Shown: piece after piece, positions 1-64,000 of the stretch
Layout of the letters: each line of letters begins with the position of its first letter
Numbering within the stretch: the stretch's first letter is position 1
Assembly: GCA_964406145.1 (NCBI GenBank)
Contig: CAYOQP010000004.1
Coordinates: 1,924 to 65,923, forward strand
Direction of reading: 5' to 3'
Source: an uncultured Candidatus Saccharibacteria bacterium
GTDB lineage: Bacteria; Patescibacteriota; UBA1384; XYA2-FULL-43-10; 1-14-0-10-43-13
Length of the DNA: 64,000 nt
The notes under the pieces: model-generated
Seen by the model: only the letters and a program-made list of their open reading frames with translations
What the model was told of the DNA's origin: nothing
Databases searched by the model: none
Program-made: the position numbers and the translations under genes

Positions 1-97
1 CAAAATAATGCTTCAAGTCTTGTGCTCGAATAATCATAAGGTTTTCCGTTGCTTCTATCTCGGAAAAATATTTCAAGTAATCTTTTTTAACAAACAT
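1..97 (-). CDS. hypothetical protein, partial (start ATG at 97-95, continues past window edge)
   Basis: An AGGAGG RBS at 102-107 (minus strand) overlaps the stop of the upstream ORF and is followed by ATG. The visible translation starts MFVKKDYLKYFSEIEATENLMIIRAQDLKHYF. Confidence 0.3.
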   Translation of the reverse strand, partial: MFVKKDYLKYFSEIEATENLMIIRAQDLKHYF

Positions 98-105
98 AAT
101 TCCTC

Positions 106-318
106 CTAGGCCATTTCGTTTAGTTTTTGCAATATTTCTACATGTTTCTTTGAGTCAACCACTAATCTTGCGAGGCTTTCCTTAATATATTTCTCTTCTT
201 CGTCGGTGAACGGCGACCAGAAAAGAGAATCTTGAAGATGGCGCTCATAGATCGGTATCGCCATCTCTTCAACGACGATCGAATCACTGATCGTGCTTTT
301 GACGTTTTCTTTATCCAT
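106..318 (-). CDS. hypothetical small protein (70 aa), translationally coupled to the downstream partial ORF
   Basis: Six-frame ORF with no recognisable motif. Its stop overlaps the RBS of the next minus-strand ORF. Confidence 0.35.
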   Translation of the reverse strand: MDKENVKSTISDSIVVEEMAIPIYERHLQDSLFWSPFTDEEEKYIKESLARLVVDSKKHVEILQKLNEMA

Positions 319-455
319 TTTTTTCTCCTCTTAAAGATGCTAATTTGTTGTTACGATTATATAATACCACGTCAGAAAAATATAATGACAACACATTTGT
401 AGATTTTCGCAATATTATATATAATTTTATTAAAATAAAATTAACAAAGACGAAA

Positions 456-890
456 ATGCCAACAACAAAAAATGGGTTTACTCTAATAGAAATTATTATC
501 GCTGTCCTGATCATCACGACTATTTTTCTGGTGGCTCTTTTCCTTATCAACCCCAAAAGACAATCATCTGAAGGCAAGGACGCTCAGAGAAAAAATGATG
601 TTAGCACTATTCTTAACGCTGTCTATCGCTATCATTCAGACAACAGTAGTGTTTTTCCAGCGTCTATCACAACTTCTAATACTGAGATTTGTGATATTGG
701 CAAGGATTGTTCTGGTCTGGCGGACTTGTCAGCACTTACTGTCAAAGAAAAATATCTCGTTTCCATGCCAAAAGATCCAAGTTGCACTTCGCAAAATGGT
801 ACATGTTACATGATATCCAAGGACAGCAGTGGCCGTCTTACTGTTTCGGCGCCAAATGCCGAAAAGACCAAAATAACTGCCACTAAATAA
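456..890 (+). CDS. type IV pilin / pseudopilin with class III (prepilin) signal
   Basis: MPTTKNG|FTLIEIIIAVLII: the canonical G-F-T-L-I-E prepilin peptidase site with Glu+5 and a hydrophobic N-terminal helix. The C-terminal part has four Cys. I chose the ATG at 456 over the 345 start offered by the ORF track. Confidence 0.75.
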   Translation: MPTTKNGFTLIEIIIAVLIITTIFLVALFLINPKRQSSEGKDAQRKNDVSTILNAVYRYHSDNSSVFPASITTSNTEICDIGKDCSGLADLSALTVKEKYLVSMPKDPSCTSQNGTCYMISKDSSGRLTVSAPNAEKTKITATK

Positions 891-902
891 TTTTCAAATA
901 CT

Positions 903-2729
903 TTATTGAGCTTTAGATTTTCGAGCCTTGAGTCTCAGAGTTGGATCAAGGATCTTTTTGCGAAGTCGCAAATTTTTTGGTGTCACTTCGAGTAACTCAT
1001 CGTCTTCAAGGAAGTCGATACACTGCTCAAGTGACAAAATAGTCGGGGGAGTAAGGACCGTAATAGCGTCAGCGCTAGCCGCACGCATATTGGTTAATTG
1101 CTTTTCTTTATTGACGTTGATTTCAAGATCATCTTCGCGTTGGTTTAGGCCAACGATCATGCCAGCATAGACTTCGGTCTGTGGATGAATAAAGGTGGTA
1201 CCGCGTTGCTGAGCAATATTGAGGCCATAAGCTACCGCTTTGCCACTAGAAAAGGCGATTAAGACACCATTTCGAAGCTTTGGGATGATCCCGCCAGCTT
1301 TTTCATAGCGCAAAAACATTGTATTCATGATCGCAGTACCCTTTGATGCTGTCATTAAGACGTTGCGAAGTCCAAGTGTGCCACGAGTGGTGATCTCAAA
1401 GACAAGGCGGGTTGTACCATCACTATTTTCTTCCTGATGCATGAGGATACCACGTCTCTTGTTGAGCTCGCCAATGATATTGCTAGCAAATTCCGAGGCA
1501 ACGTCTATCGTGACTTCTTCGACTGGCTCACAAGTCTCATTGTCAATTACTCTGGTGATGACTTTTGGCTTGCCGACTTGAAGTTCGAAGCCTTCTCGAC
1601 GAAGAGTTTCGATGAAGACTGAAAGGTGGAGCTCACCGCGACCAGAGAGAATAAATTCGCCATTTTCGTCAGTTGCAATTCTCATCGAGACGTTTGTCTC
1701 GAGCTCTTTGATAATTCGGTCATGAAGATGACGAGCGGTGACAAATTTGCCTTCGCGTCCAGCAAAAGGTGAAGTGTTGGCATAAATTGAGATGCTCAAA
1801 GTTGGCTCTTCGATAGCGATAGACGGCAAAGCAGTCGGATCTTTCGGATCACAGACAGTGTCTCCGATGGAAGCATTCTTAAGTCCGGCAATCGAAACGA
1901 TATCCCCAGAAGTTGCTTCTTTGACCTCGATTTTCTTTAAGCCTTCAGTTATATAGATTTTTTCAATTTTGCCAGTGTCTCTTGTGCCTTCCTGATTGGC
2001 AAGGACGATTGGCATACCAGCGGTGGCACGGCCACTCTTGATCTTGCCTATTGAGTATTTACCCATGAAATTATCCCAGTCAAGAGCAGAGATCAGCATT
2101 TTGAAAGGCTTATCGTTTTCCTGGATAGGCGCAGGAACATATTTAATGATTGAGTCCAGTATCGGAGTTAGGTCGGCAGGAGCGGTTTCATCTTCTGGAA
2201 AAGCATCCCAAGCCTTGCCTTCGCGGCCGATGGCATAATAAATCGGAAATTCGAGTTGAGAATCTTCCTGAGCAAGCTCTAAGAAAAGGTCGTAAGTTTT
2301 ATCAATTGTTTTTGGAACATCAGCATTAACTTTGTCAATCTTGTTGATAACGACAATTAATTTAAGTCCTAAGGCAAAAGCTTTTTTAAGCACAAACTTA
2401 GTCTGAGGCATTGGGCCTTCTTGTGCATCAATCAAAAGGATGGCACCGTCGGCCATAGATAGAGTTCGTTCGACTTCGCCACCAAAATCAGCGTGGCCAG
2501 GAGTGTCGATAATGTTAATCTTGACGTCTTTGTAGTGAACAGCGGTATTTTTGGCCAGAATAGTAATACCACGTTCTTTTTCCTGATCGTTTGAGTCCAT
2601 GATTAGGTCCTGAGACATGGCGGCCTCATTTTCTCTAAAAGTTTTTGACTGCTTCAAGAGTCCATCGACTAGAGTTGTCTTGCCGTGGTCAACGTGAGCG
2701 ATGATTGCAACGTTTCGTATTTCCATCAT
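903..2729 (-). CDS. typA: translational GTPase TypA/BipA
   Basis: N-terminus [17 protein letters not shown]-domain motifs ([12 protein letters not shown]), 608 aa with EF-G-like domain II/V sequence. Confidence 0.9.
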
Positions 2730-2740
2730 TTCCTTAAAAA

Positions 2741-4012
2741 TTAATATTGATGTCCGGTTTTTGCCTCGACAAATGTATAGGCAATACCAGTTTTGTCGCC
2801 ACGGCCTGTTCGACCGATTCGATGAATGTAATCGTCGTAGGTCTGAGGTATGGTGTAATTAATAACGTGAGTAATATCTTTAATATCAAGTCCGCGAGCG
2901 GCAACATCGGTAGCAACCAAAATATTAACAGTATTTGTTTTAAATGCTGTCAGGGCTCGCAGTCTCTGATTTTGCTTTTTGTCGCCATGGATTGATTCGG
3001 CGCGGAAGCCTTCAGAAATAAGATTATCGGTTAACTTCTCCACTTCTCTTTTTGTTTCAGAAAAGACCAAAACTTTTTTAAGTTCCGGCTGTGACAAAAG
3101 TTCCTGCAATTGATTAAATTTGATTGCTTTATCTCGGACACGAATGATATCCTGATTGACGTTACAAGCGGCCTGGCCGGAATTTATCTCAATAGTGATT
3201 GGATCCTTCTGAAATCGGAGAACTAAGTCTCTGATTTTGTCTGGCATAGTCGCTGAGAAGAAAAGAGTTTGTCTGACTTCCTGTACTTCGCTCATAATCT
3301 GTTTGATATCGTCGACAAATCCCATATCAAGCATACGGTCGACTTCGTCTACGACAATATTGTTAAACATGCCAAAATTAAGTACTTTTCGCTCAGCGAG
3401 ATCTTTCAATCGTCCTGGAGTACCGATAACAAAGTTAGGATTTCTTTCGAAATTGTGAATTTGTTTATAAATTGGAGCGCCACCAACACAAGCAGCTGAG
3501 AATATTTTCATATTCCAAGAAAATTGTCTGAGCTCGTTGTCAATCTGAAGTGCCAGTTCTCTGGTCGGAGCAATGATCAGAACTTTCTGTGATCTGTCGG
3601 CAAAAACTTTATTGATCAATGGCAAAAGAAACGCACCTGTCTTACCTGTGCCAGTACTGGCAAGACCAATAAGATCTCGACCCCCTATAATGTGATTTAT
3701 TGCCTGGTCTTGGATTGGCGTAGGGATGGAATACTTTTTAAATCTTAAATTCGTTTTGATTTCATCACATAGAGAAAAATCATCAAACGTGTTCTTGGTC
3801 TGATATTCGGGCTTTTTCTCGATTGTGCCAGAATTTTGAATGAATTTGGAGACGTCGATTGACTCTCCGCGTCTTCGTTTCGAAGACGAATTAGAAGAGA
3901 ACCTGCTTTTGTTGCCAAAGCGAGAAGAGGATCTATTTGCACTAAATCCGCGATCATTAGATCTGTTTTTCGAACCAAATTGTCTACTCGAACCACTGTT
4001 GTGAAACGGCAT
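2741..4012 (-). CDS. DEAD-box ATP-dependent RNA helicase with N-terminal S/R/N-rich low-complexity tail
   Basis: Q-motif, GKT Walker A (ASTGTGKTGAF), DEVD (DEAD-like) box, SAT and HRIGRTGR motifs. The first ~80 aa are S/R/G/N-rich. Confidence 0.9.
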   Translation of the reverse strand: MPFHNSGSSRQFGSKNRSNDRGFSANRSSSRFGNKSRFSSNSSSKRRRGESIDVSKFIQNSGTIEKKPEYQTKNTFDDFSLCDEIKTNLRFKKYSIPTPIQDQAINHIIGGRDLIGLASTGTGKTGAFLLPLINKVFADRSQKVLIIAPTRELALQIDNELRQFSWNMKIFSAACVGGAPIYKQIHNFERNPNFVIGTPGRLKDLAERKVLNFGMFNNIVVDEVDRMLDMGFVDDIKQIMSEVQEVRQTLFFSATMPDKIRDLVLRFQKDPITIEINSGQAACNVNQDIIRVRDKAIKFNQLQELLSQPELKKVLVFSETKREVEKLTDNLISEGFRAESIHGDKKQNQRLRALTAFKTNTVNILVATDVAARGLDIKDITHVINYTIPQTYDDYIHRIGRTGRGDKTGIAYTFVEAKTGHQY

Positions 4013-4309
4013 GATTGTTTTCCAATTGCCAAAATTTGCAAAGCAAAAAGCGGCAAAATAATTAATAAATTTCGAATTGCTGTATAGAACATCGAAATTA
4101 CTAACTACTTTTCGGAAATCTATAGAACAATTAAACGATGGATATATAATAACACAATTTAAAATTTAATGCAATAGCTATGTGTCCGCATGGAATTGAA
4201 TTGTGGTTTGGATTGTAATAGTATTTGAGTGCATAGAAATGGCTGAAAATAAAAGTGCTTTAAGTATATATTTTTGATAAAATATATTAAGGATTTATAA
4301 AAAAATAAG

Positions 4310-5320
4310 ATGGAGGAAGATATGGATCAGTTCGAACAAACAACTAGCGAAAAAAAGGCCGCAAAATCTAAATTATTCATGTGGATTGGTATTCTTCTGG
4401 TCGTTCTGGTCGTTGCCGGCGGAACTTATTGGTTTTTGGTAAAAAATGATTCCGTTACAGAAGAGAATGCCAATGATCAAGTTGCTGATGCCGAAGAAGA
4501 AGCGGCCAAAGCAAAAGATCCAAGCCAATACAACTGGTCGACGATGGATCAAGGACCCTATAAGGATAGTATTGGTTATGCTATGGGCGCAAATCCGACA
4601 ACGTGGTTTGACTCTAAGATCATTTTAGCTGAGCATGCTAGTGTTCCTGATGCGATTCTGAAAAATGGCGTAATTCATGTATATTTTGTCGATGTTTCCG
4701 AAGATGGCAAACCTGAACAAATTGGTCACATCCAGTCTTCTGATAATGGTAAGACTTGGAGCAAAAAGACGATCTTAACTATCTCTGGTTTAGGAGATAA
4801 GGTTGCAGTAGATCCAAACCCATATTTATTGCCAGACGGAAAGATCAGGCTTTATTATTTTGATATTAGTAAAACCCGCACAGAAGGAACGGAAAACAAC
4901 TCAATTTACTCTGCGATTTCAGCCGATGGTATCAATTTTACAGAGGAAGAGGGTGTTCGTTTCAAATATAAGGGCATTTATGATCCTAGCGTTATTAAAG
5001 TCGGTGACGCTTGGAGATTATATGTCGGCACAGATGAAAACAATGTGCTTTCGGCCACCTCGGCTGATGGTTTGAACTTTGTTTATGAAGGGGTTGCCCT
5101 GTCTGGCGGGTCAATTCCTAAGGTGATTTATACGGATGACCTTTATTATCTCTATACTGGAGGTATTCAGATTTCAACGTCTAGCGACGGTAAGATTTTT
5201 AAAAAGACTATGGATCGATTTGATATTGGTGGACTTACGGCTGATCCTGGCGTGATCAAGCTTGCCGACGGCACTTACTTCATGGTTTATAAAACTAAGA
5301 TTGATAAGGCACAGCCTTAA
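4310..5320 (+). CDS. membrane-anchored BNR/Asp-box repeat protein (sialidase / glycoside-hydrolase-like beta-propeller)
   Basis: N-terminal TM helix (LFMWIGILLVVLVVAGG). The Asp-box S-x-D-x-G-x-T-W occurs once cleanly (SSDNGKTW at 4736-4759) and three more times in degenerate form (SADGINF, SADGLNF, SSDGKIF). Confidence 0.5.
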   Translation: MEEDMDQFEQTTSEKKAAKSKLFMWIGILLVVLVVAGGTYWFLVKNDSVTEENANDQVADAEEEAAKAKDPSQYNWSTMDQGPYKDSIGYAMGANPTTWFDSKIILAEHASVPDAILKNGVIHVYFVDVSEDGKPEQIGHIQSSDNGKTWSKKTILTISGLGDKVAVDPNPYLLPDGKIRLYYFDISKTRTEGTENNSIYSAISADGINFTEEEGVRFKYKGIYDPSVIKVGDAWRLYVGTDENNVLSATSADGLNFVYEGVALSGGSIPKVIYTDDLYYLYTGGIQISTSSDGKIFKKTMDRFDIGGLTADPGVIKLADGTYFMVYKTKIDKAQP

Positions 5321-5327
5321 GGACAAT

Positions 5328-5633
5328 ATGGAAAAAATAAAAAAAATTGGTCTTCTAAACGCACTCGGAGTTTTGATTTATATTTCTCTCGTTGCCATTT
5401 TAATAGATAATGGCGAAAAAATCTTTGGCCAGGTTAATGATTATGTCGGTCCAATAGCGTTTCTACTTCTTTTTACAATTTCGGCTGCTGCTGTTGGCGG
5501 ATTAGTCCTTGGACAGCCAATAATTCTTTATTTCGAAGAAAAGAAGAAAGAGGCGATTCAACTATTTTTCGCGATCATGGGTTGGCTTGTTCTCTTTATG
5601 GCTATTGCGCTAATTACAGCTACTCTGCTATAA
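5328..5633 (+). CDS. small membrane protein (3 predicted TM)
   Basis: ATG at 5328 follows the stop of the upstream gene. The ORF-track start at 5262 overlaps the previous CDS. Hydrophobic segments only. Confidence 0.4.
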   Translation: MEKIKKIGLLNALGVLIYISLVAILIDNGEKIFGQVNDYVGPIAFLLLFTISAAAVGGLVLGQPIILYFEEKKKEAIQLFFAIMGWLVLFMAIALITATLL

Positions 5634-5669
5634 CTATTGCTCCAAGTTTAAGAAATTAATAAAGAAATT

Positions 5670-6356
5670 GTGAAGAATTTTAAATATCTCGATATTATCA
5701 CTGTGTTTTTCGTTGTCGTTCTTTTGGTGTCCAATGTGGCATCAACAAAAATTGCCAAAGTTGGCTTTATGGAGCTTGATGGTGGAACCATTCTATTTCC
5801 ATTAAGCTACATTTTCAATGACGTGCTTACCGAAGTTTATGGCTATTCGCGATCTAGGAAAGTAATATGGTTGGGATTCTTCAGTGCGATTTTGATGGTT
5901 GGCGTATTTAGTCTTGTTGGTGTTTTACCTTCGGCTAATGGTTGGGACAATCAGGATGCGTATCAAAAGATTCTTGGACAGACTCCGCGCATAGTTCTGG
6001 CTAGCTTGGTGGCATATTTTTTTGGGGAATTTACCAATTCATTTATTCTGGCCAAGATGAAAGTTGCTACGAAGGGCAAATGGCTTTGGACAAGAACCAT
6101 AACCTCGACGATATTCGGAGAGCTAATCGATAGTATTTTATTTATTCTTATTGCATTTAGCGGCGTCTTACCCATCAGTCTTATTGTGAGCTTAATAGTT
6201 TTTAACTATGTGTTTAAGACCATTATCGAAGTTATTCTTACTCCGGCGACATATGCAATTGTTAATTTCTTGAAGAAAAAAGAGTCAGAAGATTTTTTTG
6301 ACAATAAAACAAATTTTAATCCTTTTATAATCTCGACTAGTAATAATAAAAAATAA
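5670..6356 (+). CDS. yhhQ: queuosine-precursor transporter, YhhQ/DUF165 (VUT) family
   Basis: Multi-TM protein. The segments ...ILFPLSYIFNDVLTEVYGY... and ...TSTIFGELIDSILFILIAFSG... parallel the conserved blocks of E. coli YhhQ as I recall them. Confidence 0.6.
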   Translation: MKNFKYLDIITVFFVVVLLVSNVASTKIAKVGFMELDGGTILFPLSYIFNDVLTEVYGYSRSRKVIWLGFFSAILMVGVFSLVGVLPSANGWDNQDAYQKILGQTPRIVLASLVAYFFGEFTNSFILAKMKVATKGKWLWTRTITSTIFGELIDSILFILIAFSGVLPISLIVSLIVFNYVFKTIIEVILTPATYAIVNFLKKKESEDFFDNKTNFNPFIISTSNNKK

Positions 6357-6368
6357 TCTCAATAAATT

Positions 6369-6998
6369 ATGAACAAAAAAACGCTCATTTTGGATTTTGA
6401 CGGTGTAATTGCTGATTCATTTGACTATTGTCTCAAAATCAACCAAACCGTTGTCGGTGATATTACTGCCGATGAATATAAAAATATGTTCCTTGGTAAT
6501 TTTTATGAGGCACACAGAAAAAGGGTCCCCGAGTCAGAATCAATAGAGAACAAGAAAAGATATTGGAAGATTTTTCTTAGTGGTATTGATCAAATTCATT
6601 TAGTTGGTGGTATTGCTGAAATTTTAAATACTTTGTCTAATGATTTTAGACTGGTAATTATTTCCTCGGCGACTTCTGATGTGGTAAAGGCTATCTTGAA
6701 CAGAGAGGGTATTTCCGGATACATTACAAAAATCTTTGGTGCAGATGTTAGCGAGAGTAAGTTTCTCAAATTTAAAATGTTTTTTAATGAATATTGTGTT
6801 CAATCATCCGATTGTCTTTTCGTTACTGATACTCTTGGTGATCTTTTGGAAGCCGAAAAGGCTGGTGTTAAAAGTCTTGCTGTTAGTTGGGGCTTTCATG
6901 ATGTAAAAACATTAGAGAGGGGAAATCCGCTAAAAATTGTTGACAGCCCAAAAGATTTACTTAGGGAAATAGAACAATATTATTTGCAATCCAATTGA
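6369..6998 (+). CDS. HAD-superfamily hydrolase (phosphatase-like)
   Basis: Motif I DFDGVIADS at the N-terminus and a C-terminal TDTLGDLLEAEKAG (motif III/IV). Confidence 0.7.
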   Translation: MNKKTLILDFDGVIADSFDYCLKINQTVVGDITADEYKNMFLGNFYEAHRKRVPESESIENKKRYWKIFLSGIDQIHLVGGIAEILNTLSNDFRLVIISSATSDVVKAILNREGISGYITKIFGADVSESKFLKFKMFFNEYCVQSSDCLFVTDTLGDLLEAEKAGVKSLAVSWGFHDVKTLERGNPLKIVDSPKDLLREIEQYYLQSN

Positions 6999-7031
6999 AA
7001 AAAAGCATCAATAAGACTATCATTATTAATA

Positions 7032-8447
7032 ATGAAACGATCTGAACTTTTCTTTACATTTATATTGCTTCCGATTGATATCGCCATGTTCGTTTTTTCT
7101 TTTATATTGGCGTATTATTTTCGTTCTCATCTAGAAGCTCCTTTTTCAACCGATGCAAGCCTGAACACTTACATCGCTTACTCTCTTTTTCTAATTCCGG
7201 TTCTTGTTCTCTTCTTCTCGCTAAACGGTCTTTATAATAGAAGAAATTATACGGGTTACTGGTCGGAGTTTTATAAGGTAGCTGTTTCGGTTTCTACGAC
7301 AATTTTAATTTTAATTGTTGCAATATTTTTATCAAAGTCTCTTTTCTTTTCTCGTTTGATCCTTGTTTTCACTTGGGCGCTTGCCTTGTTTATGGTTTCT
7401 TTTGGTAGGGCGATGCTCAGAGTTATTGAACGATATTTTCTGCGTTACGGTATCGGGGTTAGAAATATTTTATTAGTTGGCAATAATGAAGTCTCAGAAA
7501 AAATAGCTTCAGAGCTGAAAAAACAAATCAATTCGAGCTATAGATTGATTGGTGTTGTAACAACTGAAAACGAAGCTGTATCGAACCTGAAAGTTTTAGG
7601 CGATATTGACAATATTTCGATGTTGCTCAAAAAACACAATATTGATGAAGTAGTGTTGACTGATAATGGCATCTCGAGCAAAAAGCTGATGTCTTTGATT
7701 CAGACCTGCGAAGACGGTAAGATTGATTTTAAATATGCTCCAGATTTGTTCGGTATCTTGATCAGTAGTTTTCGCCCAAGCCTAGTTGGTTCGACTTTTG
7801 TTATGGAATTAAGACGAATTCCCCTGGACGGTTGGGGCAGAATACTCAAGAGAGTTGTTGATATTGTTCTTGCTTCAATTTTATTGTTAATTTTTTCTCC
7901 AGTTATGTTGATTATTGCTATAGTAATCAAGATTACCTCTTCGGGGCCAGTATTCTATCGTCACGAGAGAATTGGTCGAGACGAAAAGAAATTCGTTTTT
8001 TATAAATTCAGATCAATGTACTGGGATAAATGTGATTTTGATGGTGGCACCAAGTGGACAACAAAAGAAGATGAAAAAACTCGAATTACACCGGTTGGTT
8101 TGATAATCAGAAAAACCAATCTTGATGAGTTGCCTCAATTTTGGAATATTTTGATTGGGGACATGAGCTTCGTTGGTCCAAGACCAGAGCAGCCTAAACT
8201 TGTTGAGAAATTCGAAAAAGAGATCCCGGAGTACTTTCGTCGCCATAGAGTAAAATCTGGTCTGACGGGGTGGGCTCAGGTTAATGGATTAAAAGGGGAC
8301 ACTTCTGTTAAAGAAAGAGTTCGATATGACATTTATTATATTGAGAACTGGTCCTTGTGGTTTGATTTTAAGATAATATTAAAGACGATAGGGCTCACTA
8401 TCCATGAAACGCTCCGTGGAAAATCTGAATATCGCACTCGTACATGA
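7032..8447 (+). CDS. polyprenyl-phosphate sugar phosphotransferase (WbaP/WcaJ-like bacterial sugar transferase)
   Basis: Four to five N-terminal TM helices, a central CoA-binding-like region, and the C-terminal catalytic block KFRSM...DELPQFWNILIGDMSFVGPRPE of the bacterial sugar transferase family. Confidence 0.85.
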   Translation: MKRSELFFTFILLPIDIAMFVFSFILAYYFRSHLEAPFSTDASLNTYIAYSLFLIPVLVLFFSLNGLYNRRNYTGYWSEFYKVAVSVSTTILILIVAIFLSKSLFFSRLILVFTWALALFMVSFGRAMLRVIERYFLRYGIGVRNILLVGNNEVSEKIASELKKQINSSYRLIGVVTTENEAVSNLKVLGDIDNISMLLKKHNIDEVVLTDNGISSKKLMSLIQTCEDGKIDFKYAPDLFGILISSFRPSLVGSTFVMELRRIPLDGWGRILKRVVDIVLASILLLIFSPVMLIIAIVIKITSSGPVFYRHERIGRDEKKFVFYKFRSMYWDKCDFDGGTKWTTKEDEKTRITPVGLIIRKTNLDELPQFWNILIGDMSFVGPRPEQPKLVEKFEKEIPEYFRRHRVKSGLTGWAQVNGLKGDTSVKERVRYDIYYIENWSLWFDFKIILKTIGLTIHETLRGKSEYRTRT

Positions 8448-9504
8448 GTGGATTACCAATGTTGCAGGCGCGGAAAAAGTTCTTCTTGCGTTAAAAGAGC
8501 TTTTTCCCAAAGCTCCGATATATACGGCTGTTTATGATAAGAATAAGGCTAAACCCTTTGAGGATTTTGAGATTCATACTTCTTTTTTGCAAAATATTCC
8601 CTTCATGAAAAGCAAGCGCGAGTTGTTAGTTCCTTTTACTCCATTTGCTTTTGAACAATTCGATCTGTCTAAGTATGATCTTGCCATATCAAGCACTACT
8701 ATTGCTGCCAAAGGTGTAATTACCAAGCCAGAAACACTTCATATCTCATATTGTCATACCCCGCCACGTTATCTCTGGGATCCTCAGGTCGATCCAAGAG
8801 CGAAAAAGGGCAGATTGTCATGGTTGCGCAATAAAACAATGCATGACATGCGTATTTGGGATAGGGTCGCAGCCGATCGAGTTGATCATTATCTGGCGAA
8901 TTCACACTATATTGCCAAAAGAATTAAAAAATTTTACGGCAAAGATTCGACAGTAATATATCCTCCTGTTGATTTGGAAAGTTTTAAACTGAATAAAAAT
9001 GTCACCAGAAAAGATCATTTTCTATTCGTCTCTCGTTTAATAGACTATAAAAAGTGTGATCTCGTAATTGAAGCCTTTAATTCTCTTCAAATTCCGCTTA
9101 GAATAGTTGGCTATGGGCCGGATGAAGCCAGACTAATTAAATTAGGCAAAGATAATATTACTTTTGCCGGGCCAAAGTTTGGCGCTGATTTAGCCAAGGA
9201 ATATCAAGAGGCTAAGGCATTAGTTTTTGCCGCAGAAGAAGATTTTGGTATCGTCCCAATTGAAGCAATGGCCTGCGGGTGTCCGGTTATTGCCTATGGT
9301 AAGGGCGGTACTACGGAATCGGTTATTGATGGAAAAACAGGCATATTCTTTAAAGAACAAACAAAAGATTCCGTTATTAGTGCTGTCAAAAAGTTTGACG
9401 AAATAAAGTTTGACGAAAAATCTATTCGTGAGCAATCAGAGCGTTTTTCTAAAGAAAAATTCAAGTCCTCCTTTATGAAAGAAGTCGAAAAGTATATTTC
9501 TTAA
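8404..9504 (+). CDS. glycosyltransferase family 4 (GT-B)
   Basis: N-terminus IALVHEWITNVAGAEKV and the C-terminal E-x7-E-like block EDFGIVPIEAMACGCPVIAYGKGG. It overlaps the upstream transferase gene by 44 nt. Confidence 0.85.
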   Translation: MKRSVENLNIALVHEWITNVAGAEKVLLALKELFPKAPIYTAVYDKNKAKPFEDFEIHTSFLQNIPFMKSKRELLVPFTPFAFEQFDLSKYDLAISSTTIAAKGVITKPETLHISYCHTPPRYLWDPQVDPRAKKGRLSWLRNKTMHDMRIWDRVAADRVDHYLANSHYIAKRIKKFYGKDSTVIYPPVDLESFKLNKNVTRKDHFLFVSRLIDYKKCDLVIEAFNSLQIPLRIVGYGPDEARLIKLGKDNITFAGPKFGADLAKEYQEAKALVFAAEEDFGIVPIEAMACGCPVIAYGKGGTTESVIDGKTGIFFKEQTKDSVISAVKKFDEIKFDEKSIREQSERFSKEKFKSSFMKEVEKYIS

Positions 9505-9534
9505 AATTAAAAATAATATTTAAAAAAGGAGAAA

Positions 9535-10671
9535 ATGCGTAAATTAGCTTACTGTTTGGCGATAATGTTCGCTTTGATTCCTATATCGGCAGTTGCCGCT
9601 GATTTTAGAGCAGAAGATTCTGGCCAAACAAATATTGCCAAGAGTGAAAATCCTCGAAATCTATATGTCGTAGGAGAGACAGTTTCTGTCGATGCCAATG
9701 TTTCAAAAGATCTAGTTGCGGCTGGCAGCGATGTCACCGTTAATGGCAATGTCGAGAATTCTTTGTTTGCGGTCGGATCAACTGTCACTGTTAATGGCAA
9801 TATTGGTTCAAACGCGCGACTGGCTGGAAGCTCTATAAACCTTAATGGTAGGGTTAAGGATGATTTTTTTGTAGGCGGAAGTTCAATTAACATTAACAAA
9901 GACTCTGAAATTGGCGGTGATTTGGTTGTTGCTGGCGGTTTGGTCAACATAAAAGGTCATATTTTTGGCAAAGTTTTAATTACTGGCGGAAATGTAACAA
10001 TCTCCGGACAAATTGATGGCAATGTTGAAGCCAAAGAAGTTGGCCAAGTTACTGTTCTAGACGGTGCTGTGATTAATGGAAAGCTTAGCTATAAGTCGAC
10101 AAAAGAAGCAAAGATTGCCAGCGGAGCAAAGATTGTTGGCGGCGTATCTTTTGATCAATCATCAAGCTCCTCAAAAATGATGGCTGCATCAGCGGTAACT
10201 ACTAGCGCATTACTATATAAGATATTAGGAATTCTAGTATTCCTGTTAATTTTGATTTATCTAATTCCTAAATTTACTGGTAAATTTGTTGAAGTAGCCT
10301 ACTCAAATTTTTGGAGTAATCTTGGCTGGGGATTTTTGGCGCTAGTCGCTGCGCCAATTGCTTTTATAATTTTATTAGTACTAACACTGACAGTTAGTCT
10401 AGCTTTTGCTTTGCTGTTCTTCTATATTGCCTTTGTTATCCTTTCGACGATATTTGCCGCACTTCTAATTGGCGCTGGCGCTTACAAGATGTTTAAGAAG
10501 GAAAAAGATTGGAGAATAGACTGGGCAACAGGGCTAATCGGGGCTATAGCTGTTACAATAATTTGGTTCTTACCTGTCGTTGGACCATTCGCAATGTTTG
10601 CTTTCTTTTTAATATCCCTCGGAACATTCGTGAGGATATCGGGAGACTTCATTAAAAACAATCGCAAATAA
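9535..10671 (+). CDS. secreted beta-helix-repeat protein with C-terminal multi-TM anchor (DUF4097 / bactofilin-like repeats)
   Basis: Signal peptide MRKLAYCLAIMFALIPISAVAA. There are about ten tandem ~18-aa repeats (V-x-V-NGN-V / GG-x-V-x-I). An S-rich linker and four to five TM helices follow. Confidence 0.5.
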   Translation: MRKLAYCLAIMFALIPISAVAADFRAEDSGQTNIAKSENPRNLYVVGETVSVDANVSKDLVAAGSDVTVNGNVENSLFAVGSTVTVNGNIGSNARLAGSSINLNGRVKDDFFVGGSSININKDSEIGGDLVVAGGLVNIKGHIFGKVLITGGNVTISGQIDGNVEAKEVGQVTVLDGAVINGKLSYKSTKEAKIASGAKIVGGVSFDQSSSSSKMMAASAVTTSALLYKILGILVFLLILIYLIPKFTGKFVEVAYSNFWSNLGWGFLALVAAPIAFIILLVLTLTVSLAFALLFFYIAFVILSTIFAALLIGAGAYKMFKKEKDWRIDWATGLIGAIAVTIIWFLPVVGPFAMFAFFLISLGTFVRISGDFIKNNRK

Positions 10672-10681
10672 GAGAAAAAAT

Positions 10682-10718
10682 AAGTGGACTGATCAGTCCA
10701 CTTATTTTTTTGTTTAAC
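10682..10718 (+). terminator. Rho-independent terminator
   Basis: Perfect 22-nt palindrome AAGTGGACTGA|TCAGTCCACTT followed by TTTTTTTG. Confidence 0.75.
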
Positions 10719-10770
10719 TGTTTTTAGACTTGCGGCGAGGTTGCGCGAATGATACTATAAGTACAAATAG

Positions 10771-12918
<2,148 letters not shown>

Positions 12919-12943
12919 TTTAATAATTAATTGATATAAAAAT

Positions 12944-15900
12944 ATGTCCGACGACCAAAACAACTTAGATAATCAAATTATTGAGCCGCAAGAGTCTAAA
13001 GAAGATTTAAATCTGGCCGATAATTTAGAAGATAGCTCACTGGAAAATGATGAAGTATCCAAAGAGCAGACTACATCCTTGGTTATGGTGCCAAGAAGCG
13101 ATATGTCCGACAAATCTATCACTCAGGACTCTTATTCACCAGAGGTTGGCCATTTAAAGCCTCGAGAACTTGTAATGGAAATGGAGACATCATATCTCGA
13201 TTATGCCATGAGTGTCATTGTCTCGCGTGCTTTGCCTGATGTCAGAGATGGTTTAAAGCCGGTTCACCGCCGAGTGCTATATGGTATGTACGAGACTGGT
13301 CTTCGTCACAATGTCAAATTTCGTAAATCTGCTAAGGTCGTCGGTGAAGTTATGGGTAATTATCACCCACATGGCGATACTGCGATCTATGATACATTGG
13401 TTCGTTTGGCTCAAGATTTCTCTATGAGATACCCTATGGTTGATGGTCAGGGCAACTTTGGCTCAATGGATGGCGATTCTGCAGCCGCTATGCGTTACAC
13501 GGAGTGTCGTATGACTGCCATTTCGGAAGAGATGCTATTGGATATTGATAAAGATACCGTCAACTGGCAAGACAACTATGATGGTACTACTCAAGAACCA
13601 GTTGTATTACCGGCTCGAGTACCTAATTTGTTGTTAAACGGTACGGTTGGTATTGCTGTTGGCATGGCAACAAATATCCCGCCACACAATCTAACCGAAA
13701 TTTGTAATGGCATAATTGAATTAATTGACAATCCAGAGGCCACCGTCGATGATCTTATGAAGCACATCAAGGGGCCAGATTTTCCAACTGGTGGCAATAT
13801 CTACAATACTGAAGATATAAAGATCGCTTATGCCGGTGGTAAGGGTAAAATCATGGTGCGGGCTAAGGCTGACATTGAAGAGGGCAAAAGAGGTTTTCGC
13901 ATTATCGTGACAGAGATACCATATCAGGTGAATAAGGCATCACTAATTGAAAAGATTGCTGATCTCGTTAAGGAAAAGCGAATTGAAGGCATCTCAGATA
14001 TTCGCGATGAATCAAGTCGTGTTGGTGTTCGGGTTGTTATTGAACTCAAGAGCAATTCTTATCCAAAGAAAATCCTAAATCGTCTTTATGAATTAACCCA
14101 GCTTCAAACTGCTTTTCATGTTAATATGTTGGCTCTTACTCCGGACATGGAGCCAGTCGTCATGACGTTAAAAGATGTTTTGGGCTACTATATAGAGCAC
14201 AGAAAAGAAGTAATTGAGCGCAGAACTCGTTTTGAGCTCAATAAAGCCGAGGATCGTGCTCACATCTTAGAGGGTTTGAAGATAGCCCTTGATCATATTG
14301 ATGAGGTTATTAACACAATTCGCGCTTCGGCCAACAAAGAAGATGCCAAGAAAAATTTGATGGTCAAGTTTGAGTTATCCGATCGTCAGGCAGACGCAAT
14401 ACTTGAGATGCGTTTAAGTGCCTTGGCCGCATTGGAACGTCAAAGAGTTGAAGACGAATACAATGAACTTTTAAAGCGCATTGCTTATCTTAAAGATATT
14501 CTCGACCATCCTGAGAAGATTTTGATTTTAATCAAAGAAGATCTTAAGTATTTAATTGATAAATATGGTGATGCCAGAAGAACGACAGTAGTTCCTCACG
14601 CTCTTGGAGATTTCAGTGCTGAAGATCTTATTCCTGACGAACAAGTTATAGTTTCTCTATCGCGTAGCAACTATATAAAGCGTCAAGAAGTTGACACTTA
14701 CCATAAACAAATCAGAGGTGGTGTTGGAGTTGTTGGTATGACAACCAAGGAAGAAGACATTGTCGACTTTCTTTCGTGTGCTAGGACGCATGATGATATT
14801 TATTTTTTTACCAATAAAGGCAGGGTTTTCAGAAGTAAGGTCTATGAGTTGCCTGCGACTTCTCGTCAATCCAAGGGCACACCGGTCGTAAACATTATTC
14901 AAATAGGTCAGGACGAAAAAGTAACTGCTATCTTGACTGTTCCGAAGGGCCAGAACGACAATAAATTCTTCATTATGGGCACGGTTTTTGGCCAAATAAA
15001 GAAAACAGAAATTGAAAAGTATGAAAATATCCGCAAAACAGGAATCATTGCCATGGGTCTCAAAAAGGGCGATGAACTCAAATGGGTTAAGGTATCCGGC
15101 GGTAAAGATGTTATTGTTGAGGTCTCTGAGAAGGGTCAAGCCATCTGCTATGCCGAAACAGACGTTAGACCGATGGGCCGAAGCGCATCTGGCGTCACTG
15201 GTATGAAATTGCGTTCCAATGACAAAGTAATGTCCTTGGATGTTGTTTCTGGCTCTAATTGGCCATATGAGCCAGAAAAGAAAAACCCCGTTGAGCCAGA
15301 CATGCTGATAGTTTTGGAAAATGGTTTCGGCAAAAGAACAATGTTGAAACATTTTCATATTCAAAAAAGAAGCGGAATGGGTATTAGAGCGGCAAATTGT
15401 ACTCCCAAGACAGGCAATGTTATTGGTATGCACATTGTTTATGGCGAAAAAGGCGATGTGGTTTTAGCATCACAAAAAGGCCAGTTCATTAGAATGGAAC
15501 TAAAAAATATAAAGAGACTCGGACGCGACACTCAAGGTGTAACGTTGATGAGACTTAGAGAGAACGACAAAGTTTCTTCGGTTGCTCTTATTTTGCCTGA
15601 TGAAACCATTAATGAACAACCCAAAATGGACTTTGACGACAACACGCCAAAACTTGAAAAGATAGAAAAAACTTTGCCCCAAAAAGATGAGCCAAAAAAG
15701 AAAATCTCTGTCGAGCCAGAGCTGAAAATTAATAATTACAAATCATCTGCAAATGATGAATCTGAAGAAAGTGTTAAAAAGCCGGCTGATTCTATTGTTA
15801 AAAAAGAAGTTGGACAGTCAATTATGGGCGATCACAAGCCAATTAATTCGATGCCAGGCAAAGCTGGGTTGAATGTGAAGTTTTATGACAACAAAATAGT

Positions 15901-15988
15901 TGTTGATAAAAGCGCTGATGGTATCAGTTCTAAAAAATCTGATTCAGTTATGAAGAAGGATGACAAAAACTATTGGGGCAAGGTTTAG
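12944..15988 (+). CDS. gyrA: DNA gyrase subunit A (with N- and C-terminal low-complexity extensions)
   Basis: YLDYAMSVIVSRALPDVRDGLKPVHRRVLY, catalytic Tyr region, QRD-rich beta-pinwheel repeats. 1014 aa. Confidence 0.95.
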   Translation: MSDDQNNLDNQIIEPQESKEDLNLADNLEDSSLENDEVSKEQTTSLVMVPRSDMSDKSITQDSYSPEVGHLKPRELVMEMETSYLDYAMSVIVSRALPDVRDGLKPVHRRVLYGMYETGLRHNVKFRKSAKVVGEVMGNYHPHGDTAIYDTLVRLAQDFSMRYPMVDGQGNFGSMDGDSAAAMRYTECRMTAISEEMLLDIDKDTVNWQDNYDGTTQEPVVLPARVPNLLLNGTVGIAVGMATNIPPHNLTEICNGIIELIDNPEATVDDLMKHIKGPDFPTGGNIYNTEDIKIAYAGGKGKIMVRAKADIEEGKRGFRIIVTEIPYQVNKASLIEKIADLVKEKRIEGISDIRDESSRVGVRVVIELKSNSYPKKILNRLYELTQLQTAFHVNMLALTPDMEPVVMTLKDVLGYYIEHRKEVIERRTRFELNKAEDRAHILEGLKIALDHIDEVINTIRASANKEDAKKNLMVKFELSDRQADAILEMRLSALAALERQRVEDEYNELLKRIAYLKDILDHPEKILILIKEDLKYLIDKYGDARRTTVVPHALGDFSAEDLIPDEQVIVSLSRSNYIKRQEVDTYHKQIRGGVGVVGMTTKEEDIVDFLSCARTHDDIYFFTNKGRVFRSKVYELPATSRQSKGTPVVNIIQIGQDEKVTAILTVPKGQNDNKFFIMGTVFGQIKKTEIEKYENIRKTGIIAMGLKKGDELKWVKVSGGKDVIVEVSEKGQAICYAETDVRPMGRSASGVTGMKLRSNDKVMSLDVVSGSNWPYEPEKKNPVEPDMLIVLENGFGKRTMLKHFHIQKRSGMGIRAANCTPKTGNVIGMHIVYGEKGDVVLASQKGQFIRMELKNIKRLGRDTQGVTLMRLRENDKVSSVALILPDETINEQPKMDFDDNTPKLEKIEKTLPQKDEPKKKISVEPELKINNYKSSANDESEESVKKPADSIVKKEVGQSIMGDHKPINSMPGKAGLNVKFYDNKIVVDKSADGISSKKSDSVMKKDDKNYWGKV

Positions 15989-16001
15989 CTAGTCTTTGTC
16001 A

Positions 16002-16030
16002 TTGTTCTTGGGCTTGACTTGTGGTATAAT
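16002..16030 (+). promoter_or_regulatory. candidate sigma70 promoter with extended -10 (TGgTATAAT) for infB
   Basis: TGG immediately 5' of TATAAT at 16025-16030. The -35 TTGTTC is weak, and the ATG at 16053 lies 23 nt downstream. Confidence 0.4.
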
Positions 16031-16052
16031 CAATCTTCATAAAGACTTAGGC

Positions 16053-17846
16053 ATGATAGAAATAAATAAAAAGACAATCGAAATACCAGAAGTAATCACC
16101 GTTAAGGCCTTTGCCGAGAAAGCTGGCCTGCCAGTTACGGCTGTAATTTCTGATCTCATCAAAAATGGTGTTCTAGCTTCAATTAATGAAACGATTGATT
16201 TCGAAACAGCCTCTATCATCGGTGATGATTTAAATATTAACGTTGTTTTGGAAGAAGAGACAAAAAAATCTCAGCTTACAGCCAAAGAGGATAAAAAAAC
16301 CGAAGAAAAAGATCTAGTTGGCCGTCCGCCGGTTGTTACTATTATGGGCCACGTTGATCATGGCAAAACTTCTCTGTTGGATAGAATTAGAGAAGAGCAT
16401 GTCGCCGAAGGTGAGTCTGGTGGGATTACACAACACATTTCTGTGTATCAGGTCACACTTTCTCATACAAAAAATAAAGATATTAAAAACAAGACCATTA
16501 CTTTTATTGATACTCCTGGTCATGCCGCTTTTTCAGCTATGAGAGAGCATGGTGCTGCCATCACTGACATAGTCGTTCTGATTGTTGCTGCTAATGATGG
16601 TGTTATGCCTCAAACAATTGAGGTAATTAATCAAGCCAAAAGCCAAAATGTTCCAATCATAGTTGCGATTAATAAAGTTGATCTTCCTGATGCTGACCAA
16701 ATGCGCGTCAAACAACAACTCTCCGAATATGAACTAGTTCCAGAAGATTGGGGTGGCAAAACAATTATGGTCGAAATATCAGCCAAAACTGGACAAGGAG
16801 TCGACGATCTACTAGAGATGATACTCCTTCAAGCTGAGATGATGGATCTTAAGGCTAATCCTGCTGAAGAGGCGATAGGCATTGTAATTGAGTCACATAT
16901 GCAAAAAGGTGCTGGTCCGATGGCTGTTGTTTTGATTGAAAATGGAACACTCAAACGCGGTGAACCGATTGCAATTGGTTCTTCTTATGGCAAGGTCAGA
17001 ATTCTAGAAGATTTCAGAAGCAAGTCTATAGATAGCGCCGGACCAAGCACACCGGTCAGAATTGCCGGACTGAAATCAATGCCAGATTTTGGAGACAGGT
17101 TACTAGCTTTTTCTAGCGAAAAAGAGGCTAGAGACAATGCTATAATGTCTGAAAAAAATCATCCTTCGATTAAGATTGCTACGGCCAAGAGGATCTCCAA
17201 TGATAACGAAGATGGTGAAAAAAATGAGAAAAAAGAACTTAATTTAATTATAAAAGCTGATGTTGCTGGTTCTCTTGAGGCTATTAAAAAATCGCTCGAA
17301 GAAATCAACAATAATGAATATGGTATGAAGATCATTGCAGAAGGGGTTGGTGCAATTTCTGATTCCGATGTAACATTGGCTCAAGCTACAAACGCTGAAG
17401 TTCTCGGTTTTCGCGTTAATATTTTCGGTGCCGCCAAAAGAATTGCCGAAAAAGAGAATATTAAAACCAAGATTTTCCAAGTCATCTATGAACTAATTGA
17501 CTATTCGAAGGAGGAATTAGCATCTATTTTACCTCCTGAAATAATTGAAGAAGAATTAGGTCATGGTAAAATCCTGGCAATTTTCAGAGACGACAAAAAA
17601 GGCTTTGTTACTGGTGGCGCAATTGAAAGTGGTAAGGTCGCTGTTGGCGATGAGATCAAATTTCTACAAAATAAAAATGAAAAATATCGTTCAAAAATTC
17701 TTTCATTAAGACGGGAAAAATCAGAAGTTAAAGAATGTGAATCAGGTACAGAGTGTGGCTTTTCATTGGCTCCGGGAGGCAACATTGCTGTTGGAGACAC
17801 TTTTATTACCTTTAAGACGATTACTAAAAAAAGAGAGATAGTCTAG
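16053..17846 (+). CDS. infB: translation initiation factor IF-2
   Basis: MIEINKK start, G-domain [17 protein letters not shown] / DTPGHAAF / NKVD, C-terminal beta-barrel domains. The ORF-track TTG at 15996 lies upstream of the promoter and is rejected. Confidence 0.9.
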   Translation: MIEINKKTIEIPEVITVKAFAEKAGLPVTAVISDLIKNGVLASINETIDFETASIIGDDLNINVVLEEETKKSQLTAKEDKKTEEKDLVGRPPVVTIMGHVDHGKTSLLDRIREEHVAEGESGGITQHISVYQVTLSHTKNKDIKNKTITFIDTPGHAAFSAMREHGAAITDIVVLIVAANDGVMPQTIEVINQAKSQNVPIIVAINKVDLPDADQMRVKQQLSEYELVPEDWGGKTIMVEISAKTGQGVDDLLEMILLQAEMMDLKANPAEEAIGIVIESHMQKGAGPMAVVLIENGTLKRGEPIAIGSSYGKVRILEDFRSKSIDSAGPSTPVRIAGLKSMPDFGDRLLAFSSEKEARDNAIMSEKNHPSIKIATAKRISNDNEDGEKNEKKELNLIIKADVAGSLEAIKKSLEEINNNEYGMKIIAEGVGAISDSDVTLAQATNAEVLGFRVNIFGAAKRIAEKENIKTKIFQVIYELIDYSKEELASILPPEIIEEELGHGKILAIFRDDKKGFVTGGAIESGKVAVGDEIKFLQNKNEKYRSKILSLRREKSEVKECESGTECGFSLAPGGNIAVGDTFITFKTITKKREIV

Positions 17847-17875
17847 TTGACACGATAATTCATTTATGTTATCAT
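17847..17875 (+). promoter_or_regulatory. candidate sigma70 promoter (TTGACA-17-TATCAT)
   Basis: Consensus -35 with a 17-nt spacer, directly after the infB stop and ~95 nt upstream of the RRM gene. Confidence 0.45.
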
Positions 17876-17969
17876 TAATAAGCTTAGTAACTCGCCTCGT
17901 TCTAATTGGAAATGAATCGGCCGAGAAAATAAGATAAGGTCGATTTTTTAATAAGTTGTAAGGAAAACA

Positions 17970-18290
17970 ATGGAAGAGCAGAAAAACAAACTCTTTGTTA
18001 GCAATCTTGCTTATAGCGTCACTGATGACATGCTTTTGGATATCTTTGCTGGTATCGAAGGTGTAGAAGTCGTTGAAGCTAAAGTTATCGTTGACAAATT
18101 CAACGACGGTAGATCTAAAGGTTTCGGTTTCGTAACCTTGGCTACTGACGAGATGGCTGAAATCGCTATCAAAGAGATGAACGGCAAAGAAGTCGAAGGC
18201 CGTGCAATCTTCGTTAACGTCGCCAGACCACAAGAGAAGAGAGATAATTTCAATCGTGGTGGAAGCAATACTAGACGATCATTCAGATAA
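17970..18290 (+). CDS. RRM (RNP-1/RNP-2) type RNA-binding protein
   Basis: RNP-2 LFVSNL and RNP-1 KGFGFVTL, followed by a short RGG-like tail. Confidence 0.75.
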   Translation: MEEQKNKLFVSNLAYSVTDDMLLDIFAGIEGVEVVEAKVIVDKFNDGRSKGFGFVTLATDEMAEIAIKEMNGKEVEGRAIFVNVARPQEKRDNFNRGGSNTRRSFR

Positions 18291-18310
18291 GAAATATATC
18301 TACAAAACAA

Positions 18311-18340
18311 AAAAGAGCCATCTTGGCTCTTTTTTGTTTT
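18311..18340 (+). terminator. Rho-independent terminator
   Basis: AAGAGCCA-tct-TGGCTCTT stem followed by TTTTTTGTTTTG. Confidence 0.8.
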
Positions 18341-18348
18341 GTTAAGAT

Positions 18349-18376
18349 TTTGACTGAAATATAAATTGAGTTATAA
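18349..18376 (+). promoter_or_regulatory. candidate sigma70 promoter (TTGACT-16-TATAAT) for cdaA-cdaR
   Basis: Near-consensus hexamers ~33 nt upstream of the cdaA GTG start. Confidence 0.5.
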
Positions 18377-18408
18377 TATAAAAAACGAATTAATTCGGTA
18401 GGGGTTTT

Positions 18409-19230
18409 GTGGAATCAGTGCTAAGTGGAAAAATTCTGGGAGTTTCTACCAAGTCTTTTTATTTTATTGACAATATTAAGACTGTTTCGGGGCCGGTTCT
18501 GGCTTTGGATATATTTCTTGTAGCAATAATATTTTACTGGATTTATCTCTTTTTAAGAGAAACAAGGGCCATGAGAATACTCTATGGTCTTTTTCTGCTA
18601 TTTGCGGTCATGGCACTTGGTAAACTTCTTGATCTTGCTCTTCTCAATTGGATTTTGAAATATTTTGCCGCAATCTTGGTTGTTGCTATACCGGTCGTGT
18701 TTCAGCCAGAATTACGAGCTGCCTTGGAAAAATTAGGCCGAGCTAGAATTATTAATGACCTATCCTTTAGTAAGGAACGCTTTGGTAGGGTTATTGATGA
18801 AGTTGTCCAAGCTTCGGTTATCTTATCTCAAAATAAAATTGGTGGTTTGATTATTTTGCAGCGTCAGACCGGTCTTCGAGAATATATTGAGAATGGCACA
18901 GCGATAGATGCATCGGTGTCAAAAGAACTATTGATGTCAATATTTTTTCCTCGTTCGCCATTGCACGACGGGGCTGTCATTATTGTCGGTGACAGAATTG
19001 TCTCGGCAAGATCAATATTACCGGTATCGGCCGCACAAATTGGTTCGGATATGGGCACCCGACATAAAGCAGCTATTGGTATTACCGAAAACTCTGATGC
19101 CATTTCGGTTGTTATCTCTGAGGAAACCGGCTCTATTTCTTTGGCGGTTGGTGGAAAAATTGAACGTCGTATTTCTGAAGAGCGTCTCAAGAATAGGCTC
19201 TCGGGGTTATTGAGACAGAATAAGGGCTAA
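18409..19230 (+). CDS. cdaA: diadenylate cyclase CdaA (DisA_N domain; c-di-AMP synthase)
   Basis: GTG start, three N-terminal TM helices, then the DAC domain with LHDGAVII...RIVSARSILPVS...GTRHKAAIGITENSDAISVVISEETGSIS. Confidence 0.85.
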   Translation: MESVLSGKILGVSTKSFYFIDNIKTVSGPVLALDIFLVAIIFYWIYLFLRETRAMRILYGLFLLFAVMALGKLLDLALLNWILKYFAAILVVAIPVVFQPELRAALEKLGRARIINDLSFSKERFGRVIDEVVQASVILSQNKIGGLIILQRQTGLREYIENGTAIDASVSKELLMSIFFPRSPLHDGAVIIVGDRIVSARSILPVSAAQIGSDMGTRHKAAIGITENSDAISVVISEETGSISLAVGGKIERRISEERLKNRLSGLLRQNKG

Positions 19231-19231
19231 A

Positions 19232-20458
19232 ATGATTTTTAAGAATATATTAAAAGCAATCTTTCGAAACTGGCCAATCAAGCTTCTTTGTATCTTGGCT
19301 TCTGCTAGCCTTTGGTTTTATGTTACTTCTAGTCAGAACACCATCGCTAAATTTCCTGGTAGTTTAAATATAAGAACGGCGAATATATCTACAAATCTTG
19401 TGGCAATATATGATGTTAAAACAGTTGAAGTCAAAGTTATGGCCGAGCCATCTGTCTGGCAGAAACTTTCAGCAGAATCATTCTCGGCCAGTATTGATCT
19501 TTCTGGTGTTTCGGCTGGAACCCACGAAGTTCCTGTCAATGTTACTACTTCAATACCTGGTGTTCAAATAATTGAAAAAACCCCGGACAAAATATTGGTT
19601 ACTCTGGAGCCGGTTATTTCGAAAGATGTTAGCATAGCAAAAAAAATTGAAGGTGGCTCTGCCGAAGGCATGGTTCCTGGCAATATAACCTTTTCTCCCG
19701 ACAGGGTTCGGATTAAGGGTGGTCAAAGCGCTATAGATAATATTTCAGAAGCTACAGCAGTGATTTCATTAAATGGTGAAGGTGAGAATTTCAAGAGAAA
19801 TATTTCGCTAATTGTTCTAAATGATTCTGGCGAAGAGATGAAGGATGTCGAAATTTGGCCCAACGAAGTTGAAGCAGACGTTTCCATCGTCAAAGGGTCA
19901 AACGTTAAAACAGTTGGAATCAAGGTGAAGATTATTGGATCTCCGAAAGAAAATTACTACGTGTCAGATGTTACTTCTATGCCTGGTGCGGTTGATATTA
20001 GCGGAATTAGAGACATTGTTGTCAATACTAAATATCTAGAAACGCAATCAATAGATATTTCTGGGGTTAGCACTGATATTGAGAGAGATATAGCCCTGAG
20101 CGCTCCAGACGGCATTACCATTCTTGGTAACAGCTCTGCTAAAGTTCATGTTATAATCAACATATCTTCATTTGAAATATCCAGAAGTTTTGATGTTTCA
20201 AATTATAAAATACTAAATTCTAATATTCAGGTCGCTTCCTTTGACCCAACTACGGTTAAAGTTGTTTGCGAAGGCCTGCCTAATATTCTTGGAACTTTAA
20301 CCAAAGATAACTTTTCTATAGATCTAAATTTAATTGGCAAAACCCCGGACCCTAATGGCGAGATTAATGTAGCTATAGTTCCCGAAAATGTACATGCCGT
20401 TGACGGAGTTACAATTATTTCGGTTGAGCCAAACACTATAAAAATCAAGTCAAAATAG
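19232..20458 (+). CDS. cdaR: CdaA regulatory protein CdaR (YbbR-like repeat protein)
   Basis: Lies immediately downstream of cdaA with a 1-nt gap, has an N-terminal TM helix and repeated YbbR-like beta domains. Confidence 0.7.
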   Translation: MIFKNILKAIFRNWPIKLLCILASASLWFYVTSSQNTIAKFPGSLNIRTANISTNLVAIYDVKTVEVKVMAEPSVWQKLSAESFSASIDLSGVSAGTHEVPVNVTTSIPGVQIIEKTPDKILVTLEPVISKDVSIAKKIEGGSAEGMVPGNITFSPDRVRIKGGQSAIDNISEATAVISLNGEGENFKRNISLIVLNDSGEEMKDVEIWPNEVEADVSIVKGSNVKTVGIKVKIIGSPKENYYVSDVTSMPGAVDISGIRDIVVNTKYLETQSIDISGVSTDIERDIALSAPDGITILGNSSAKVHVIINISSFEISRSFDVSNYKILNSNIQVASFDPTTVKVVCEGLPNILGTLTKDNFSIDLNLIGKTPDPNGEINVAIVPENVHAVDGVTIISVEPNTIKIKSK

Positions 20459-20543
20459 GCACTTTTGTGACCAAAAGACTTGACTTTGAAATTGGTAGTG
20501 ATAAACTATTAAACTGTATTGTGAAAAGCAATACACAATTATT

Positions 20544-21650
20544 ATGGCTTTATTGCTAGACAACGAACCCCCTTCGTCTCTCAAGGACGATAACAAAAAA
20601 AATTCAAACATCGGTGCTCAAACCAATATTAGTGCTCTTGGTGCTAATTTTGCTCCAACCATTCTAAAACCTTTTAGAGCTATTCTCAGTCTCTTTAAAA
20701 AGGTGTATGGATATTTTTTGGTTGTTAGTCAAAAAGTAAAATCATTTTTAAATACTATTGTTGGAAATAAATATTTACCGCATTTTACTATTGTGGTTTT
20801 ATTTTTTGTTGTAATTTTTGCCAATGTTAACGATAGGGCTAAGGCTTATTATCTGGCTCGTGATATCAATAGCTTGGACCCTAATATTGAACTTTCGATA
20901 ACTGATTCTATCGACTCTTTTACCCCAACTATCAGTCGTGATGCCGTCTATGCCGAAAAAGCTAATATGGCTTCAAGCTACTCTCAGGGTTTTGCTAGTA
21001 TTAATGCTCCAATCGATACTAAGATAACAGAAAGAACAGAACCACTCCCGGATAATTCCAAGGAACAAGTCTATTATGTCGTCCGTAGCGGTGATACTCT
21101 TTCTGGTCTTGGTTGGAAATTTGGCGTTAAATTAGCCACCCTAAAATATGTTAATGATCTAAACGTTGATTCCATTAAAGTTGGGGCCAGACTTAAGATT
21201 CCAGTTCGAGGATACGAGGTTTCCCCAACTTTAATTGCCAAAAGAGAGAATGAAAGAAATGCTAAACTGGCAATTTCAAGTAGAAACACAGTCGCCAGAA
21301 ATTCTGCTTCTAGGGGTACCGTATCAAGCTTGCCTGGTTCTATTAAAAATGCCTATCCTTATGGCTGGTGCACTTATTATGTCGCCACCAGAAGGGCAAT
21401 CCCCGCTCGTTGGGGTAATGCTGGTCAGTGGCTTAATTCAGCTAAGCGCGATGGTTATGCGACTGGTTCTAGCCCGGCAGTCGGTGCCGTTGTTGTGACT
21501 AATGAGTCGTGGTGGGGCCATGTTGCCTATGTCGAGAGTGTCAGCGGCGGCAACATTACAATTTCAGAGATGAACGCTCCTATTTGGGGTGTGGCTACAT
21601 CGCGCACTATTAGCTCTTCTGATCGAAGGATCAAGGGTTTTATTTACTAA
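20544..21650 (+). CDS. membrane-anchored peptidoglycan hydrolase with LysM and CHAP domains
   Basis: LysM YYVVRSGDTLSGLGWKFGVKLATLKYVNDL...KIP. C-terminal CHAP (YPYGWCTYYVA...GHVAYVESV). TM helix near residues 75-95. Confidence 0.8.
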   Translation: MALLLDNEPPSSLKDDNKKNSNIGAQTNISALGANFAPTILKPFRAILSLFKKVYGYFLVVSQKVKSFLNTIVGNKYLPHFTIVVLFFVVIFANVNDRAKAYYLARDINSLDPNIELSITDSIDSFTPTISRDAVYAEKANMASSYSQGFASINAPIDTKITERTEPLPDNSKEQVYYVVRSGDTLSGLGWKFGVKLATLKYVNDLNVDSIKVGARLKIPVRGYEVSPTLIAKRENERNAKLAISSRNTVARNSASRGTVSSLPGSIKNAYPYGWCTYYVATRRAIPARWGNAGQWLNSAKRDGYATGSSPAVGAVVVTNESWWGHVAYVESVSGGNITISEMNAPIWGVATSRTISSSDRRIKGFIY

Positions 21651-21667
21651 TTTTAGATCTTATATTT

Positions 21668-21695
21668 AAATGCCTAGTCAAAAAGGCATTTTTAT
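21668..21695 (+). terminator. Rho-independent terminator
   Basis: AAATGCCT-agtcaaaa-AGGCATTT followed by TTTAT. Confidence 0.6.
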
Positions 21696-21729
21696 GTTAG
21701 AATAAATAAGTATTAGAATAATTATTCTT

Positions 21730-22704
21730 ATGTTTACAGACGAAGCAGAAATTTATTTGAAAGCTGGCAATGGCGGAAATGGCTCCGTCTCTTTTCGTCG
21801 TGAGAAATATATTCCTAACGGTGGTCCGGATGGCGGAGATGGCGGCCGTGGCGGAGACATTTATATAGAAGTAGATAGCAGGCTAAGGAGCTTGGCTTTT
21901 TTCAATCGCCAAAAAAGATTTTTAGCTGAAAATGGCGAAAACGGTCATGGTAAGAAAATGTCTGGCAAAAATGCCGAAGACCTTATACTCAAAGTGCCAA
22001 CCGGAACGGTGATATATGAAAAAAATAATTTGATATCTGATCTTGTTAACGATGGCGAAAAGATTTTAATAGTTAGGGGTGGTAATGGCGGCTGGGGCAA
22101 TCAACATTTTGCGACTTCGATTAAACAGGCGCCACAATGGGCCAAGAGTGGCATGAGAGGGGAATCAAAAAAAGTTCAACTTGTCTTCAAAACTATCGCA
22201 GATGTCGGTTTAATTGGCTTGCCAAATGCCGGTAAAAGCACCTTGCTTGCAACATTGACCAGCGCACGACCAAAGATTGCTGATTATCCATTTACGACCT
22301 TAGAACCGAATCTGGGAACTTATGTCGGCGACAAGATGCGCATTATCTTTGCGGATATTCCTGGTCTAATCGAGGGAGCCTCTGAAGGCAAAGGTCTTGG
22401 TGAAAAATTCTTGCGGCATATCGAGCGCACTAGATTATTAATCCATCTACTTGATGCTAATAGCGATAATTTAGTTAATGATTATAAAACAATCCAGAAC
22501 GAGATCAAAAAATTTTCCAAAGAGCTGACTAAGAAAAAGACATTGGTTGTTTTGAATAAGATCGACACAATTTCAGAAGATGATTTGAATAAAAAAATAA
22601 AATCTTTCAAAAAAGAAAAAGTTTCAGTTATTGCAATTTCCGCCGTTACTGGTTTTGGCGTCAAGAACCTAGTTGATAAAATCAAACAATTTTCAAATAT
22701 TTAA
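21730..22704 (+). CDS. obg: GTPase Obg (short form lacking C-terminal TGS/OCT domain)
   Basis: Obg-fold glycine-rich N-terminus (GNGGNGSVSFRREKYIPNGGPDGGDGGRGGDIY) and G-domain GLPNAGKST / DIPG / NKID. 324 aa. Confidence 0.9.
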   Translation: MFTDEAEIYLKAGNGGNGSVSFRREKYIPNGGPDGGDGGRGGDIYIEVDSRLRSLAFFNRQKRFLAENGENGHGKKMSGKNAEDLILKVPTGTVIYEKNNLISDLVNDGEKILIVRGGNGGWGNQHFATSIKQAPQWAKSGMRGESKKVQLVFKTIADVGLIGLPNAGKSTLLATLTSARPKIADYPFTTLEPNLGTYVGDKMRIIFADIPGLIEGASEGKGLGEKFLRHIERTRLLIHLLDANSDNLVNDYKTIQNEIKKFSKELTKKKTLVVLNKIDTISEDDLNKKIKSFKKEKVSVIAISAVTGFGVKNLVDKIKQFSNI

Positions 22705-22729
22705 CTATTTTGAGATCAAAATAGTCTAG

Positions 22730-22758
22730 TTGACAGACAAATTGTCCTCTAATATACT
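22730..22758 (+). promoter_or_regulatory. candidate sigma70 promoter P1 (TTGACA-17-TATACT)
   Basis: Consensus -35 and a good -10, 26 nt after the obg stop. Confidence 0.5.
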
Positions 22759-22793
22759 TGATTCATATATGAACTTATTACCCTGCTTGCGTG

Positions 22794-22822
22794 TTGACAA
22801 GTAAATTCTTGTGTGCTATTAT
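22794..22822 (+). promoter_or_regulatory. candidate sigma70 promoter P2 with extended -10 (TTGACA-17-TGcTATTAT)
   Basis: Consensus -35 with TGn immediately 5' of TATTAT. Confidence 0.5.
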
Positions 22823-22900
22823 TCATCTTAATAGAATAATTTTAGAGTGGAACAAGAAGTTGGGAATTCAAAGTGCTCTAAATAAAAGAGAGAGATAGGT

Positions 22901-22931
22901 CCACCCCCACTATTACTGGGGCGGTTTTTTG
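22901..22931 (+). terminator. terminator/attenuator-like hairpin + U-tract in the rpoB leader
   Basis: CCACCCC ... GGGGCGG stem with one mismatch, followed by TTTTTTG, 60 nt upstream of the rpoB ATG. Confidence 0.4.
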
Positions 22932-22990
22932 TGGTTAAATTTTACGCATATAAATTTTATAAATAAACGTCTAATACGCCAAGGAGAGTA

Positions 22991-25900
22991 ATGCCAATCC
23001 AAGTTAAGAGTGCCTCTAGAATTAAGCCTAGAGAAGAAGCAGATTTCGAGAAATTGCCAAATTTAATTGAAGTTCAAACCAAGTCGTATGATTGGTTTTT
23101 CAAGGAAGGCCTCAGAGAATTATTGGATGAAATTTCGCCAGTTGAAGATTTTACCGGCGAGCTTTATTCACTTTCTTTTGGCGATTATTATCTAGACAAG
23201 CCAAGAATTGATGAAAAAACTGCCAGAGAAAAAAATCTAACTTATAAGGCTCCACTTCGGGCCAAGGTTTCTCTTCTCAACAAGCAGACCAAAGAGATTA
23301 AAGAGGGCGAAGTCTTTCTTGGTGATTTTCCTTTAATGACTGCTCATGGAACATTCATTATCAATGGCGTTGAGCGTTGTGTTGTGTCTCAGATCGTTCG
23401 CTCATATGGCGTACTCTTTACTGCTGAAAAAGTTAATGGCGAAAGCTACTTCGGTGCAAAAGTCATTCCTAACCGTGGCGCTTGGCTTGAGCTTGAAAGC
23501 AACTCCAAGGGCGTTATCTCTATCAAGGTTGACCGAAAAAGAAGAATTCCAATTACTACATTCTTGAGAGCTCTCGGTATCTCTACTGACGAAGAAATCA
23601 AATCCCTCTTCTCATCAGTTGATGACGGCGAAAACATTAAATACATCGATGCAACCCTAGAAAAAGATCCTTCTAAGAATTATGAAGAGGGATTAGTCGA
23701 AACATATAAGAGAATTAGACCCGGCGATCTAGCAACTCCAGAATCAGCCAAAGCTTTCATTGAGATGATGCTCTTTAATCCGAAGCGTTATGATGTTGGA
23801 CGAGTTGGCCGTTATAAATTAAATCAAAGATTGAACCTTGATATTCCTAATACTGTTGAAAACAGAGTATTTAGAAAAGAAGACCTCATTGAAATTATCA
23901 GAGAAATTATTCGTCTTAACAATACTCCTGGATCCAAGGCTGATGATACTGACGCATTGAAGAATCGTCGTATTAAAGCTGTCGGAGAATCTGTTCAGGG
24001 ACGTGTTCGTGTTGGACTTCTTAGAGTTGAAAGAATTATTAAAGACAGAATGAGCGTCTTGGAGCCAACAGACATTACTCCACAAGCTTTAGTTAACTCT
24101 CGTCCAATTGTTGCTTCGCTACAGGAATTTTATTCATCTTCTCAGCTTTCTCAGTTTATGAATCAGACCAATCCACTTTCAGAACTTGAGCACAAAAGAA
24201 CTTTGTCTGCTACTGGACCTGGTGGTTTATCTCGTGAACGTGCCGGCTTTGAAGTTCGAGACGTTCATGAATCGCACTATGGTCGAATCTGTCCTATCGA
24301 ATCTCCAGAAGGTCCGAATATCGGCTTGGTATCCTATATGGCCGCTTATGCCAAGGTTAATGATTATGGATTCTTAGAAACTCCATATCGAAAAGTTACC
24401 ATCGATAAAATTGGTGCTAAGGTAAGCAATGAAGTAGTCTTCTTGGATGCTGGCACTGAAGAAAAAACAATCATTGCCCCAGCTTCTGTTGAGGTGAACG
24501 AAAAAGGCTATATTGTCGGAGATAGGGTCATTGTCCGAAGACATGGCCATCCAGATATGGCGCCAGTATCTGAAGTTGAGTATATGGATGTTTCCCCTCG
24601 TCAGATCGTTTCGATTGCAACCTCTCTTATTCCTTTCGTTGAGCACGATGATGGTGCTAGAGCGATGATGGGATCTAACATGCAGAGACAGGCAGTTCCT
24701 CTTATTTGTCCAGATTCTCCGGTTGTTGGAACGGGCATGGAAAAATCAGCCGCTCACTACTCTGGTCAGATTGTACTTGCTAAGAACGGCGGAACCGTTA
24801 CTCATGTTTCAGCACGTTTAGTCCGAGTTAAAACCGATAAAAACGAGGTCAACGAGTACTATCTTGAGAAGTTTGCCAGATCAAATCAGGGCACTCTTAT
24901 CAATCAACGCCCAACTGTCACAGTCGGGGACAAGATTAATGCTGGAGATGTCATCGCTGACTCTTCTGCTACAGATCATGGTGAAATTGCTCTTGGCCAG
25001 AATCTACTCGTTTCATTTATGTCATGGGGTGGTTCGAACTTCGAAGACGCTATTATCATTTCAAATCGTTTAGTTAAAGATCATATGCTTTCATCTGTCC
25101 ATATCGAACAGTATTCGATGGAAGTTAGAGACACTAAGCTTGGTCCTGAGTTGCTCACTCGAGACATACCTAATGTTTCAGAAGAAGCATTATCTAATCT
25201 TGATGAAGTCGGAATTATCCGAATCGGTGCCGAAGTCAGATCCGGAGATATCTTGGTTGGAAAAATTTCACCTAAGGGTGAAACCGAGCTTTCAAGCGAA
25301 GAAAAACTTCTTCGAGCAATCTTTGGTGAGAAGGCTAAAGATGTCCGAGATTCTTCTCTTAGACTTCCTCACGGTGAATACGGCAAAGTTGTCAATGTCA
25401 AAGTTTTCTCCAAGGAAAACGGCGACGAACTCTCAACTGGTGTTTACCAAATGGTTGAAGTTTCAGTTGCTCAGCTTAGAAGAATTTCAGTCGGCGATAA
25501 GTTGGCTGGCCGTCATGGTAATAAGGGTGTTATCTCGGTTGTCCTTCCTGAAGAAGACATGCCTTTCATGCCAGATGGTCGTCCAATCGACGTAATCCTA
25601 AATCCACTTGGCGTTATATCTCGTATGAACGTTGGTCAGATTTTGGAGACTCATTTGGGCTTAGCCGCATCACATGGTGGATATAAGATCGCTACTCCAG
25701 TATTTGAAGGTATTTCAATTACCGAGATCAAGAGAAGGCTCAAAGAACAAAATCTTCCCGAAGACGGCAAGATTCAATTGATTGACGGTAAGACTGGTCT
25801 TAAATTTGATCGCAAATCAACTGTCGGTATCATGTATATCTTGAAACTTCATCACTTGGTTGATGATAAAATGCATGCTCGTTCAGTCGGACCATACTCT

Positions 25901-26386
25901 ATGATCACTCAACAGCCGCTCGGTGGTAAAGCTCAGTTCGGCGGACAGAGATTTGGAGAAATGGAAGTTTGGGCACTAGAAGCTTACGGTGCCGCTCATA
26001 CTCTTCAAGAAATGTTGACCATCAAATCAGACGATATTGTCGGACGAAGTCGAATTTACGAGTCAATCATCAAGGGTGAAAAGATTCAGAAGCCAATTAT
26101 TCCAGAAGCCTTCAATGTTATGGTCAAAGAACTTCAGAGCCTTTGTCTTGATGTTGATCTGATCACAACCAAAGAGGAGGCTATGATCGCCGAGAACTTG
26201 CCTGTAGAAAAACCAACAGAAGTTATCGCTCCTCAAGCATCTCAAGATTATCCTATTGATATTGACGAAGAAGAAGCAGTCGACGAGGAACTCGACGAAA
26301 AGCTGACCGAAATTGCTGCCGAACAGACCGCTCCAGAAGAAGACATTGTTTTTGATGAACCAGCTGATAATAAAGACGAAGAATAA
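22991..26386 (+). CDS. rpoB: DNA-directed RNA polymerase subunit beta
   Basis: 1131 aa with conserved beta-subunit blocks throughout and an acidic C-terminal tail. Confidence 0.97.
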
Positions 26387-26410
26387 TTATAAATATTTGA
26401 AGGAGATAGA

Positions 26411-29400
26411 ATGGCAAGTTTAGAAGTAAAAGATCAAGTTACGGTATCTGACTTTGAGGCGATCCGACTCTCGGTGGCTTCTCCAGAAGATATTTTATCT
26501 TGGTCTCATGGTGAGGTGCTAAAACCAGAAACGATCAACTATCGCACACAGAAGCCTGAGCGCGATGGTCTTTTCTGTGAAAAAATATTTGGTCCGACCA
26601 AGGACTGGGAATGTTATTGTGGAAAATACAAGAAGATTCGCTATAAGGGTGTTATCTGCGATAAGTGTGGTGTCGAGGTCACTCGAAGCGCTGTTCGACG
26701 TGTCAGAATGGGCCACATTGATTTGGCTGTACCAGTTGCTCATATCTGGTATGTTAGAGGAACATCAAGCATCGGCTCAGCAATCTTGGATCTAACTGGT
26801 GCTGATATTGAGAAAGTTGTTTATTTTGCTAGCTATGTCATTCTTGATGTCAACGAAGAGTTGAAAAAATCAAGCCTAGAGAGCCTGGAAAAAGAATACA
26901 AAGAATTTCAAGAAGCGATGAAGGGCGAAGAGAAGCCAGAAATCTCAAAAGAAGAAGTAGACCAAGTTTACAAAGAAACAAAGACTGAGCTTGGCAATCT
27001 TTCTCGCGGCAAGATCATTTCCGAGCAGGTTTATCGTGAGCTCAATATGAAATATGGACAAATTGTCCGTGTTGGTATTGGCGCCGAAGCAATCTTGGAA
27101 CTTCTTAAAAAAATTGATCTTGGTGAAGAAATCAAGATTTCTGATACCAATGCTAGAAAACAAACAGGTCTCGCCAGAACAAAGATTCTAAAAAGACTCA
27201 GAGTTCTTCAGAGCATGCAACGAGCCGGCATCAATCCAGGTTGGCTTGTTCTAACCAGACTCCCAGTTATTCCACCAGATCTAAGACCAATGGTTCAGCT
27301 TGATGGTGGTAGATTTGCTGCCTCCGACTTAAATGATCTATATCGAAGAGTTATCAATAGAAACAACAGACTTAAGAGATTGTTATCTCAGGGTGCTCCA
27401 GAGGTAATTTGTCGAAATGAAAAGAGAATGCTTCAAGAAGCAGTAGATGCCTTGATTGACAACTCGGCCAGAAAAGACAAAATTGCTTCTTCAACTGGTG
27501 GCAAGAGAAAACTACGATCGCTTTCTGATATGCTTCGTGGCAAACAGGGTCGTTTCCGACAGAACTTGCTTGGTAAACGTGTTGACTACTCTGGACGTTC
27601 AGTTATTGTCGTTGGTCCAAAATTGAAACTCTATCAGTGTGGTCTGCCAAAGGTCATGGCCTTGGAGCTTTTCAAACCATTTGTTATTGGTCGTTTGATT
27701 GCCGATGGATATGTTCACAACGTCAAAAACGCGACAAGACTTATTGAAAAAGGCGAGTCATTCGTTTGGGATATTTTAGAGGACGTTATTAAAGACAAAT
27801 GTGTTCTCCTAAACCGGGCCCCAACCCTTCACCGTTTGGGTATTCAGGCTTTCCAACCAATTCTTATCGAGGGTAAAGCTATTCAGATCCACCCTCTCGT
27901 TTGCTCGGCTTTCAACGCTGACTTCGATGGTGACCAGATGGCCGTCCATTTGCCACTTTCTGACAAGGCTCAGGCTGAAGCACATGAAATCATGCTTTCT
28001 TCCAAGAATCTTCTAAAGCCTTCTTCTGGTGACCCAGTTTTGACACTTTCTTTTGACATTGTTCTAGGCTGTCACTATCTAACAAGGGAAAAAGAAAATG
28101 CTTTGGGTGAAGGCGCAGTTTTTGCCTCAGAAAATGAGCTTATTTCTGCCTATCATCTTGATAATGTTGATCTTAACGCCAAGATTAAAGTCAGACTTAA
28201 ATCTGGCGAAGTTATGGAGACAACTTGTGGGCGTGTTATTTTCAACGAGGTAATGCCTGAGGGTCTTCCATACATCAACGAGACGATGAACAAGAAACTT
28301 ATCGGTAAATTGGCCGATAAGGTCTATAGACTTTTTGGTGGTGAAACCGCAGCTAAGCTCGTAGATGACCTTAAGGATCTCGGCTTCATTTATGCTCAAA
28401 AATCCGGCATGACTTTTGCAGTCGATGATATTTATATTCCAGAATCAAAATCAGAGATTTTGACCAAGGGCCAAGATGAAGTCAACGGCGTTACCAAGCT
28501 TTTTCAACGTGGTCTTATCACCGATGAAGAGAGATACAATAAAACCGTTGAAATCTGGATGAGTTCTCAGTCTCAGATGGAAAAAGACATGATGAGCGGA
28601 TATCCAAAGCAAAATGATATCTATATCATTATGAACTCTGGAGCTCGTGGTAATATTGCCCAGATGACACAGGTTGGTGCTATGAAAGGCATGGTTGCTG
28701 ATCCAACCGGTGCGATCATTGAGCTTCCTATTAAGTCAAACTTTAAAGAAGGTTTGTCAGTATTCGAATACTTCGTATCAACTCACGGTTCCAGAAAGGG
28801 TCGTGCCGATACCGCACTTCGAACTTCTGAAGCTGGATATTTGACCCGTCGTTTGGTTGATGTTTCACAGGATGTTGTTGTTACCGTTCCGGACTGTGGT
28901 ACCAAGAATACCAGAGTTGTTTCTAAGGCCTTCTATGCTGAGTTCGGCGAGGAATGGGACAAATACATCCTTGGACGCACATTAGGGAAAGCTATCGGTG
29001 GTATTAAAGAAGGCGTTACGATTACTGCTGAAGAAGTTAAGATTCTAAAAGAAAAGAACATTGAAGAGATCGAAATTTTCTCACTTCTTGGTTGTGAAGC
29101 CGAAAAGGGCATCTGCCAGAAGTGTTATGGAATTGATTTGGCAACCGGTCGACCAGTTCAGATTGGAACTGCCGTTGGTATTATCGCCGCTCAGGCTATT
29201 GGTGAACCAGGAACACAGCTGACCATGAGAACATTTCACACTGGTGGTGCTGCTGGTGAGGATATTACTGCTGGTCTTCCACGAGTTGAGGAGCTTTTTG
29301 AAGCTCGAATCCCCAAGAAACCCGCTATTCTTTCTGAAGTTGCTGGCGTTGTCACTATTACAAAGGATCACGATATCATTAAGATTAATGTTTCTGGCAA

Positions 29401-30181
29401 GGGCGAGAAGACTGATCTTTATGAGATTCCAAGTGGCTACAAGATGATAGTTGATAATGATAGCCAAGTTGTTAAGAATCAGGTTATTGCTGAGCCGGAA
29501 TCAGGTGACGGCAAACCAGTCAGATCTGTTGTTGCTGGTCAGGTTATTATCTCCGGTAACAAAGTTAAGGTTGTCGGTGTTGGTGAAGTCTCTATCGAAT
29601 ACGCTACAGCCAAGACGACTCAGGTGCTGGTTAAGAACGGCGAGACTATCGAGAAGGGTCAAGCTTTGACCGAAGGTCACTATGATCTATCACAGAGCCT
29701 GAAGCTTAATGGACCAGTTAAAACTCAAAACTATATCATCAAACAAGTTCAGTCTATCTATGAATCACAGGGACAAGACATCAACGACAAACACATCGAA
29801 GTTATCGTTAGGATGATGAATAGCAAGGTCAAGATCTTGGAGCCTGGTAGCTCAAAGTATCTTCCAGGACAAGTTGTTTCCAAGTTTGAGGTTAATGCCA
29901 AGAATATTGGTTTCAAAGCTTCTGGCGAAAAACAGATCAAAGGTGATGACATGATTATGGGTATCACCCGAATCGCTCTTAAGACCGATTCCTTCTTGTC
30001 TGCCGCTTCGTTCCAAGAAACCACCTCAATTTTGATTGATGCCGCCGTATCTGGTCGAGTCGATTATCTGATGGGATTGAAAGAGAACGTTATCATCGGT
30101 AAATTGATTCCTGCTGGCACCGGTTTTGATCGAGAAGCGATCAAAGAAGAAGCCATTGCTGAGCTCGAAGAACAGCTTTGA
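26411..30181 (+). CDS. rpoC: DNA-directed RNA polymerase subunit beta'
   Basis: Zn-binding [35 protein letters not shown] catalytic motif. 1256 aa. Confidence 0.97.
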
Positions 30182-30237
30182 CATTCGGCTTAGTTTATGC
30201 TATTTTATTAAAGTGCAAAATTTAAATTCAAGTTTTT

Positions 30238-30651
30238 ATGCCTACAATCAACCAATTAATTAGAAAAAGTCGCAAACAGACAGTCAAGCGGTCAAAGACC
30301 ACTGCTTTGAAGACCACTTTTAACTATCTTCAGAATAAGCCAGTTAAACTCGGATCACCTCAAAAACGCGGTGTTTGTATCAAGGTTGGCACTATGACAC
30401 CGAAGAAACCAAACTCAGCTTTGCGAAAGTTTGCGCGTGTCAGATTGACCAATGGTTACGAAGTCAACGCCTATATTGGTGGTGAAGGACATAATCTTCA
30501 GGAACACTCAGTCGTATTGATCCGCGGAGGTCGTGTTAAAGACCTTCCGGGTATGCGATATCATATTGTCCGTGGCAAGCTAGACTTGACCGGAGTGCAG
30601 GGTCGAAAACAGGGACGTAGTAAATACGGTGCCAAGACAGGAAAAAGTTAA
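30238..30651 (+). CDS. rpsL: 30S ribosomal protein S12
   Basis: [10 protein letters not shown]...[10 protein letters not shown] motifs. Confidence 0.95.
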
Positions 30652-30667
30652 TTTTTAGGACTTATCG

Positions 30668-31144
30668 ATGCCAAGAGGCCATATAAAAATGAAAAAACAG
30701 GCGATCGAGCCGGATGCTAAATACAGCAATCCTACTTTAACCAAATTCATTAATTACATAATGAAAAATGGCAAAAAGACTGTCGCCACAAAGATCGTTT
30801 ACAAGTCATTGGAAAATGCTTCCGAGACACTCAAGGGAGAAGCGATTGATATTTTTGAGCAAGCCTTGAAAAATGTTGGTCCACTCGTTGAGGTTAAGAG
30901 CAAGAGAATCGGTGGCGCTAATTATCAAGTGCCAATGGAAGTTAGCCGAGACCGCAAGAATACTCTTGCGATGCGCTGGATTATTGCTGCTGCTCAGTCT
31001 GCTAAGGGCAAACCAATGCACGAGAAACTAGCTTTTGAGTTGATCAACGCTTACAACGGTGAAGGCTCAGCCATGAAGAAGAAGGAAGATACTCACAGAA
31101 TGGCTGAGGCCAACAAAGCCTTTGCTCACTTCGCTCGATTCTAA
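30668..31144 (+). CDS. rpsG: 30S ribosomal protein S7
   Basis: 158 aa. S7 blocks include KNGKKTVATKIVY...VEVKSKRIGGANYQVP. Confidence 0.93.
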   Translation: MPRGHIKMKKQAIEPDAKYSNPTLTKFINYIMKNGKKTVATKIVYKSLENASETLKGEAIDIFEQALKNVGPLVEVKSKRIGGANYQVPMEVSRDRKNTLAMRWIIAAAQSAKGKPMHEKLAFELINAYNGEGSAMKKKEDTHRMAEANKAFAHFARF

Positions 31145-31163
31145 GAATTCTACACACATATAA

Positions 31164-31200
31164 AAAGAAAGCGTCCAGTCATTGGGTGCTTTCTTTTTAT
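31164..31200. terminator. hairpin + T-tract (bidirectional terminator between rpsG and the antisense lipoprotein gene)
   Basis: AAAGAAAGC ... GCTTTCTTT 9-bp arms, then TTTTATT. Confidence 0.5.
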
Positions 31201-31229
31201 TAAAAGAATGTTTTGATAGGTGAGTGGCG

Positions 31230-31259
31230 CAGGTGGCGGCGGTTGATTGCCGCCACCTG
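31230..31259. other. GC-rich perfect hairpin (11-bp stem CAGGTGGCGGC / GCCGCCACCTG), 3' of the minus-strand lipoprotein gene
   Basis: Perfect inverted repeat with an 8-nt loop. It lies 13 nt past the lipoprotein stop on the minus strand and has no U-tract. Confidence 0.6.
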
Positions 31260-31271
31260 TCCGGTCGTGGT

Positions 31272-31754
31272 CTAGTAAACCGTTGAGTAGGTTCCGTCCG
31301 GATTGGAACGGAACAGGTGCGCGTCGTAGCTGGGCTTGGTATCATCGGGATACTCCGTGGAGTAATCCCAGACGTCAGCTTCTGCTTCGACGAGCACAAA
31401 GTAGGTCGAGGTTTTGTTGAGGGCCGCGCCGTCCCATTCGGAGACGACAAAGATCCCTTTGCCACCACCGCTGTTGCCCCAGGCTTCCATTCTCACCCAC
31501 GATTCACGCAGGTACACTTTGGAGTTCGGGTTGGCCGGATCAGTCAGTCGGTAGATACCAAACTGATTGAACTGGCCGTCGCGGCGGTTGACATAGACAG
31601 CCACACTCGAAGAATCGCGATCAACGCTGATTCCTTCAATCGAGACATGGGGCTTGCGCCCCAAGACGTCGTCGAGGGCTTCAGATGAGCACCCAGCGAA
31701 CATCAGAGTGGTGATTGCGAGGGCGATAAGCCCAAGAAGCATGCGGATTCGCAT
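31272..31754 (-). CDS. GC-rich putative lipoprotein (foreign-looking), antisense within the str operon
   Basis: Signal peptide plus lipobox MRIRMLLGLIALAITTLMFAG|CSS. GAGGAG RBS 5 nt before the ATG. GC ~55% against ~38% in the flanks. No recognisable domain. Confidence 0.6.
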   Translation of the reverse strand: MRIRMLLGLIALAITTLMFAGCSSEALDDVLGRKPHVSIEGISVDRDSSSVAVYVNRRDGQFNQFGIYRLTDPANPNSKVYLRESWVRMEAWGNSGGGKGIFVVSEWDGAALNKTSTYFVLVEAEADVWDYSTEYPDDTKPSYDAHLFRSNPDGTYSTVY

Positions 31755-31871
31755 CACGGTTCTCCTCGTTGCCTTCGCTAGAGTAACTGCAGAAGAAGGT
31801 CAACTGATTATTTTACCACTATTACTCTTAAATGTCAAGTAGATATTGCTCAAAATTGCAATTTTATCCCG

Positions 31872-31901
31872 TTGACACTTTTGGCATCTGTGTGTTAATA
31901 T
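31872..31901 (+). promoter_or_regulatory. candidate sigma70 promoter for fusA-tuf-rpsJ (TTGACA-18-TAATAT)
   Basis: Consensus -35, ~70 nt upstream of the fusA ATG. It restarts the str operon after the insertion. Confidence 0.45.
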
Positions 31902-31971
31902 AATAAGGATTTGAGGGGGAATTTTTAGTTTTGAACTTTAGAATAAAAATAATTTAAATTTAGGATTTGCT

Positions 31972-34047
<2,076 letters not shown>

Positions 34048-34173
34048 AAGAACAATTCATGTTGGTTTATACTTTGATTTGCTCTTGCATTAAAGTGATA
34101 AATTTGTTATTATTTGTTGGCAAATAAGCAAAATATTTAAAAAATTAGTTAGAAAAAGTAAAAAGGAGAATTA

Positions 34174-35352
34174 ATGGCTGCTGAATCATTCAAAAGAAAC
34201 AAGCCTCACGTAAACATCGGTACTATTGGTCACGTTGACCACGGTAAAACAACCTTGACTGCTGCTATCACAACCGTTCTTGCTAAGAAGGGTCTAGCTC
34301 AGGCAAGAAAATTTGCTGATATCGACAACGCTCCAGAAGAAAAAGAGCGTGGCATTACTATCGCAACTTCACACCAAGAGTATGAGACCGAGAAGAGACA
34401 CTATGCTCACGTTGACTGTCCGGGACACGCTGACTATGTTAAAAACATGATCACCGGTGCTGCACAGATGGACGGTGCAATTTTGGTTGTTGCTGCTACT
34501 GACGGCCCTATGCCTCAGACCAGAGAGCACATCCTTCTTGCAAATCAGATCGGTGTTCCTGCTATCGTTGTTTATCTCAACAAGTGCGATATGGTTGATG
34601 ACGAAGAGTTGATCGACCTAGTCGAGATGGAAGTCAGAGAACTTCTAACAAAATACAAGTATGATGGCGATAACGCCAAGATTATTCGTGGTTCAGCTCT
34701 TAAAGCTCTTGAGGGTGATGCCAAATGGGAGAAATCAATCGATGAATTGATGGATGCCGTTGATGAAGCTATCCCAGAGCCAAAAAGAGAAATTGACAAG
34801 CCTTTCCTTATGCCTGTTGAAGATGTTTTCTCAATCAAGGGTCGTGGCACGGTTGCAACTGGTAGAATTGAGCAGGGTATTGTCAAAATCAATGACACTG
34901 TCGAGATCGTCGGTATCAGAAAAACCAGAAACACAGTTGTTACCGGTGTTGAGATGTTTAAGAAACAGCTCGATCAGGGACAAGCTGGCGACAATGTTGG
35001 TCTTCTTCTTCGTGGTATTGAGCGTGAAGATATCGAGCGCGGTCAAGTTTTGGCCAAGCCAGGTAGTATCACTCCTCATACCGATTTCGAAGCTGAAATG
35101 TATGCTTTGACAAAAGAAGAAGGCGGACGACACACCCCATTCTTCAAAGGCTACAAACCTCAGTTCTACATCAGAACAACTGACGTTACCGGCGACATCA
35201 CTTTTGATCAGGAAATGATCATGCCTGGTGACAATGCCACCGTTAAAGTAACTTTGATTCAACCAATCGCCATGGACGAAGGTTTGAAATTTGCCATTCG
35301 TGAAGGCGGTCGAACAGTCGGTGCGGGTGTTGTAACAAAGATCACTAAATAA
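34174..35352 (+). CDS. tuf: elongation factor Tu
   Basis: [36 protein letters not shown]. 392 aa. Confidence 0.97.
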
Positions 35353-35371
35353 TAATTATCAAAAGAATTCA

Positions 35372-35698
35372 ATGTCAGTAGATAAAACAGCAGTACGTCA
35401 AAAAATTAGAATTCGCCTCAAGGCCTACGATCATCGCATTATCGACAAATCGGCCCAGCAAATTATAGATACAGCTATCCGCTCAGGAGCTGTTGTCGCT
35501 GGACCAATTCCTCTTCCTACGGAGGTCAATAAAATCACGGTCTTGAAATCAACTCACGTTCATAAGGACGCCCGCGAACAGTTCGAGATGCGAACCCACA
35601 AACGTTTGATTGATATTCTAAATCCAAGTCCCAAGACGATTGACAACCTCATGAGTCTCGATTTGCCTCACGGCGTCGACATTGAAATCAAGATGTAG
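35372..35698 (+). CDS. rpsJ: 30S ribosomal protein S10
   Basis: [40 protein letters not shown]. Confidence 0.93.
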
Positions 35699-35899
35699 TT
35701 TAAAGTTTCAGGGCCCAATATTTCTTAACGGGCCTTGGACTTTTGACTAGAAGCGTTGACTTTCTAGCTCAAATAGGGTAAGTTTATAGAGTTACACGAG
35801 TGATAATGATACTCAAGTGACGAGTCATGGATATCACCCCATCATCCGATAGGGTAGATCTAGGACATTTATAAAGTTGTATCGGAATTATTTAGACAT

Positions 35900-36235
35900 A
35901 TGGGCCCTGCCCACTGTCTGGATAATTCCTAACACGTTAGCCGAGGGCGTGCTGGGTGAAACAACAAAGCCCTCGGCTCGGTGCGAGACGTAGCAAGCTG
36001 GCGAGTGCATCTCTGCCGCTGCTTTCCTCGCATCGACGGGGGCATGATATACATGAGCGGTTGTTTACCGCCGTGACCCGAGCCATCAAGGCTCCGTGCC
36101 CCCGAACAATTTTATGAGAGCTCTGCTCTCACTCACTGGCGAGTTCGCCAGGAGTTACCGCCGCGAGTGCGGCACATCCGGTCGGAGACGGAAAGGAAGG
36201 TTTGCCCCTTTCCGTCTCCACCACAATTATAAAAA
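35900..36235. other. GC-rich, non-coding, highly structured island (candidate structured RNA or foreign-DNA remnant) between rpsJ and rplC
   Basis: No ORF of 60 aa or more on either strand. GC is well above the flanks. Several perfect stems are visible: GCCGAGGGC/GCCCTCGGC (9 bp), CGGGGGCA/TGCCCCCG (long-range), GGAGACGGAAAGG/CCTTTCCGTCTCC (13 bp), CTGGCG/CGCCAG. Confidence 0.45.
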
Positions 36236-36241
36236 AGAACA

Positions 36242-36841
36242 ATGAAATTCATTTTAAGCCAAAAATTAGGTATGACACGCGTCTTTGATCAAGACGGCAA
36301 AATGATTCCTGTTACCAAGGTTGCTGTTTTGCCATGTGAAATTACTCAGGTCAAGACTACTGAAAAAGACGGTTATACTAGTGTCCAGGTCGCCGCGACT
36401 AAGGGCGAAGGCAAAAAAGTGAAGAATGTTATGGTTGCAGAGTTCCGTCTTGATGAGATCGATGGTTACAAAAAAGGAAGCAAGGTTCTCGCCTCCCAGT
36501 TTGTTGCCGGCGATGTCATCGAAGTGACTGGCACAAGCAAGGGCAAAGGTTTCGCTGGTGTGATCAAGAGACACGGTTTTCATCGTGGTCCTGAGTCGCA
36601 TGGTGGAAATAACGTTCGCGAGCCAGGTTCTATCGGTGCACAGCAACCACAACGTGTTGTTCTTGGTCGCAAAATGGCCGGACACATGGGCAACGCCACG
36701 GTAACAGTCAAAAACCTAAAGATTGTTGATGTCGACAAAGACATAATTTTGATCTCAGGAGCAATTCCTGGACCAAACAAAGGTCTTTTGAAGATTTCAA
36801 GCAAAAATAGTGTTAAAACAGAAGTAGCAAGCGAAGAATAG
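36242..36841 (+). CDS. rplC: 50S ribosomal protein L3
   Basis: [21 protein letters not shown]...QQPQRV. Confidence 0.95.
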
Positions 36842-36842
36842 A

Positions 36843-37466
36843 ATGAAAATTGCAGTCTTAAATCAAAAGGGTGATAAAATCAAAGATTTGGAGCTTCCAA
36901 AGGGCTTTGATGTTGAAGTTTCACCGGCCGCTCTGACTCTTTATGTCAATTATCTCCGCGCTTCACTTCGTGAACCAATTGCTAATTCCAAAGACAGAAG
37001 TGAAGTTTCTGGCGGCGGCAAGAAGCCTTGGAAGCAAAAAGGGACTGGTCGTGCTAGACATGGCTCGAGCAGATCACCACTTTGGGTTGGTGGTGGTGTT
37101 ACATTTGGTCCAACAAACGAACAGAATTTCAAACAGCGTATCAATAAAAATTTGAAGAAAAAGGTAATTTTGGCTTCAATCGCTGATGCTTTCCGAGACA
37201 AAAGAGCAATTGTGGTTGAGAATCTTTCAATCGCTGATGCAAAGACCAAAAATGCTGTTGAGATCCTGTCCAATGTTAAGGCCGAAGGCAAAATTTCAGT
37301 TATCTTTAACGATAAAGATGAGAATACTAGTCAGTCATTTAGAAATATCGCCGGAGTTAATCTGATGATGCCTGATAAGCTCAATGTTATCAATATTATT
37401 TCTTCTAACAGCATTGTTGTTTCTGAAGATTCAATTAATAAAATCGCAGAATTGTTTGTAAAATAA
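36843..37466 (+). CDS. rplD: 50S ribosomal protein L4
   Basis: [34 protein letters not shown]. Confidence 0.95.
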
Positions 37467-37467
37467 G

Positions 37468-37881
37468 ATGAAAAGCAATATTCTAAAAAAGGCATTGGTA
37501 TCAGAAAAAAGCTTCAAAGAGGCAGCTCTTGGTAAGTTTACTTTCGTTGTTGATAAAGATGCCACCAAAGAAGATGTTAGTAAAGCAATTAAGAACATTT
37601 TCGATGTCGATATTATTGCTATCAACTTGTTAAATGTCAAAGGCAAGGTCAAGAGAACAAAAAAAGGTTTAGGCAAACGTTCTGACTTCAAAAAGGCCAT
37701 TCTTACCCTGAAAAAGGGTCAAAAGATCGATCTTTTCGAGGTTGAAAAACCAGAAGACAAAAATACCAAAGCCGGCAAAGAGGACAAAAAAGTTCAGTCA
37801 AATCGCGAAGAAAAGACTAACAGAGACACCACCGTCAAGGTTCGTGAGAAGAAAAATAACACCAGAAAAGTTATAGGTTAA
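37468..37881 (+). CDS. rplW: 50S ribosomal protein L23 (K-rich C-terminal extension)
   Basis: Position in the operon and the L23 core KFTFVVDKDATKEDVSKAIKNIFDV. Confidence 0.85.
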   Translation: MKSNILKKALVSEKSFKEAALGKFTFVVDKDATKEDVSKAIKNIFDVDIIAINLLNVKGKVKRTKKGLGKRSDFKKAILTLKKGQKIDLFEVEKPEDKNTKAGKEDKKVQSNREEKTNRDTTVKVREKKNNTRKVIG

Positions 37882-37885
37882 TATC

Positions 37886-38716
37886 ATGCCAGTAATTAAA
37901 GTAAAACCAACAACCAACGCCCGTCGAAAGCTATCCTACCTTAAATTCGAGGGCAACAAAGTACAGCCAGAGAAATCTCTTACTTTTGGTGTTCGCAGAA
38001 CTTCAGGCCGAAATAGCGCTGGTCAGCTAGTTGTTAACCATAAGGGTGGTGGAGCAAAAAGAAAATACAGAATTATCGATTTTTCACTTTCAACTTATCT
38101 TGGTCAAAAAGCCAAAGTTGCAAGTGTTGAGTATGATCCAAATCGTACTGCTGATATTGCACTGTTGGTATTCGGCAATGGTGACAAAGCTTACATGATC
38201 GCTCCTCAGGGCATGAAAAAAGATCAGATCGTCACAATCGACGAAAAGGCTCCAATCCGTGTCGGCAATAGATTAATGATCAAGAATATTCCTGTTTCGA
38301 CTCAAATTTACAATATCGAAATGACACCAGGCAAAGGTGGACAGATCTGTCGTAGTGCTGGTTCTTTTGCAACACTCTTGGGTGTTGACGCTGGATTTGC
38401 TCAACTTCGACTTATGTCGGGGGAAGTACGCAAAGTTAAGGCCGAAAACCTAGCTTCAATTGGAATCGTTTCAAATATTGACCATTCCAAAGTAGTTATT
38501 GGCAAGGCTGGCCGAAAACGCCACATGGGTATTAAGCCAACAGTCCTTGGTAAGTCCAAGAACCCTGTTGACCACCCACATGGTGGTGGTGAAGGCCATA
38601 CCTCAATCGGTCTTAAGTATCCTAAGACTCCTTGGGGCACGCCTGCACTTGGACGAAGAACAAGAAATCCAAGAAACAGCAGTTCCAAATTAATTCTTTC
38701 AAGGAGAAAGAAATAA
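37886..38716 (+). CDS. rplB: 50S ribosomal protein L2
   Basis: [16 protein letters not shown]...[13 protein letters not shown]. Confidence 0.95.
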
Positions 38717-38717
38717 G

Positions 38718-39008
38718 ATGCCACGTTCACTGAAAAAAGGTCCCTTTATAGATGAAAAGCTTTTGATGAAAGTTCAAAAGGCTATCAAGTCTGGTGACAA
38801 AAAGCCAATTAGAACTTGGGCCAGAGCTTGCACGATTATTCCCGAAATGGTTGGTTTTACTTTTGCTGTTCATAATGGCAAAGAACACGTGCCAGTTTTC
38901 ATCGTCGAAGAGATGGTTGGACACAAGCTCGGTGAATTTTCTCCAACACGAAAATTCCGCAGACATGGTGGCAAGATGGCCAAAGAACAAGAAAAAGGTG
39001 CTAAATAA
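38718..39008 (+). CDS. rpsS: 30S ribosomal protein S19
   Basis: [19 protein letters not shown]...[17 protein letters not shown]. Confidence 0.95.
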
Positions 39009-39036
39009 ATTTAAACTTCAGTAAGATTCAAAAAAT

Positions 39037-39438
39037 ATGGAAATCAAGGTACACAATTTATACGTCAGAACTTCACCTCGCAAAATGAGGCCGGTTTTGC
39101 ATGGCTTGAGAGGTCAAACAGCTCAAGAAGCCAAAACCAACCTTCAATTTGTGAATAAAAAAGGTGCCGATTTCCTTTATAATCTTGTCAAATCAGGCAT
39201 TGCCGCAGCTAAAGAAAATTATCTTGAAGCTGATCAGGTCTTGATTAAGGAAATTTTCTGCAATGAAGGTCCGAGACTCAAGAGAATCATCCCTTGGTCA
39301 AAAGGACAGGCCAGAAGAATCGTTAAGAAAATGTCACATTTAACCTTGGTTTTAGAGTCCAAAGAGGATGTCAAGCCAGCCAAAAATGTTAAAGAAGTTA
39401 AAAAAGAAGAAAATAAAGAAAACAAGGAAGTATCCTAA
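39037..39438 (+). CDS. rplV: 50S ribosomal protein L22 (K/E-rich C-terminal tail)
   Basis: Position in the operon and the L22 core VRTSPRKMRPVLHGLRGQTAQEA. Confidence 0.9.
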   Translation: MEIKVHNLYVRTSPRKMRPVLHGLRGQTAQEAKTNLQFVNKKGADFLYNLVKSGIAAAKENYLEADQVLIKEIFCNEGPRLKRIIPWSKGQARRIVKKMSHLTLVLESKEDVKPAKNVKEVKKEENKENKEVS

Positions 39439-40085
39439 TGGGACAAAAAGTTAATCCAAAATCAATCCGATTGAAGATCAACGAAATTTGGCAATCCAAG
39501 TGGTTTGGACGTCTTAATTATCGTGATAACTTGATTTCCGATATTGAAATTAGAAAACTTCTTAATGTTAAGCTTAAAGATGCCGCAATTTCCAAGATTG
39601 CCATCAATCGTGATTCCAATAAAGTTTCCATTGATATCCATTCCGGTCGTCCAGGTGTTGTCATCGGCCGCGGTGGTGCTGGAACTGACGAGATCAAGAA
39701 ACTTCTCGCTCAGACAATCAAAGAGAAAATACAAATCAATATTATTGAAGTTAAAAAGCCCGATGGTGATGCCGCAATTATTGCACAAGGTATCGCCAAT
39801 CAAATTGAGAAAAGAATTCCTTTCCGCCGAGCCATGAAACAGGCAATCGAAAAAGCTAAGACAGCTGGAGCAAAAGGTATTAAAGTTCAGGTTTCTGGAC
39901 GACTAAATGGCGCTGATATTGCCCGTTCCGAGAAATTAGCTTATGGTACAGTACCACTTTCAACATTCAAAAGCGTAGTCGATTACAAATATCTTACCGC
40001 CCTGACAACTTATGGAATTATCGGAATCAAGGTCTGGGTTTATAAGGGCGAGAGACTACTATCTGAAGAAGAGTTAACAAAATAA
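39438..40085 (+). CDS. rpsC: 30S ribosomal protein S3
   Basis: MGQKVNPKSIRL...KH domain...GIKVWVYKGE. Confidence 0.95.
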   Translation: MGQKVNPKSIRLKINEIWQSKWFGRLNYRDNLISDIEIRKLLNVKLKDAAISKIAINRDSNKVSIDIHSGRPGVVIGRGGAGTDEIKKLLAQTIKEKIQINIIEVKKPDGDAAIIAQGIANQIEKRIPFRRAMKQAIEKAKTAGAKGIKVQVSGRLNGADIARSEKLAYGTVPLSTFKSVVDYKYLTALTTYGIIGIKVWVYKGERLLSEEELTK

Positions 40086-40104
40086 TTGTATTTAAAGGTT
40101 TTAT

Positions 40105-40518
40105 ATGTTGATGCCAAAGAAAATGAAATATCGAAAGCAGCAGCGCGGAAAGAGGCGCGGAGAAGCCACTCGTGGCAATGATTTTGCTTTTGGAAAATTT
40201 GGTATCAAGGCTTTGGAAGCTGGTTGGATTTCAGCTCGCTCCATTGAATCAGCTAGACGTGCCATGACCAGATACATTAAAAAGGGTGGTCAGATTTGGA
40301 TCAGAATTTTTCCTGACAAGCCAGTCACGTCAACTTCTCCGGAAGTACCGATGGGATCAGGTAAGGGTGCAGTTGACCATTTCGTCGCTGTTATCAAGCC
40401 GGGCCGAATTCTCTTTGAGATGGATGGCGTTGATTTCGCCACTGCTAAAGAGGCAATGAGATTAGCCGAATACAAGATTCCTATGAAGACCAAATTTGTC
40501 AGCAAGGAAGAGGCATAA
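40105..40518 (+). CDS. rplP: 50S ribosomal protein L16
   Basis: [25 protein letters not shown]. Confidence 0.95.
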
Positions 40519-40519
40519 G

Positions 40520-40723
40520 ATGAAAAAAGTAGAAGAAATCAAAAAATATCAAGAAATGAGCTTGGAAAATTTAAAATCAACTCTTAAGGATCTTAAAAAA
40601 GAGTTGGTCAGTAATTCTCTTAAAGTTCAGGCCGAAAAGCTGACAAATTACTCAGTTATTTCAAAAACAAAGAAAAGCATTGCAAGAATTAACACACTTA
40701 TTAGCGCTAAAAGCGCGGAGTAA
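40520..40723 (+). CDS. rpmC: 50S ribosomal protein L29
   Basis: ATG at 40520 directly after the rplP stop, with an AAGGAAGAGG RBS. The ORF-track start at 40496 overlaps rplP. Confidence 0.8.
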
Positions 40724-40725
40724 AA

Positions 40726-40968
40726 ATGGAATCCAAAGGTAAAGTAAAAATTGGTACAGTTATTTCAGATAAAATGGACAAGACCGTTGTCGTTCGAATC
40801 GACCGTGTTAAAGCCCATCCAATTTATAAAAAGAAATTTGTCGTTTCCAATAATCTTAAAGCTCATGATGAAAAAAATGAGTACAAAACTAACGACTTAG
40901 TCGAAATTCAAGAAACAAAACCAATATCGAAAGATAAGAAGTTTGTTGTCACGAGAAAGGTTAAATAA
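40726..40968 (+). CDS. rpsQ: 30S ribosomal protein S17
   Basis: [32 protein letters not shown]. Confidence 0.93.
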
Positions 40969-41333
40969 TGATTCAGCCTGGAACAAGATTACATGTTGCC
41001 GATAACACTGGTGCCAAAGAAATTGAGTGCATCACTGTTTTGGGTCGTGCCAGCCGATGTGGCGCCGAAATTGGCGATATTATTTCTGCTTCAGTCAAAG
41101 ATGCCATTCCTCGTGCAACAGTCAAGAAGAAGGAAGTGGTCAAAGCAGTTATCGTCAGACAGGCCAAGCCAATTTCAAGAGAAGATGGTTCATACATCCG
41201 ATTTAGCGAAAATGCTGCTGTCATTATTGACGCCAACAAAGAACCGAGAGGAACAAGAATTTTTGGCCCGATTCCTCGCGAGCTCCGAAATGGCTATATG
41301 AAGATAATTTCCCTAGCTCCTGAGGTTTTATAG
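40968..41333 (+). CDS. rplN: 50S ribosomal protein L14
   Basis: [22 protein letters not shown]. Confidence 0.95.
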
Positions 41334-41353
41334 TAAGTAATTTAGAATAAATC

Positions 41354-41674
41354 ATGAAAATAAAGAAAAATGACAATGTAATGGTAATAACAGGCAAAGA
41401 TAAAGGCAAAACAGGAATTGTTGAGCGCGTTTTTCCTGAAATCAACAAAATTGTTGTAAAAGGCGTTGCCATTTTCAAAAAACATGTCAAACCTTCAAAG
41501 AAAAACCCACAAGGTGGAATTATCGATATAAATCAGAAAGTAAGTGCTTCTAACGTAATGTTGCTTTGTCCTTCATGTGGCAAGCCTTCTAAGGTTAGCT
41601 ATCAAGTTACCGAAAAAGGCAAAAACAGAATTTGCAAGAAATGCAGCCAAAGCTTAGAAGGTGGAATCAAATAA
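41354..41674 (+). CDS. rplX: 50S ribosomal protein L24 with C-terminal C4 zinc-ribbon
   Basis: KOW motif MKIKKNDNVMVITGKDKGKTGIV. The C-terminus carries CPSCG...CKKC. Confidence 0.9.
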   Translation: MKIKKNDNVMVITGKDKGKTGIVERVFPEINKIVVKGVAIFKKHVKPSKKNPQGGIIDINQKVSASNVMLLCPSCGKPSKVSYQVTEKGKNRICKKCSQSLEGGIK

Positions 41675-42222
41675 TGGAAAAGTTATCCGTAATCTACAAA
41701 AAAGAAATCGCTGGTGCTTTGAAAAAAGAGCTTAATTACTCCAACAATTTTGAAGTGCCGATAATTCAAAAAGTAGTTGTTTCTACTGGTATCGGCGACT
41801 TCAAAGAGGATAAGAAGGCAATTGAAAAGATCAGTGAGGAATTTTCCAGAATTACTGGTCAAAAGGCCAAGATTAACTTATCGCGAAAAGCAGTTTCCGC
41901 CTTCAAACTCAGAATTGGTCAGCCTGTTGGCCTTACGGTCACACTTAGAGGTGAGCGGATGTACGACTTCATCAATAGACTAGTAAATGTTGCTTTGCCA
42001 AGAGTAAGAGACTTTAGAGGTCTATCTTTAACAAGTTTTGACCAACAGGGTAATTATTCTATCGGCTTAAAGGATTACACTATATTTCCAGAGGTTAAAT
42101 ACGAAGAAGTCACATCATCATTTGGCCTCGAAATTAATATCAAAATTAGAGCCAAAGCCAAAGAGGACGCCAAATTACTACTTTCAAAACTCGGGTTCCC
42201 CTTTAAGAAAGGAAACAAATAA
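41674..42222 (+). CDS. rplE: 50S ribosomal protein L5
   Basis: ATG at 41674 overlaps the rplX TAA (TAATG). L5 core [14 protein letters not shown]. Confidence 0.93.
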
Positions 42223-42407
42223 TGGCCAAAAAATCACTTATATTAAAGGCGAATAAAACGCCAAAATATATGACCAGAACAATTCGAAGATGCAAAAACT
42301 GTGGTCGAAAACATGCATATATTCGAAAATTCGGCTTATGCCGTATCTGTTTCCGCGAGTTTGCTTCTCGAGGTGAAATACCTGGAGTTTCAAAGTCTAG
42401 CTGGTAA
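42222..42407 (+). CDS. rpsZ: 30S ribosomal protein S14 type Z (zinc-binding)
   Basis: 61 aa with [20 protein letters not shown]. Confidence 0.93.
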
Positions 42408-42429
42408 TTTTTAAGGATTTAAGGATAAA

Positions 42430-42807
42430 ATGGATCAAATCGCAGATTTATTGACAAGAATTAAGAACGCTTCCGCTATCAGGAAGAGTGAAATCACAGT
42501 TTCTTTTTCCAAGATGAAAGAAGCCATTTTGACTATTCTTAAAAATGAAGGCTTTTTGTCTGATTTTTCGGTTGTAACAGAAGAAAACATTAAGACAATT
42601 AAGGTCACAATTTCACGTAAAAAACTCCCTACCCATATTCGTCAAATTAGTCGACCGGGTAGAAGAGTTTATATAAAGAACAAAGAGGTCCCAAAGCCGC
42701 TCAGAGGCCTTGGCACCGTCATCGTTTCGACTTCAACTGGCGTAATTACCGGCAAAGAGGCCAGAACTAAAGGTTTGGGTGGAGAATTAATTTGTGAAAT
42801 TTGGTAG
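42430..42807 (+). CDS. rpsH: 30S ribosomal protein S8
   Basis: MDQIADLLTRIKNA. Confidence 0.93.
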   Translation: MDQIADLLTRIKNASAIRKSEITVSFSKMKEAILTILKNEGFLSDFSVVTEENIKTIKVTISRKKLPTHIRQISRPGRRVYIKNKEVPKPLRGLGTVIVSTSTGVITGKEARTKGLGGELICEIW

Positions 42808-42812
42808 GAATT

Positions 42813-43352
42813 ATGAGCAAGATTGGTAAAAGACCCGTTACAATTTTAGAAGGCGTCGCTGTTGAAATAAAAGATGGTAAAATATCTGCCTCTTCTGGCG
42901 ATAACAATCTTGAACTTGCCATACCTAAGGAAGTTAAAGTTGTTGTTAAAGAAAACCAGGTTTTGGTCACTAGAGTTGATGATTCAAAGCCAGCCAGAGA
43001 AAAACATGGCCTTATTGCTAGACTTATCAATAATCTGATTATTGGTGTCAAGGAAGGTTTTAAAAAAGAGCTTACTTTTACTGGTACCGGTTACAGAGCT
43101 TCTGTCGACGGCAATAACCTGCTTCTGAACATGGGATATTCTCACGAAATAAAGCTCGTCATACCAGAAGGCCTTGAAACTAAAGTTGTTAAAAATGCTA
43201 TTATAGTTTCCGGAATTGATAAAGAAAAGGTTGGCCAGTTTGCCGCTGTTGTCAGAGAGGTTAGAAAACCTGAAGTTTATAAGGGCAAAGGCATTAAATA
43301 TAAAGAAGAACACATTAGACGAAAAGCTGGCAAGACCGCAGCTTCAAAATAA
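42813..43352 (+). CDS. rplF: 50S ribosomal protein L6
   Basis: MSKIGKRPV start at the ATG at 42813. The ORF-track TTG at 42801 overlaps the rpsH stop. Confidence 0.9.
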   Translation: MSKIGKRPVTILEGVAVEIKDGKISASSGDNNLELAIPKEVKVVVKENQVLVTRVDDSKPAREKHGLIARLINNLIIGVKEGFKKELTFTGTGYRASVDGNNLLLNMGYSHEIKLVIPEGLETKVVKNAIIVSGIDKEKVGQFAAVVREVRKPEVYKGKGIKYKEEHIRRKAGKTAASK

Positions 43353-43361
43353 GGATTTTGC

Positions 43362-43661
43362 ATGACCAAAAACATATTAGGCACAATTGAACGTCCAAGA
43401 ATCTCGATTTTCAGATCCAACCGTTTTGTCTATGGCCAAGTAATCAACGACGAAAAGGGGATTACGATAACTGCTTTTTCTACTAAAAAGATTGAGAAGG
43501 GCACTCCTGTTGAGAAGGCCAAGGAGGCCGGAAAAGCTCTTGGCGAAATTCTTAAATCAAAGAAAATTACAGCAATAGTATTCGACCGCAATGGTTTGAG
43601 ATATCATGGTCAGGTCGCTGCTTTCGCAGATGGTGTTAGAGAAGTTGGTATCAAATTTTAA
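43362..43661 (+). CDS. rplR: 50S ribosomal protein L18 (short form)
   Basis: Position in the operon and the L18 core RPRISIFRSNRFVYGQVIND. Confidence 0.85.
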   Translation: MTKNILGTIERPRISIFRSNRFVYGQVINDEKGITITAFSTKKIEKGTPVEKAKEAGKALGEILKSKKITAIVFDRNGLRYHGQVAAFADGVREVGIKF

Positions 43662-43675
43662 TTCTAGGAAATAAG

Positions 43676-44371
43676 ATGGTAGAAATCGAAGCAACAATCA
43701 TTTCCGATGACAAGCCGGAGAAAATAGTCAAGAATATCATGAAGCCTCGTTCATTCGAACAGAGACGTGAGCCTTCTGAATTTGAAGAGCGTGTTATTGA
43801 AGTTCGCAGGGTCGCTAGAACTGTAAAGGGTGGCCGCAGAATCAGATTTCGAGCTCTCGTAGTTATTGGCAACAGAAAAGGTAAAGTCGGTATGGGTATT
43901 GCCAAAGCCAATGATGTTTCAGAAGCTGTAAAGAAGGCCACTGCTCAAGCAAAGAAAAATACTGTTATTGTTCCTATTATTGATGGCACCATCCCTTACG
44001 AGGTTATCTCAAAGCATGGTGCAGCTGTCGTTATGCTTAAGCCTGCCGCAACTGGTACCTCAATCGTTGCTGGCGGAAGCGTTAGAGCCATAGCCGAGCT
44101 AGCCGGCATTACAGATCTTCTCTCGAAGATGCTTGGAAGTGCTAGCAAGGTTAATAATATCGTTGCAACAATGAAAGCTTTTGCCGCTTTTAACGAAGGT
44201 TATACTGACAGAATCAAAAAATATTCTGAGTACAAAAACAAACCTGTTTCTTCAGCCGAAATTAAGATGGAGAAAAAGATTGAAGTTGCGGAAAAAAATG
44301 AAGAATCGGCTGTGAAAAAACCTGCCAAATCAGTTGCTAAGAAAACTGCCAAGAAAAGCATTAAAAAATAA
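43676..44371 (+). CDS. rpsE: 30S ribosomal protein S5 (K-rich C-terminal extension)
   Basis: VRRVARTVKGGRRIRFRALVVIGNRKGKVGMGIAKA. Confidence 0.93.
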   Translation: MVEIEATIISDDKPEKIVKNIMKPRSFEQRREPSEFEERVIEVRRVARTVKGGRRIRFRALVVIGNRKGKVGMGIAKANDVSEAVKKATAQAKKNTVIVPIIDGTIPYEVISKHGAAVVMLKPAATGTSIVAGGSVRAIAELAGITDLLSKMLGSASKVNNIVATMKAFAAFNEGYTDRIKKYSEYKNKPVSSAEIKMEKKIEVAEKNEESAVKKPAKSVAKKTAKKSIKK

Positions 44372-44380
44372 GTAAAAAAT

Positions 44381-44878
44381 ATGGAATTAGTTAGCGTAAA
44401 ATCAAAAACTCGAAAAAGAATTGGCCGTGGCTTATCAGCCGGTCAAGGTAAGACTGCTGGAAGAGGCACTAAAGGTCAGAAATCACGCAGTGGTTTTAAT
44501 ATTCCTAAAAAGTTCGAAGGTGGTCAGACCCCGCTCTCAATGAGATTGCCAGTACTTCCTGGATTTAAATCCCGTAAGGCTAAGGCCAATATTATAACTT
44601 TGAACGAAATTTCAAAGAATTTTAAAAACAATGAGACCGTCTCCTTGGATACTTTATTGGCCAAGAAGATGATCAACAAAGGCGACAAGGTCAAAATTCT
44701 TAATGATGGTCAGTTGAGTGTTGAAGTTAAATTTGCAGACGATGTTAATATCTCTAAATCGGTTAGAGAACTCTCAGTAAAAGTCGCAAAGCCGGCCGAG
44801 AAGCAAGAAGACAAGACAAAAGCTGTTGCTGAACCAAAAGTTAAAAAAGCACCAGCAAAAAAGACAACCAAGAAATAG
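44381..44878 (+). CDS. rplO: 50S ribosomal protein L15 (no rpmD/L30 gene precedes it)
   Basis: [24 protein letters not shown]. Only 10 nt separate rpsE from rplO. Confidence 0.93.
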
Positions 44879-44904
44879 AATAAATCATATTTGTTCTTGT
44901 AGAA

Positions 44905-44927
44905 AGCCTCTTTCTGGGGGCTTTTTA
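44905..44927 (+). terminator. weak Rho-independent terminator between rplO and secY
   Basis: AGCCTC-tttct-GGGGGCT stem with one G-U pair, followed by TTTTT. Confidence 0.4.
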
Positions 44928-44956
44928 CGTTATATTAAATTAATATTGAAAACGCG

Positions 44957-44985
44957 TTGATTTCTCGATGCAATTGAGCTATATT
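44957..44985 (+). promoter_or_regulatory. candidate sigma70 promoter for secY (TTGATT-17-TATATT)
   Basis: Hexamers with a 17-nt spacer, 6 nt upstream of the secY ATG region. Confidence 0.4.
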
Positions 44986-44991
44986 TGACAT

Positions 44992-46263
44992 ATGGACAAG
45001 CTTCTAAAAATTTGGGAATACAAAGATTTGCGAAACAAAATTCTAGTTGCTTTGTCGATTCTGATTTTGACTAGAGTTTTAGCCCATGTTCCACTGCCTG
45101 GAGTTGACCTTGCTCGGCTTCAAACTTTTTTTTCTGAAAACCAAGTTTTTGGATTCTTGAATATGTTTTCTGGCGGAACCATGAGCAATTTCTCGATCAT
45201 TCTAATGGGAGTTGGTCCCTACATTACTTCTTCAATTGTTTTCCAATTACTTACTATGATATTCCCAGCACTTGAGCAAATGCAGAAAGAGGGCGAAGCT
45301 GGTCGCCAGAAGATTACTCAATATACCAGAATGGCAACAATTCCCTTTGCAATGATTCAGGCCTATGCCATGCTGGTACTCTTGAGAAATCAAGGCATTA
45401 TTCCTTCTTGGACGCCTTTTGACCTTACCATGATGCTTATATCTGTTACGGCTGGCACAATGCTCCTGATGTGGCTGGGCGAAATTATTTCAGAGAAGGG
45501 GATTGGTAACGGCATGTCTCTTATTATTGGTCTGGGTATTATTTCTGGTTATCCTTCACAGATCAGAAATACTGCGCTTATACTTCAATCTGGTGATACC
45601 GGAAAGATAATCGGAGCGATAGCTTTTGGGGCAATATTTATTTTGGCAACGGCGGCTATTATATACATTCAGGAAGGCCAAAGGAATGTTCCTGTTACTT
45701 ATGCTAGAAAAATGCGCTTGGGACAAACCACCGGGTATTCAAGTCATTTGCCGATTAGAGTTAATATTGCCGGAGTTATACCAATTATATTTGCCATGAG
45801 CATACTAGTGATTCCTGGAGTTTTAGCTAAATATCTAGAGAATGCTAGAACGCCTTGGATCGCAAATGATGCCAGAATGATTGGAGAGTTTTTTAACAAT
45901 TCCACATATTATGCAATCATTTATTTTGTCTTAGTAATTGTTTTCACCTATTTTTATACCAGTATTGTATTTAAACCATCTCAGATAGCTGAAAATTTAC
46001 AAAAACAGAGTGGATTTATTCCTGGTGTTAGACCTGGGACAGAGACAAAAGATTATCTTAAAAATATTGTGACAAGGATTACCCTTGTCGGGGCAGTTTT
46101 TTTGGGCTTAATTGCTGTTTTGCCATTCATAGTTCAATCTGCCACAGACATAAACACCTTCACTTTAGGAGGAACGGGAATTCTTATTCTGGTCTCAGTT
46201 GTTATTGAAACAATGCGTCAAATTCAATCACAGATTGTTATGCATACTTATGAACGCTATTAA
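44992..46263 (+). CDS. secY: preprotein translocase subunit SecY
   Basis: Ten TM helices and SecY signature segments (GIGNGMSLIIGLGIIS). 423 aa. Confidence 0.95.
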   Translation: MDKLLKIWEYKDLRNKILVALSILILTRVLAHVPLPGVDLARLQTFFSENQVFGFLNMFSGGTMSNFSIILMGVGPYITSSIVFQLLTMIFPALEQMQKEGEAGRQKITQYTRMATIPFAMIQAYAMLVLLRNQGIIPSWTPFDLTMMLISVTAGTMLLMWLGEIISEKGIGNGMSLIIGLGIISGYPSQIRNTALILQSGDTGKIIGAIAFGAIFILATAAIIYIQEGQRNVPVTYARKMRLGQTTGYSSHLPIRVNIAGVIPIIFAMSILVIPGVLAKYLENARTPWIANDARMIGEFFNNSTYYAIIYFVLVIVFTYFYTSIVFKPSQIAENLQKQSGFIPGVRPGTETKDYLKNIVTRITLVGAVFLGLIAVLPFIVQSATDINTFTLGGTGILILVSVVIETMRQIQSQIVMHTYERY

Positions 46264-46266
46264 AGG

Positions 46267-46911
46267 ATGTCATCTAATAAACAAACAATTTATTCGTTTA
46301 TCGGTTTACCAGCTTCTGGAAAGGGCACTCAGGCCTCGATATTAGCCGAAAAAGAAGGCATAAAGGTCATCGGTATGGGAGATTTGATTAGATCTGCCAT
46401 TAACGGTGATGTTAATGATCCATTTGTTGCTGAGATTAAAAACCGATACGATAAGGGCATCCCACAGCCAGATAGCGTTGCGATTGACCTAGTCAAGAAA
46501 TATCTTGGCTCTGTTGATAGAGGCATTATTTTTGATAATTTTCCTTTTACCGCGGCCCAAGCTACTTTCCTGGAGGAATTTATTAAGGACAATAGCGAAT
46601 GGGATCACAAAGTTATTTATATTAATCTTGATCCAGAGACGGCCATCAAAAGAGTAATTTCTCGAAAAATATGTTCAGAGTGCGGCACAATATATGGTGC
46701 TACAGATGATATGATCTGCGAAAAATGCGGCGGCTCATTAATTGTGCGTGCTGATGATAACGAAGAAACCGTTAGGACCAGAATTGGACACTATATGCCA
46801 AAAATAAGAGAAGTTATCGATTTTTATGCCGATAAAAATATTCCGATTATCGAAGTTGATGGCGAGAAGTCAATTGAGGATGTCACTAAAGAAATCTCAA
46901 GCAAATTATGA
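46267..46911 (+). CDS. adk: adenylate kinase (zinc-lid form)
   Basis: P-loop GLPASGKGTQA. LID CxxC...CxxC (CSECGTIY...CEKCGGSL). Ends in TGA, overlapping the map ATG (ATGA). Confidence 0.93.
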   Translation: MSSNKQTIYSFIGLPASGKGTQASILAEKEGIKVIGMGDLIRSAINGDVNDPFVAEIKNRYDKGIPQPDSVAIDLVKKYLGSVDRGIIFDNFPFTAAQATFLEEFIKDNSEWDHKVIYINLDPETAIKRVISRKICSECGTIYGATDDMICEKCGGSLIVRADDNEETVRTRIGHYMPKIREVIDFYADKNIPIIEVDGEKSIEDVTKEISSKL

Positions 46912-47666
46912 ATATTTTAGATAAAGAGCAGATTAAATTGATCAAAATCTGCGGTCACAAACTCGCCAAAACACTTTCGGCTGTTGTTCTGAAGGTCGTT
47001 CCTGGTGCTGATCTTGGCGAGCTTGATGCTTTGGCATATAATCTCCTGATTAAGGAGGGCTGTAAACCATCATTTAAGGATTATCATGTCGAGGGTATTG
47101 GAGACTATCCAACAACTCTTTGCGTTTCTGTAAATGACGAAATTGTACATGGAATCCCGGTCTCGGGACAAAAAATAAAGTCAGGTGATGTTGTTTCTAT
47201 AGATATTGGAGCTGAATATGAGGGGATCTATACAGATATGGCAACAACGGTTGCTGTTGGTAAGATTAGTAATGATGCAAAACATCTTATTTCTGGAACT
47301 AAGAAATCCCTTGAAATTGGGATAAAACATGCTCTGGCCGGTAAGCATATTGGCGACATAGGTGCAAATATTGAAGATTTTGCTAAATCCAATGATTTCG
47401 GCATTATTAGAGATTACGTTGGACACGGTATCGGCACCAAACCACATTTACCGCCGCAGATACCCAACTTTGGTCTTGCTGGAAGTGGCGCAGAGATTGT
47501 AGAGGGAATGGCCTTGGCGATTGAGCCAATGCTGACTCTCGGTGGCGAGAAAACAGTTGTCGCAGAAGACGGTTGGACTGTTAAGACACAGGACGGTTCA
47601 TTGGCTGCTCACTTTGAGCACACTGTTGTTATAGAAAATAGTAAACCGACAATAGTAACATTGTAG
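46908..47666 (+). CDS. map: methionine aminopeptidase type I
   Basis: Metal-ligand blocks D..D..H..E..E (VSIDIGAEYEGIYTDMATT, HGIGT, EPM). Confidence 0.93.
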   Translation: MNILDKEQIKLIKICGHKLAKTLSAVVLKVVPGADLGELDALAYNLLIKEGCKPSFKDYHVEGIGDYPTTLCVSVNDEIVHGIPVSGQKIKSGDVVSIDIGAEYEGIYTDMATTVAVGKISNDAKHLISGTKKSLEIGIKHALAGKHIGDIGANIEDFAKSNDFGIIRDYVGHGIGTKPHLPPQIPNFGLAGSGAEIVEGMALAIEPMLTLGGEKTVVAEDGWTVKTQDGSLAAHFEHTVVIENSKPTIVTL

Positions 47667-47740
47667 TTATTGCCCAGGCAATTTTTATCCTTTAGAGTGT
47701 TGACTTGAGCCAATAATTGTGTTAAATTCATTAGAGTAGT

Positions 47741-47986
47741 ATGACAAAAAACGACAGTATTGAGATCACTGGAAAAGTTGTTGAGGTCTTGCCCGATTCA
47801 AAATATCGAGTAGAGCTCGAGAGCGGCCACTTAGTTCTTGGCTATTTATCCGGTAGAATGAAACAAAACAGAATCCAAGTAATAATTGGTGATTCGGTTT
47901 TGGTTGAGTTAACACCATATGATCTTACTCGTGGACGTGTCGTGCGAAGACTAAATACTTCTGGGTATATTCCTAAAAAAAGATAG
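47741..47986 (+). CDS. infA: translation initiation factor IF-1
   Basis: S1-like block IEITGKVVEVLPDSKYRVELESGHLVLGYLSGRMKQNRIQVIIGD. Confidence 0.93.
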   Translation: MTKNDSIEITGKVVEVLPDSKYRVELESGHLVLGYLSGRMKQNRIQVIIGDSVLVELTPYDLTRGRVVRRLNTSGYIPKKR

Positions 47987-48034
47987 ACCAGAAATTTAAG
48001 GGGTAAATTTTATTTTTGATTTAGACATGAAAAA

Positions 48035-48181
48035 ATGAAAGTTCAAGCATCAGCAAAAAAAATGTGCAACAAGTGCAAGATTGTAATCCGCAGCAAGAAG
48101 GGTAAAGCCTCTCGAGCAGGAGTAAAAAAGCGGGTTTTTGTTATTTGTGAGAATCCTAAACACAAACAGAGACAAGGATAA
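48035..48181 (+). CDS. rpmJ: 50S ribosomal protein L36 (long form, 48 aa)
   Basis: Hand translation gives [48 protein letters not shown], with the L36 C-x2-C...C...H zinc motif. It is absent from the ORF track (<60 aa). The stop TAA at 48179-48181 abuts the rpsM ATG at 48183. Confidence 0.85.
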
Positions 48182-48182
48182 A

Positions 48183-48566
48183 ATGGCCAGAATTGCAGGA
48201 ATTAATTTACCAAATGAAAAAAGATTAGAGATTGCCCTAACATACCTTTTTGGTATCGGTCTTTCACTTAGCCAAAAAATATTGACTGAGTTAAAAATTG
48301 ATCCCAATATTCGAGTTAAAGATCTCGACGAAAATGATTTAGAAAAGATTAGACAATATATCGGTAAAAGATATCGCGTTGAGGGCGATCTTAGAACTGA
48401 GATTTCTCAAAATATCAAAAGATTGAAAGAAACCGGTAGCTATCGAGGTTCTCGTCACAGTCACAATTTGCCTGCTCGCGGACAACGTACCAAAACAAAT
48501 GCCAGAACAAAAAGAGGTAAAAAGGTTACTGTTGGTTCAGGCAGAAAAACAATTGAGAAGAAATAA
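48183..48566 (+). CDS. rpsM: 30S ribosomal protein S13
   Basis: [10 protein letters not shown] start, taken in preference to the ORF-track TTG at 48138. Confidence 0.93.
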
Positions 48567-48577
48567 TACATAAATCT

Positions 48578-48985
48578 ATGGCCAAAAGCGCAACAACCAA
48601 AACCGACAAGAAGATATTGAAAAAAAGAGCTAAGTCTCCAGTGCATGCTGGTAGTATTTATATTCAATCAACTTTCAATAACACTTTAATCACTATTACT
48701 GACGAAAAAGGCGGTGTTATCGCTTCATCTTCGGCTGGAGCACTTGGATTCAAGGGTGCTAAAAAGTCTACTCCATATGCCGCTCAATTGGCTGTCGCAG
48801 CTGCTGTTGAAAAAGCCAAGACTAGAGGTTTTTCTAAGGCTAATATTTTTGTTTCCGGCGTTGGTTCTGGTCGTGATGCTGCCGTTAGAGCGCTTGTTAA
48901 TACAAACATCGAAGCCGGAACAATTAAGGATATCACTCCTATCGCACACAATGGTTGTCGAGCTAAGAAGCCAAGACGAGTATAA
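48578..48985 (+). CDS. rpsK: 30S ribosomal protein S11
   Basis: IYIQSTFNNTLITITDEKGGV...TPIAHNGCRAKKPRRV. Confidence 0.95.
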   Translation: MAKSATTKTDKKILKKRAKSPVHAGSIYIQSTFNNTLITITDEKGGVIASSSAGALGFKGAKKSTPYAAQLAVAAAVEKAKTRGFSKANIFVSGVGSGRDAAVRALVNTNIEAGTIKDITPIAHNGCRAKKPRRV

Positions 48986-49006
48986 TAATAATCCCACATA
49001 AATCAT

Positions 49007-49600
49007 ATGATCAAAGCATGTAAAAAATGTAGAAGAGAAGGCGAAAAACTCCTAATCAAGGGAGATCGTTGCTTGAGTCCTAAATGTGCTCTTACTAAGA
49101 GAGCTTATGCTCCTGGCGACCACGGACAGGGCTTTCATGGTAAAGTCAGCGAATTTGGACGACAGTTGCGAGAGAAACAAAAAGCTCGTCGAATTTATGG
49201 AATCAGCGAAAGTCAATTTTCTAAATATGTTGAAAAATCTGACAAGATCATTGGTAACAAGTCTGAAAATCTGATGAGATTCTTAGAGACTAGAATTGAT
49301 AATGTTGTTTACAGACTTGGTTTTGCCTCTTCAAGATCTCTGGCCAGACAAATGGTTTCTCACGGTCTTTTCAACGTTAATGGCCGCAAGGTTGGAACTG
49401 CGTCGTTAATAGTTAAAGCTTCAGATGTAATTTCGCCAAGAAAAAAAGAGATGTTTAAGGAAGTTACATTAAACTCTTCTGTCACCTGGCTAGAAGCCGA
49501 TTCGAAGAAGCTAGAGGGCACCATTAAACACCTTCCTGTCCGAGACGAAATTGATACACCTATCAACGAGAGCTTAATCATTGAATTTTATTCTAGATAA
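49007..49600 (+). CDS. rpsD: 30S ribosomal protein S4 (N-terminal C4 zinc finger)
   Basis: CKKCRREGEKLLIKGDRCLSPKC and the S4 RNA-binding domain. Confidence 0.93.
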   Translation: MIKACKKCRREGEKLLIKGDRCLSPKCALTKRAYAPGDHGQGFHGKVSEFGRQLREKQKARRIYGISESQFSKYVEKSDKIIGNKSENLMRFLETRIDNVVYRLGFASSRSLARQMVSHGLFNVNGRKVGTASLIVKASDVISPRKKEMFKEVTLNSSVTWLEADSKKLEGTIKHLPVRDEIDTPINESLIIEFYSR

Positions 49601-49615
49601 TTTTAAGGAGTTCTA

Positions 49616-50551
49616 ATGGAAAAAATCAATCTACCGAAAATTACCGAAGAAAAAATAGCTGATTCTCACTCAAGATTTATTATTGAGCCGCTATTTCCTG
49701 GCTACGGAACGACTATCGGAAACTCGCTTCGTCGAGTTCTGCTTTCGTCCATTACTGGTGCAGCTGTCACCTCGTTTAAGATCGATGGCGCAAGTCATGA
49801 GTTCACTGCTATTCCTCACGTCAAAGAAGACATGATTGAGATCATGATGAATTTGAAATCAGTTTATTTCAAATCCTTCTCCGATGAGCCAGTTGTTCTT
49901 GAAATATCAAAAAAAGGACCAGCTGAAGTAACTGCCAAGGATATTAAGGCAAATAGCAGCATTGAAATTGCAAATCCAGATGCTCATATTGTCACACTCG
50001 ACAAAAGCGCTGATTTTTATATGGAAATTACTGTCGAAAAAGGACGAGGTTTTAGAACTGTCGTCGCTGGTGGTGGTGAAAAGGCTGAGATCGGTCGCAT
50101 TGCTGTCGATACTCTTTTTTCACCAGTCGAAAGGGTTTCTCTTCAAGTAGAAGATACTCGTGTCGGACAGATGACAAATTATGACAAATTAATACTTGAA
50201 GTCGTCACCAATGGCACTATTTTGCCTGCTGATGCCATCAAAGAAGCGTCATCTGTTTTGGTTGAACACTACAACGCAATTATTTCTGGCGAAGTCGAAG
50301 ATGAAGTTATTGAGGAAAAATCTGATACAGATATCGATCCTTTTGACGAGACAGCAGATGATGAATCTGGATCGGTTGATAATAAAACAAAGATTGAAGA
50401 GCTTAATTTTTCGCCAAGAACAGTCAATGCTCTCTTGAATGCTGGTATTAAGACTGTTGGTGGGCTCAAAAGACTTTCAGATCTTAAGTTAGAAGAGATC
50501 AAGGGTCTTGGCAAAAAAGGTATTGAGGAAATCAAAGTAGCGATAGGATAG
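49616..50551 (+). CDS. rpoA: DNA-directed RNA polymerase subunit alpha
   Basis: Alpha NTD FIIEPLFPGYGTTIGNSLRRVLLSS and the CTD helix-hairpin-helix. Confidence 0.95.
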   Translation: MEKINLPKITEEKIADSHSRFIIEPLFPGYGTTIGNSLRRVLLSSITGAAVTSFKIDGASHEFTAIPHVKEDMIEIMMNLKSVYFKSFSDEPVVLEISKKGPAEVTAKDIKANSSIEIANPDAHIVTLDKSADFYMEITVEKGRGFRTVVAGGGEKAEIGRIAVDTLFSPVERVSLQVEDTRVGQMTNYDKLILEVVTNGTILPADAIKEASSVLVEHYNAIISGEVEDEVIEEKSDTDIDPFDETADDESGSVDNKTKIEELNFSPRTVNALLNAGIKTVGGLKRLSDLKLEEIKGLGKKGIEEIKVAIG

Positions 50552-50555
50552 ATCA

Positions 50556-50999
50556 ATGAGAAGAATTTACGGCAAAAATAAAAATAGCGAAGAGCACGCC
50601 ATTAGAAATATGGTTACATCTTTGGTTTTGTACGAGAAAATAGATACAACAAAGCCAAAAGCAAAGATGCTCAAAAGCTATATTGACAAGATTATTTCTC
50701 GATCAAAAAAAGCAGATTTAGCTGCAATCAGGAATCTTCACAAAATATTTTTTGATGACAATGCTGTTAAAAAAGTCATTGAAGTTCTGGTCCCTAGATA
50801 TAAGGATAGGACGAGTGGATTTACCAGAACTTATAATCTTAAAAACAGACTTGGCGATAATGCTGAAATGATGAGAGTTGAGCTTATTGATAAAAAAGTT
50901 TTTATTTCTGACGAAAAAGAAACTGCTCCTGTCAAAAAGGCTGAAACCAAAAAAACAGAAAAAACAGAAAAAAAGGTAGCCAAAAATGCAAAAAAATAA
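50556..50999 (+). CDS. rplQ: 50S ribosomal protein L17 (K-rich C-terminal tail)
   Basis: RNMVTSLVLYEKIDTTKPKAK. Confidence 0.9.
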   Translation: MRRIYGKNKNSEEHAIRNMVTSLVLYEKIDTTKPKAKMLKSYIDKIISRSKKADLAAIRNLHKIFFDDNAVKKVIEVLVPRYKDRTSGFTRTYNLKNRLGDNAEMMRVELIDKKVFISDEKETAPVKKAETKKTEKTEKKVAKNAKK

Positions 51000-51399
51000 C
51001 GAAAACAGAGATTGGTATTTAATAGACGTCAAAGGCGAAACATTGGGCAGAATTTCAACCAAGATTGCCGACTTACTTCGAGGTAAGGGCAAAGTTGATT
51101 TTACACCAAATGGAGATTGTGGTGACTATGTTGTTGCTATCAATGCTGACAAGGTTGTATTAACCGGACACAAAGAAGAGCAGAAGAGATATTATCGACA
51201 TTCTGGCTATCTTGGCAATCTCAAAACCATGACGGTCGCCGATCTTAAAAAAGACAACCCAACAGAAATACTAAGGCACTCTGTGGCCGGCATGTTGCCC
51301 CTTAACAAGCTCAGAGACGGTTTCATGGGTAGATTTAAGATGTATACCGGATCAGAACATCCTCATGCAAATATTAAGTTTAAGAATCAAGGCAAATAA
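50986..51399 (+). CDS. rplM: 50S ribosomal protein L13
   Basis: WYLIDVKGETLGRISTKIADLLRGKGK. Overlaps rplQ by 14 nt. Confidence 0.93.
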   Translation: MQKNNENRDWYLIDVKGETLGRISTKIADLLRGKGKVDFTPNGDCGDYVVAINADKVVLTGHKEEQKRYYRHSGYLGNLKTMTVADLKKDNPTEILRHSVAGMLPLNKLRDGFMGRFKMYTGSEHPHANIKFKNQGK

Positions 51400-51785
51400 T
51401 GTCTCCAAAAAACACAAACAATGATTACTGGATAGGAATTGGTAGAAGGAAAACTGCTGTTGCTTCGGTCAAACTTACTCAGAAAGACAAAGCCACTATT
51501 TTAAATGGTAATAAATCTGATTTTCCAGCAGAAGTTGATACGCCTTTTGAACTCGTCGGGATGAAAGGTGAGTTTGGAATTGCCGCAAAAGTTAACGGTG
51601 GCGGAAAAGTTAGTCAAATTGACGCAATCAAATTGGGCATTGCTCGAGCACTCGAGAAATTTAATCCTGATTTTAGAACAAGCTTGAAGAAGGCAGGATT
51701 ACTTACTCGTGACCCAAGAGAAAAAGAAAGAAAGAAACCAGGTCTAAGAGGCGCAAGAAGAGCGCCACAATGGGCCAAGAGATAA
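51399..51785 (+). CDS. rpsI: 30S ribosomal protein S9
   Basis: GRRKTAVASVKL...GGGKVSQIDAIKLGIARAL...RRAPQWAKR. Confidence 0.93.
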   Translation: MSPKNTNNDYWIGIGRRKTAVASVKLTQKDKATILNGNKSDFPAEVDTPFELVGMKGEFGIAAKVNGGGKVSQIDAIKLGIARALEKFNPDFRTSLKKAGLLTRDPREKERKKPGLRGARRAPQWAKR

Positions 51786-51797
51786 GATCGAAAAAAA

Positions 51798-51825
51798 CCT
51801 GCCACAATTATTGGCAGGTTTTTTG
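51798..51825 (+). terminator. Rho-independent terminator ending the ribosomal super-operon
   Basis: CCTGCCA-caattat-TGGCAGG followed by TTTTTTG. Confidence 0.85.
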
Positions 51826-51870
51826 TAATAAGTGGTAATTCCTTCATAAATTTGATAAAATAAAGATGAA

Positions 51871-52209
51871 ATGCCAACAAATAGAATGCAAAAATTTGAT
51901 GAATTGATTACGCGTGAACTTTCAACTGAGCTTCAGCAGCGTTTTCCTGATAAAATTTTTTCGTTAACTCAGGTTCATGTTTCGAAGGATTTATCTTTTG
52001 CAAAAGTTTGGGTGAGCTCTATTAATGAAGCCGAGAAATTGGTGGTTTATTTTCAGAATTGCGCCAAAGAGCTACGCTCTGCTCTGGCGAAGAAGATAGT
52101 GGCTCGCAGGGTTCCTAGTTTTTATTTTGTTGTCGACTCAACAGAGGAGAAGGCTCAGAAAATAGAAAATCTTATTTCATCAATTAAGATTGATAAGAGT
52201 AACAAATGA
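51871..52209 (+). CDS. rbfA: ribosome-binding factor A
   Basis: LTQVHVSKDLSFAKVWVS and RRVPSFYFVVD parallel the RbfA blocks VTxVEVSRDLxYAKVYV / RxVPELxFxYD. Confidence 0.75.
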   Translation: MPTNRMQKFDELITRELSTELQQRFPDKIFSLTQVHVSKDLSFAKVWVSSINEAEKLVVYFQNCAKELRSALAKKIVARRVPSFYFVVDSTEEKAQKIENLISSIKIDKSNK

Positions 52210-52595
52210 CACTTCTGCGTAATTTATTTTTTTTGTTATCCATTACTATTTTCGCTTTAGCATCAACGATTTTGGCTATATTTAACTATAATCCATATGA
52301 AGCCACTCCTTTGGCCATGGCAAATTTTTATGCCTCTTTTCTTGTCTCCATAGCCGGAGTTTTGTCCATCATCCTTTATTATTTTAAAATCAAGTTATCT
52401 AAGAATGAGACAATCTTTGGTTTTTTATGGCCATCTATTAGACAGGCAACTTTTATTGCAATTGCATTAACAACTCTCCTATACCTAAGGGGCCTGGGAA
52501 TTCTTGACTGGCTGACAGGCACTTCGGTTATCGTAGTCTCTATCCTATTGGAACTATTTTTTGAATCGAAGAAAAATAATATAAAGGCAAATTAG
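52206..52595 (+). CDS. hypothetical membrane protein (4 TM)
   Basis: Hydrophobic ORF overlapping the rbfA stop. No recognisable motif. Confidence 0.4.
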   Translation: MTLLRNLFFLLSITIFALASTILAIFNYNPYEATPLAMANFYASFLVSIAGVLSIILYYFKIKLSKNETIFGFLWPSIRQATFIAIALTTLLYLRGLGILDWLTGTSVIVVSILLELFFESKKNNIKAN

Positions 52596-52596
52596 C

Positions 52597-53277
52597 ATGA
52601 TAAAAGGTAATTTACATCCACTAAGCCAGTTCCTGCGAGAAGCAATATCGGTTTTTGAATCACTCGGTTTTGATGTTTATGAAGGACCAGAAGTTGAGAC
52701 ATCTTGGTATAATTTTGATTCATTAAATTTCCCGCCCGAGCATCCAGCCAGAGAAATGCAAGATACTTTTTGGCTTAAGGACAAAAGATTATTAAGGACT
52801 CATACCTCTAACGGTCAAGTCAGATATGGCGAGAGTCACAAACCACCAATCAAAGCAGTTTTTCCAGGTCAAGTTTTTAGAAATGAAGCGACTGATGCTA
52901 AGCATGAAACAACGTTCGTTCAGCTTGAGGGGCTTTACATTGATAAGGGCGTTAAAGTCGGACACCTTATTTCTACTCTAGAATCATTTTTTAGAAAGAT
53001 TTACGGTGACTCTACGAAAATTAGATTAAAACCAAGCTTCTTCCCATTTGTCGAGCCAGGATTTGAGGTAGATGTTAAACATAACGGTAAATGGTTTGAG
53101 CTTTTGGGCGCCGGCATGGTTCATCCGAATGTCATAAAAAATATGAAACTAGATCCAGAAGTTTATTCTGGGTTTGCGTTTGGGATGGGCATAGATAGAC
53201 TTGTCATACTTAAATATGGTATTGACGATATCCGCTTGTTTCGCTCTGGTGATTTAAGATTTTTAAAACAATTTTAA
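52597..53277 (+). CDS. pheS: phenylalanine--tRNA ligase alpha subunit (catalytic core only, 226 aa)
   Basis: Class II motifs FPPEHPAREMQDTFW, RTHTS, FRNEATDAKHETTFVQLEG, GFAFGMGIDRL. Confidence 0.9.
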   Translation: MIKGNLHPLSQFLREAISVFESLGFDVYEGPEVETSWYNFDSLNFPPEHPAREMQDTFWLKDKRLLRTHTSNGQVRYGESHKPPIKAVFPGQVFRNEATDAKHETTFVQLEGLYIDKGVKVGHLISTLESFFRKIYGDSTKIRLKPSFFPFVEPGFEVDVKHNGKWFELLGAGMVHPNVIKNMKLDPEVYSGFAFGMGIDRLVILKYGIDDIRLFRSGDLRFLKQF

Positions 53278-53294
53278 AAGTAAAAAATAATATT

Positions 53295-55556
53295 ATGAAA
53301 ATATCTAAAAGTTGGCTTAAAAGTTACATTGTCCCAAATCTTTCTGATGAAGAAATTGCGGACAAACTTTCTCTTTCTGGCACATCCGTCGAGGCAATAG
53401 AAAAGGGGATTGATCCAGGAGTGATTGTTGTCGAGATCAGAAATATTATACCCCACCCTCAGGCTGATAGATTGCGTCTCGCTACTGTTTTCGATGGGAC
53501 GGAAGAGCTTACTGTGGTATGCGGCGCGCCAAATATTGAAGTCGGACAAAAAGTGCCGTTAGCAAAGATTGGCACCAATTTACCTGCTGGAAAAATAGAG
53601 AAAGCCGTTATTCGTGGTGTTGAGTCGTGCGGAATGTTGTGTGCTCCAGATGAGCTTGGTCTTGGAGAGGATCACAGTGGAATTTTTATTTTGCCAGAAG
53701 ACTACGTGGCTGGTTTGCCACTAAGTGAACAATTGAAAAGTGATACTATCTTCGACATTGAAATAACACCAAATCGAGGCGATTGCCTGTCTCATATTGG
53801 TATCGCTCGAGAGCTTTCTGCTCTAGTCGGCAAAACAATAAAAAAAGAGCCGATTTCCCTAGATTCAATTTCAGAAAAGGTCAGTTCTAAATTAGAAGTT
53901 GAAATAAAAGACGCTAAACTTTGTTCTCAGTATCAAGCTAGAATGATTGAGGGCGTTACCGTTGCTGAGTCTCCGGAGTGGCTTAAGCAGAAGCTCATAA
54001 GTATTGGTTCCAAACCAATAAACAATATTGTTGATGTCACAAACTATATTATGTTTGATCTTGGACAGCCCCTCCATGCTTTTGATTACGACAAAATTTC
54101 TGGACGCAAGATTGTCGTTAGAACTGCGCAAAAGAATGAGCAAATAGTGACTCTGGATGGAATTACAAGAAAACTTGAGAATAATCACCTTGTGATCGCT
54201 GATAAGGACAAACCAGTTGCTGTCGCAGGAATAATGGGCGGAATTAATTCTGAGATATCAAATAAAACCAAAAATATCGTTTTGGAGTCTGCGGAATTTC
54301 TGAAATCAGCAATTTACCGATGCTCTAAAGATCTTGGACTTTCGACTGACGCTAGCTATCGTTTCGAGAGGGGAATTGATTCTGCAACGGTAGAATATGC
54401 ATTGAACAAAGCCGCAAAAATGATTGCCGACTTAAGCGGCGGCAAAATATTGACTGGTATTGTTAGAGAAGTTTCTAAAAATGAAAGTATTCACATAAGA
54501 CTTGAAGAGGCCAAAATTAATGAAATTTTGGGCACAAAGCTGTCACGGGATGAAATGATTCACATTCTCAAATTGCTCGGTTTTGAAATTAAAGAAGACC
54601 TGTGTCTTGTTCCATCGTGGCGTCATGATATTAATATTTGGCAAGATCTAGCAGAAGAAATAGGCCGAATTTATGGCTATGGCAAAATCGAACCAGTTAA
54701 TGTCCCGGTATCAAACAAATCAAAAAACTCTAGTTATCACTTTTCTGAATATCTCAAGGATATTCTTGTGGAGTGTGGATTTACGGAAACCCTAAACTAT
54801 GCTTTTCTTTCTGAAGAAGATGCCAAAATGGCTTCACTCAAAGTTAGTAGCTTAATAGAAGTAGCAAATCCAATCCAAGCCGAAAATAAATATTTGCGTA
54901 ATTCGCTGATTCCCAACCTGCTTAAATGCGTGGCCAAGAATCCAGCTTCTGATCAGATATTTTTGTTTGAAATCGGACATGTCTACACTAAAGATGCAGA
55001 AACTAAGATGCTTTCCATTGTCACGGCTGGAAAAGATGCTAGAAAACAAATTGAATTTGCAACTCAGTTATTGGCCGATAAGGCTGGAATATCGTTAAAA
55101 TTAATGCAAATTACAGAAATACCTCGCGACGAACTTAGTCGTTTCAAAATAAAAAAACCATTAACTTATGTTGTGGAAATTGCTCTGGATAAATTCGAAA
55201 AAATTTATCTTGCTAAGAAAGATATTAGTCTTAAAATCTCAAATAAGATTGTTCATTATCGTCCAATATCTAAATATCCGTCCCTAACAAGAGATGTGGC
55301 TTTTATTGTCGATAAAAAAACAGATCCCGACAAATTAAAAGAGATAATTTATTCCGTTTCGGATTCAATAAATCGCGTAGAACTCTTTGATGAGTTCTCT
55401 TCTGATAAATTTGGCAAGGGCAAGAAGAATATCGCTTATCATCTCTTTATTTCCAGACTTGATCGTACCATGACAGATCAGGAGGCCGATCAAATAATGA
55501 AAGAAATTTCTAAAATAGCAAAGATAAACTTTGGTGCAGAATTAAGACAATTTTAA
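53295..55556 (+). CDS. pheT: phenylalanine--tRNA ligase beta subunit
   Basis: N-terminal tRNA-binding (OB) domain, B3/B4 and B5 domains, C-terminal FDX-ACB-like domain. 753 aa. Confidence 0.9.
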   Translation: MKISKSWLKSYIVPNLSDEEIADKLSLSGTSVEAIEKGIDPGVIVVEIRNIIPHPQADRLRLATVFDGTEELTVVCGAPNIEVGQKVPLAKIGTNLPAGKIEKAVIRGVESCGMLCAPDELGLGEDHSGIFILPEDYVAGLPLSEQLKSDTIFDIEITPNRGDCLSHIGIARELSALVGKTIKKEPISLDSISEKVSSKLEVEIKDAKLCSQYQARMIEGVTVAESPEWLKQKLISIGSKPINNIVDVTNYIMFDLGQPLHAFDYDKISGRKIVVRTAQKNEQIVTLDGITRKLENNHLVIADKDKPVAVAGIMGGINSEISNKTKNIVLESAEFLKSAIYRCSKDLGLSTDASYRFERGIDSATVEYALNKAAKMIADLSGGKILTGIVREVSKNESIHIRLEEAKINEILGTKLSRDEMIHILKLLGFEIKEDLCLVPSWRHDINIWQDLAEEIGRIYGYGKIEPVNVPVSNKSKNSSYHFSEYLKDILVECGFTETLNYAFLSEEDAKMASLKVSSLIEVANPIQAENKYLRNSLIPNLLKCVAKNPASDQIFLFEIGHVYTKDAETKMLSIVTAGKDARKQIEFATQLLADKAGISLKLMQITEIPRDELSRFKIKKPLTYVVEIALDKFEKIYLAKKDISLKISNKIVHYRPISKYPSLTRDVAFIVDKKTDPDKLKEIIYSVSDSINRVELFDEFSSDKFGKGKKNIAYHLFISRLDRTMTDQEADQIMKEISKIAKINFGAELRQF

Positions 55557-55564
55557 GGATTAAA

Positions 55565-56998
55565 ATGAAAAGAACATTTATCGCTGAAACGGTATCACAA
55601 ATCGGTGCCGAACTAACTGTTAAGGGTTGGGTCAACACTAGACGTGATCATGGAAAGATTATTTTCCTGGATCTTAGAGATATGACCGGGATCTTACAGG
55701 TTGTACTGGTGCCTGGCAGTAAGGCATACGAGAAGGTGTCTGACATTCGTCCAGAATGGGTTATATCAATTACTGGATTAATTAATCAAAGACCGGCAAA
55801 ATTGGTTAATGACAAAATGATTACAGGTACAATTGAGATGGAAGCCATTGATCTCGATATTTTAAGTCAGGCCAAAACCCCACCATTTGAGATAGATAAG
55901 AATACGATGGGTATCGACGAAGAATTAAGACTTAAATATCGCTATCTTGATCTTCGAAGTGAGAGAATGGCTAAAAACATCACACTTCGTCACAATCTTG
56001 TTAAGAATATGCGCGAAAAAATGTACAAAGAAAATTTTCGAGAAATCGAAACTCCATTTTTAACCAAATCAACTCCGGAAGGAGCTAGAGAATTTGTCGT
56101 ACCCGCAAGAATTTATCCTGGCGAGTTTTATGTCCTTCCGCAAAGTCCACAACAGTTCAAGCAATTACTGATGGTTGGCGGCATTGAACGATATTTTCAG
56201 ATTGCTCGTTGCTTTAGAGATGAGGATCAAAGAGGGGATAGGCAACCAGAGTTTACCCAGCTTGATGTAGAGATGAGTTTTATTGAACAAGAGGATATCT
56301 GGGAACTAATAGAGCCAATGTTGATTGAAACTGTTGAAAAACTTCTGCCAGAAGCAAAAATAACACAGAAACCGTTCCCGAAGATGACTTATGCTGAAGC
56401 CATGGAAAAATATGGTAGTGATAAGCCTGATTTGCGCAAAGACAAAAATGACAAATCCGAGTTGGCTTTCTGTTGGATAGTTGATGCACCGCTTTTTAAA
56501 TATTCAAAAACTGACAAGAAATTAGTTTCAAGTCATCATCCGTTCACAATGCCTCAAGAGCAAGATCTGCATTTACTTGATACTGAGCCAGAAAAAGTTA
56601 GGGCATATGCCTACGATATTGTTTTGAATGGTTTTGAAATCGGTGGTGGCTCAATCAGAATTCATAAGCGTGATATTCAAAACAAGATTTTTGATCTATT
56701 GGGTGTCTCCGAAGAAGAAAAGAAACGACGTTTTGGCCACATGCTAGATGCATTCGAATTTGGAGCTCCTCCTCATGGCGGAATTGCTCTGGGAATTGAT
56801 AGAATATCAGCGATTTTCGCTGGCGAAGATGCAATTCGTGAGGTTATGGCTTTTCTAAAAACCGGTGATGCTAGAGATGTAATGATGGGTGCGCCAAGCC
56901 AAGTTTCAGAACAACAGCTCAAAGACGTTCATATTTCATTAAGAAAAGAAGCTGAAGGCAAGGAATTAAAGGGCGCCGACACAGTTATTGGCGACTAA
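55565..56998 (+). CDS. aspS: aspartate--tRNA ligase (bacterial-type core lacking the GAD insertion domain)
   Basis: OB-fold N-terminus, motif 2 FQIARCFRDEDQRGDRQPEFTQLDVEMSF, motif 3 GGIALGIDR. Only ~10 aa lie between DKPDLR and the HHPF block, where bacterial AspRS carries the GAD domain. Confidence 0.85.
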   Translation: MKRTFIAETVSQIGAELTVKGWVNTRRDHGKIIFLDLRDMTGILQVVLVPGSKAYEKVSDIRPEWVISITGLINQRPAKLVNDKMITGTIEMEAIDLDILSQAKTPPFEIDKNTMGIDEELRLKYRYLDLRSERMAKNITLRHNLVKNMREKMYKENFREIETPFLTKSTPEGAREFVVPARIYPGEFYVLPQSPQQFKQLLMVGGIERYFQIARCFRDEDQRGDRQPEFTQLDVEMSFIEQEDIWELIEPMLIETVEKLLPEAKITQKPFPKMTYAEAMEKYGSDKPDLRKDKNDKSELAFCWIVDAPLFKYSKTDKKLVSSHHPFTMPQEQDLHLLDTEPEKVRAYAYDIVLNGFEIGGGSIRIHKRDIQNKIFDLLGVSEEEKKRRFGHMLDAFEFGAPPHGGIALGIDRISAIFAGEDAIREVMAFLKTGDARDVMMGAPSQVSEQQLKDVHISLRKEAEGKELKGADTVIGD

Positions 56999-56999
56999 G

Positions 57000-57290
57000 A
57001 TGAACGACAAGATTCAAATAGAAAAAATCGAAGCTAAAATTACCGAGATTGAGAAGCGTAATTCTAGAGTTGAACTAGATAAGGCATGGGAAACCAGTCT
57101 TGCAAGAAAAATTCTAGTCTCTTCTGTTACGTATGTTCTCATAGGGGTATATATGCTCTGGTTGGGCGTCAAAAGTCCCTGGCTTAATGCCTTAATTCCT
57201 ACTGTCGGTTTTATTTTGTCCACTCTTACTCTGGCAAAAATTAAGGATCTTTGGTTGAAAAAGCAGGGGAAAATCGTAGATGAACATTAG
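57000..57290 (+). CDS. hypothetical small membrane protein (2 TM)
   Basis: ATG at 57000 immediately after the aspS TAA. Coiled N-terminus and two hydrophobic helices. Confidence 0.4.
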   Translation: MNDKIQIEKIEAKITEIEKRNSRVELDKAWETSLARKILVSSVTYVLIGVYMLWLGVKSPWLNALIPTVGFILSTLTLAKIKDLWLKKQGKIVDEH

Positions 57291-57996
57291 ACTAAATAAA
57301 TTTATTGCCGACTCGGGCGTTTGTTCTAGGCGTGCCGCCGATGTTTTGATTAAATCGGGCAAAGTTAAGCTTAATGGAGAAACAATTATAGAGCTGGGAA
57401 TTAAAGTAGATTCCAAAGAAGATTGTGTTGAAATTGATGGCAAAACAATATTTGCCGCTGATTCCTTTGTTTATTACGCATTAAACAAACCAAAAGGCTT
57501 TATATCTACCTCAGAGTGCGAACCGGGACAAAAAAAGATAGTGGATCTCGTGCCCGTTTCGCCGAGAGTTTTTTCTGTTGGTCGGCTTGATAAAGATTCA
57601 GAGGGTTTAATTATCCTTACTAATGACGGCGATCTGACCAAACAATTAACTCATCCTAGTTTCGAGCATGAAAAGGAGTATGAGGTTAGAGTCGTTGCGC
57701 CCGCCGACAATACTGTAAATGAGGCTATAATCAGAGATCGTTTTATCGGCGGCATAAATATAGACGGAAAAGTTATGAAGGTGGATCAAGTTAATAACTT
57801 CTTTCAAAACGGCAGAAGCATGAATTTTAGATTAGTTTTGCACACCGGCTACAATCGACAGATACGCAAAATGTGTGCTAAAATGAATCTAGAAGTGACT
57901 AAATTAACTAGAACAAGAATCGGTAAACTAAAATTGTCAGATCTCGGAATTAAGTCTGGCGAATATAAAGTTTTTGACCGATCGGCAATTTTATGA
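57280..57996 (+). CDS. pseudouridine synthase, RsuA/RluB family (S4 domain + catalytic domain)
   Basis: S4-like MNIRLNKFIADSGVCSRRAADVLIKSGKVKLNGE. Catalytic VGRLDKDSEGLIILTNDGDL with Asp. Confidence 0.85.
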   Translation: MNIRLNKFIADSGVCSRRAADVLIKSGKVKLNGETIIELGIKVDSKEDCVEIDGKTIFAADSFVYYALNKPKGFISTSECEPGQKKIVDLVPVSPRVFSVGRLDKDSEGLIILTNDGDLTKQLTHPSFEHEKEYEVRVVAPADNTVNEAIIRDRFIGGINIDGKVMKVDQVNNFFQNGRSMNFRLVLHTGYNRQIRKMCAKMNLEVTKLTRTRIGKLKLSDLGIKSGEYKVFDRSAIL

Positions 57997-58949
57997 CAAA
58001 GTTAATTCTTATTTGTTCAATTTTACTAAATACTTTTGGTTTTTCTGGCCAATCTGCAAATATTGACAAGAATATTGTTAGTAACGTCGCCGGAAATCAA
58101 CAACAAGTATCGGCCTCTGACTCCGATTTTGTTTTGCCGGAAATATCCTCTTACCCAATTGTCGATCAGGACTCTGCTCAAGCTTTAATTTATGCAAAAA
58201 ATTATATTTTAATTGACGGAGTTTCTGGAGCGACACTAAAAGAAAAACAGTCAGATGTACAAGTGCCCATTGCTTCGACAACGAAAATAATGACTGCAGT
58301 TGTTGCTCTGGAGAATTATAATCTCGACGATGTTGTCACAATCTCTCCCGAAGCCGCGAATCAGATTGGTGCAACGGCCAATTTACGAATCGGGGAAAAA
58401 ATGACAGTTCTAAACTTACTCAAATGTATGTTAATCAAATCCGCAAATGGAGCTGCCGACGCTTTGGCAGAAAACATGAATATTTCTGGTGAAACTGGTT
58501 ATTCTAAGTTTGTTAATGAAATGAATAAAAAGGCAAAAAGTCTTGGCATGATGAACACAAAATATAACGATCCTGCTGGCCTTGACGTAACTGGCTACTC
58601 GTCTGCCTATGACTTGGCTATAATCACCAAATATGCTCTAAGAAACGAAACATTCGCCTCAATTGTCATCACTAAAACGGAGTCGGTTAAGGATGTAACT
58701 GGAAATATCTGGCATCTTTTGGAAAACTCCAATAGATTGGTTCGTGAATGGGACTATCCTGGTGCAATCGGTGTTAAAACTGGCTACATGCCAGAAGCAG
58801 GTCATTGTCTCGTTGGTGCTGCCAGAAGGGATGAACACATCTTGATTGCGGTTATTCTCAACACAAATGCAGACACTCCGAGCGCTTCAGCCGAAGAGGC
58901 GAGAAAAATTCTTGATTGGGGTTTTGGGAATGTGACTTGGGTCGATTGA
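57993..58949 (+). CDS. D-alanyl-D-alanine carboxypeptidase (peptidase S11, PBP5/6-like)
   Basis: SxxK (ASTTK), SxN (KSANG), KTG (VKTGYM). N-terminal signal/anchor. Confidence 0.8.
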   Translation: MTKLILICSILLNTFGFSGQSANIDKNIVSNVAGNQQQVSASDSDFVLPEISSYPIVDQDSAQALIYAKNYILIDGVSGATLKEKQSDVQVPIASTTKIMTAVVALENYNLDDVVTISPEAANQIGATANLRIGEKMTVLNLLKCMLIKSANGAADALAENMNISGETGYSKFVNEMNKKAKSLGMMNTKYNDPAGLDVTGYSSAYDLAIITKYALRNETFASIVITKTESVKDVTGNIWHLLENSNRLVREWDYPGAIGVKTGYMPEAGHCLVGAARRDEHILIAVILNTNADTPSASAEEARKILDWGFGNVTWVD

Positions 58950-59013
58950 CATTAATATAAATTATGATATAGTAATCACAATCCTGAAACTCTGGGCATG
59001 AAAGGTGGTTACC

Positions 59014-59367
59014 ATGAAGCGTATCGCTGTGCCGGCAGTATTTCTGTCGGTTTTGTTTTTCCTGCTGGTCGGTCTTCTTGTCCGATCAATGAATGTTTCG
59101 GCAAAAACGCTGAAGCTGGCTGAAGACCAGCAAGTTCTCATTAGGGCACAAGCCCAAACCATCAAGTTGTTGAAGAAAGACAATGAAAGATGGTCGGAAA
59201 ATCTTCTCGAATCGCAGCAGAAGCTCTCCGAAGTGATTGACATGCAGTCGGGCGTGATTCGCTCGCTTAATCGTGACATCACTCGGACAAGACGCGAAAA
59301 CCTTGAGCTCAATAAGCGGCTCTCGCTGCTTTCTCGAGATCAGAAAGGTGAAGTTGCGCACCAATGA
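59014..59367 (+). CDS. GC-rich hypothetical membrane-anchored coiled-coil protein
   Basis: AAAGGTGG RBS 6 nt before the ATG at 59014. TM helix IAVPAVFLSVLFFLLVGLLV, then a heptad-rich coiled coil. Codons are GC-rich (CTG/CCG/GTC), unlike the neighbouring genes. Confidence 0.5.
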   Translation: MKRIAVPAVFLSVLFFLLVGLLVRSMNVSAKTLKLAEDQQVLIRAQAQTIKLLKKDNERWSENLLESQQKLSEVIDMQSGVIRSLNRDITRTRRENLELNKRLSLLSRDQKGEVAHQ

Positions 59368-59396
59368 GTAATCAGAGTTCTGTCGAAAATCCAAAA

Positions 59397-59437
59397 CGCC
59401 CACAAAACTATAAGAGTAATGTGGGCGTTGTCATTTT
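59397..59437. terminator. bidirectional Rho-independent terminator between the GC-rich ORF (+) and rnc (-)
   Basis: CGCCCACA-15 nt loop-TGTGGGCG followed by TTGTCATTTTG. On the minus strand an A-tract precedes and a T-tract follows. Confidence 0.6.
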
Positions 59438-59448
59438 GAATAGAAAAT

Positions 59449-60144
59449 TTAGATAGTTGTTTTTATCTCTTCCCAATTTTCAAGCGCTTTTTGAGCTGCG
59501 TTTGATTGAGCCTTTTGTTTTGATGGTCCCTCGCCAACCGAGACTTCCTTATTGCCAATATGTGCAGAAACCGTAAAAACCTTTGCATGATCTGGTCCGA
59601 TTTCGCTTTTTACGAAATATGTTGGAGTGATGCCAAATTGTTCCTGAGCCATTTCTTGGAATTTACTTTTAGCATCATATTGGAGTCCCATCTTCAAAAT
59701 ATTATCAAGTTTATAGCAAATATTTTTCATAACAAAATCAAAAGCAACTTCAAATCCAAGATCTAAATAAATTGCACCGATTAGTGCTTCAAAGGCATTG
59801 GCAAGAATAATATCTCGAGCTTTGCCGACATTCTTAGCTTCGCCACGAGAAGTCTTGATATAGGGATCCATGCCCAATCTCTTGGCTTCTTCGGAAAGAG
59901 ATTCACCTTTTACTAGGGCGCTACGCCAGTTGGTTAGTTCACCTTCTGGCTTGTTAAATGTTTCATATAAAAACTTTGTTGCCGCTAATTCCAAAACAGC
60001 GTCACCCAAAAATTCCAGCCTTTCGTTGTGTTCAAGATTGGATTCTTTGTGCTCATTGAGATACGATCTGTGAATAAATACTCTCTCTAGTAGTGATCTA
60101 TCCTTAAATTGAATCCCAATTTTCTTTTCAAAATCTTCCAACAT
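59449..60144 (-). CDS. rnc: ribonuclease III
   Basis: RNase III signature ERLEFLGDAVLELA plus a C-terminal dsRBD. Confidence 0.93.
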   Translation of the reverse strand: MLEDFEKKIGIQFKDRSLLERVFIHRSYLNEHKESNLEHNERLEFLGDAVLELAATKFLYETFNKPEGELTNWRSALVKGESLSEEAKRLGMDPYIKTSRGEAKNVGKARDIILANAFEALIGAIYLDLGFEVAFDFVMKNICYKLDNILKMGLQYDAKSKFQEMAQEQFGITPTYFVKSEIGPDHAKVFTVSAHIGNKEVSVGEGPSKQKAQSNAAQKALENWEEIKTTI

Positions 60145-60599
60145 TAGTTCCCTTCGTTATTCTTTATCGTCTCAGCATCTCTGTCGGAGATGATTTGTTT
60201 TTCTAATTTCTTATAAACCGTACCAAGAACCCCATTAACAAACTTTGAAGAATTATCGCCCCCAAATTGTTTAGAAAGTTCAACGGCTTCATTTATAACA
60301 ACCTTTGGGGGAACATCCTTTAGATTCAAGAGTTCAAATATAGCAATTCGCAAAACGGTTTTATCTATCAATGAAATCTGATCGATTGGCCATTCTGGCG
60401 CTGAGTCGTCAACTATTTTATCAAGATTAGTTTTATCTTCTGATACGCCATTAACTATTTGATCAACAAAGTCTTTTTCGCATTTACCTTCGTATTCTTC
60501 AATATTCCGATTCATTATCTCGGAAAGATCTGAGTCATCTCGAAAATCCCACTCATACAGAGTCTGCATTGCAATCATTCTAGACAAATGGCGATTCAT
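60144..60599 (-). CDS. nusB: transcription antitermination factor NusB
   Basis: [17 protein letters not shown]...[12 protein letters not shown]...[30 protein letters not shown] matches the conserved NusB blocks. Confidence 0.8.
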
Positions 60600-60617
60600 T
60601 TTTCCCTCGAGAAGAAA

Positions 60618-60800
60618 TTATTTTTCGTTTGTTTTAATTACGGTCTCTTTTTTATAAGTGCCGCAATTATAGCAAACTTTGTGGGGCTCTTTAGCTTCGT
60701 GGCATTGTTCACAAAAAGAAAGAGATAAGTGCTTAATCTTATCATGCATTCTTCTCATTCCCTGCTTAGAGTTATTTAACCTTTGTTTTGGTTCGGCCAT
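60618..60800 (-). CDS. rpmF: 50S ribosomal protein L32 (zinc-ribbon form)
   Basis: MAEPKQRLNNSKQGMRRMHDKI...CEQC...CYNCGTYK. Confidence 0.85.
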   Translation of the reverse strand: MAEPKQRLNNSKQGMRRMHDKIKHLSLSFCEQCHEAKEPHKVCYNCGTYKKETVIKTNEK

Positions 60801-61157
60801 GATATCCTTAGAGTTTATTTACTTTTGATATTATTGCACAAATTATGATATAAATCAAGTTTTGACTTGAACTCGGATTGAGCGTATAAGATGATTACTG
60901 GGGGGCAGAATATGAACTGCATTGAGTTCACTCGTGCTCTTGTGGCTCTAATCATAAGTCGTGGTGGTTATACCGAGCAAATGATTAACCACGCAGTCGA
61001 TTGCGAGGAGTGTCGCAGAAGTGTTTATGAAGAACACAAACACCAACTCATTCTTCGCACAACGACACAGAAACCAATCGAAATGGTCTTCATTGACTAT
61101 GTTTGGGCCGTAAGGCAAAAAATCAAGTAGGGCGTCGCTTCGCACGTAAGTGGCGCT

Positions 61158-64000
61158 CTACACCACAATACTGACAAGTTTTTTTGGAACAACAATAGTC
61201 TTTAGAATTTTCCGATCTTTTATTATGTCGGTGACTTTTTCGGACGAAAGGGCTATTTTTTTCATTTCTTCTTCTGATATTTGGGCATCGACAGAAATCT
61301 TATCTCTGACTTTGCCATTTATCTGGATGACTATCTCTATTTTTTCCGCAATCAGATACTTTTTATCTGGCCCTGGCCACACTGATTCACTAATATCTTT
61401 TTTGCTGTCCAGGCTATACCAAATTTCAGAAGCAATATGAGGTGCCGCAACAAACAACAAAGTTAGAAAAATTTTATAAGATTCTTCCGAAATCACCCCA
61501 GCTTTTTCAATAGCATTATTTAACTCCATAAGTTTAGAAACGACAGTGTTCATCCGAAAGTTCTCAAGATCTTCAGTTATGCCAACAATAGATTGATTTA
61601 TCTTCACAAGAAGATCTTTTGTATCTGGCTTATTATTTACTAGATCTTGGTTCTTCCAGACTCGTTTTAAAAACCGGTGAACTCCTTGAACGCCAGCAGT
61701 GCTCCATGCCGATTCTTGGTCATAGGGACCAATAAACATTATATAGCTTCTTAGTGTATCAGCGCCAAATTGACTAGCGATGTCGTCCGGATTGATAACA
61801 TTGCCAAATGATTTGCTCATTTTACGGCCATCGGGGCCGAGAATTATACCGTGAGCAATTCTTTTCGCATATGGTTCTGGTGTCGGAACGACTCCTAGAT
61901 CAAACAAAAATTTATGCCAAAAACGAGAATATAGTAAATGAAGGGTGGTGTGTTCCATGCCACCATTATAAAAATCAACCGGCATCCAATATTTTAGGGA
62001 ATTGTGAGAAGCAAACTCCTTGTCATTTTGCGAATCGCAGTAACGTAAAAAGTACCAGCTTGATCCGGCCCAGTTGGGCATCGTGTCCGTTTCGCGTCTT
62101 GCGTAGCCAGCACATTTAGGACAAGTTGTATTGACCCAATCTGTTATTTTGGCGAGAGGGGATTCACCAGTGTCTGTTGGCTCGTAATTCTCTACATTTG
62201 GCAAGGTAACTGGCAATTGATCTTCAGGAATGGGCACGACACCACATTGATCGCAATGGACGACAGGAATGGGCTCACCCCAATAGTGCTGTCGGGAAAA
62301 TATCCAGTCTCTGAGCTTATAATTAACACTGAAATCACCAGCCCGGATAGTTTTTAATTTCTCAGTTATTTTGTCCTTACCCTCCTTGGAGGTAAGTCCG
62401 TCAAATTCGCCGGAATTTGTCATTGTGCCGTAATCGGTAAAAGCGTAATTACCCGAAAAATACCATTCAAAGCCGATCTTATTGTCGGGAAATGTACATT
62501 TTTCTAGACACTCTTTTTCTGTCAGCCAGATTGCTTTATGCCTTTTGAGCTCCTCATCTGCAACATGTTCTGGTTTTTCGTCGAGAAGTTCGCAGTAGAT
62601 AAAATTGCCATATCTTAATCTCTTTACATTTTTATGTGGTGCAAAAAAGTGCGATTTGACAGTGACGCCGATTTTCTCGATTGCCTTCACTTTGTATCCA
62701 GTTTCCTCAAAGACCTCTCTTTCGGCCGTATCAAACATCTCTTCATTTTCTTCGATGCCCCCGATGACCGGCACCGTCCACTTAAATTCCGGCCAATCAA
62801 GCATCAAAAACTTTCCATCTGATTTGCGTTTTACTATTGCAACAATGGTGTGTCTTTCTTCTTCGCCTTCTTTTATCTCGCCAAATTCTGGAATAATCAC
62901 TTCCTTAATTGGAATTTCATGTTTCTTGGCAAATTCCCAGTCCCGACTATCATGAGCGGGTACAGCCATGATAGCACCAGTGCCGTAATTAGCAAGGACA
63001 TAGTCAGCAACATAGATATCAACGTTTTCATTATTGATCGGATTAACGGCGTAGACGCCATAGAGCTTGACCCCAGACTTATCCTTAGCAAGATCGGTTC
63101 GCTCTAGATCTGACTTATTCTTGGCTTTCTGAACATATTTGGCCACTTCGTCAAAATTTTGAATATGGTGGCCTAATTTTTCAACCAACGGATGTTCTGG
63201 TGCTAAGACTACATAAGTACAACCAAATAGAGTATCGGCACGGGTAGTAAATACTTCGATCTCTTCGTCTTTGACTGTGCCGCTGCGACTCTTAACTTGA
63301 AATCGAATGTTGGCGCCGACACTTTTGCCAATCCAATTAATCTGCTGAGTCTTTATCTTATCAAGATAATCAACTGTCTCGAGACCAGTAATTAATTTGT
63401 CAGCATATGAAGTGATGCGTAGCATCCACTGCTTTTGATTGCGTTTGCTTGCTTGTGTACCACAACGTTCACAATTGCCAGCCACGACTTCTTCGTTGGC
63501 GAGAATTGTCTTACATGAAGGGCACCAATTGACAGGCATCTCAGCCTGAAAAGCCAATCTAGGAGTGGTCTTGTCATCATCAGAAACTTCGACTAATTTA
63601 TCATCAACGATTGCGTGTTTGTAAAACTGCAAAAATATCCATTGAGTCCACTTGTAGTAATTTGGATCTGTAGTGTTAACTTCGCGGCTCCAATCGAAGC
63701 AATAGCCCAGAGACTGCATTTGCTTTTTGAATGTAGCAACATTGTCCTCTGTGGCTTTTTGCGGCTTAATCTTGTTTCTAATTGCATAATTTTCAGTTGG
63801 AAGACCAAAAGCATCCCAGCCCATGGGATACATAACATTGTATCCTTGAAGTCTTTTCATTCTACAATAGGCATCAGAGGCGCCATAGCCCATGCAGTGA
63901 CCCACATGAAGCCCCGCCCCCGAAGGATAGGGGAATTCGACTAAATGATAGTGCTTGGGCTTATCGGAGCTGTCTTTGGAAAATCCGTATTTTTGCTCAG
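61158..64000 (-). CDS. leuS: leucine--tRNA ligase, 5'-partial (N-terminus beyond window end), carrying an inserted Nudix hydrolase domain
   Basis: The frame stays open to the window edge (…FPYPSGAGLHVGHCMGYGASDAYCRMKR). Also seen: ZN-1 CPSCKT...CERCG, the editing domain, KMSKS (KMSKSFGNV) and the anticodon-binding and C-terminal domains. Residues ~338-497 (nt 62415-62894) form a Nudix fold with the box GGIEENEEMFDTAEREVFEETGY. Confidence 0.93.
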   Translation of the reverse strand, partial: EQKYGFSKDSSDKPKHYHLVEFPYPSGAGLHVGHCMGYGASDAYCRMKRLQGYNVMYPMGWDAFGLPTENYAIRNKIKPQKATEDNVATFKKQMQSLGYCFDWSREVNTTDPNYYKWTQWIFLQFYKHAIVDDKLVEVSDDDKTTPRLAFQAEMPVNWCPSCKTILANEEVVAGNCERCGTQASKRNQKQWMLRITSYADKLITGLETVDYLDKIKTQQINWIGKSVGANIRFQVKSRSGTVKDEEIEVFTTRADTLFGCTYVVLAPEHPLVEKLGHHIQNFDEVAKYVQKAKNKSDLERTDLAKDKSGVKLYGVYAVNPINNENVDIYVADYVLANYGTGAIMAVPAHDSRDWEFAKKHEIPIKEVIIPEFGEIKEGEEERHTIVAIVKRKSDGKFLMLDWPEFKWTVPVIGGIEENEEMFDTAEREVFEETGYKVKAIEKIGVTVKSHFFAPHKNVKRLRYGNFIYCELLDEKPEHVADEELKRHKAIWLTEKECLEKCTFPDNKIGFEWYFSGNYAFTDYGTMTNSGEFDGLTSKEGKDKITEKLKTIRAGDFSVNYKLRDWIFSRQHYWGEPIPVVHCDQCGVVPIPEDQLPVTLPNVENYEPTDTGESPLAKITDWVNTTCPKCAGYARRETDTMPNWAGSSWYFLRYCDSQNDKEFASHNSLKYWMPVDFYNGGMEHTTLHLLYSRFWHKFLFDLGVVPTPEPYAKRIAHGIILGPDGRKMSKSFGNVINPDDIASQFGADTLRSYIMFIGPYDQESAWSTAGVQGVHRFLKRVWKNQDLVNNKPDTKDLLVKINQSIVGITEDLENFRMNTVVSKLMELNNAIEKAGVISEESYKIFLTLLFVAAPHIASEIWYSLDSKKDISESVWPGPDKKYLIAEKIEIVIQINGKVRDKISVDAQISEEEMKKIALSSEKVTDIIKDRKILKTIVVPKKLVSIVV

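Follow-up and report, generated by a model that had tools for sequence, protein, structure and literature searches.

We found that the antisense gene lying between rpsG and fusA in this 64-kb stretch of DNA (the whole of which we call the window) has long resided in a variable slot and did not arrive recently from an actinobacterium, since related genomes carry the gene at the same spot. The account that we consider probable is that it works as a gene with its own transcription and encodes a small surface lipoprotein, a member of a fast-evolving family that is confined to a Berkelbacteria-like clade of Patescibacteria (CPR) and usually occupies the variable rpsG-fusA slot. The canonical str order (rpsL, rpsG, fusA, tuf) is kept on one strand, and the lipoprotein ORF splits rpsL-rpsG from fusA-tuf: an 827-bp gap containing a terminator, the antisense gene and a separate fusA promoter breaks the rpsG-fusA adjacency. 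Between ~4.3 and 59.4 kb it is the sole minus-strand ORF of at least 120 aa that does not shadow a plus-strand gene. A literature search returned nothing on the gene or on its arrangement.

Features of the str region, in window positions
Feature	Position	Strand	Basis and remarks
rpsL-rpsG promoter-like site, TTGACA-17-TATTTT, TG-extended	30178..30206	+	consensus scan; in the 56-bp rpoC-rpsL spacer
rpsL (ribosomal protein S12)	30238..30651	+	ORF and translation; Pfam S12 annotated on relatives' syntenic genes
rpsG (ribosomal protein S7)	30668..31144	+	47-78% identical to S7 of Patescibacteria relatives
Bidirectional intrinsic terminator (A-run, 18-nt arms, T-run)	31160..31200	.	common to rpsG and the convergent lipoprotein gene
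Perfect 11-bp GC stem-loop	31230..31259	-	starts 12 nt past the stop of the lipoprotein gene
Lipoprotein gene (160 aa and TAG stop)	31272..31754	-	dN/dS, family, AlphaFold pLDDT 81
Signal peptide (residues 1-21) and lipobox Cys22 (F-A-G-C)	31689..31754	-	sequence, alignment, model
Shine-Dalgarno GAGGAG	31762..31767	-	7 nt 5' of the ATG; kept as GGGAG in L002 and L003
Lipoprotein-gene promoter, TTGACA-17-TAAAAT with upstream TG	31810..31838	-	consensus scan, 11/12 positions matched
fusA promoter, TTGACA-18-TAATAT with TG	31872..31901	+	consensus scan; 100% conserved in sister lineage
fusA (EF-G)	31972..34047	+	closest relatives 77-90% identical over the best-matching segment
tuf	34174-35352	+	3' of fusA
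rpsJ	35372-35698	+	3' of tuf

All elements that an earlier, sequence-only reading of this DNA had described were located where it had placed them: the antisense lipoprotein gene with its lipobox and GAGGAG ribosome-binding site, the bidirectional terminator 3' of rpsG, the perfect GC hairpin and the TTGACA promoter belonging to fusA. The terminator arms (31160-31177 and 31183-31200) form an inverted repeat with a folding energy of -19.6 kcal/mol (z = -6.3) that a simple terminator scan did not flag, and the element is 93% conserved in the sister lineage, compared with 54% for the adjacent spacer. The arms of the GC hairpin (31230-31240 and 31249-31259) enclose an 8-nt loop and fold with -26 kcal/mol (z = -5.2); a perfect inverted repeat of 11 nt is found once in the window against a chance expectation of 0. 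Within 31227-31271, 44 of 45 positions are identical in the sister lineage although dS is ~1, and a GC-rich hairpin of differing sequence occupies the equivalent position in 11 of 13 family loci. The stem-loop is probably the 3'-end hairpin of the lipoprotein mRNA. The promoter of the lipoprotein gene, missing from the earlier reading, is 90% conserved in the sister lineage, and the homologue in Berkelbacteria CG10 has an equivalent one upstream (TTGACA-17-TATGTT). It stands back-to-back with the fusA promoter, with 33 bp between their -35 boxes. With this set of signals the str cluster would be transcribed as two units, rpsL-rpsG and fusA-tuf, and the lipoprotein gene would form a third, convergent unit.

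The 160-aa product starts at an ATG, with an in-frame GTG one codon upstream at 31757, and begins MRIRMLLGLIALAITTLMFAG followed by CSSE, the Cys of which is Cys22. Its signal peptide consists of a basic n-region, MRIR, and LLGLIALAITTLMF, a hydrophobic core of 14 residues, and leads into the FAG/C lipobox. This layout is the same in all 16 aligned family members, in which G21 and C22 are invariant. In the AlphaFold model (pLDDT 81) a helix at residues 2-20 is followed by a disordered tether at 20-30 and an Ig-like beta-sandwich. Processing by Lgt and LspA would leave the protein lipid-anchored via Cys22 at the outer face of the cytoplasmic membrane, where a flexible tether of ~15 residues beyond Cys22 would display the single Ig-like domain. 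From the signal peptide and the generic fold, the protein is probably a cell-surface binding or structural module serving adhesion, contact with a host or partner, or envelope organisation. The family alignment shows no obvious conservation of metal-binding or catalytic residues. Searches of Pfam, NCBIfam, PHROG, PADLOC and PDB sequences with the protein and the family gave no match above threshold, the sub-threshold noise comprising FG-GAP_3 (E = 0.025), Cnm (0.023) and, in one of 16 members, Cor. Foldseek found nothing at E <= 0.001 in either the PDB (best E = 0.012) or BFVD (best E = 0.0038), and viral contigs gave no match to the single protein query. As judged by these sequence and structure comparisons, the family is a previously undescribed one with no specific structural match at significance.

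The family is small. Besides the window's own protein, a single-sequence search recovered just one more; a profile scan of 1.84e9 representative proteins gave 14 hits, of which 13 are plausible clusters, the window's own included, and the 14th looks spurious. (The homology search with 16 sequences yields fewer members than the exhaustive profile scan.) Neither the 5.8e9 clustered nor the 1.84e9 representative proteins hold a homologue outside this family. All aligned members retain the lipobox Cys, and the closest homologue other than the sister copy is only ~40% identical. In at least eight lineages, with identities as low as 24%, the gene is found at this location and converges on rpsG: synteny with rpsG is seen in the window, P0002, P0003, P0004, P0006, P0013, P0014 and P0015, while P0012 lies within a 7-kb rpsG-fusA island and P0008 upstream of fusA. 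With one exception, the homologues with readable context are in low- to mid-GC genomes and adjoin ribosomal genes like those of the window; the exception (P0007, locus L094) has other surroundings, on an unclassified contig of 57% GC. Thus the expectation that related genomes would lack the gene at rpsG-fusA is refuted by a homologue at the same locus in the sister lineage and in more distant relatives. The Saccharibacteria-like identity that the sequence-only reading had considered for the organism was likewise not borne out, as the best S7 matches of the window are Berkelbacteria or Patescibacteria MAGs and make the host Berkelbacteria-like.

The slot itself is variable. Three of the seven closest species representatives carry the family at rpsG-fusA, two have other ORFs there and one has an unrelated or unrecognisable lipoprotein; because the distribution among these representatives is patchy, gain, loss or replacement within the slot does occur. 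In a metagenome scan with an EF-G query, the relatives among the matches listed are at most 67% identical and none has the lipoprotein family, and they serve as a negative control. The 225-aa lipoprotein that the closest relative, L004, has at the same position was tried as a homologue and homology was not demonstrable (no HMM hit; hhalign probability 55%). More widely, the rpsG-fusA gap measures at least 300 bp in 31 of 68 Patescibacteria relatives. In Doudnabacteria, small antisense ORFs in this gap that matched a crude lipoprotein pattern proved on inspection to be false positives.

This variability is what lends some weight to a different account, unlikely in our estimation, in which the ultra-conserved rpsG and fusA flanks act as anchors for homologous recombination and surface-protein genes are swapped among related CPR populations, the copies coming from higher-GC relatives (48-57% GC), frequent recombination raising their GC through biased repair, or both. 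Among close relatives the content of the slot ranges between 0.7 and 7 kb and includes orphan genes and, in L004, the unrelated or unrecognisable lipoprotein; relatives' contigs repeatedly break 95-260 bp upstream of the lipoprotein gene, and in the Berkelbacteria CG10 lineage two assemblies part immediately 5' of the gene's promoter. In hosts of 48-57% GC the family has a native-like GC, in hosts of 40-46% GC an anomalous one, and S7 and lipoprotein distances correlate only weakly (rho 0.25, not significant). However, the contig breaks are explicable by ordinary strain micro-diversity or coverage effects, no near-identical copies are common to diverged hosts, and no recombination breakpoints have been demonstrated. 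Moreover, L086 and L006, the sole close pair by S7 (84%), have the most similar lipoproteins of any pair as well (49%), which is what vertical descent predicts. A more elaborate proposal, which we put forward as a doubtful conjecture, is that the junction is a dedicated surface-protein slot in Berkelbacteria-like CPR, in which fast-evolving lipoprotein cassettes are exchanged or replaced among populations via the ultra-conserved flanks. Frequent recombination with GC-biased repair, or selection on the antisense transcript, would hold their GC 10-16 points higher than that of the genome. The back-to-back position of the two promoters would tie expression of the surface protein to how active the translation apparatus is.

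The compositional anomaly on which the sequence-only reading had built is real. The lipoprotein ORF has 56.0% GC (z = 4.3) in a window of 40.0%, a little above the ~38% first given, and its region contains the highest-GC 486-bp segment of all 64 kb. Its GC3 is 0.677, compared with 0.352 +/- 0.049 for 55 other genes (z = 6.6), and its codon-adaptation index against the window's own usage is deviant as well (z = -5.8). Most family members share the anomaly: GC3 exceeds that of the neighbouring housekeeping genes in seven of nine independent lineages (eight of ten tabulated loci, one lineage being represented twice), and family GC3 shows no significant correlation with host GC3 (Spearman -0.45). 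The window and sister copies both have a GC3 of 0.68 after a dS of ~1, and S<->W changes between them are symmetric (27 and 28). Because family GC is 49-61% irrespective of host GC, the composition looks maintained rather than a relic of recent transfer. High GC may be a continuously maintained property of the lipoprotein family and not the mark of an un-ameliorated recent import; selection acting on the sequence or on the mRNA could be the cause, as could GC-biased repair if the locus is prone to recombination. It is also possible that composition has decayed neutrally from an ancestor with a GC3 of ~0.78, which by our own estimate is arithmetically feasible.

The view that the gene was recently acquired from a donor of high GC, for instance an epibiont's actinobacterial host, would read the same anomaly as an un-ameliorated signature, and to this origin we assign a very low probability. 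The size of the deviation in GC3 and codon adaptation speaks for it, as does the fact that this is the only antisense gene in ~55 kb. It is countered by the occurrence at one locus in at least eight diverged lineages, by the sister copy's equal GC3, by the distance to the nearest other homologue and the lack of any homologue beyond the small family in the two protein sets searched, and by a host that is Berkelbacteria-like and not of the Saccharibacteria. The proposed comparison with Actinobacteria found none: no member of the 13 plausible clusters is annotated as actinobacterial, nor is any examinable contig. The borders of the gene have no meaningful flanking direct repeats, the 0.8-kb rpsG-fusA gap has no integrase, transposase or other mobility gene, and no tRNA is present in the 64-kb window. 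The claim of a recent high-GC donor is therefore not borne out by the shared locus and the missing actinobacterial homologue. Our preferred reading, that of an old resident, accommodates an older history in which the gene may have been transferred in ancient times or passed between members of the clade.

The gene is neither a joining error nor a chance ORF. In comparison with the sister copy (L002, 84% identical), dN is 0.107, dS 0.96 and dN/dS 0.11, and the differences fall 20/13/66 on codon positions 1/2/3, so that 66 of 99 are at third positions of the minus-strand frame; by this substitution pattern, the ORF is a real gene under strong purifying selection. The alternative that the ORF arose by chance in a GC-rich element that is non-coding or specifies an RNA, for which one could cite that long ORFs occur by chance on either strand of GC-rich DNA and that a 123-aa plus-strand ORF overlaps the gene in the window, has a negligible probability given this pattern, the stops that interrupt the plus-strand shadow ORF in the sister copy, a signal peptide and lipobox kept across 16 members, a confident fold prediction and no Rfam match in 31100-32000 or in the whole window. 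An assembly chimera, with a high-GC fragment of another organism placed in a CPR contig, would fit the abrupt GC step on both sides and the breaks of some other assemblies near the gene, and is dismissed with as much assurance because four independent assemblies span the junctions: Logan contig L001 (SRR12261225), 99.9% identical, spans 31073-32228 of the window, a JGI contig has the gene along with rpsG, rpsL and rpoC, and two ENA assemblies of the sister lineage (82% DNA identity) span 31106-31914; in addition, the junctional non-coding sequence is conserved and many relatives have the same arrangement.

A sharp GC and codon anomaly within a core operon is thus insufficient for calling a recent horizontal transfer, and what looks foreign here is a resident gene, conserved and specific to the clade. 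The family of putative lipid-anchored, Ig-like surface proteins would add to the small number of candidate surface molecules from Berkelbacteria-like bacteria, and the rpsG-fusA junction is a place where genes turn over recurrently in Patescibacteria. That the GC excess persists poses a small problem of its own, with selection and biased gene conversion as the options in a genome that is reduced.

Like the bacterial lipoproteins processed by Lgt and LspA (PROSITE PS51257-type signal), the protein has an n-region, a hydrophobic core and an F-A-G-C lipobox, and a flexible tether followed by a globular domain; unlike them, it is unrelated in sequence to the lipoprotein families that have been named. 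Its sequence identity to other Ig-like beta-sandwiches (SbsC S-layer domains, CopC and immunoglobulin constant domains) is 3-13%. The copper sites of CopC use a free N-terminal His, which this protein would not have, as its mature form would start with a lipidated Cys. With the phage superinfection-exclusion lipoproteins Cor and Llp it shares small size, the lipoprotein character and the status of a compositionally odd stand-alone gene, but only one of 16 family members matches PHROG 1119 (Cor; E = 0.0045), probably through the signal peptide, and there is no viral contig or structure match and no prophage context. A parallel in genome organisation is with lineage-specific insertions in conserved blocks of ribosomal and translation genes, in which the flanking order is likewise preserved. 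Those insertions lie between operons, whereas here a single antisense lipoprotein gene, equipped with its own promoter and terminators, sits inside the str operon between rpsG and fusA.

The 827-bp gap between rpsG and fusA in the window contains a single ORF, on the minus strand, which by sequence criteria is predicted to encode a bacterial lipoprotein. The N-terminus of the protein, MRIRMLLGLIALAITTLMFAG/CSSE, combines a basic n-region, a hydrophobic core and a lipobox cysteine at position 22, and the gene is the sole minus-strand ORF of at least 120 aa in ~4.3-59.4 kb that does not shadow a plus-strand gene. The sequence-only reading had placed a GC-rich antisense lipoprotein gene here, with a lipobox, a GAGGAG, a perfect 11-bp hairpin, a bidirectional terminator and a TTGACA promoter belonging to fusA itself, and we found each of these again where it had been located. 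The inverted repeat next to rpsG, absent from the output of a simple terminator scan, is predicted to be able to terminate rpsG and the convergent lipoprotein gene alike. The GC stem begins 12 nt past the lipoprotein stop codon, is without a U-tract and occurs once in the window. The lipoprotein and fusA promoters are back-to-back, their -35 boxes 33 bp apart. Given the promoters and terminators placed around the lipoprotein gene, we infer that the str cluster comprises three units: rpsL-rpsG, the antisense lipoprotein gene and fusA-tuf.

Coordinates, strands and properties of the genes and signals in the window
Feature	Position	Strand	Remarks
rpsL promoter-like site	30178-30206	+	consensus scan
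rpsL	30238-30651	+	ORF
rpsG	30668-31144	+	ORF
Inverted repeat (A-run, 18-nt arms, T-run)	31160-31200	both	fold -19.6 kcal/mol, z = -6.3
Perfect 11-bp GC stem	31230-31259	-	fold -26 kcal/mol, z = -5.2
Lipoprotein gene	31272-31754	-	160 aa, ATG start; in-frame GTG one codon upstream
Shine-Dalgarno GAGGAG	31762-31767	-	7 nt ahead of lipoprotein ATG
Lipoprotein promoter TTGACA-17-TAAAAT, extended -10 TG	31838-31810	-	near-consensus, 11/12 matches
fusA promoter TTGACA-18-TAATAT	31872-31901	+	consensus scan
fusA	31972-34047	+	ORF
Promoter-like TTGACT-17-TAAGTT, rpsJ-rplC spacer	near 35757-35785	.	read from sequence

The ORF is a real gene and its placement is a real join. An independent Logan contig (run SRR12261225) encodes the identical protein and matches window positions 31073-32228 at 99.9%, with one mismatch, crossing both junctions and excluding the mis-join against which the earlier reading had advised a check. 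The identical protein is also present on a JGI contig alongside rpsG, rpsL and rpoC. A sister copy, an 84% identical protein (P0002), is found on two ENA contigs from separate assemblies that align to window 31106-31914 (rpsG 3' end to fusA promoter) at 82% DNA identity. The window and sister genes differ at 20, 13 and 66 first, second and third codon positions, respectively (dS = 0.96, dN = 0.107, dN/dS = 0.11), and the plus-strand ORF overlapping the lipoprotein gene is broken by stops in the sister copy. Non-coding conservation is uneven, being 54% in the neutral-looking spacer at 31201-31226, 98% in the GC hairpin and its flanks, 93% in the terminator, 90% in the lipoprotein promoter and 100% in the fusA promoter, which places the GC hairpin under constraint.

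When 5.8 billion clustered proteins were searched with the single sequence, nothing was returned beyond the lipoprotein itself and P0002. With tblastn on the loci of relatives we found 32-37%-identical homologues in L005 (Berkelbacteria CG10_43_13) and L006, both on the minus strand directly downstream of rpsG, and a further homologue (L008) was added on inspection of its locus. Scanning all 1.84 billion representative proteins with a profile, we obtained 14 hits, of which 13, the window's own cluster included, are plausible, each cluster representing 1-5 sequences. The family HMM matched L005, L006 and L008 only among 80 species representatives, and had no match in 80 metagenome loci (EF-G at most 67% identical among the matches listed). 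G21-C22 is kept in 16/16 aligned members. We found no relationship to Pfam, NCBIfam, PHROG, PADLOC or PDB sequences and no viral relatives; judged by these comparisons, the gene belongs to no described family and represents a new family of lipoproteins.

Genomic context is readable for most family members, and the order rpsL-rpsG, then the lipoprotein gene in convergent orientation, recurs in the window and with P0002, P0003, P0004, P0006, P0013, P0014 and P0015, at identities down to 24%. P0008 is found upstream of fusA, from which two additional genes separate it. P0012 is on a 165-kb contig (L098) in which rpsG and fusA are set apart by an island of nine genes (7 kb) that includes it. Two genes downstream of P0012, the same island encodes a second lipoprotein of 210 aa (L098 7343-7975, plus strand; lipobox YGG/C), a probable remote paralogue (hhalign probability 92.7%, E = 4e-7). 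The exception in context is P0007, on a 57%-GC contig of unassigned taxonomy (L094, Logan SRR24319159), where the gene is found between those for peptide deformylase and a PTP-like phosphatase, with ThiF/E2-like and AAA+ genes nearby, and has a lower GC content than the sequence around it. A GC-rich hairpin (-26 to -37 kcal/mol) is present at 11 of 13 family loci, beginning 10-22 nt past the stop codon and usually followed by an A/T-flanked terminator adjoining rpsG. The stem sequences differ, a C-GCAA-G tetraloop being present in four loci, and because the structure is kept among loci while the sequence is not, a function of the hairpin in mRNA 3'-end formation or protection would fit.

The AlphaFold model of the lipoprotein, built from a five-sequence alignment (pLDDT 81, pTM 0.70), shows the signal peptide as a helix (2-20), then a tether of low confidence (20-30) and a beta-sandwich of nine strands (39-159). 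A Foldseek search of PDB returned no match at E <= 0.001. The motifs kept across the family (KP-P-I, LDR-SS, TYY and DY) are structural, and the alignment has no obvious catalytic or metal-binding columns. The protein is most likely a putative lipid-anchored surface module for binding or structure, and it appears to diverge fast relative to S7 and EF-G, as is typical of exposed proteins.

The window S7 has its closest matches (70-78%) in MAGs that carry the label Patescibacteria, Candidatus Berkelbacteria or, generically, TPA 'uncultured Candidatus Saccharibacteria', the named MAGs among these being Berkelbacteria, and its EF-G is 77-90% identical to those of its closest relatives over the best-matching segment. 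By these similarities the genome is that of a Berkelbacteria-like CPR bacterium and not of the Saccharibacteria-like epibiont that the sequence-only reading had considered; the species representatives include no conspecific.

Among Patescibacteria relatives with both genes located, the rpsG-fusA gap is at least 300 bp in 31/68, and in the closest clade at least 700 bp in 8/9; it reaches 3.7 kb among loci L004-L083 and 7 kb in L098. The junction had been regarded as near-inviolate; gene turnover instead appears to recur at this site in Patescibacteria, and an inserted gene is therefore less surprising than was assumed. Slot content varies even between close relatives, and no Pfam match was found for the intervening ORFs examined (L098, L093 and L004). 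The closest species representative (L004; S7 78%) encodes a 225-aa lipoprotein in the same slot position and orientation as in the window (4686-5363, minus strand; lipobox LMSG/C; GC 51% vs 44%). The family HMM does not match it and hhalign gives 55%, so that homology to the family is not demonstrable; it would represent either a replacement or extreme divergence. Contigs from independent assemblies (L086-L089, L005, one JGI and one ENA contig) repeatedly stop on the fusA side of the lipoprotein gene, 95-260 bp upstream of it, and two assemblies of the CG10 lineage diverge just upstream of its promoter. L086 and L089 encode an identical protein, the sequence upstream of its promoter being unrelated. 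These recurrent ends and this divergence suggest strain-level structural variation in the slot. The borders of the window copy are without flanking direct repeats, tRNA or mobility genes.

Elsewhere in the window, the 543-bp rpsJ-rplC spacer of the S10 cluster (35699-36241) has no ORF above about 60 codons (code 11) and no Rfam or tmRNA match. Downstream of a promoter-like site, its core (35810-36235; 426 nt, 55% GC) folds at -207 kcal/mol, far better than shuffles (z = -11.7 plus strand, -10.5 minus strand), and terminates in a strong hairpin 20 nt ahead of the rplC start. The L098 spacer is likewise structured (z = -6.8), with no similarity to that of the window detected by nhmmer. Candidate identities for the core are a long structured rplC-operon leader and an unannotated RNA. 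The leucyl-tRNA synthetase ORF (61158-63905, minus strand) has a NUDIX domain match at residues 350-472 (E = 7.5e-11), inserted behind the editing domain.

The anomalous composition and codon usage reported for the lipoprotein gene are borne out. The ORF is 56.0% GC in a window of 40.0% (z = 4.3), and the highest-GC 486-bp stretch of the 64 kb falls in this region. The excess is mostly at third codon positions (GC3 0.677 vs 0.352 +/- 0.049 for the 55 other window genes, z = 6.6), GC1 and GC2 being mildly up (z about 1.5-1.7), and the codon-adaptation index against the window's own usage is low (z = -5.8). The highest GC3 among the 55 other genes (0.545) belongs to an orphan ORF of 120 aa at the end of a long plus-strand gene block (59005-59367, plus strand), with an N-terminal transmembrane helix, a coiled-coil-like tail and no Pfam match.

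Family members are 49-61% GC, and lipoprotein GC3 does not track that of neighbouring housekeeping genes, which spans 0.39-0.61 (Spearman -0.45, not significant). It exceeds that of its neighbours in 7/9 independent lineages (8/10 tabulated loci, two being one lineage), by +0.28 in the window and, in the CG10 lineage, by +0.31; in L098, whose host is 48% GC, the difference is near zero, and in L094 it is negative. With about one substitution per synonymous site between them, the window and sister copies both have a GC3 of 0.68, and their strong/weak changes are symmetric (27 vs 28). Members that are 25-40% identical must, by this reckoning, have saturated their synonymous sites many times over, yet they are still GC-rich.

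These observations would best fit a gene that is inherited vertically, diverges fast and is occasionally lost or replaced. The two loci whose S7 proteins are closest (84%) also have the closest lipoproteins (49%); overall, the correlation between S7 and lipoprotein distances is weak (rho 0.25, not significant), and exchange of the gene within the clade is possible. Amelioration is arithmetically possible: on a rough two-state estimate, the ancestor would have had a GC3 of about 0.78 and decayed neutrally. It would require an unsampled donor, since the closest non-sister protein is just about 40% identical. The sequence-only reading had pointed to a high-GC donor, with an actinobacterial host as a candidate source. 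A relic of one recent transfer is unlikely because distant members with saturated synonymous sites remain GC-rich, and the gene lacks three of four marks of such an import. A force maintaining high GC would be more parsimonious; it may be selection acting on the sequence or mRNA, or repair that is GC-biased at a locus prone to recombination. In full-text searches of the literature we found no report of this gene or of the rpsG-fusA arrangement; it is the persistent GC excess, together with the recurrent use of the rpsG-fusA slot, that deserves attention.

Follow-up and report, generated by a model that had tools for sequence, protein, structure and literature searches.

The GC-rich 3′ part of the spacer between rpsJ and rplC, an island of ~340 nt in the window (the whole 64,000-nucleotide stretch analyzed here), is, judged from comparison with related sequences, a real non-coding RNA structure that is selectively maintained on the gene strand. 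No RNA family described so far matches the island, which is part of the 5′ leader region of an rplC-led ribosomal protein operon and occupies a slot that holds canonical tRNAs, tRNA-like structures, or nothing in sister lineages. We tentatively favor, at a little under an even chance, the explanation that the island is a co-transcribed, structure-selected occupant of this tRNA slot that is kept as a processing and stability cassette. The observed traits on which this explanation draws are (i) the structure, (ii) its conservation, (iii) the strand, (iv) the position, and (v) what relatives carry in the slot. In annotations the spacer would otherwise stay empty or pass for foreign DNA.

Locus and composition

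The genes rpsJ (35372-35698) and rplC (36242-36841) are separated by 543 nt, as an earlier sequence-only reading of this DNA had reported. That reading also regarded the S10 and L3 genes as normally adjacent, which is untrue for this Patescibacteria family, where a promoter-like block and a leader are always present in the spacer. GC content is 58-61% over the 3′ ~340 nt of the spacer and 57-61% in each 100-nt window from 35900 to 36199, compared with 33-47% in the sequence flanking the island and a mean of ~40% over the 64 kb. No open reading frame of at least 60 aa with a start codon lies within the island, the longest being 53 aa, so the GC-rich, ORF-free character first ascribed to it stands. 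Neither stop-free frames nor their peptides are conserved among the island's strain variants, and indels shift the frames; a protein-coding island is ruled out on these grounds.

An identical island sequence is present in an independent assembly (L001), and diverged versions occur in three further samples (L002, L180, and L084), so the island is no assembly artefact. Relatives were gathered mainly through exact-protein look-ups, while L3-based scans of genomes and metagenomes returned almost only distant phyla and one new family member, L091.

Promoter-like block and family-wide leader

The promoter-like block sits 3′ of the hairpin that comes after rpsJ (Table 1). Its −35 TTGAC and a TAnnnT −10 are conserved in 12/12 relatives examined, and a consensus scanner missed it because the −10 matches at only 3/6 positions. 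The block probably acts as a promoter. It is followed by the two-part leader P1-P2, in which the P2 motif reads GUC-AUGGAU-AUC-(variable hairpin)-GAUCUA-GGAC. An RNAalifold consensus of 9 relatives contains 15 pairs, with compensatory double changes in 10. The leader model R2 has a single match in the window (35794-35873, 77 bits) and elsewhere, among 100 loci, matches family members only. P1-P2 is a well-supported candidate for a family-specific ribosomal protein leader upstream of rplC. The cis-regulatory leader that the sequence-only reading had offered as one possibility does have a conserved, family-wide counterpart, but this is P1-P2, which lies upstream of the interval to which that reading had assigned it. 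P1-P2 shows the conservation of a structured 5′ UTR RNA across the lineage, whereas the island occurs in one subclade only.

Fold and modules

The island folds on the + strand with a minimum free energy of −172.7 kcal/mol, compared with −114.6 ± 6.2 kcal/mol in dinucleotide shuffles (z −9.4, 0/100); the − strand fold gives a z of −8.5 and single modules give −4.2 to −6.5. The structured unit extends from ~35884 to 36223, and a 5′ limit of 35900, as first proposed, splits the 20-bp hairpin P3. All four helices named in the sequence-only reading are located in the sequence (Table 1).

Table 1. Features of the rpsJ-rplC spacer, in window coordinates
Feature	Position	Strand	Details
Promoter-like block	35756-35784	+	−35 TTGACT 35756-35761, 17-nt spacer, −10 TAAGTT 35779-35784
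Family-wide leader P1-P2	35791-35866	+	P1 hairpin 35791-35821; P2 motif 35824-35866
P3, interrupted 20-bp hairpin, island 5′ edge	35884-35929	+	Fold z −6.5
M2 hairpin, perfect 10-bp stem AGCCGAGGGC/GCCCTCGGCU	35939-35978	+	Fold, alignment
M3, long irregular hairpin, outer stem UCGGUGCGAG/CUCGCAUCGA	35978-36036	+	Fold, alignment
M4 three-way junction, closing helix CGGGGGCAUG/CGUGCCCCCG, two hairpins within	36037-36104	+	Fold z −6.2
M5-M7, three short hairpins	36115-36173	+	36116-36130, 36131-36155, 36160-36173
M8 terminal hairpin	36180-36223	+	13-bp perfect stem, 36184-36196/36207-36219; fold z −5.5
Helix GCCGAGGGC/GCCCTCGGC	inside 35939-35948/35969-35978	+	Named in the sequence-only reading
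Helix CGGGGGCA/TGCCCCCG	36037-36044/36097-36104	+	Named in the sequence-only reading
Helix CTGGCG(A)/(T)CGCCAG	36136-36142/36145-36151	+	Named in the sequence-only reading
13-bp helix GGAGACGGAAAGG/CCTTTCCGTCTCC	36184-36196/36207-36219	+	Named in the sequence-only reading

P3 carries compensatory double changes in 7/18 pairs across 7 relatives. It is aligned in L002, L180, L084, L171, L172, and L178, all of which bear a cassette. L085 and L177 also bear one but show no evident P3, and the leader-only relatives L088, L091, L174, and L179 lack P3. The occurrence of P3, with covariation, in both the window and the cassette-bearing L171, L172, and L178 counts in favor of the slot reading. The M2 stem is unchanged across the window, L002, and L180, and M3 aligns to the position of a tRNA-like structure in L084 (L084 789-868). 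In the model-based alignment of four sequences, M4 corresponds to helices 1-3, with 9 pairs showing compensatory double changes, and M5-M7 to helices 4-6. The hairpin at 36131-36155 contains CUGGCG/CGCCAG, within which L002 has a compensatory GC to AU change at pair 36139/36148.

M8 is helix 7 of the same alignment, where compensatory double changes affect 3 of its pairs. Its stem is extendable to 16 bp, A-CCA (36220-23) follows directly, and the rplC AUG is 19 nt from the end of M8. The N-CCA is kept in 4/4 subclade sequences, where N is A, A, U, or G. The ACC of ACCA has a possible pairing partner in a GGU located 5′ of M8, so the CCA is perhaps not single-stranded, as an RNase P substrate requires. 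The loop of 10 nt is without the T-loop consensus. M8 is followed by ACCACAAUUAUAAAAAAG, in which a U tract is absent, and no terminator-like site is found on the + strand between 35300 and 36400. M8 is not an intrinsic terminator, because no U tract comes after it, and a terminator or attenuator is ruled out on the same basis. A helix enclosing the island (35868-35880/36222-36234), present in the window's minimum free energy fold, was also rejected, as it is unconserved in L084.

Selection, covariation, and strand

Strain variants and relatives point to purifying selection. The island is 90.2% identical between the window and L002, compared with 76.7% (348/454) at the fourfold-degenerate sites of six flanking genes, and 75.9% identical between the window and L180, compared with 65.6% at fourfold sites. 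Only 20 of the 45 window-L002 differences fall at paired positions, though 67% of positions are paired. These differences include 5 compensatory double changes and 4 one-sided changes that preserve the pair, and L002 breaks 4/154 island pairs. The island model R1, for which the window and L002 were the only input, has full-length matches in L180 (101 bits) and L084 (56 bits, E ~3e-13). In the R1 alignment 97.5% of cells pair, compared with 42-48% in slid controls, and compensatory changes occur in 14/55 pairs, compared with 1-4 such pairs in the controls; this alignment comprises four distinct sequences only, fitted to R1, and the 14 covarying pairs lie in the 3′ half of the island. Homologues in relatives have a GC content of 45-53%, yet the same helices, which L084 retains though GC falls from 59% to 45%.

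The one-sided helix substitutions all pass via G-U pairs, which can form only in RNA read from the + strand, the operon strand, so a reading from the − strand is disfavored. The SRP-like resemblance that the sequence-only reading had seen on the minus strand is contradicted by these intermediates. Its main proposal of a structured RNA is borne out by the fold (z −9.4) together with covariation among homologous loci, the check it had named itself (14/55 pairs, 4 sequences).

Comparison with known RNA families

A search of Rfam with both strands of 35300-36600 at E ≤ 10 returned chance-level fragments only, and the whole 64-kb window yielded nothing at gathering thresholds, rRNA included. A tRNA (RF00005/ARAGORN) was rejected because no cloverleaf scores above threshold: the region has no Rfam tRNA match at E ≤ 10, and ARAGORN calls nothing whether intron mode is on or off. 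For tmRNA both ARAGORN and Rfam (E ≤ 10) are negative, and the 3′ end ...CUCCACCA pairs locally within M8 and has no distant 5′ strand. RNase P RNA, SRP RNA, 6S RNA, and other housekeeping RNAs are likewise Rfam-negative on both strands at E ≤ 10, in agreement with the failure of the sequence-only reading to recognize RNase P, tmRNA, or SRP by eye. The ribosomal leader models in Rfam have no match in the island. A tRNA split by a group I intron was rejected on the basis of missing flanking exons (neither side of the island carries a D or T arm, and ARAGORN in intron mode calls no split tRNA), the lack of a match to RF00028 or related models (which divergent tRNA-Thr introns of Patescibacteria are known to escape; PMC13011429), and the insertions in relatives, which are too short.

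Slot contents in relatives

The island is confined to a narrow subclade consisting of the window, L001, L002, L180, and L084. Whether related genomes keep the spacer, a question raised by the sequence-only reading, thus has a divided answer: the subclade keeps the island, and several close relatives are without it entirely. L088, L091, L174, and L179 have the leader and no cassette, so the cassette is dispensable for rplC expression.

In several relatives the slot carries tRNAs or tRNA-shaped RNAs, with tRNA-model scores of 44-62 bits against a threshold of 29 bits. L178 harbors tRNA-Thr(GGU) and tRNA-Gly(GCC), both above the Rfam gathering score, and an ARAGORN-called Leu(CAA) that is sub-threshold (25.6 bits vs 29). 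L177 has tRNA-Ile(GAU) and an insertion-bearing tRNA. The tRNA-model matches in L171, L172, L084, and L085 score 47-59 bits and have anticodon loops of 6 or 8 nt, or insertions of 59-84 nt. A tRNA or tRNA-shaped RNA between the promoter-like block and the ORF, on the same strand, is found in L178, L177, L171, L172, L084, and L085, while the only such remnant in the window is M8, a minihelix-like hairpin with N-CCA. In most cassette-bearing relatives the slot is flanked by P3 on the 5′ side and by a long terminal hairpin, although alignment did not establish that the terminal hairpins of different subclades are homologous.

L084 joins both states: a single tRNA-like structure comes first, and the M4-M8 of the window follows it. 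The R1 search found the M4-M8 unit absent in L085, L171, L172, L177, and L178. Smith-Waterman alignments of the island with 9 tRNAs or tRNA-like structures from relatives gave z-scores of −1.7 to 2.0 against 300 dinucleotide shuffles. Hidden tRNA homology was rejected on this result, as the local alignments are no better than those of shuffles, so the case for tRNA descent is a positional one.

Proposed role in processing and stability

In this Patescibacteria family rpsJ would be transcribed with tuf, and the rplC unit would start at its own promoter-like block and leader. Transcription from this upstream promoter would run through the island into rplC; the short gap between M8 and the AUG and the lack of a terminator-like site on the + strand argue that the island must be transcribed with rplC. 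The island may descend from a tRNA cluster or have replaced one, as its position suggests, and its fold would be retained for a role in cis in processing and stability. During maturation, an endonuclease of the RNase P, RNase Z, or RNase III kind would part the leader from the mRNA. The rplC message would then begin at or just 3′ of M8, whose stem and N-CCA would shield the 5′ end.

A more far-reaching version, which we consider somewhat doubtful, is that a tRNA cluster in a ribosomal protein operon turned into non-decoding tRNA-derived modules (bacterial “t-elements”), among them tRNA shapes whose anticodon arms are crippled or carry insertions and, in the subclade of the window, the multi-junction RNA of ~340 nt. 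Selection would keep these modules to punctuate, stabilize, or regulate the rplC transcript, or they would be set free as stable small RNAs of a new class. If this reading of the slot holds, the locus would capture a turnover stage of stable-RNA genes that sit inside an essential operon in a bacterium with an ultra-small genome, with one orthologous slot holding canonical tRNAs, non-decoding tRNA shapes, a structured RNA free of tRNA signatures, or nothing. Most documented cases of tRNA-like folds reused as mRNA signals so far come, to our knowledge, from organelles and eukaryotic nuclei, and the series would allow a direct test of such reuse in bacterial mRNA processing and stability.

Alternative explanations

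Selection on the structure could also reflect a function in trans, which we judge unlikely: the island would be one or more structured sRNAs of a new class, cut from the leader (M4-M8, ~190 nt, or P3-M8, ~340 nt), and the operon would serve as a transcription vehicle only, as it does for tRNAs in sister lineages. Such RNAs would fit a conserved structure with 14/55 covarying pairs, evolution slower than at synonymous sites, the lack of a matching Rfam family, a slot that hosts stable RNAs (tRNAs) in relatives, and the conserved N-CCA with which M8 ends, as a stable RNA would. They are harder to reconcile with the very narrow spread (four distinct sequences in one subclade) and with a middle portion (M2-M3, M5-M7) that is already replaced or rearranged in L084. 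No second promoter or terminator bounding the island was found, no long conserved single-stranded stretch suggests a base-pairing target, and island-less relatives show no substitute in the DNA at hand. An extension of the cis-regulatory leader, with junctions that bind L4 or L3 or modulate P1-P2 in autogenous feedback on the rplC operon, is quite unlikely. The island's location in the rplC-rplD 5′ UTR directly 3′ of a strongly covarying leader, the selection on its structure, and the L4-type leaders known upstream of S10/rplC operons all speak for it. Yet several family members keep the leader without the island, the island has no match among known ribosomal leader models, and tRNAs take its place in other family members, so it cannot be the essential regulatory site.

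Two further explanations fare worse. That the island is a functionless relic of decaying tRNA pseudogenes and spacers, with GC content and helices that are not yet erased, is very unlikely. The patchiness of the cassette, the different slot contents of close relatives, the disappearance of detectable tRNA features, and the pairs broken between strains (4/154 in L002) are what a relic would leave, but in a genome rich in AT, mutation pressure should erode GC-rich DNA rapidly, whereas the island evolves more slowly than fourfold sites. Its stems are depleted of substitutions, compensatory double changes are far above both controls, and the helices outlast the drop in GC in L084. Non-coding foreign or mobile DNA, such as a MITE-like or integrative-element remnant that was inserted beside a tRNA locus and is related to the window's other GC-rich islet, is hardly credible, even though tRNA loci are common integration sites, the island is GC-rich in an AT-rich host, bears hairpins at both ends, and shows insertion/deletion polymorphism among relatives, and the stretch between rpsG and fusA includes a GC-rich islet that bears a lipoprotein ORF of foreign appearance. 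The foreign-DNA option of the sequence-only reading finds no support, and a repeat, MITE, or mobile element was rejected: the island is single-copy within the 64-kb window, matches nothing in phage, plasmid, and viral collections, and has no sequence in common with the islet at 31200-31800. The L172/L088 indel is without a clear target-site duplication and no convincing terminal inverted repeat is seen; moreover, what is conserved is structure, not sequence, and the L084 homologue is not GC-rich.

Parallels in described systems

The slot resembles the thrU-tyrU-glyT-thrT(GGU)-tufB unit of the E. coli annotation, in which tRNAs lie directly upstream of a translation-factor gene. In the tufB unit stable-RNA genes are situated between a promoter and an ORF of the translation machinery on the same strand, as they are, 3′ of the promoter-like block, in the slot of relatives. 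The tRNA identities overlap: tRNA-Thr(GGU) and a tRNA-Gly lie just upstream of tufB, while L178 has Thr(GGU) and Gly(GCC), plus a Leu(CAA) call below threshold, just ahead of rplC. In tRNA-mRNA units the mRNA 5′ end must come from tRNA processing, and the rplC slot may be alike in this respect. Unlike the tufB unit, the window has no recognizable tRNA, an extra conserved leader motif precedes the unit, which leads into the rplC-led S10 cluster rather than tuf, and co-transcription is presumptive.

Non-decoding tRNA-shaped RNAs that adjoin protein-coding transcripts are also known, and mascRNA-type signals are tRNA-like processing signals of this kind. The t-elements are tRNA-like structures that mark the termini of plant mitochondrial mRNAs (Forner et al. 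2007, PMC1920247). The slot of relatives is similar in that L084, L085, L171, and L172 retain acceptor, D, and T arms, scoring 47-55 bits against the tRNA model, with wrong-size or insertion-bearing anticodon loops, and the M8 stem with its N-CCA resembles an acceptor/T-arm minihelix. The differences are that this system is bacterial with predicted cleavage, that the window island fails the tRNA model, and that M8 has its 10-nt loop without T-loop consensus and a perhaps partly paired CCA.

Patescibacteria tRNA genes carry group I introns of 184-894 nt, including divergent ones in tRNA-Thr(GGU) that RF00028 misses (PMC13011429). The phylum is the same, tRNA-Thr(GGU) also occurs at this locus in relatives, and relatives likewise have anticodon-loop insertions in genes that standard tools miss. 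These insertions are shorter (59-84 nt) than the reported introns, however, and the window has neither flanking tRNA exons nor a group I model match.

Among ribosomal protein leaders, the S10 leader of E. coli is bound by L4. The island, too, is a structured 5′ UTR RNA upstream of rplC-rplD, but it is lineage-restricted, dispensable in relatives, and without sequence or model similarity to described leaders. A candidate L4 leader is located upstream of rplC in Archaeoglobi (PMC7247131). At the rplC locus of the window, the neighboring P1-P2 has the conservation pattern expected of such leaders.

Locus and Gene Order

The window covers a Patescibacteria str/S10/spc ribosomal gene cluster whose nearest named homologues are labelled "Patescibacteria group bacterium". 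Its rpsJ-rplC spacer measures 543 nt and holds, as the sequence-only reading had described, a GC-rich island (57-61% GC at ~35900-36200 versus ~40% for the window) without an ORF of 60 aa or more, the longest with a start codon being 53 aa. All four helices named in that reading were found in place, and its limits (35900-36235) capture the GC-rich stretch with a 5′ edge, 35900, that splits the 20-bp hairpin P3 (35884-35929).

Since rpsJ starts 19 nt after the end of tuf and has its own 3′ hairpin (GGGCCC...GGGCC, ~35711-35735) ahead of the rplC promoter-like block, S10 in this Patescibacteria family appears to be part of the tuf transcription unit rather than of an "S10 operon". In the closest GTDB species representatives, L005 and L006 (L3 ~50% identical), rpsJ is not upstream of rplC; small membrane-protein ORFs precede rplC in L005 (1-2500), and ~950 nt with two short ORFs only (50-51 aa) precede it in L006 (1-970). 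The 19 nt 5′ of the window's rplC AUG are A-rich (ACAAUUAUAAAAAAGAACA, 36224-36241) and contain no Shine-Dalgarno-like sequence; the sole nearby GGAG-type sequence is buried in the stem of the terminal hairpin M8, 58 nt upstream.

Features of the window (plus strand unless marked) and contents of the slot between the P1-P2 leader and the rplC AUG in relatives (L-numbers)
Feature or locus	Position	Description
rpsG	30668-31144	
161-aa ORF	31272-31757 (-)	lipoprotein signal peptide and lipobox (LMFAGC)
fusA	31972-34047	
tuf	34174-35352	
rpsJ	35372-35698	
Promoter-like block	35756-35784	-35 TTGACT (35756-35761), 17 nt, -10 TAAGTT (35779-35784)
Leader P1 + P2	35791-35866	P2: GUC-AUGGAU-AUC-[hairpin]-GAUCUA-GGAC
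M4	36037-36104	three-way junction
M5-M7	36115-36173	short hairpins
M8	36180-36223	terminal hairpin
rplC	36242-36841	followed by rplD, rplW, rplB
L088, L091, L174, L179		AT-rich sequence only
L178		P3; tRNA-Thr(GGU), 55 bits; tRNA-Gly(GCC), 62 bits; terminal hairpin; also an ARAGORN call of Leu(CAA), 25.6 bits where Rfam requires 29
L177	705-869	tRNA with ~81-nt insertion
L177		canonical tRNA-Ile(GAU)
L171	1143-1275	tRNA-model match, 55.3 bits, insertion 59-66 nt
L171		Trp(CCA)-like tRNA, abnormal loop UACCAUG, 59.3 bits
L172	1353-1504	tRNA-model match, 47.1 bits, insertion 78-84 nt
L085	2250-2325	tRNA-model match, 6-nt anticodon loop
L084	789-868	tRNA-model match, 8-nt anticodon loop

A Selectively Maintained Fold

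The rplC leader holds a structured RNA that is restricted to one lineage, maintained by selection, and assignable to no described family. Both strands of 35300-36600 lack a match in Rfam 15 at E ≤ 10, in agreement with the earlier failure to recognize RNase P, tmRNA, or SRP by eye, and no Rfam family reaches its gathering threshold across the entire 64-kb window. ARAGORN called no tRNA or tmRNA, with introns allowed too; positions 1-64000 hold no tRNA gene and no second copy of the island. A protein-coding reading was rejected, as stop-free frames are not kept between strains. Because the independent assembly L001 carries an identical sequence and three further samples (L002, L180, and L084, which belong to the window subclade) carry diverged versions, the island is not an assembly artefact.

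Folding beats dinucleotide shuffles with z-scores of -9.4 on the plus strand, -8.5 on the minus strand, and -4.2 to -6.5 for individual modules. AT-rich UUUAUAAAGUUGU (35868-35880) and ACAAUUAUAAAA (36222-36234) flank the island and pair in the MFE fold, enclosing it whole; this helix is probably fortuitous because the pairing is not kept in L084.

The window and L002 share 90.2% identity over the island versus 76.7% at fourfold-degenerate sites (348/454; six flanking genes), and the corresponding values against L180 are 75.9% and 65.6%. Over 35790-36245, paired positions make up 67% of the total and hold 20 of the 45 differences from L002; the changed pairs comprise five compensatory double, four one-sided pair-preserving, and four broken. 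The one-sided changes all proceed via G-U pairs; read on the minus strand these become A-C mismatches, so the RNA lies on the gene (plus) strand.

A covariance model trained on the window and L002 only (36036-36224) matches L180 (101 bits) and L084 (56 bits, E roughly 3e-13) over its full length and none of the remaining relatives. These homologues are 53% (L180) and 45% (L084) GC, so the conserved property is the fold and not GC-richness. Covariation in homologous loci, named earlier as a check on the fold, was found: paired cells amount to 97.5% and 14 of 55 pairs show compensatory double changes in the four-sequence model alignment, versus 42-48% and 1-4 pairs in slid controls, with the observed values reached by 0 of 500 shuffles, in a set of four distinct sequences only and a model-fitted alignment biased towards the model's own structure. 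RNAalifold on a MAFFT alignment of the whole island (three strains) gave 112 pairs, 12 with double changes.

The P1-P2 Leader

The relatives obtained (n = 12; L3 identity 68% to 100%) have in every spacer the hairpin after rpsJ, the promoter-like block, and the leader of hairpin P1 and motif P2, the last with compensatory changes in 10 of 15 pairs (nine sequences). Among 100 loci, matches to the leader model are confined to the window's Patescibacteria family, with one in the window; no Rfam family matches P1-P2. Lying just beyond the originally flagged island, P1-P2 is the candidate cis-regulatory element shared by the whole family; with its place upstream of rplC, it makes a good candidate for a leader of ribosomal-protein type (L4?) that would be new. 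The L4-type leader candidate proposed directly upstream of rplC in Archaeoglobi (PMC7247131) is a precedent for this motif, not for the island.

Slot Contents across Relatives

The main interest lies in the evolutionary series across relatives rather than in the window copy alone. The island sits where sister lineages carry tRNAs, which are probably co-transcribed in the slot, an arrangement paralleled by E. coli thrU-tyrU-glyT-thrT(GGU)-tufB. In the tRNA-model matches of 44-55 bits (L171, L172, L177, L084, L085), the acceptor, D, and T arms are intact, while the anticodon regions carry 59-84-nt insertions or 6-/8-nt loops; these tRNA-shaped RNAs in the rplC leader are apparently unable to decode. 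Such a pattern would be expected if selection acts on recognition by enzymes that read the acceptor/elbow (RNase P, RNase Z, or the CCA-adding enzyme, for instance) and not on decoding. Group I introns are frequent in Patescibacteria tRNA genes, with reported lengths of 184-894 nt, and divergent ones in tRNA-Thr(GGU) evade RF00028 (PMC13011429). At 59-84 nt, the insertions in the relatives fall short of group I intron size, and tRNA exons are absent from the window; an intron of this kind therefore does not explain the island.

P3 is common to the window, L002, L180, L084, L171, L172, and L178, and 7 of its 18 pairs covary. L084 is the link between the tRNA-bearing state and the window state: in its slot P3 comes first, a single tRNA-like structure second, and the M4-M8 unit of the window third. 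The cassette of RNA elements occupying the slot is scattered across the family on a rough L3+L4 neighbour-joining tree (cassette-free L088 is sister to cassette-bearing L172), which implies repeated loss or remodelling; it is dispensable, since some relatives lack any cassette.

Proposed Role and Alternatives

Only 19 nt separate M8 from the rplC AUG and the plus strand has no terminator-like site; the island is therefore probably transcribed within the 5′ region of the rplC operon. Its transcript would originate from the conserved promoter-like block or from readthrough of tuf-rpsJ. In each of the four subclade sequences M8 is a 13-16-bp helix with N-CCA 3′ of it, and it could protect the mature rplC mRNA as a 5′-terminal hairpin or act as its minihelix-type cleavage signal. 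In plant mitochondria, mRNA ends are set by tRNA-like t-elements (PMC1920247), a further parallel to the slot arrangement. Slot position, the relatives' tRNA-shaped RNAs, and the tufB and t-element parallels favour the island as a structure-selected descendant or replacement of a tRNA cluster, acting as a cis processing and stability cassette, and in kind the element stands close to known operon architectures linked to tRNAs and to tRNA-like processing elements. Because the window island bears no tRNA signature and shows no significant similarity to the tRNAs of the relatives (z ≤ 2), the case for descent from tRNAs is positional only. The reading is further limited by the confinement of M4-M8 to the window subclade and by the dispensability of the cassette; comparison did not establish homology of terminal hairpins across subclades.

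Rival readings are a trans-acting small RNA of a new kind, set free from the transcript; an extension of the ribosomal-protein-binding leader; a neutral relic; and foreign DNA. The sequence-only reading had offered a structured RNA, an S10-operon leader, or foreign DNA; this is partly supported, in that the element is a structured RNA in the rplC leader. Of the rivals, foreign DNA and a neutral relic agree least with the evidence for constraint and covariation, and phage, plasmid, and viral collections show no similarity to the island.

A Second GC-Rich Islet

The suggested relation of the island to other GC-rich islets was not borne out, as it shares no sequence with the islet at 31200-31800 between rpsG and fusA (55-57% GC). 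That islet encodes a 161-aa ORF without a Pfam match, followed by a GC hairpin (~31225-31250), and the ORF appears to be an acquired gene that has inserted into the str operon.
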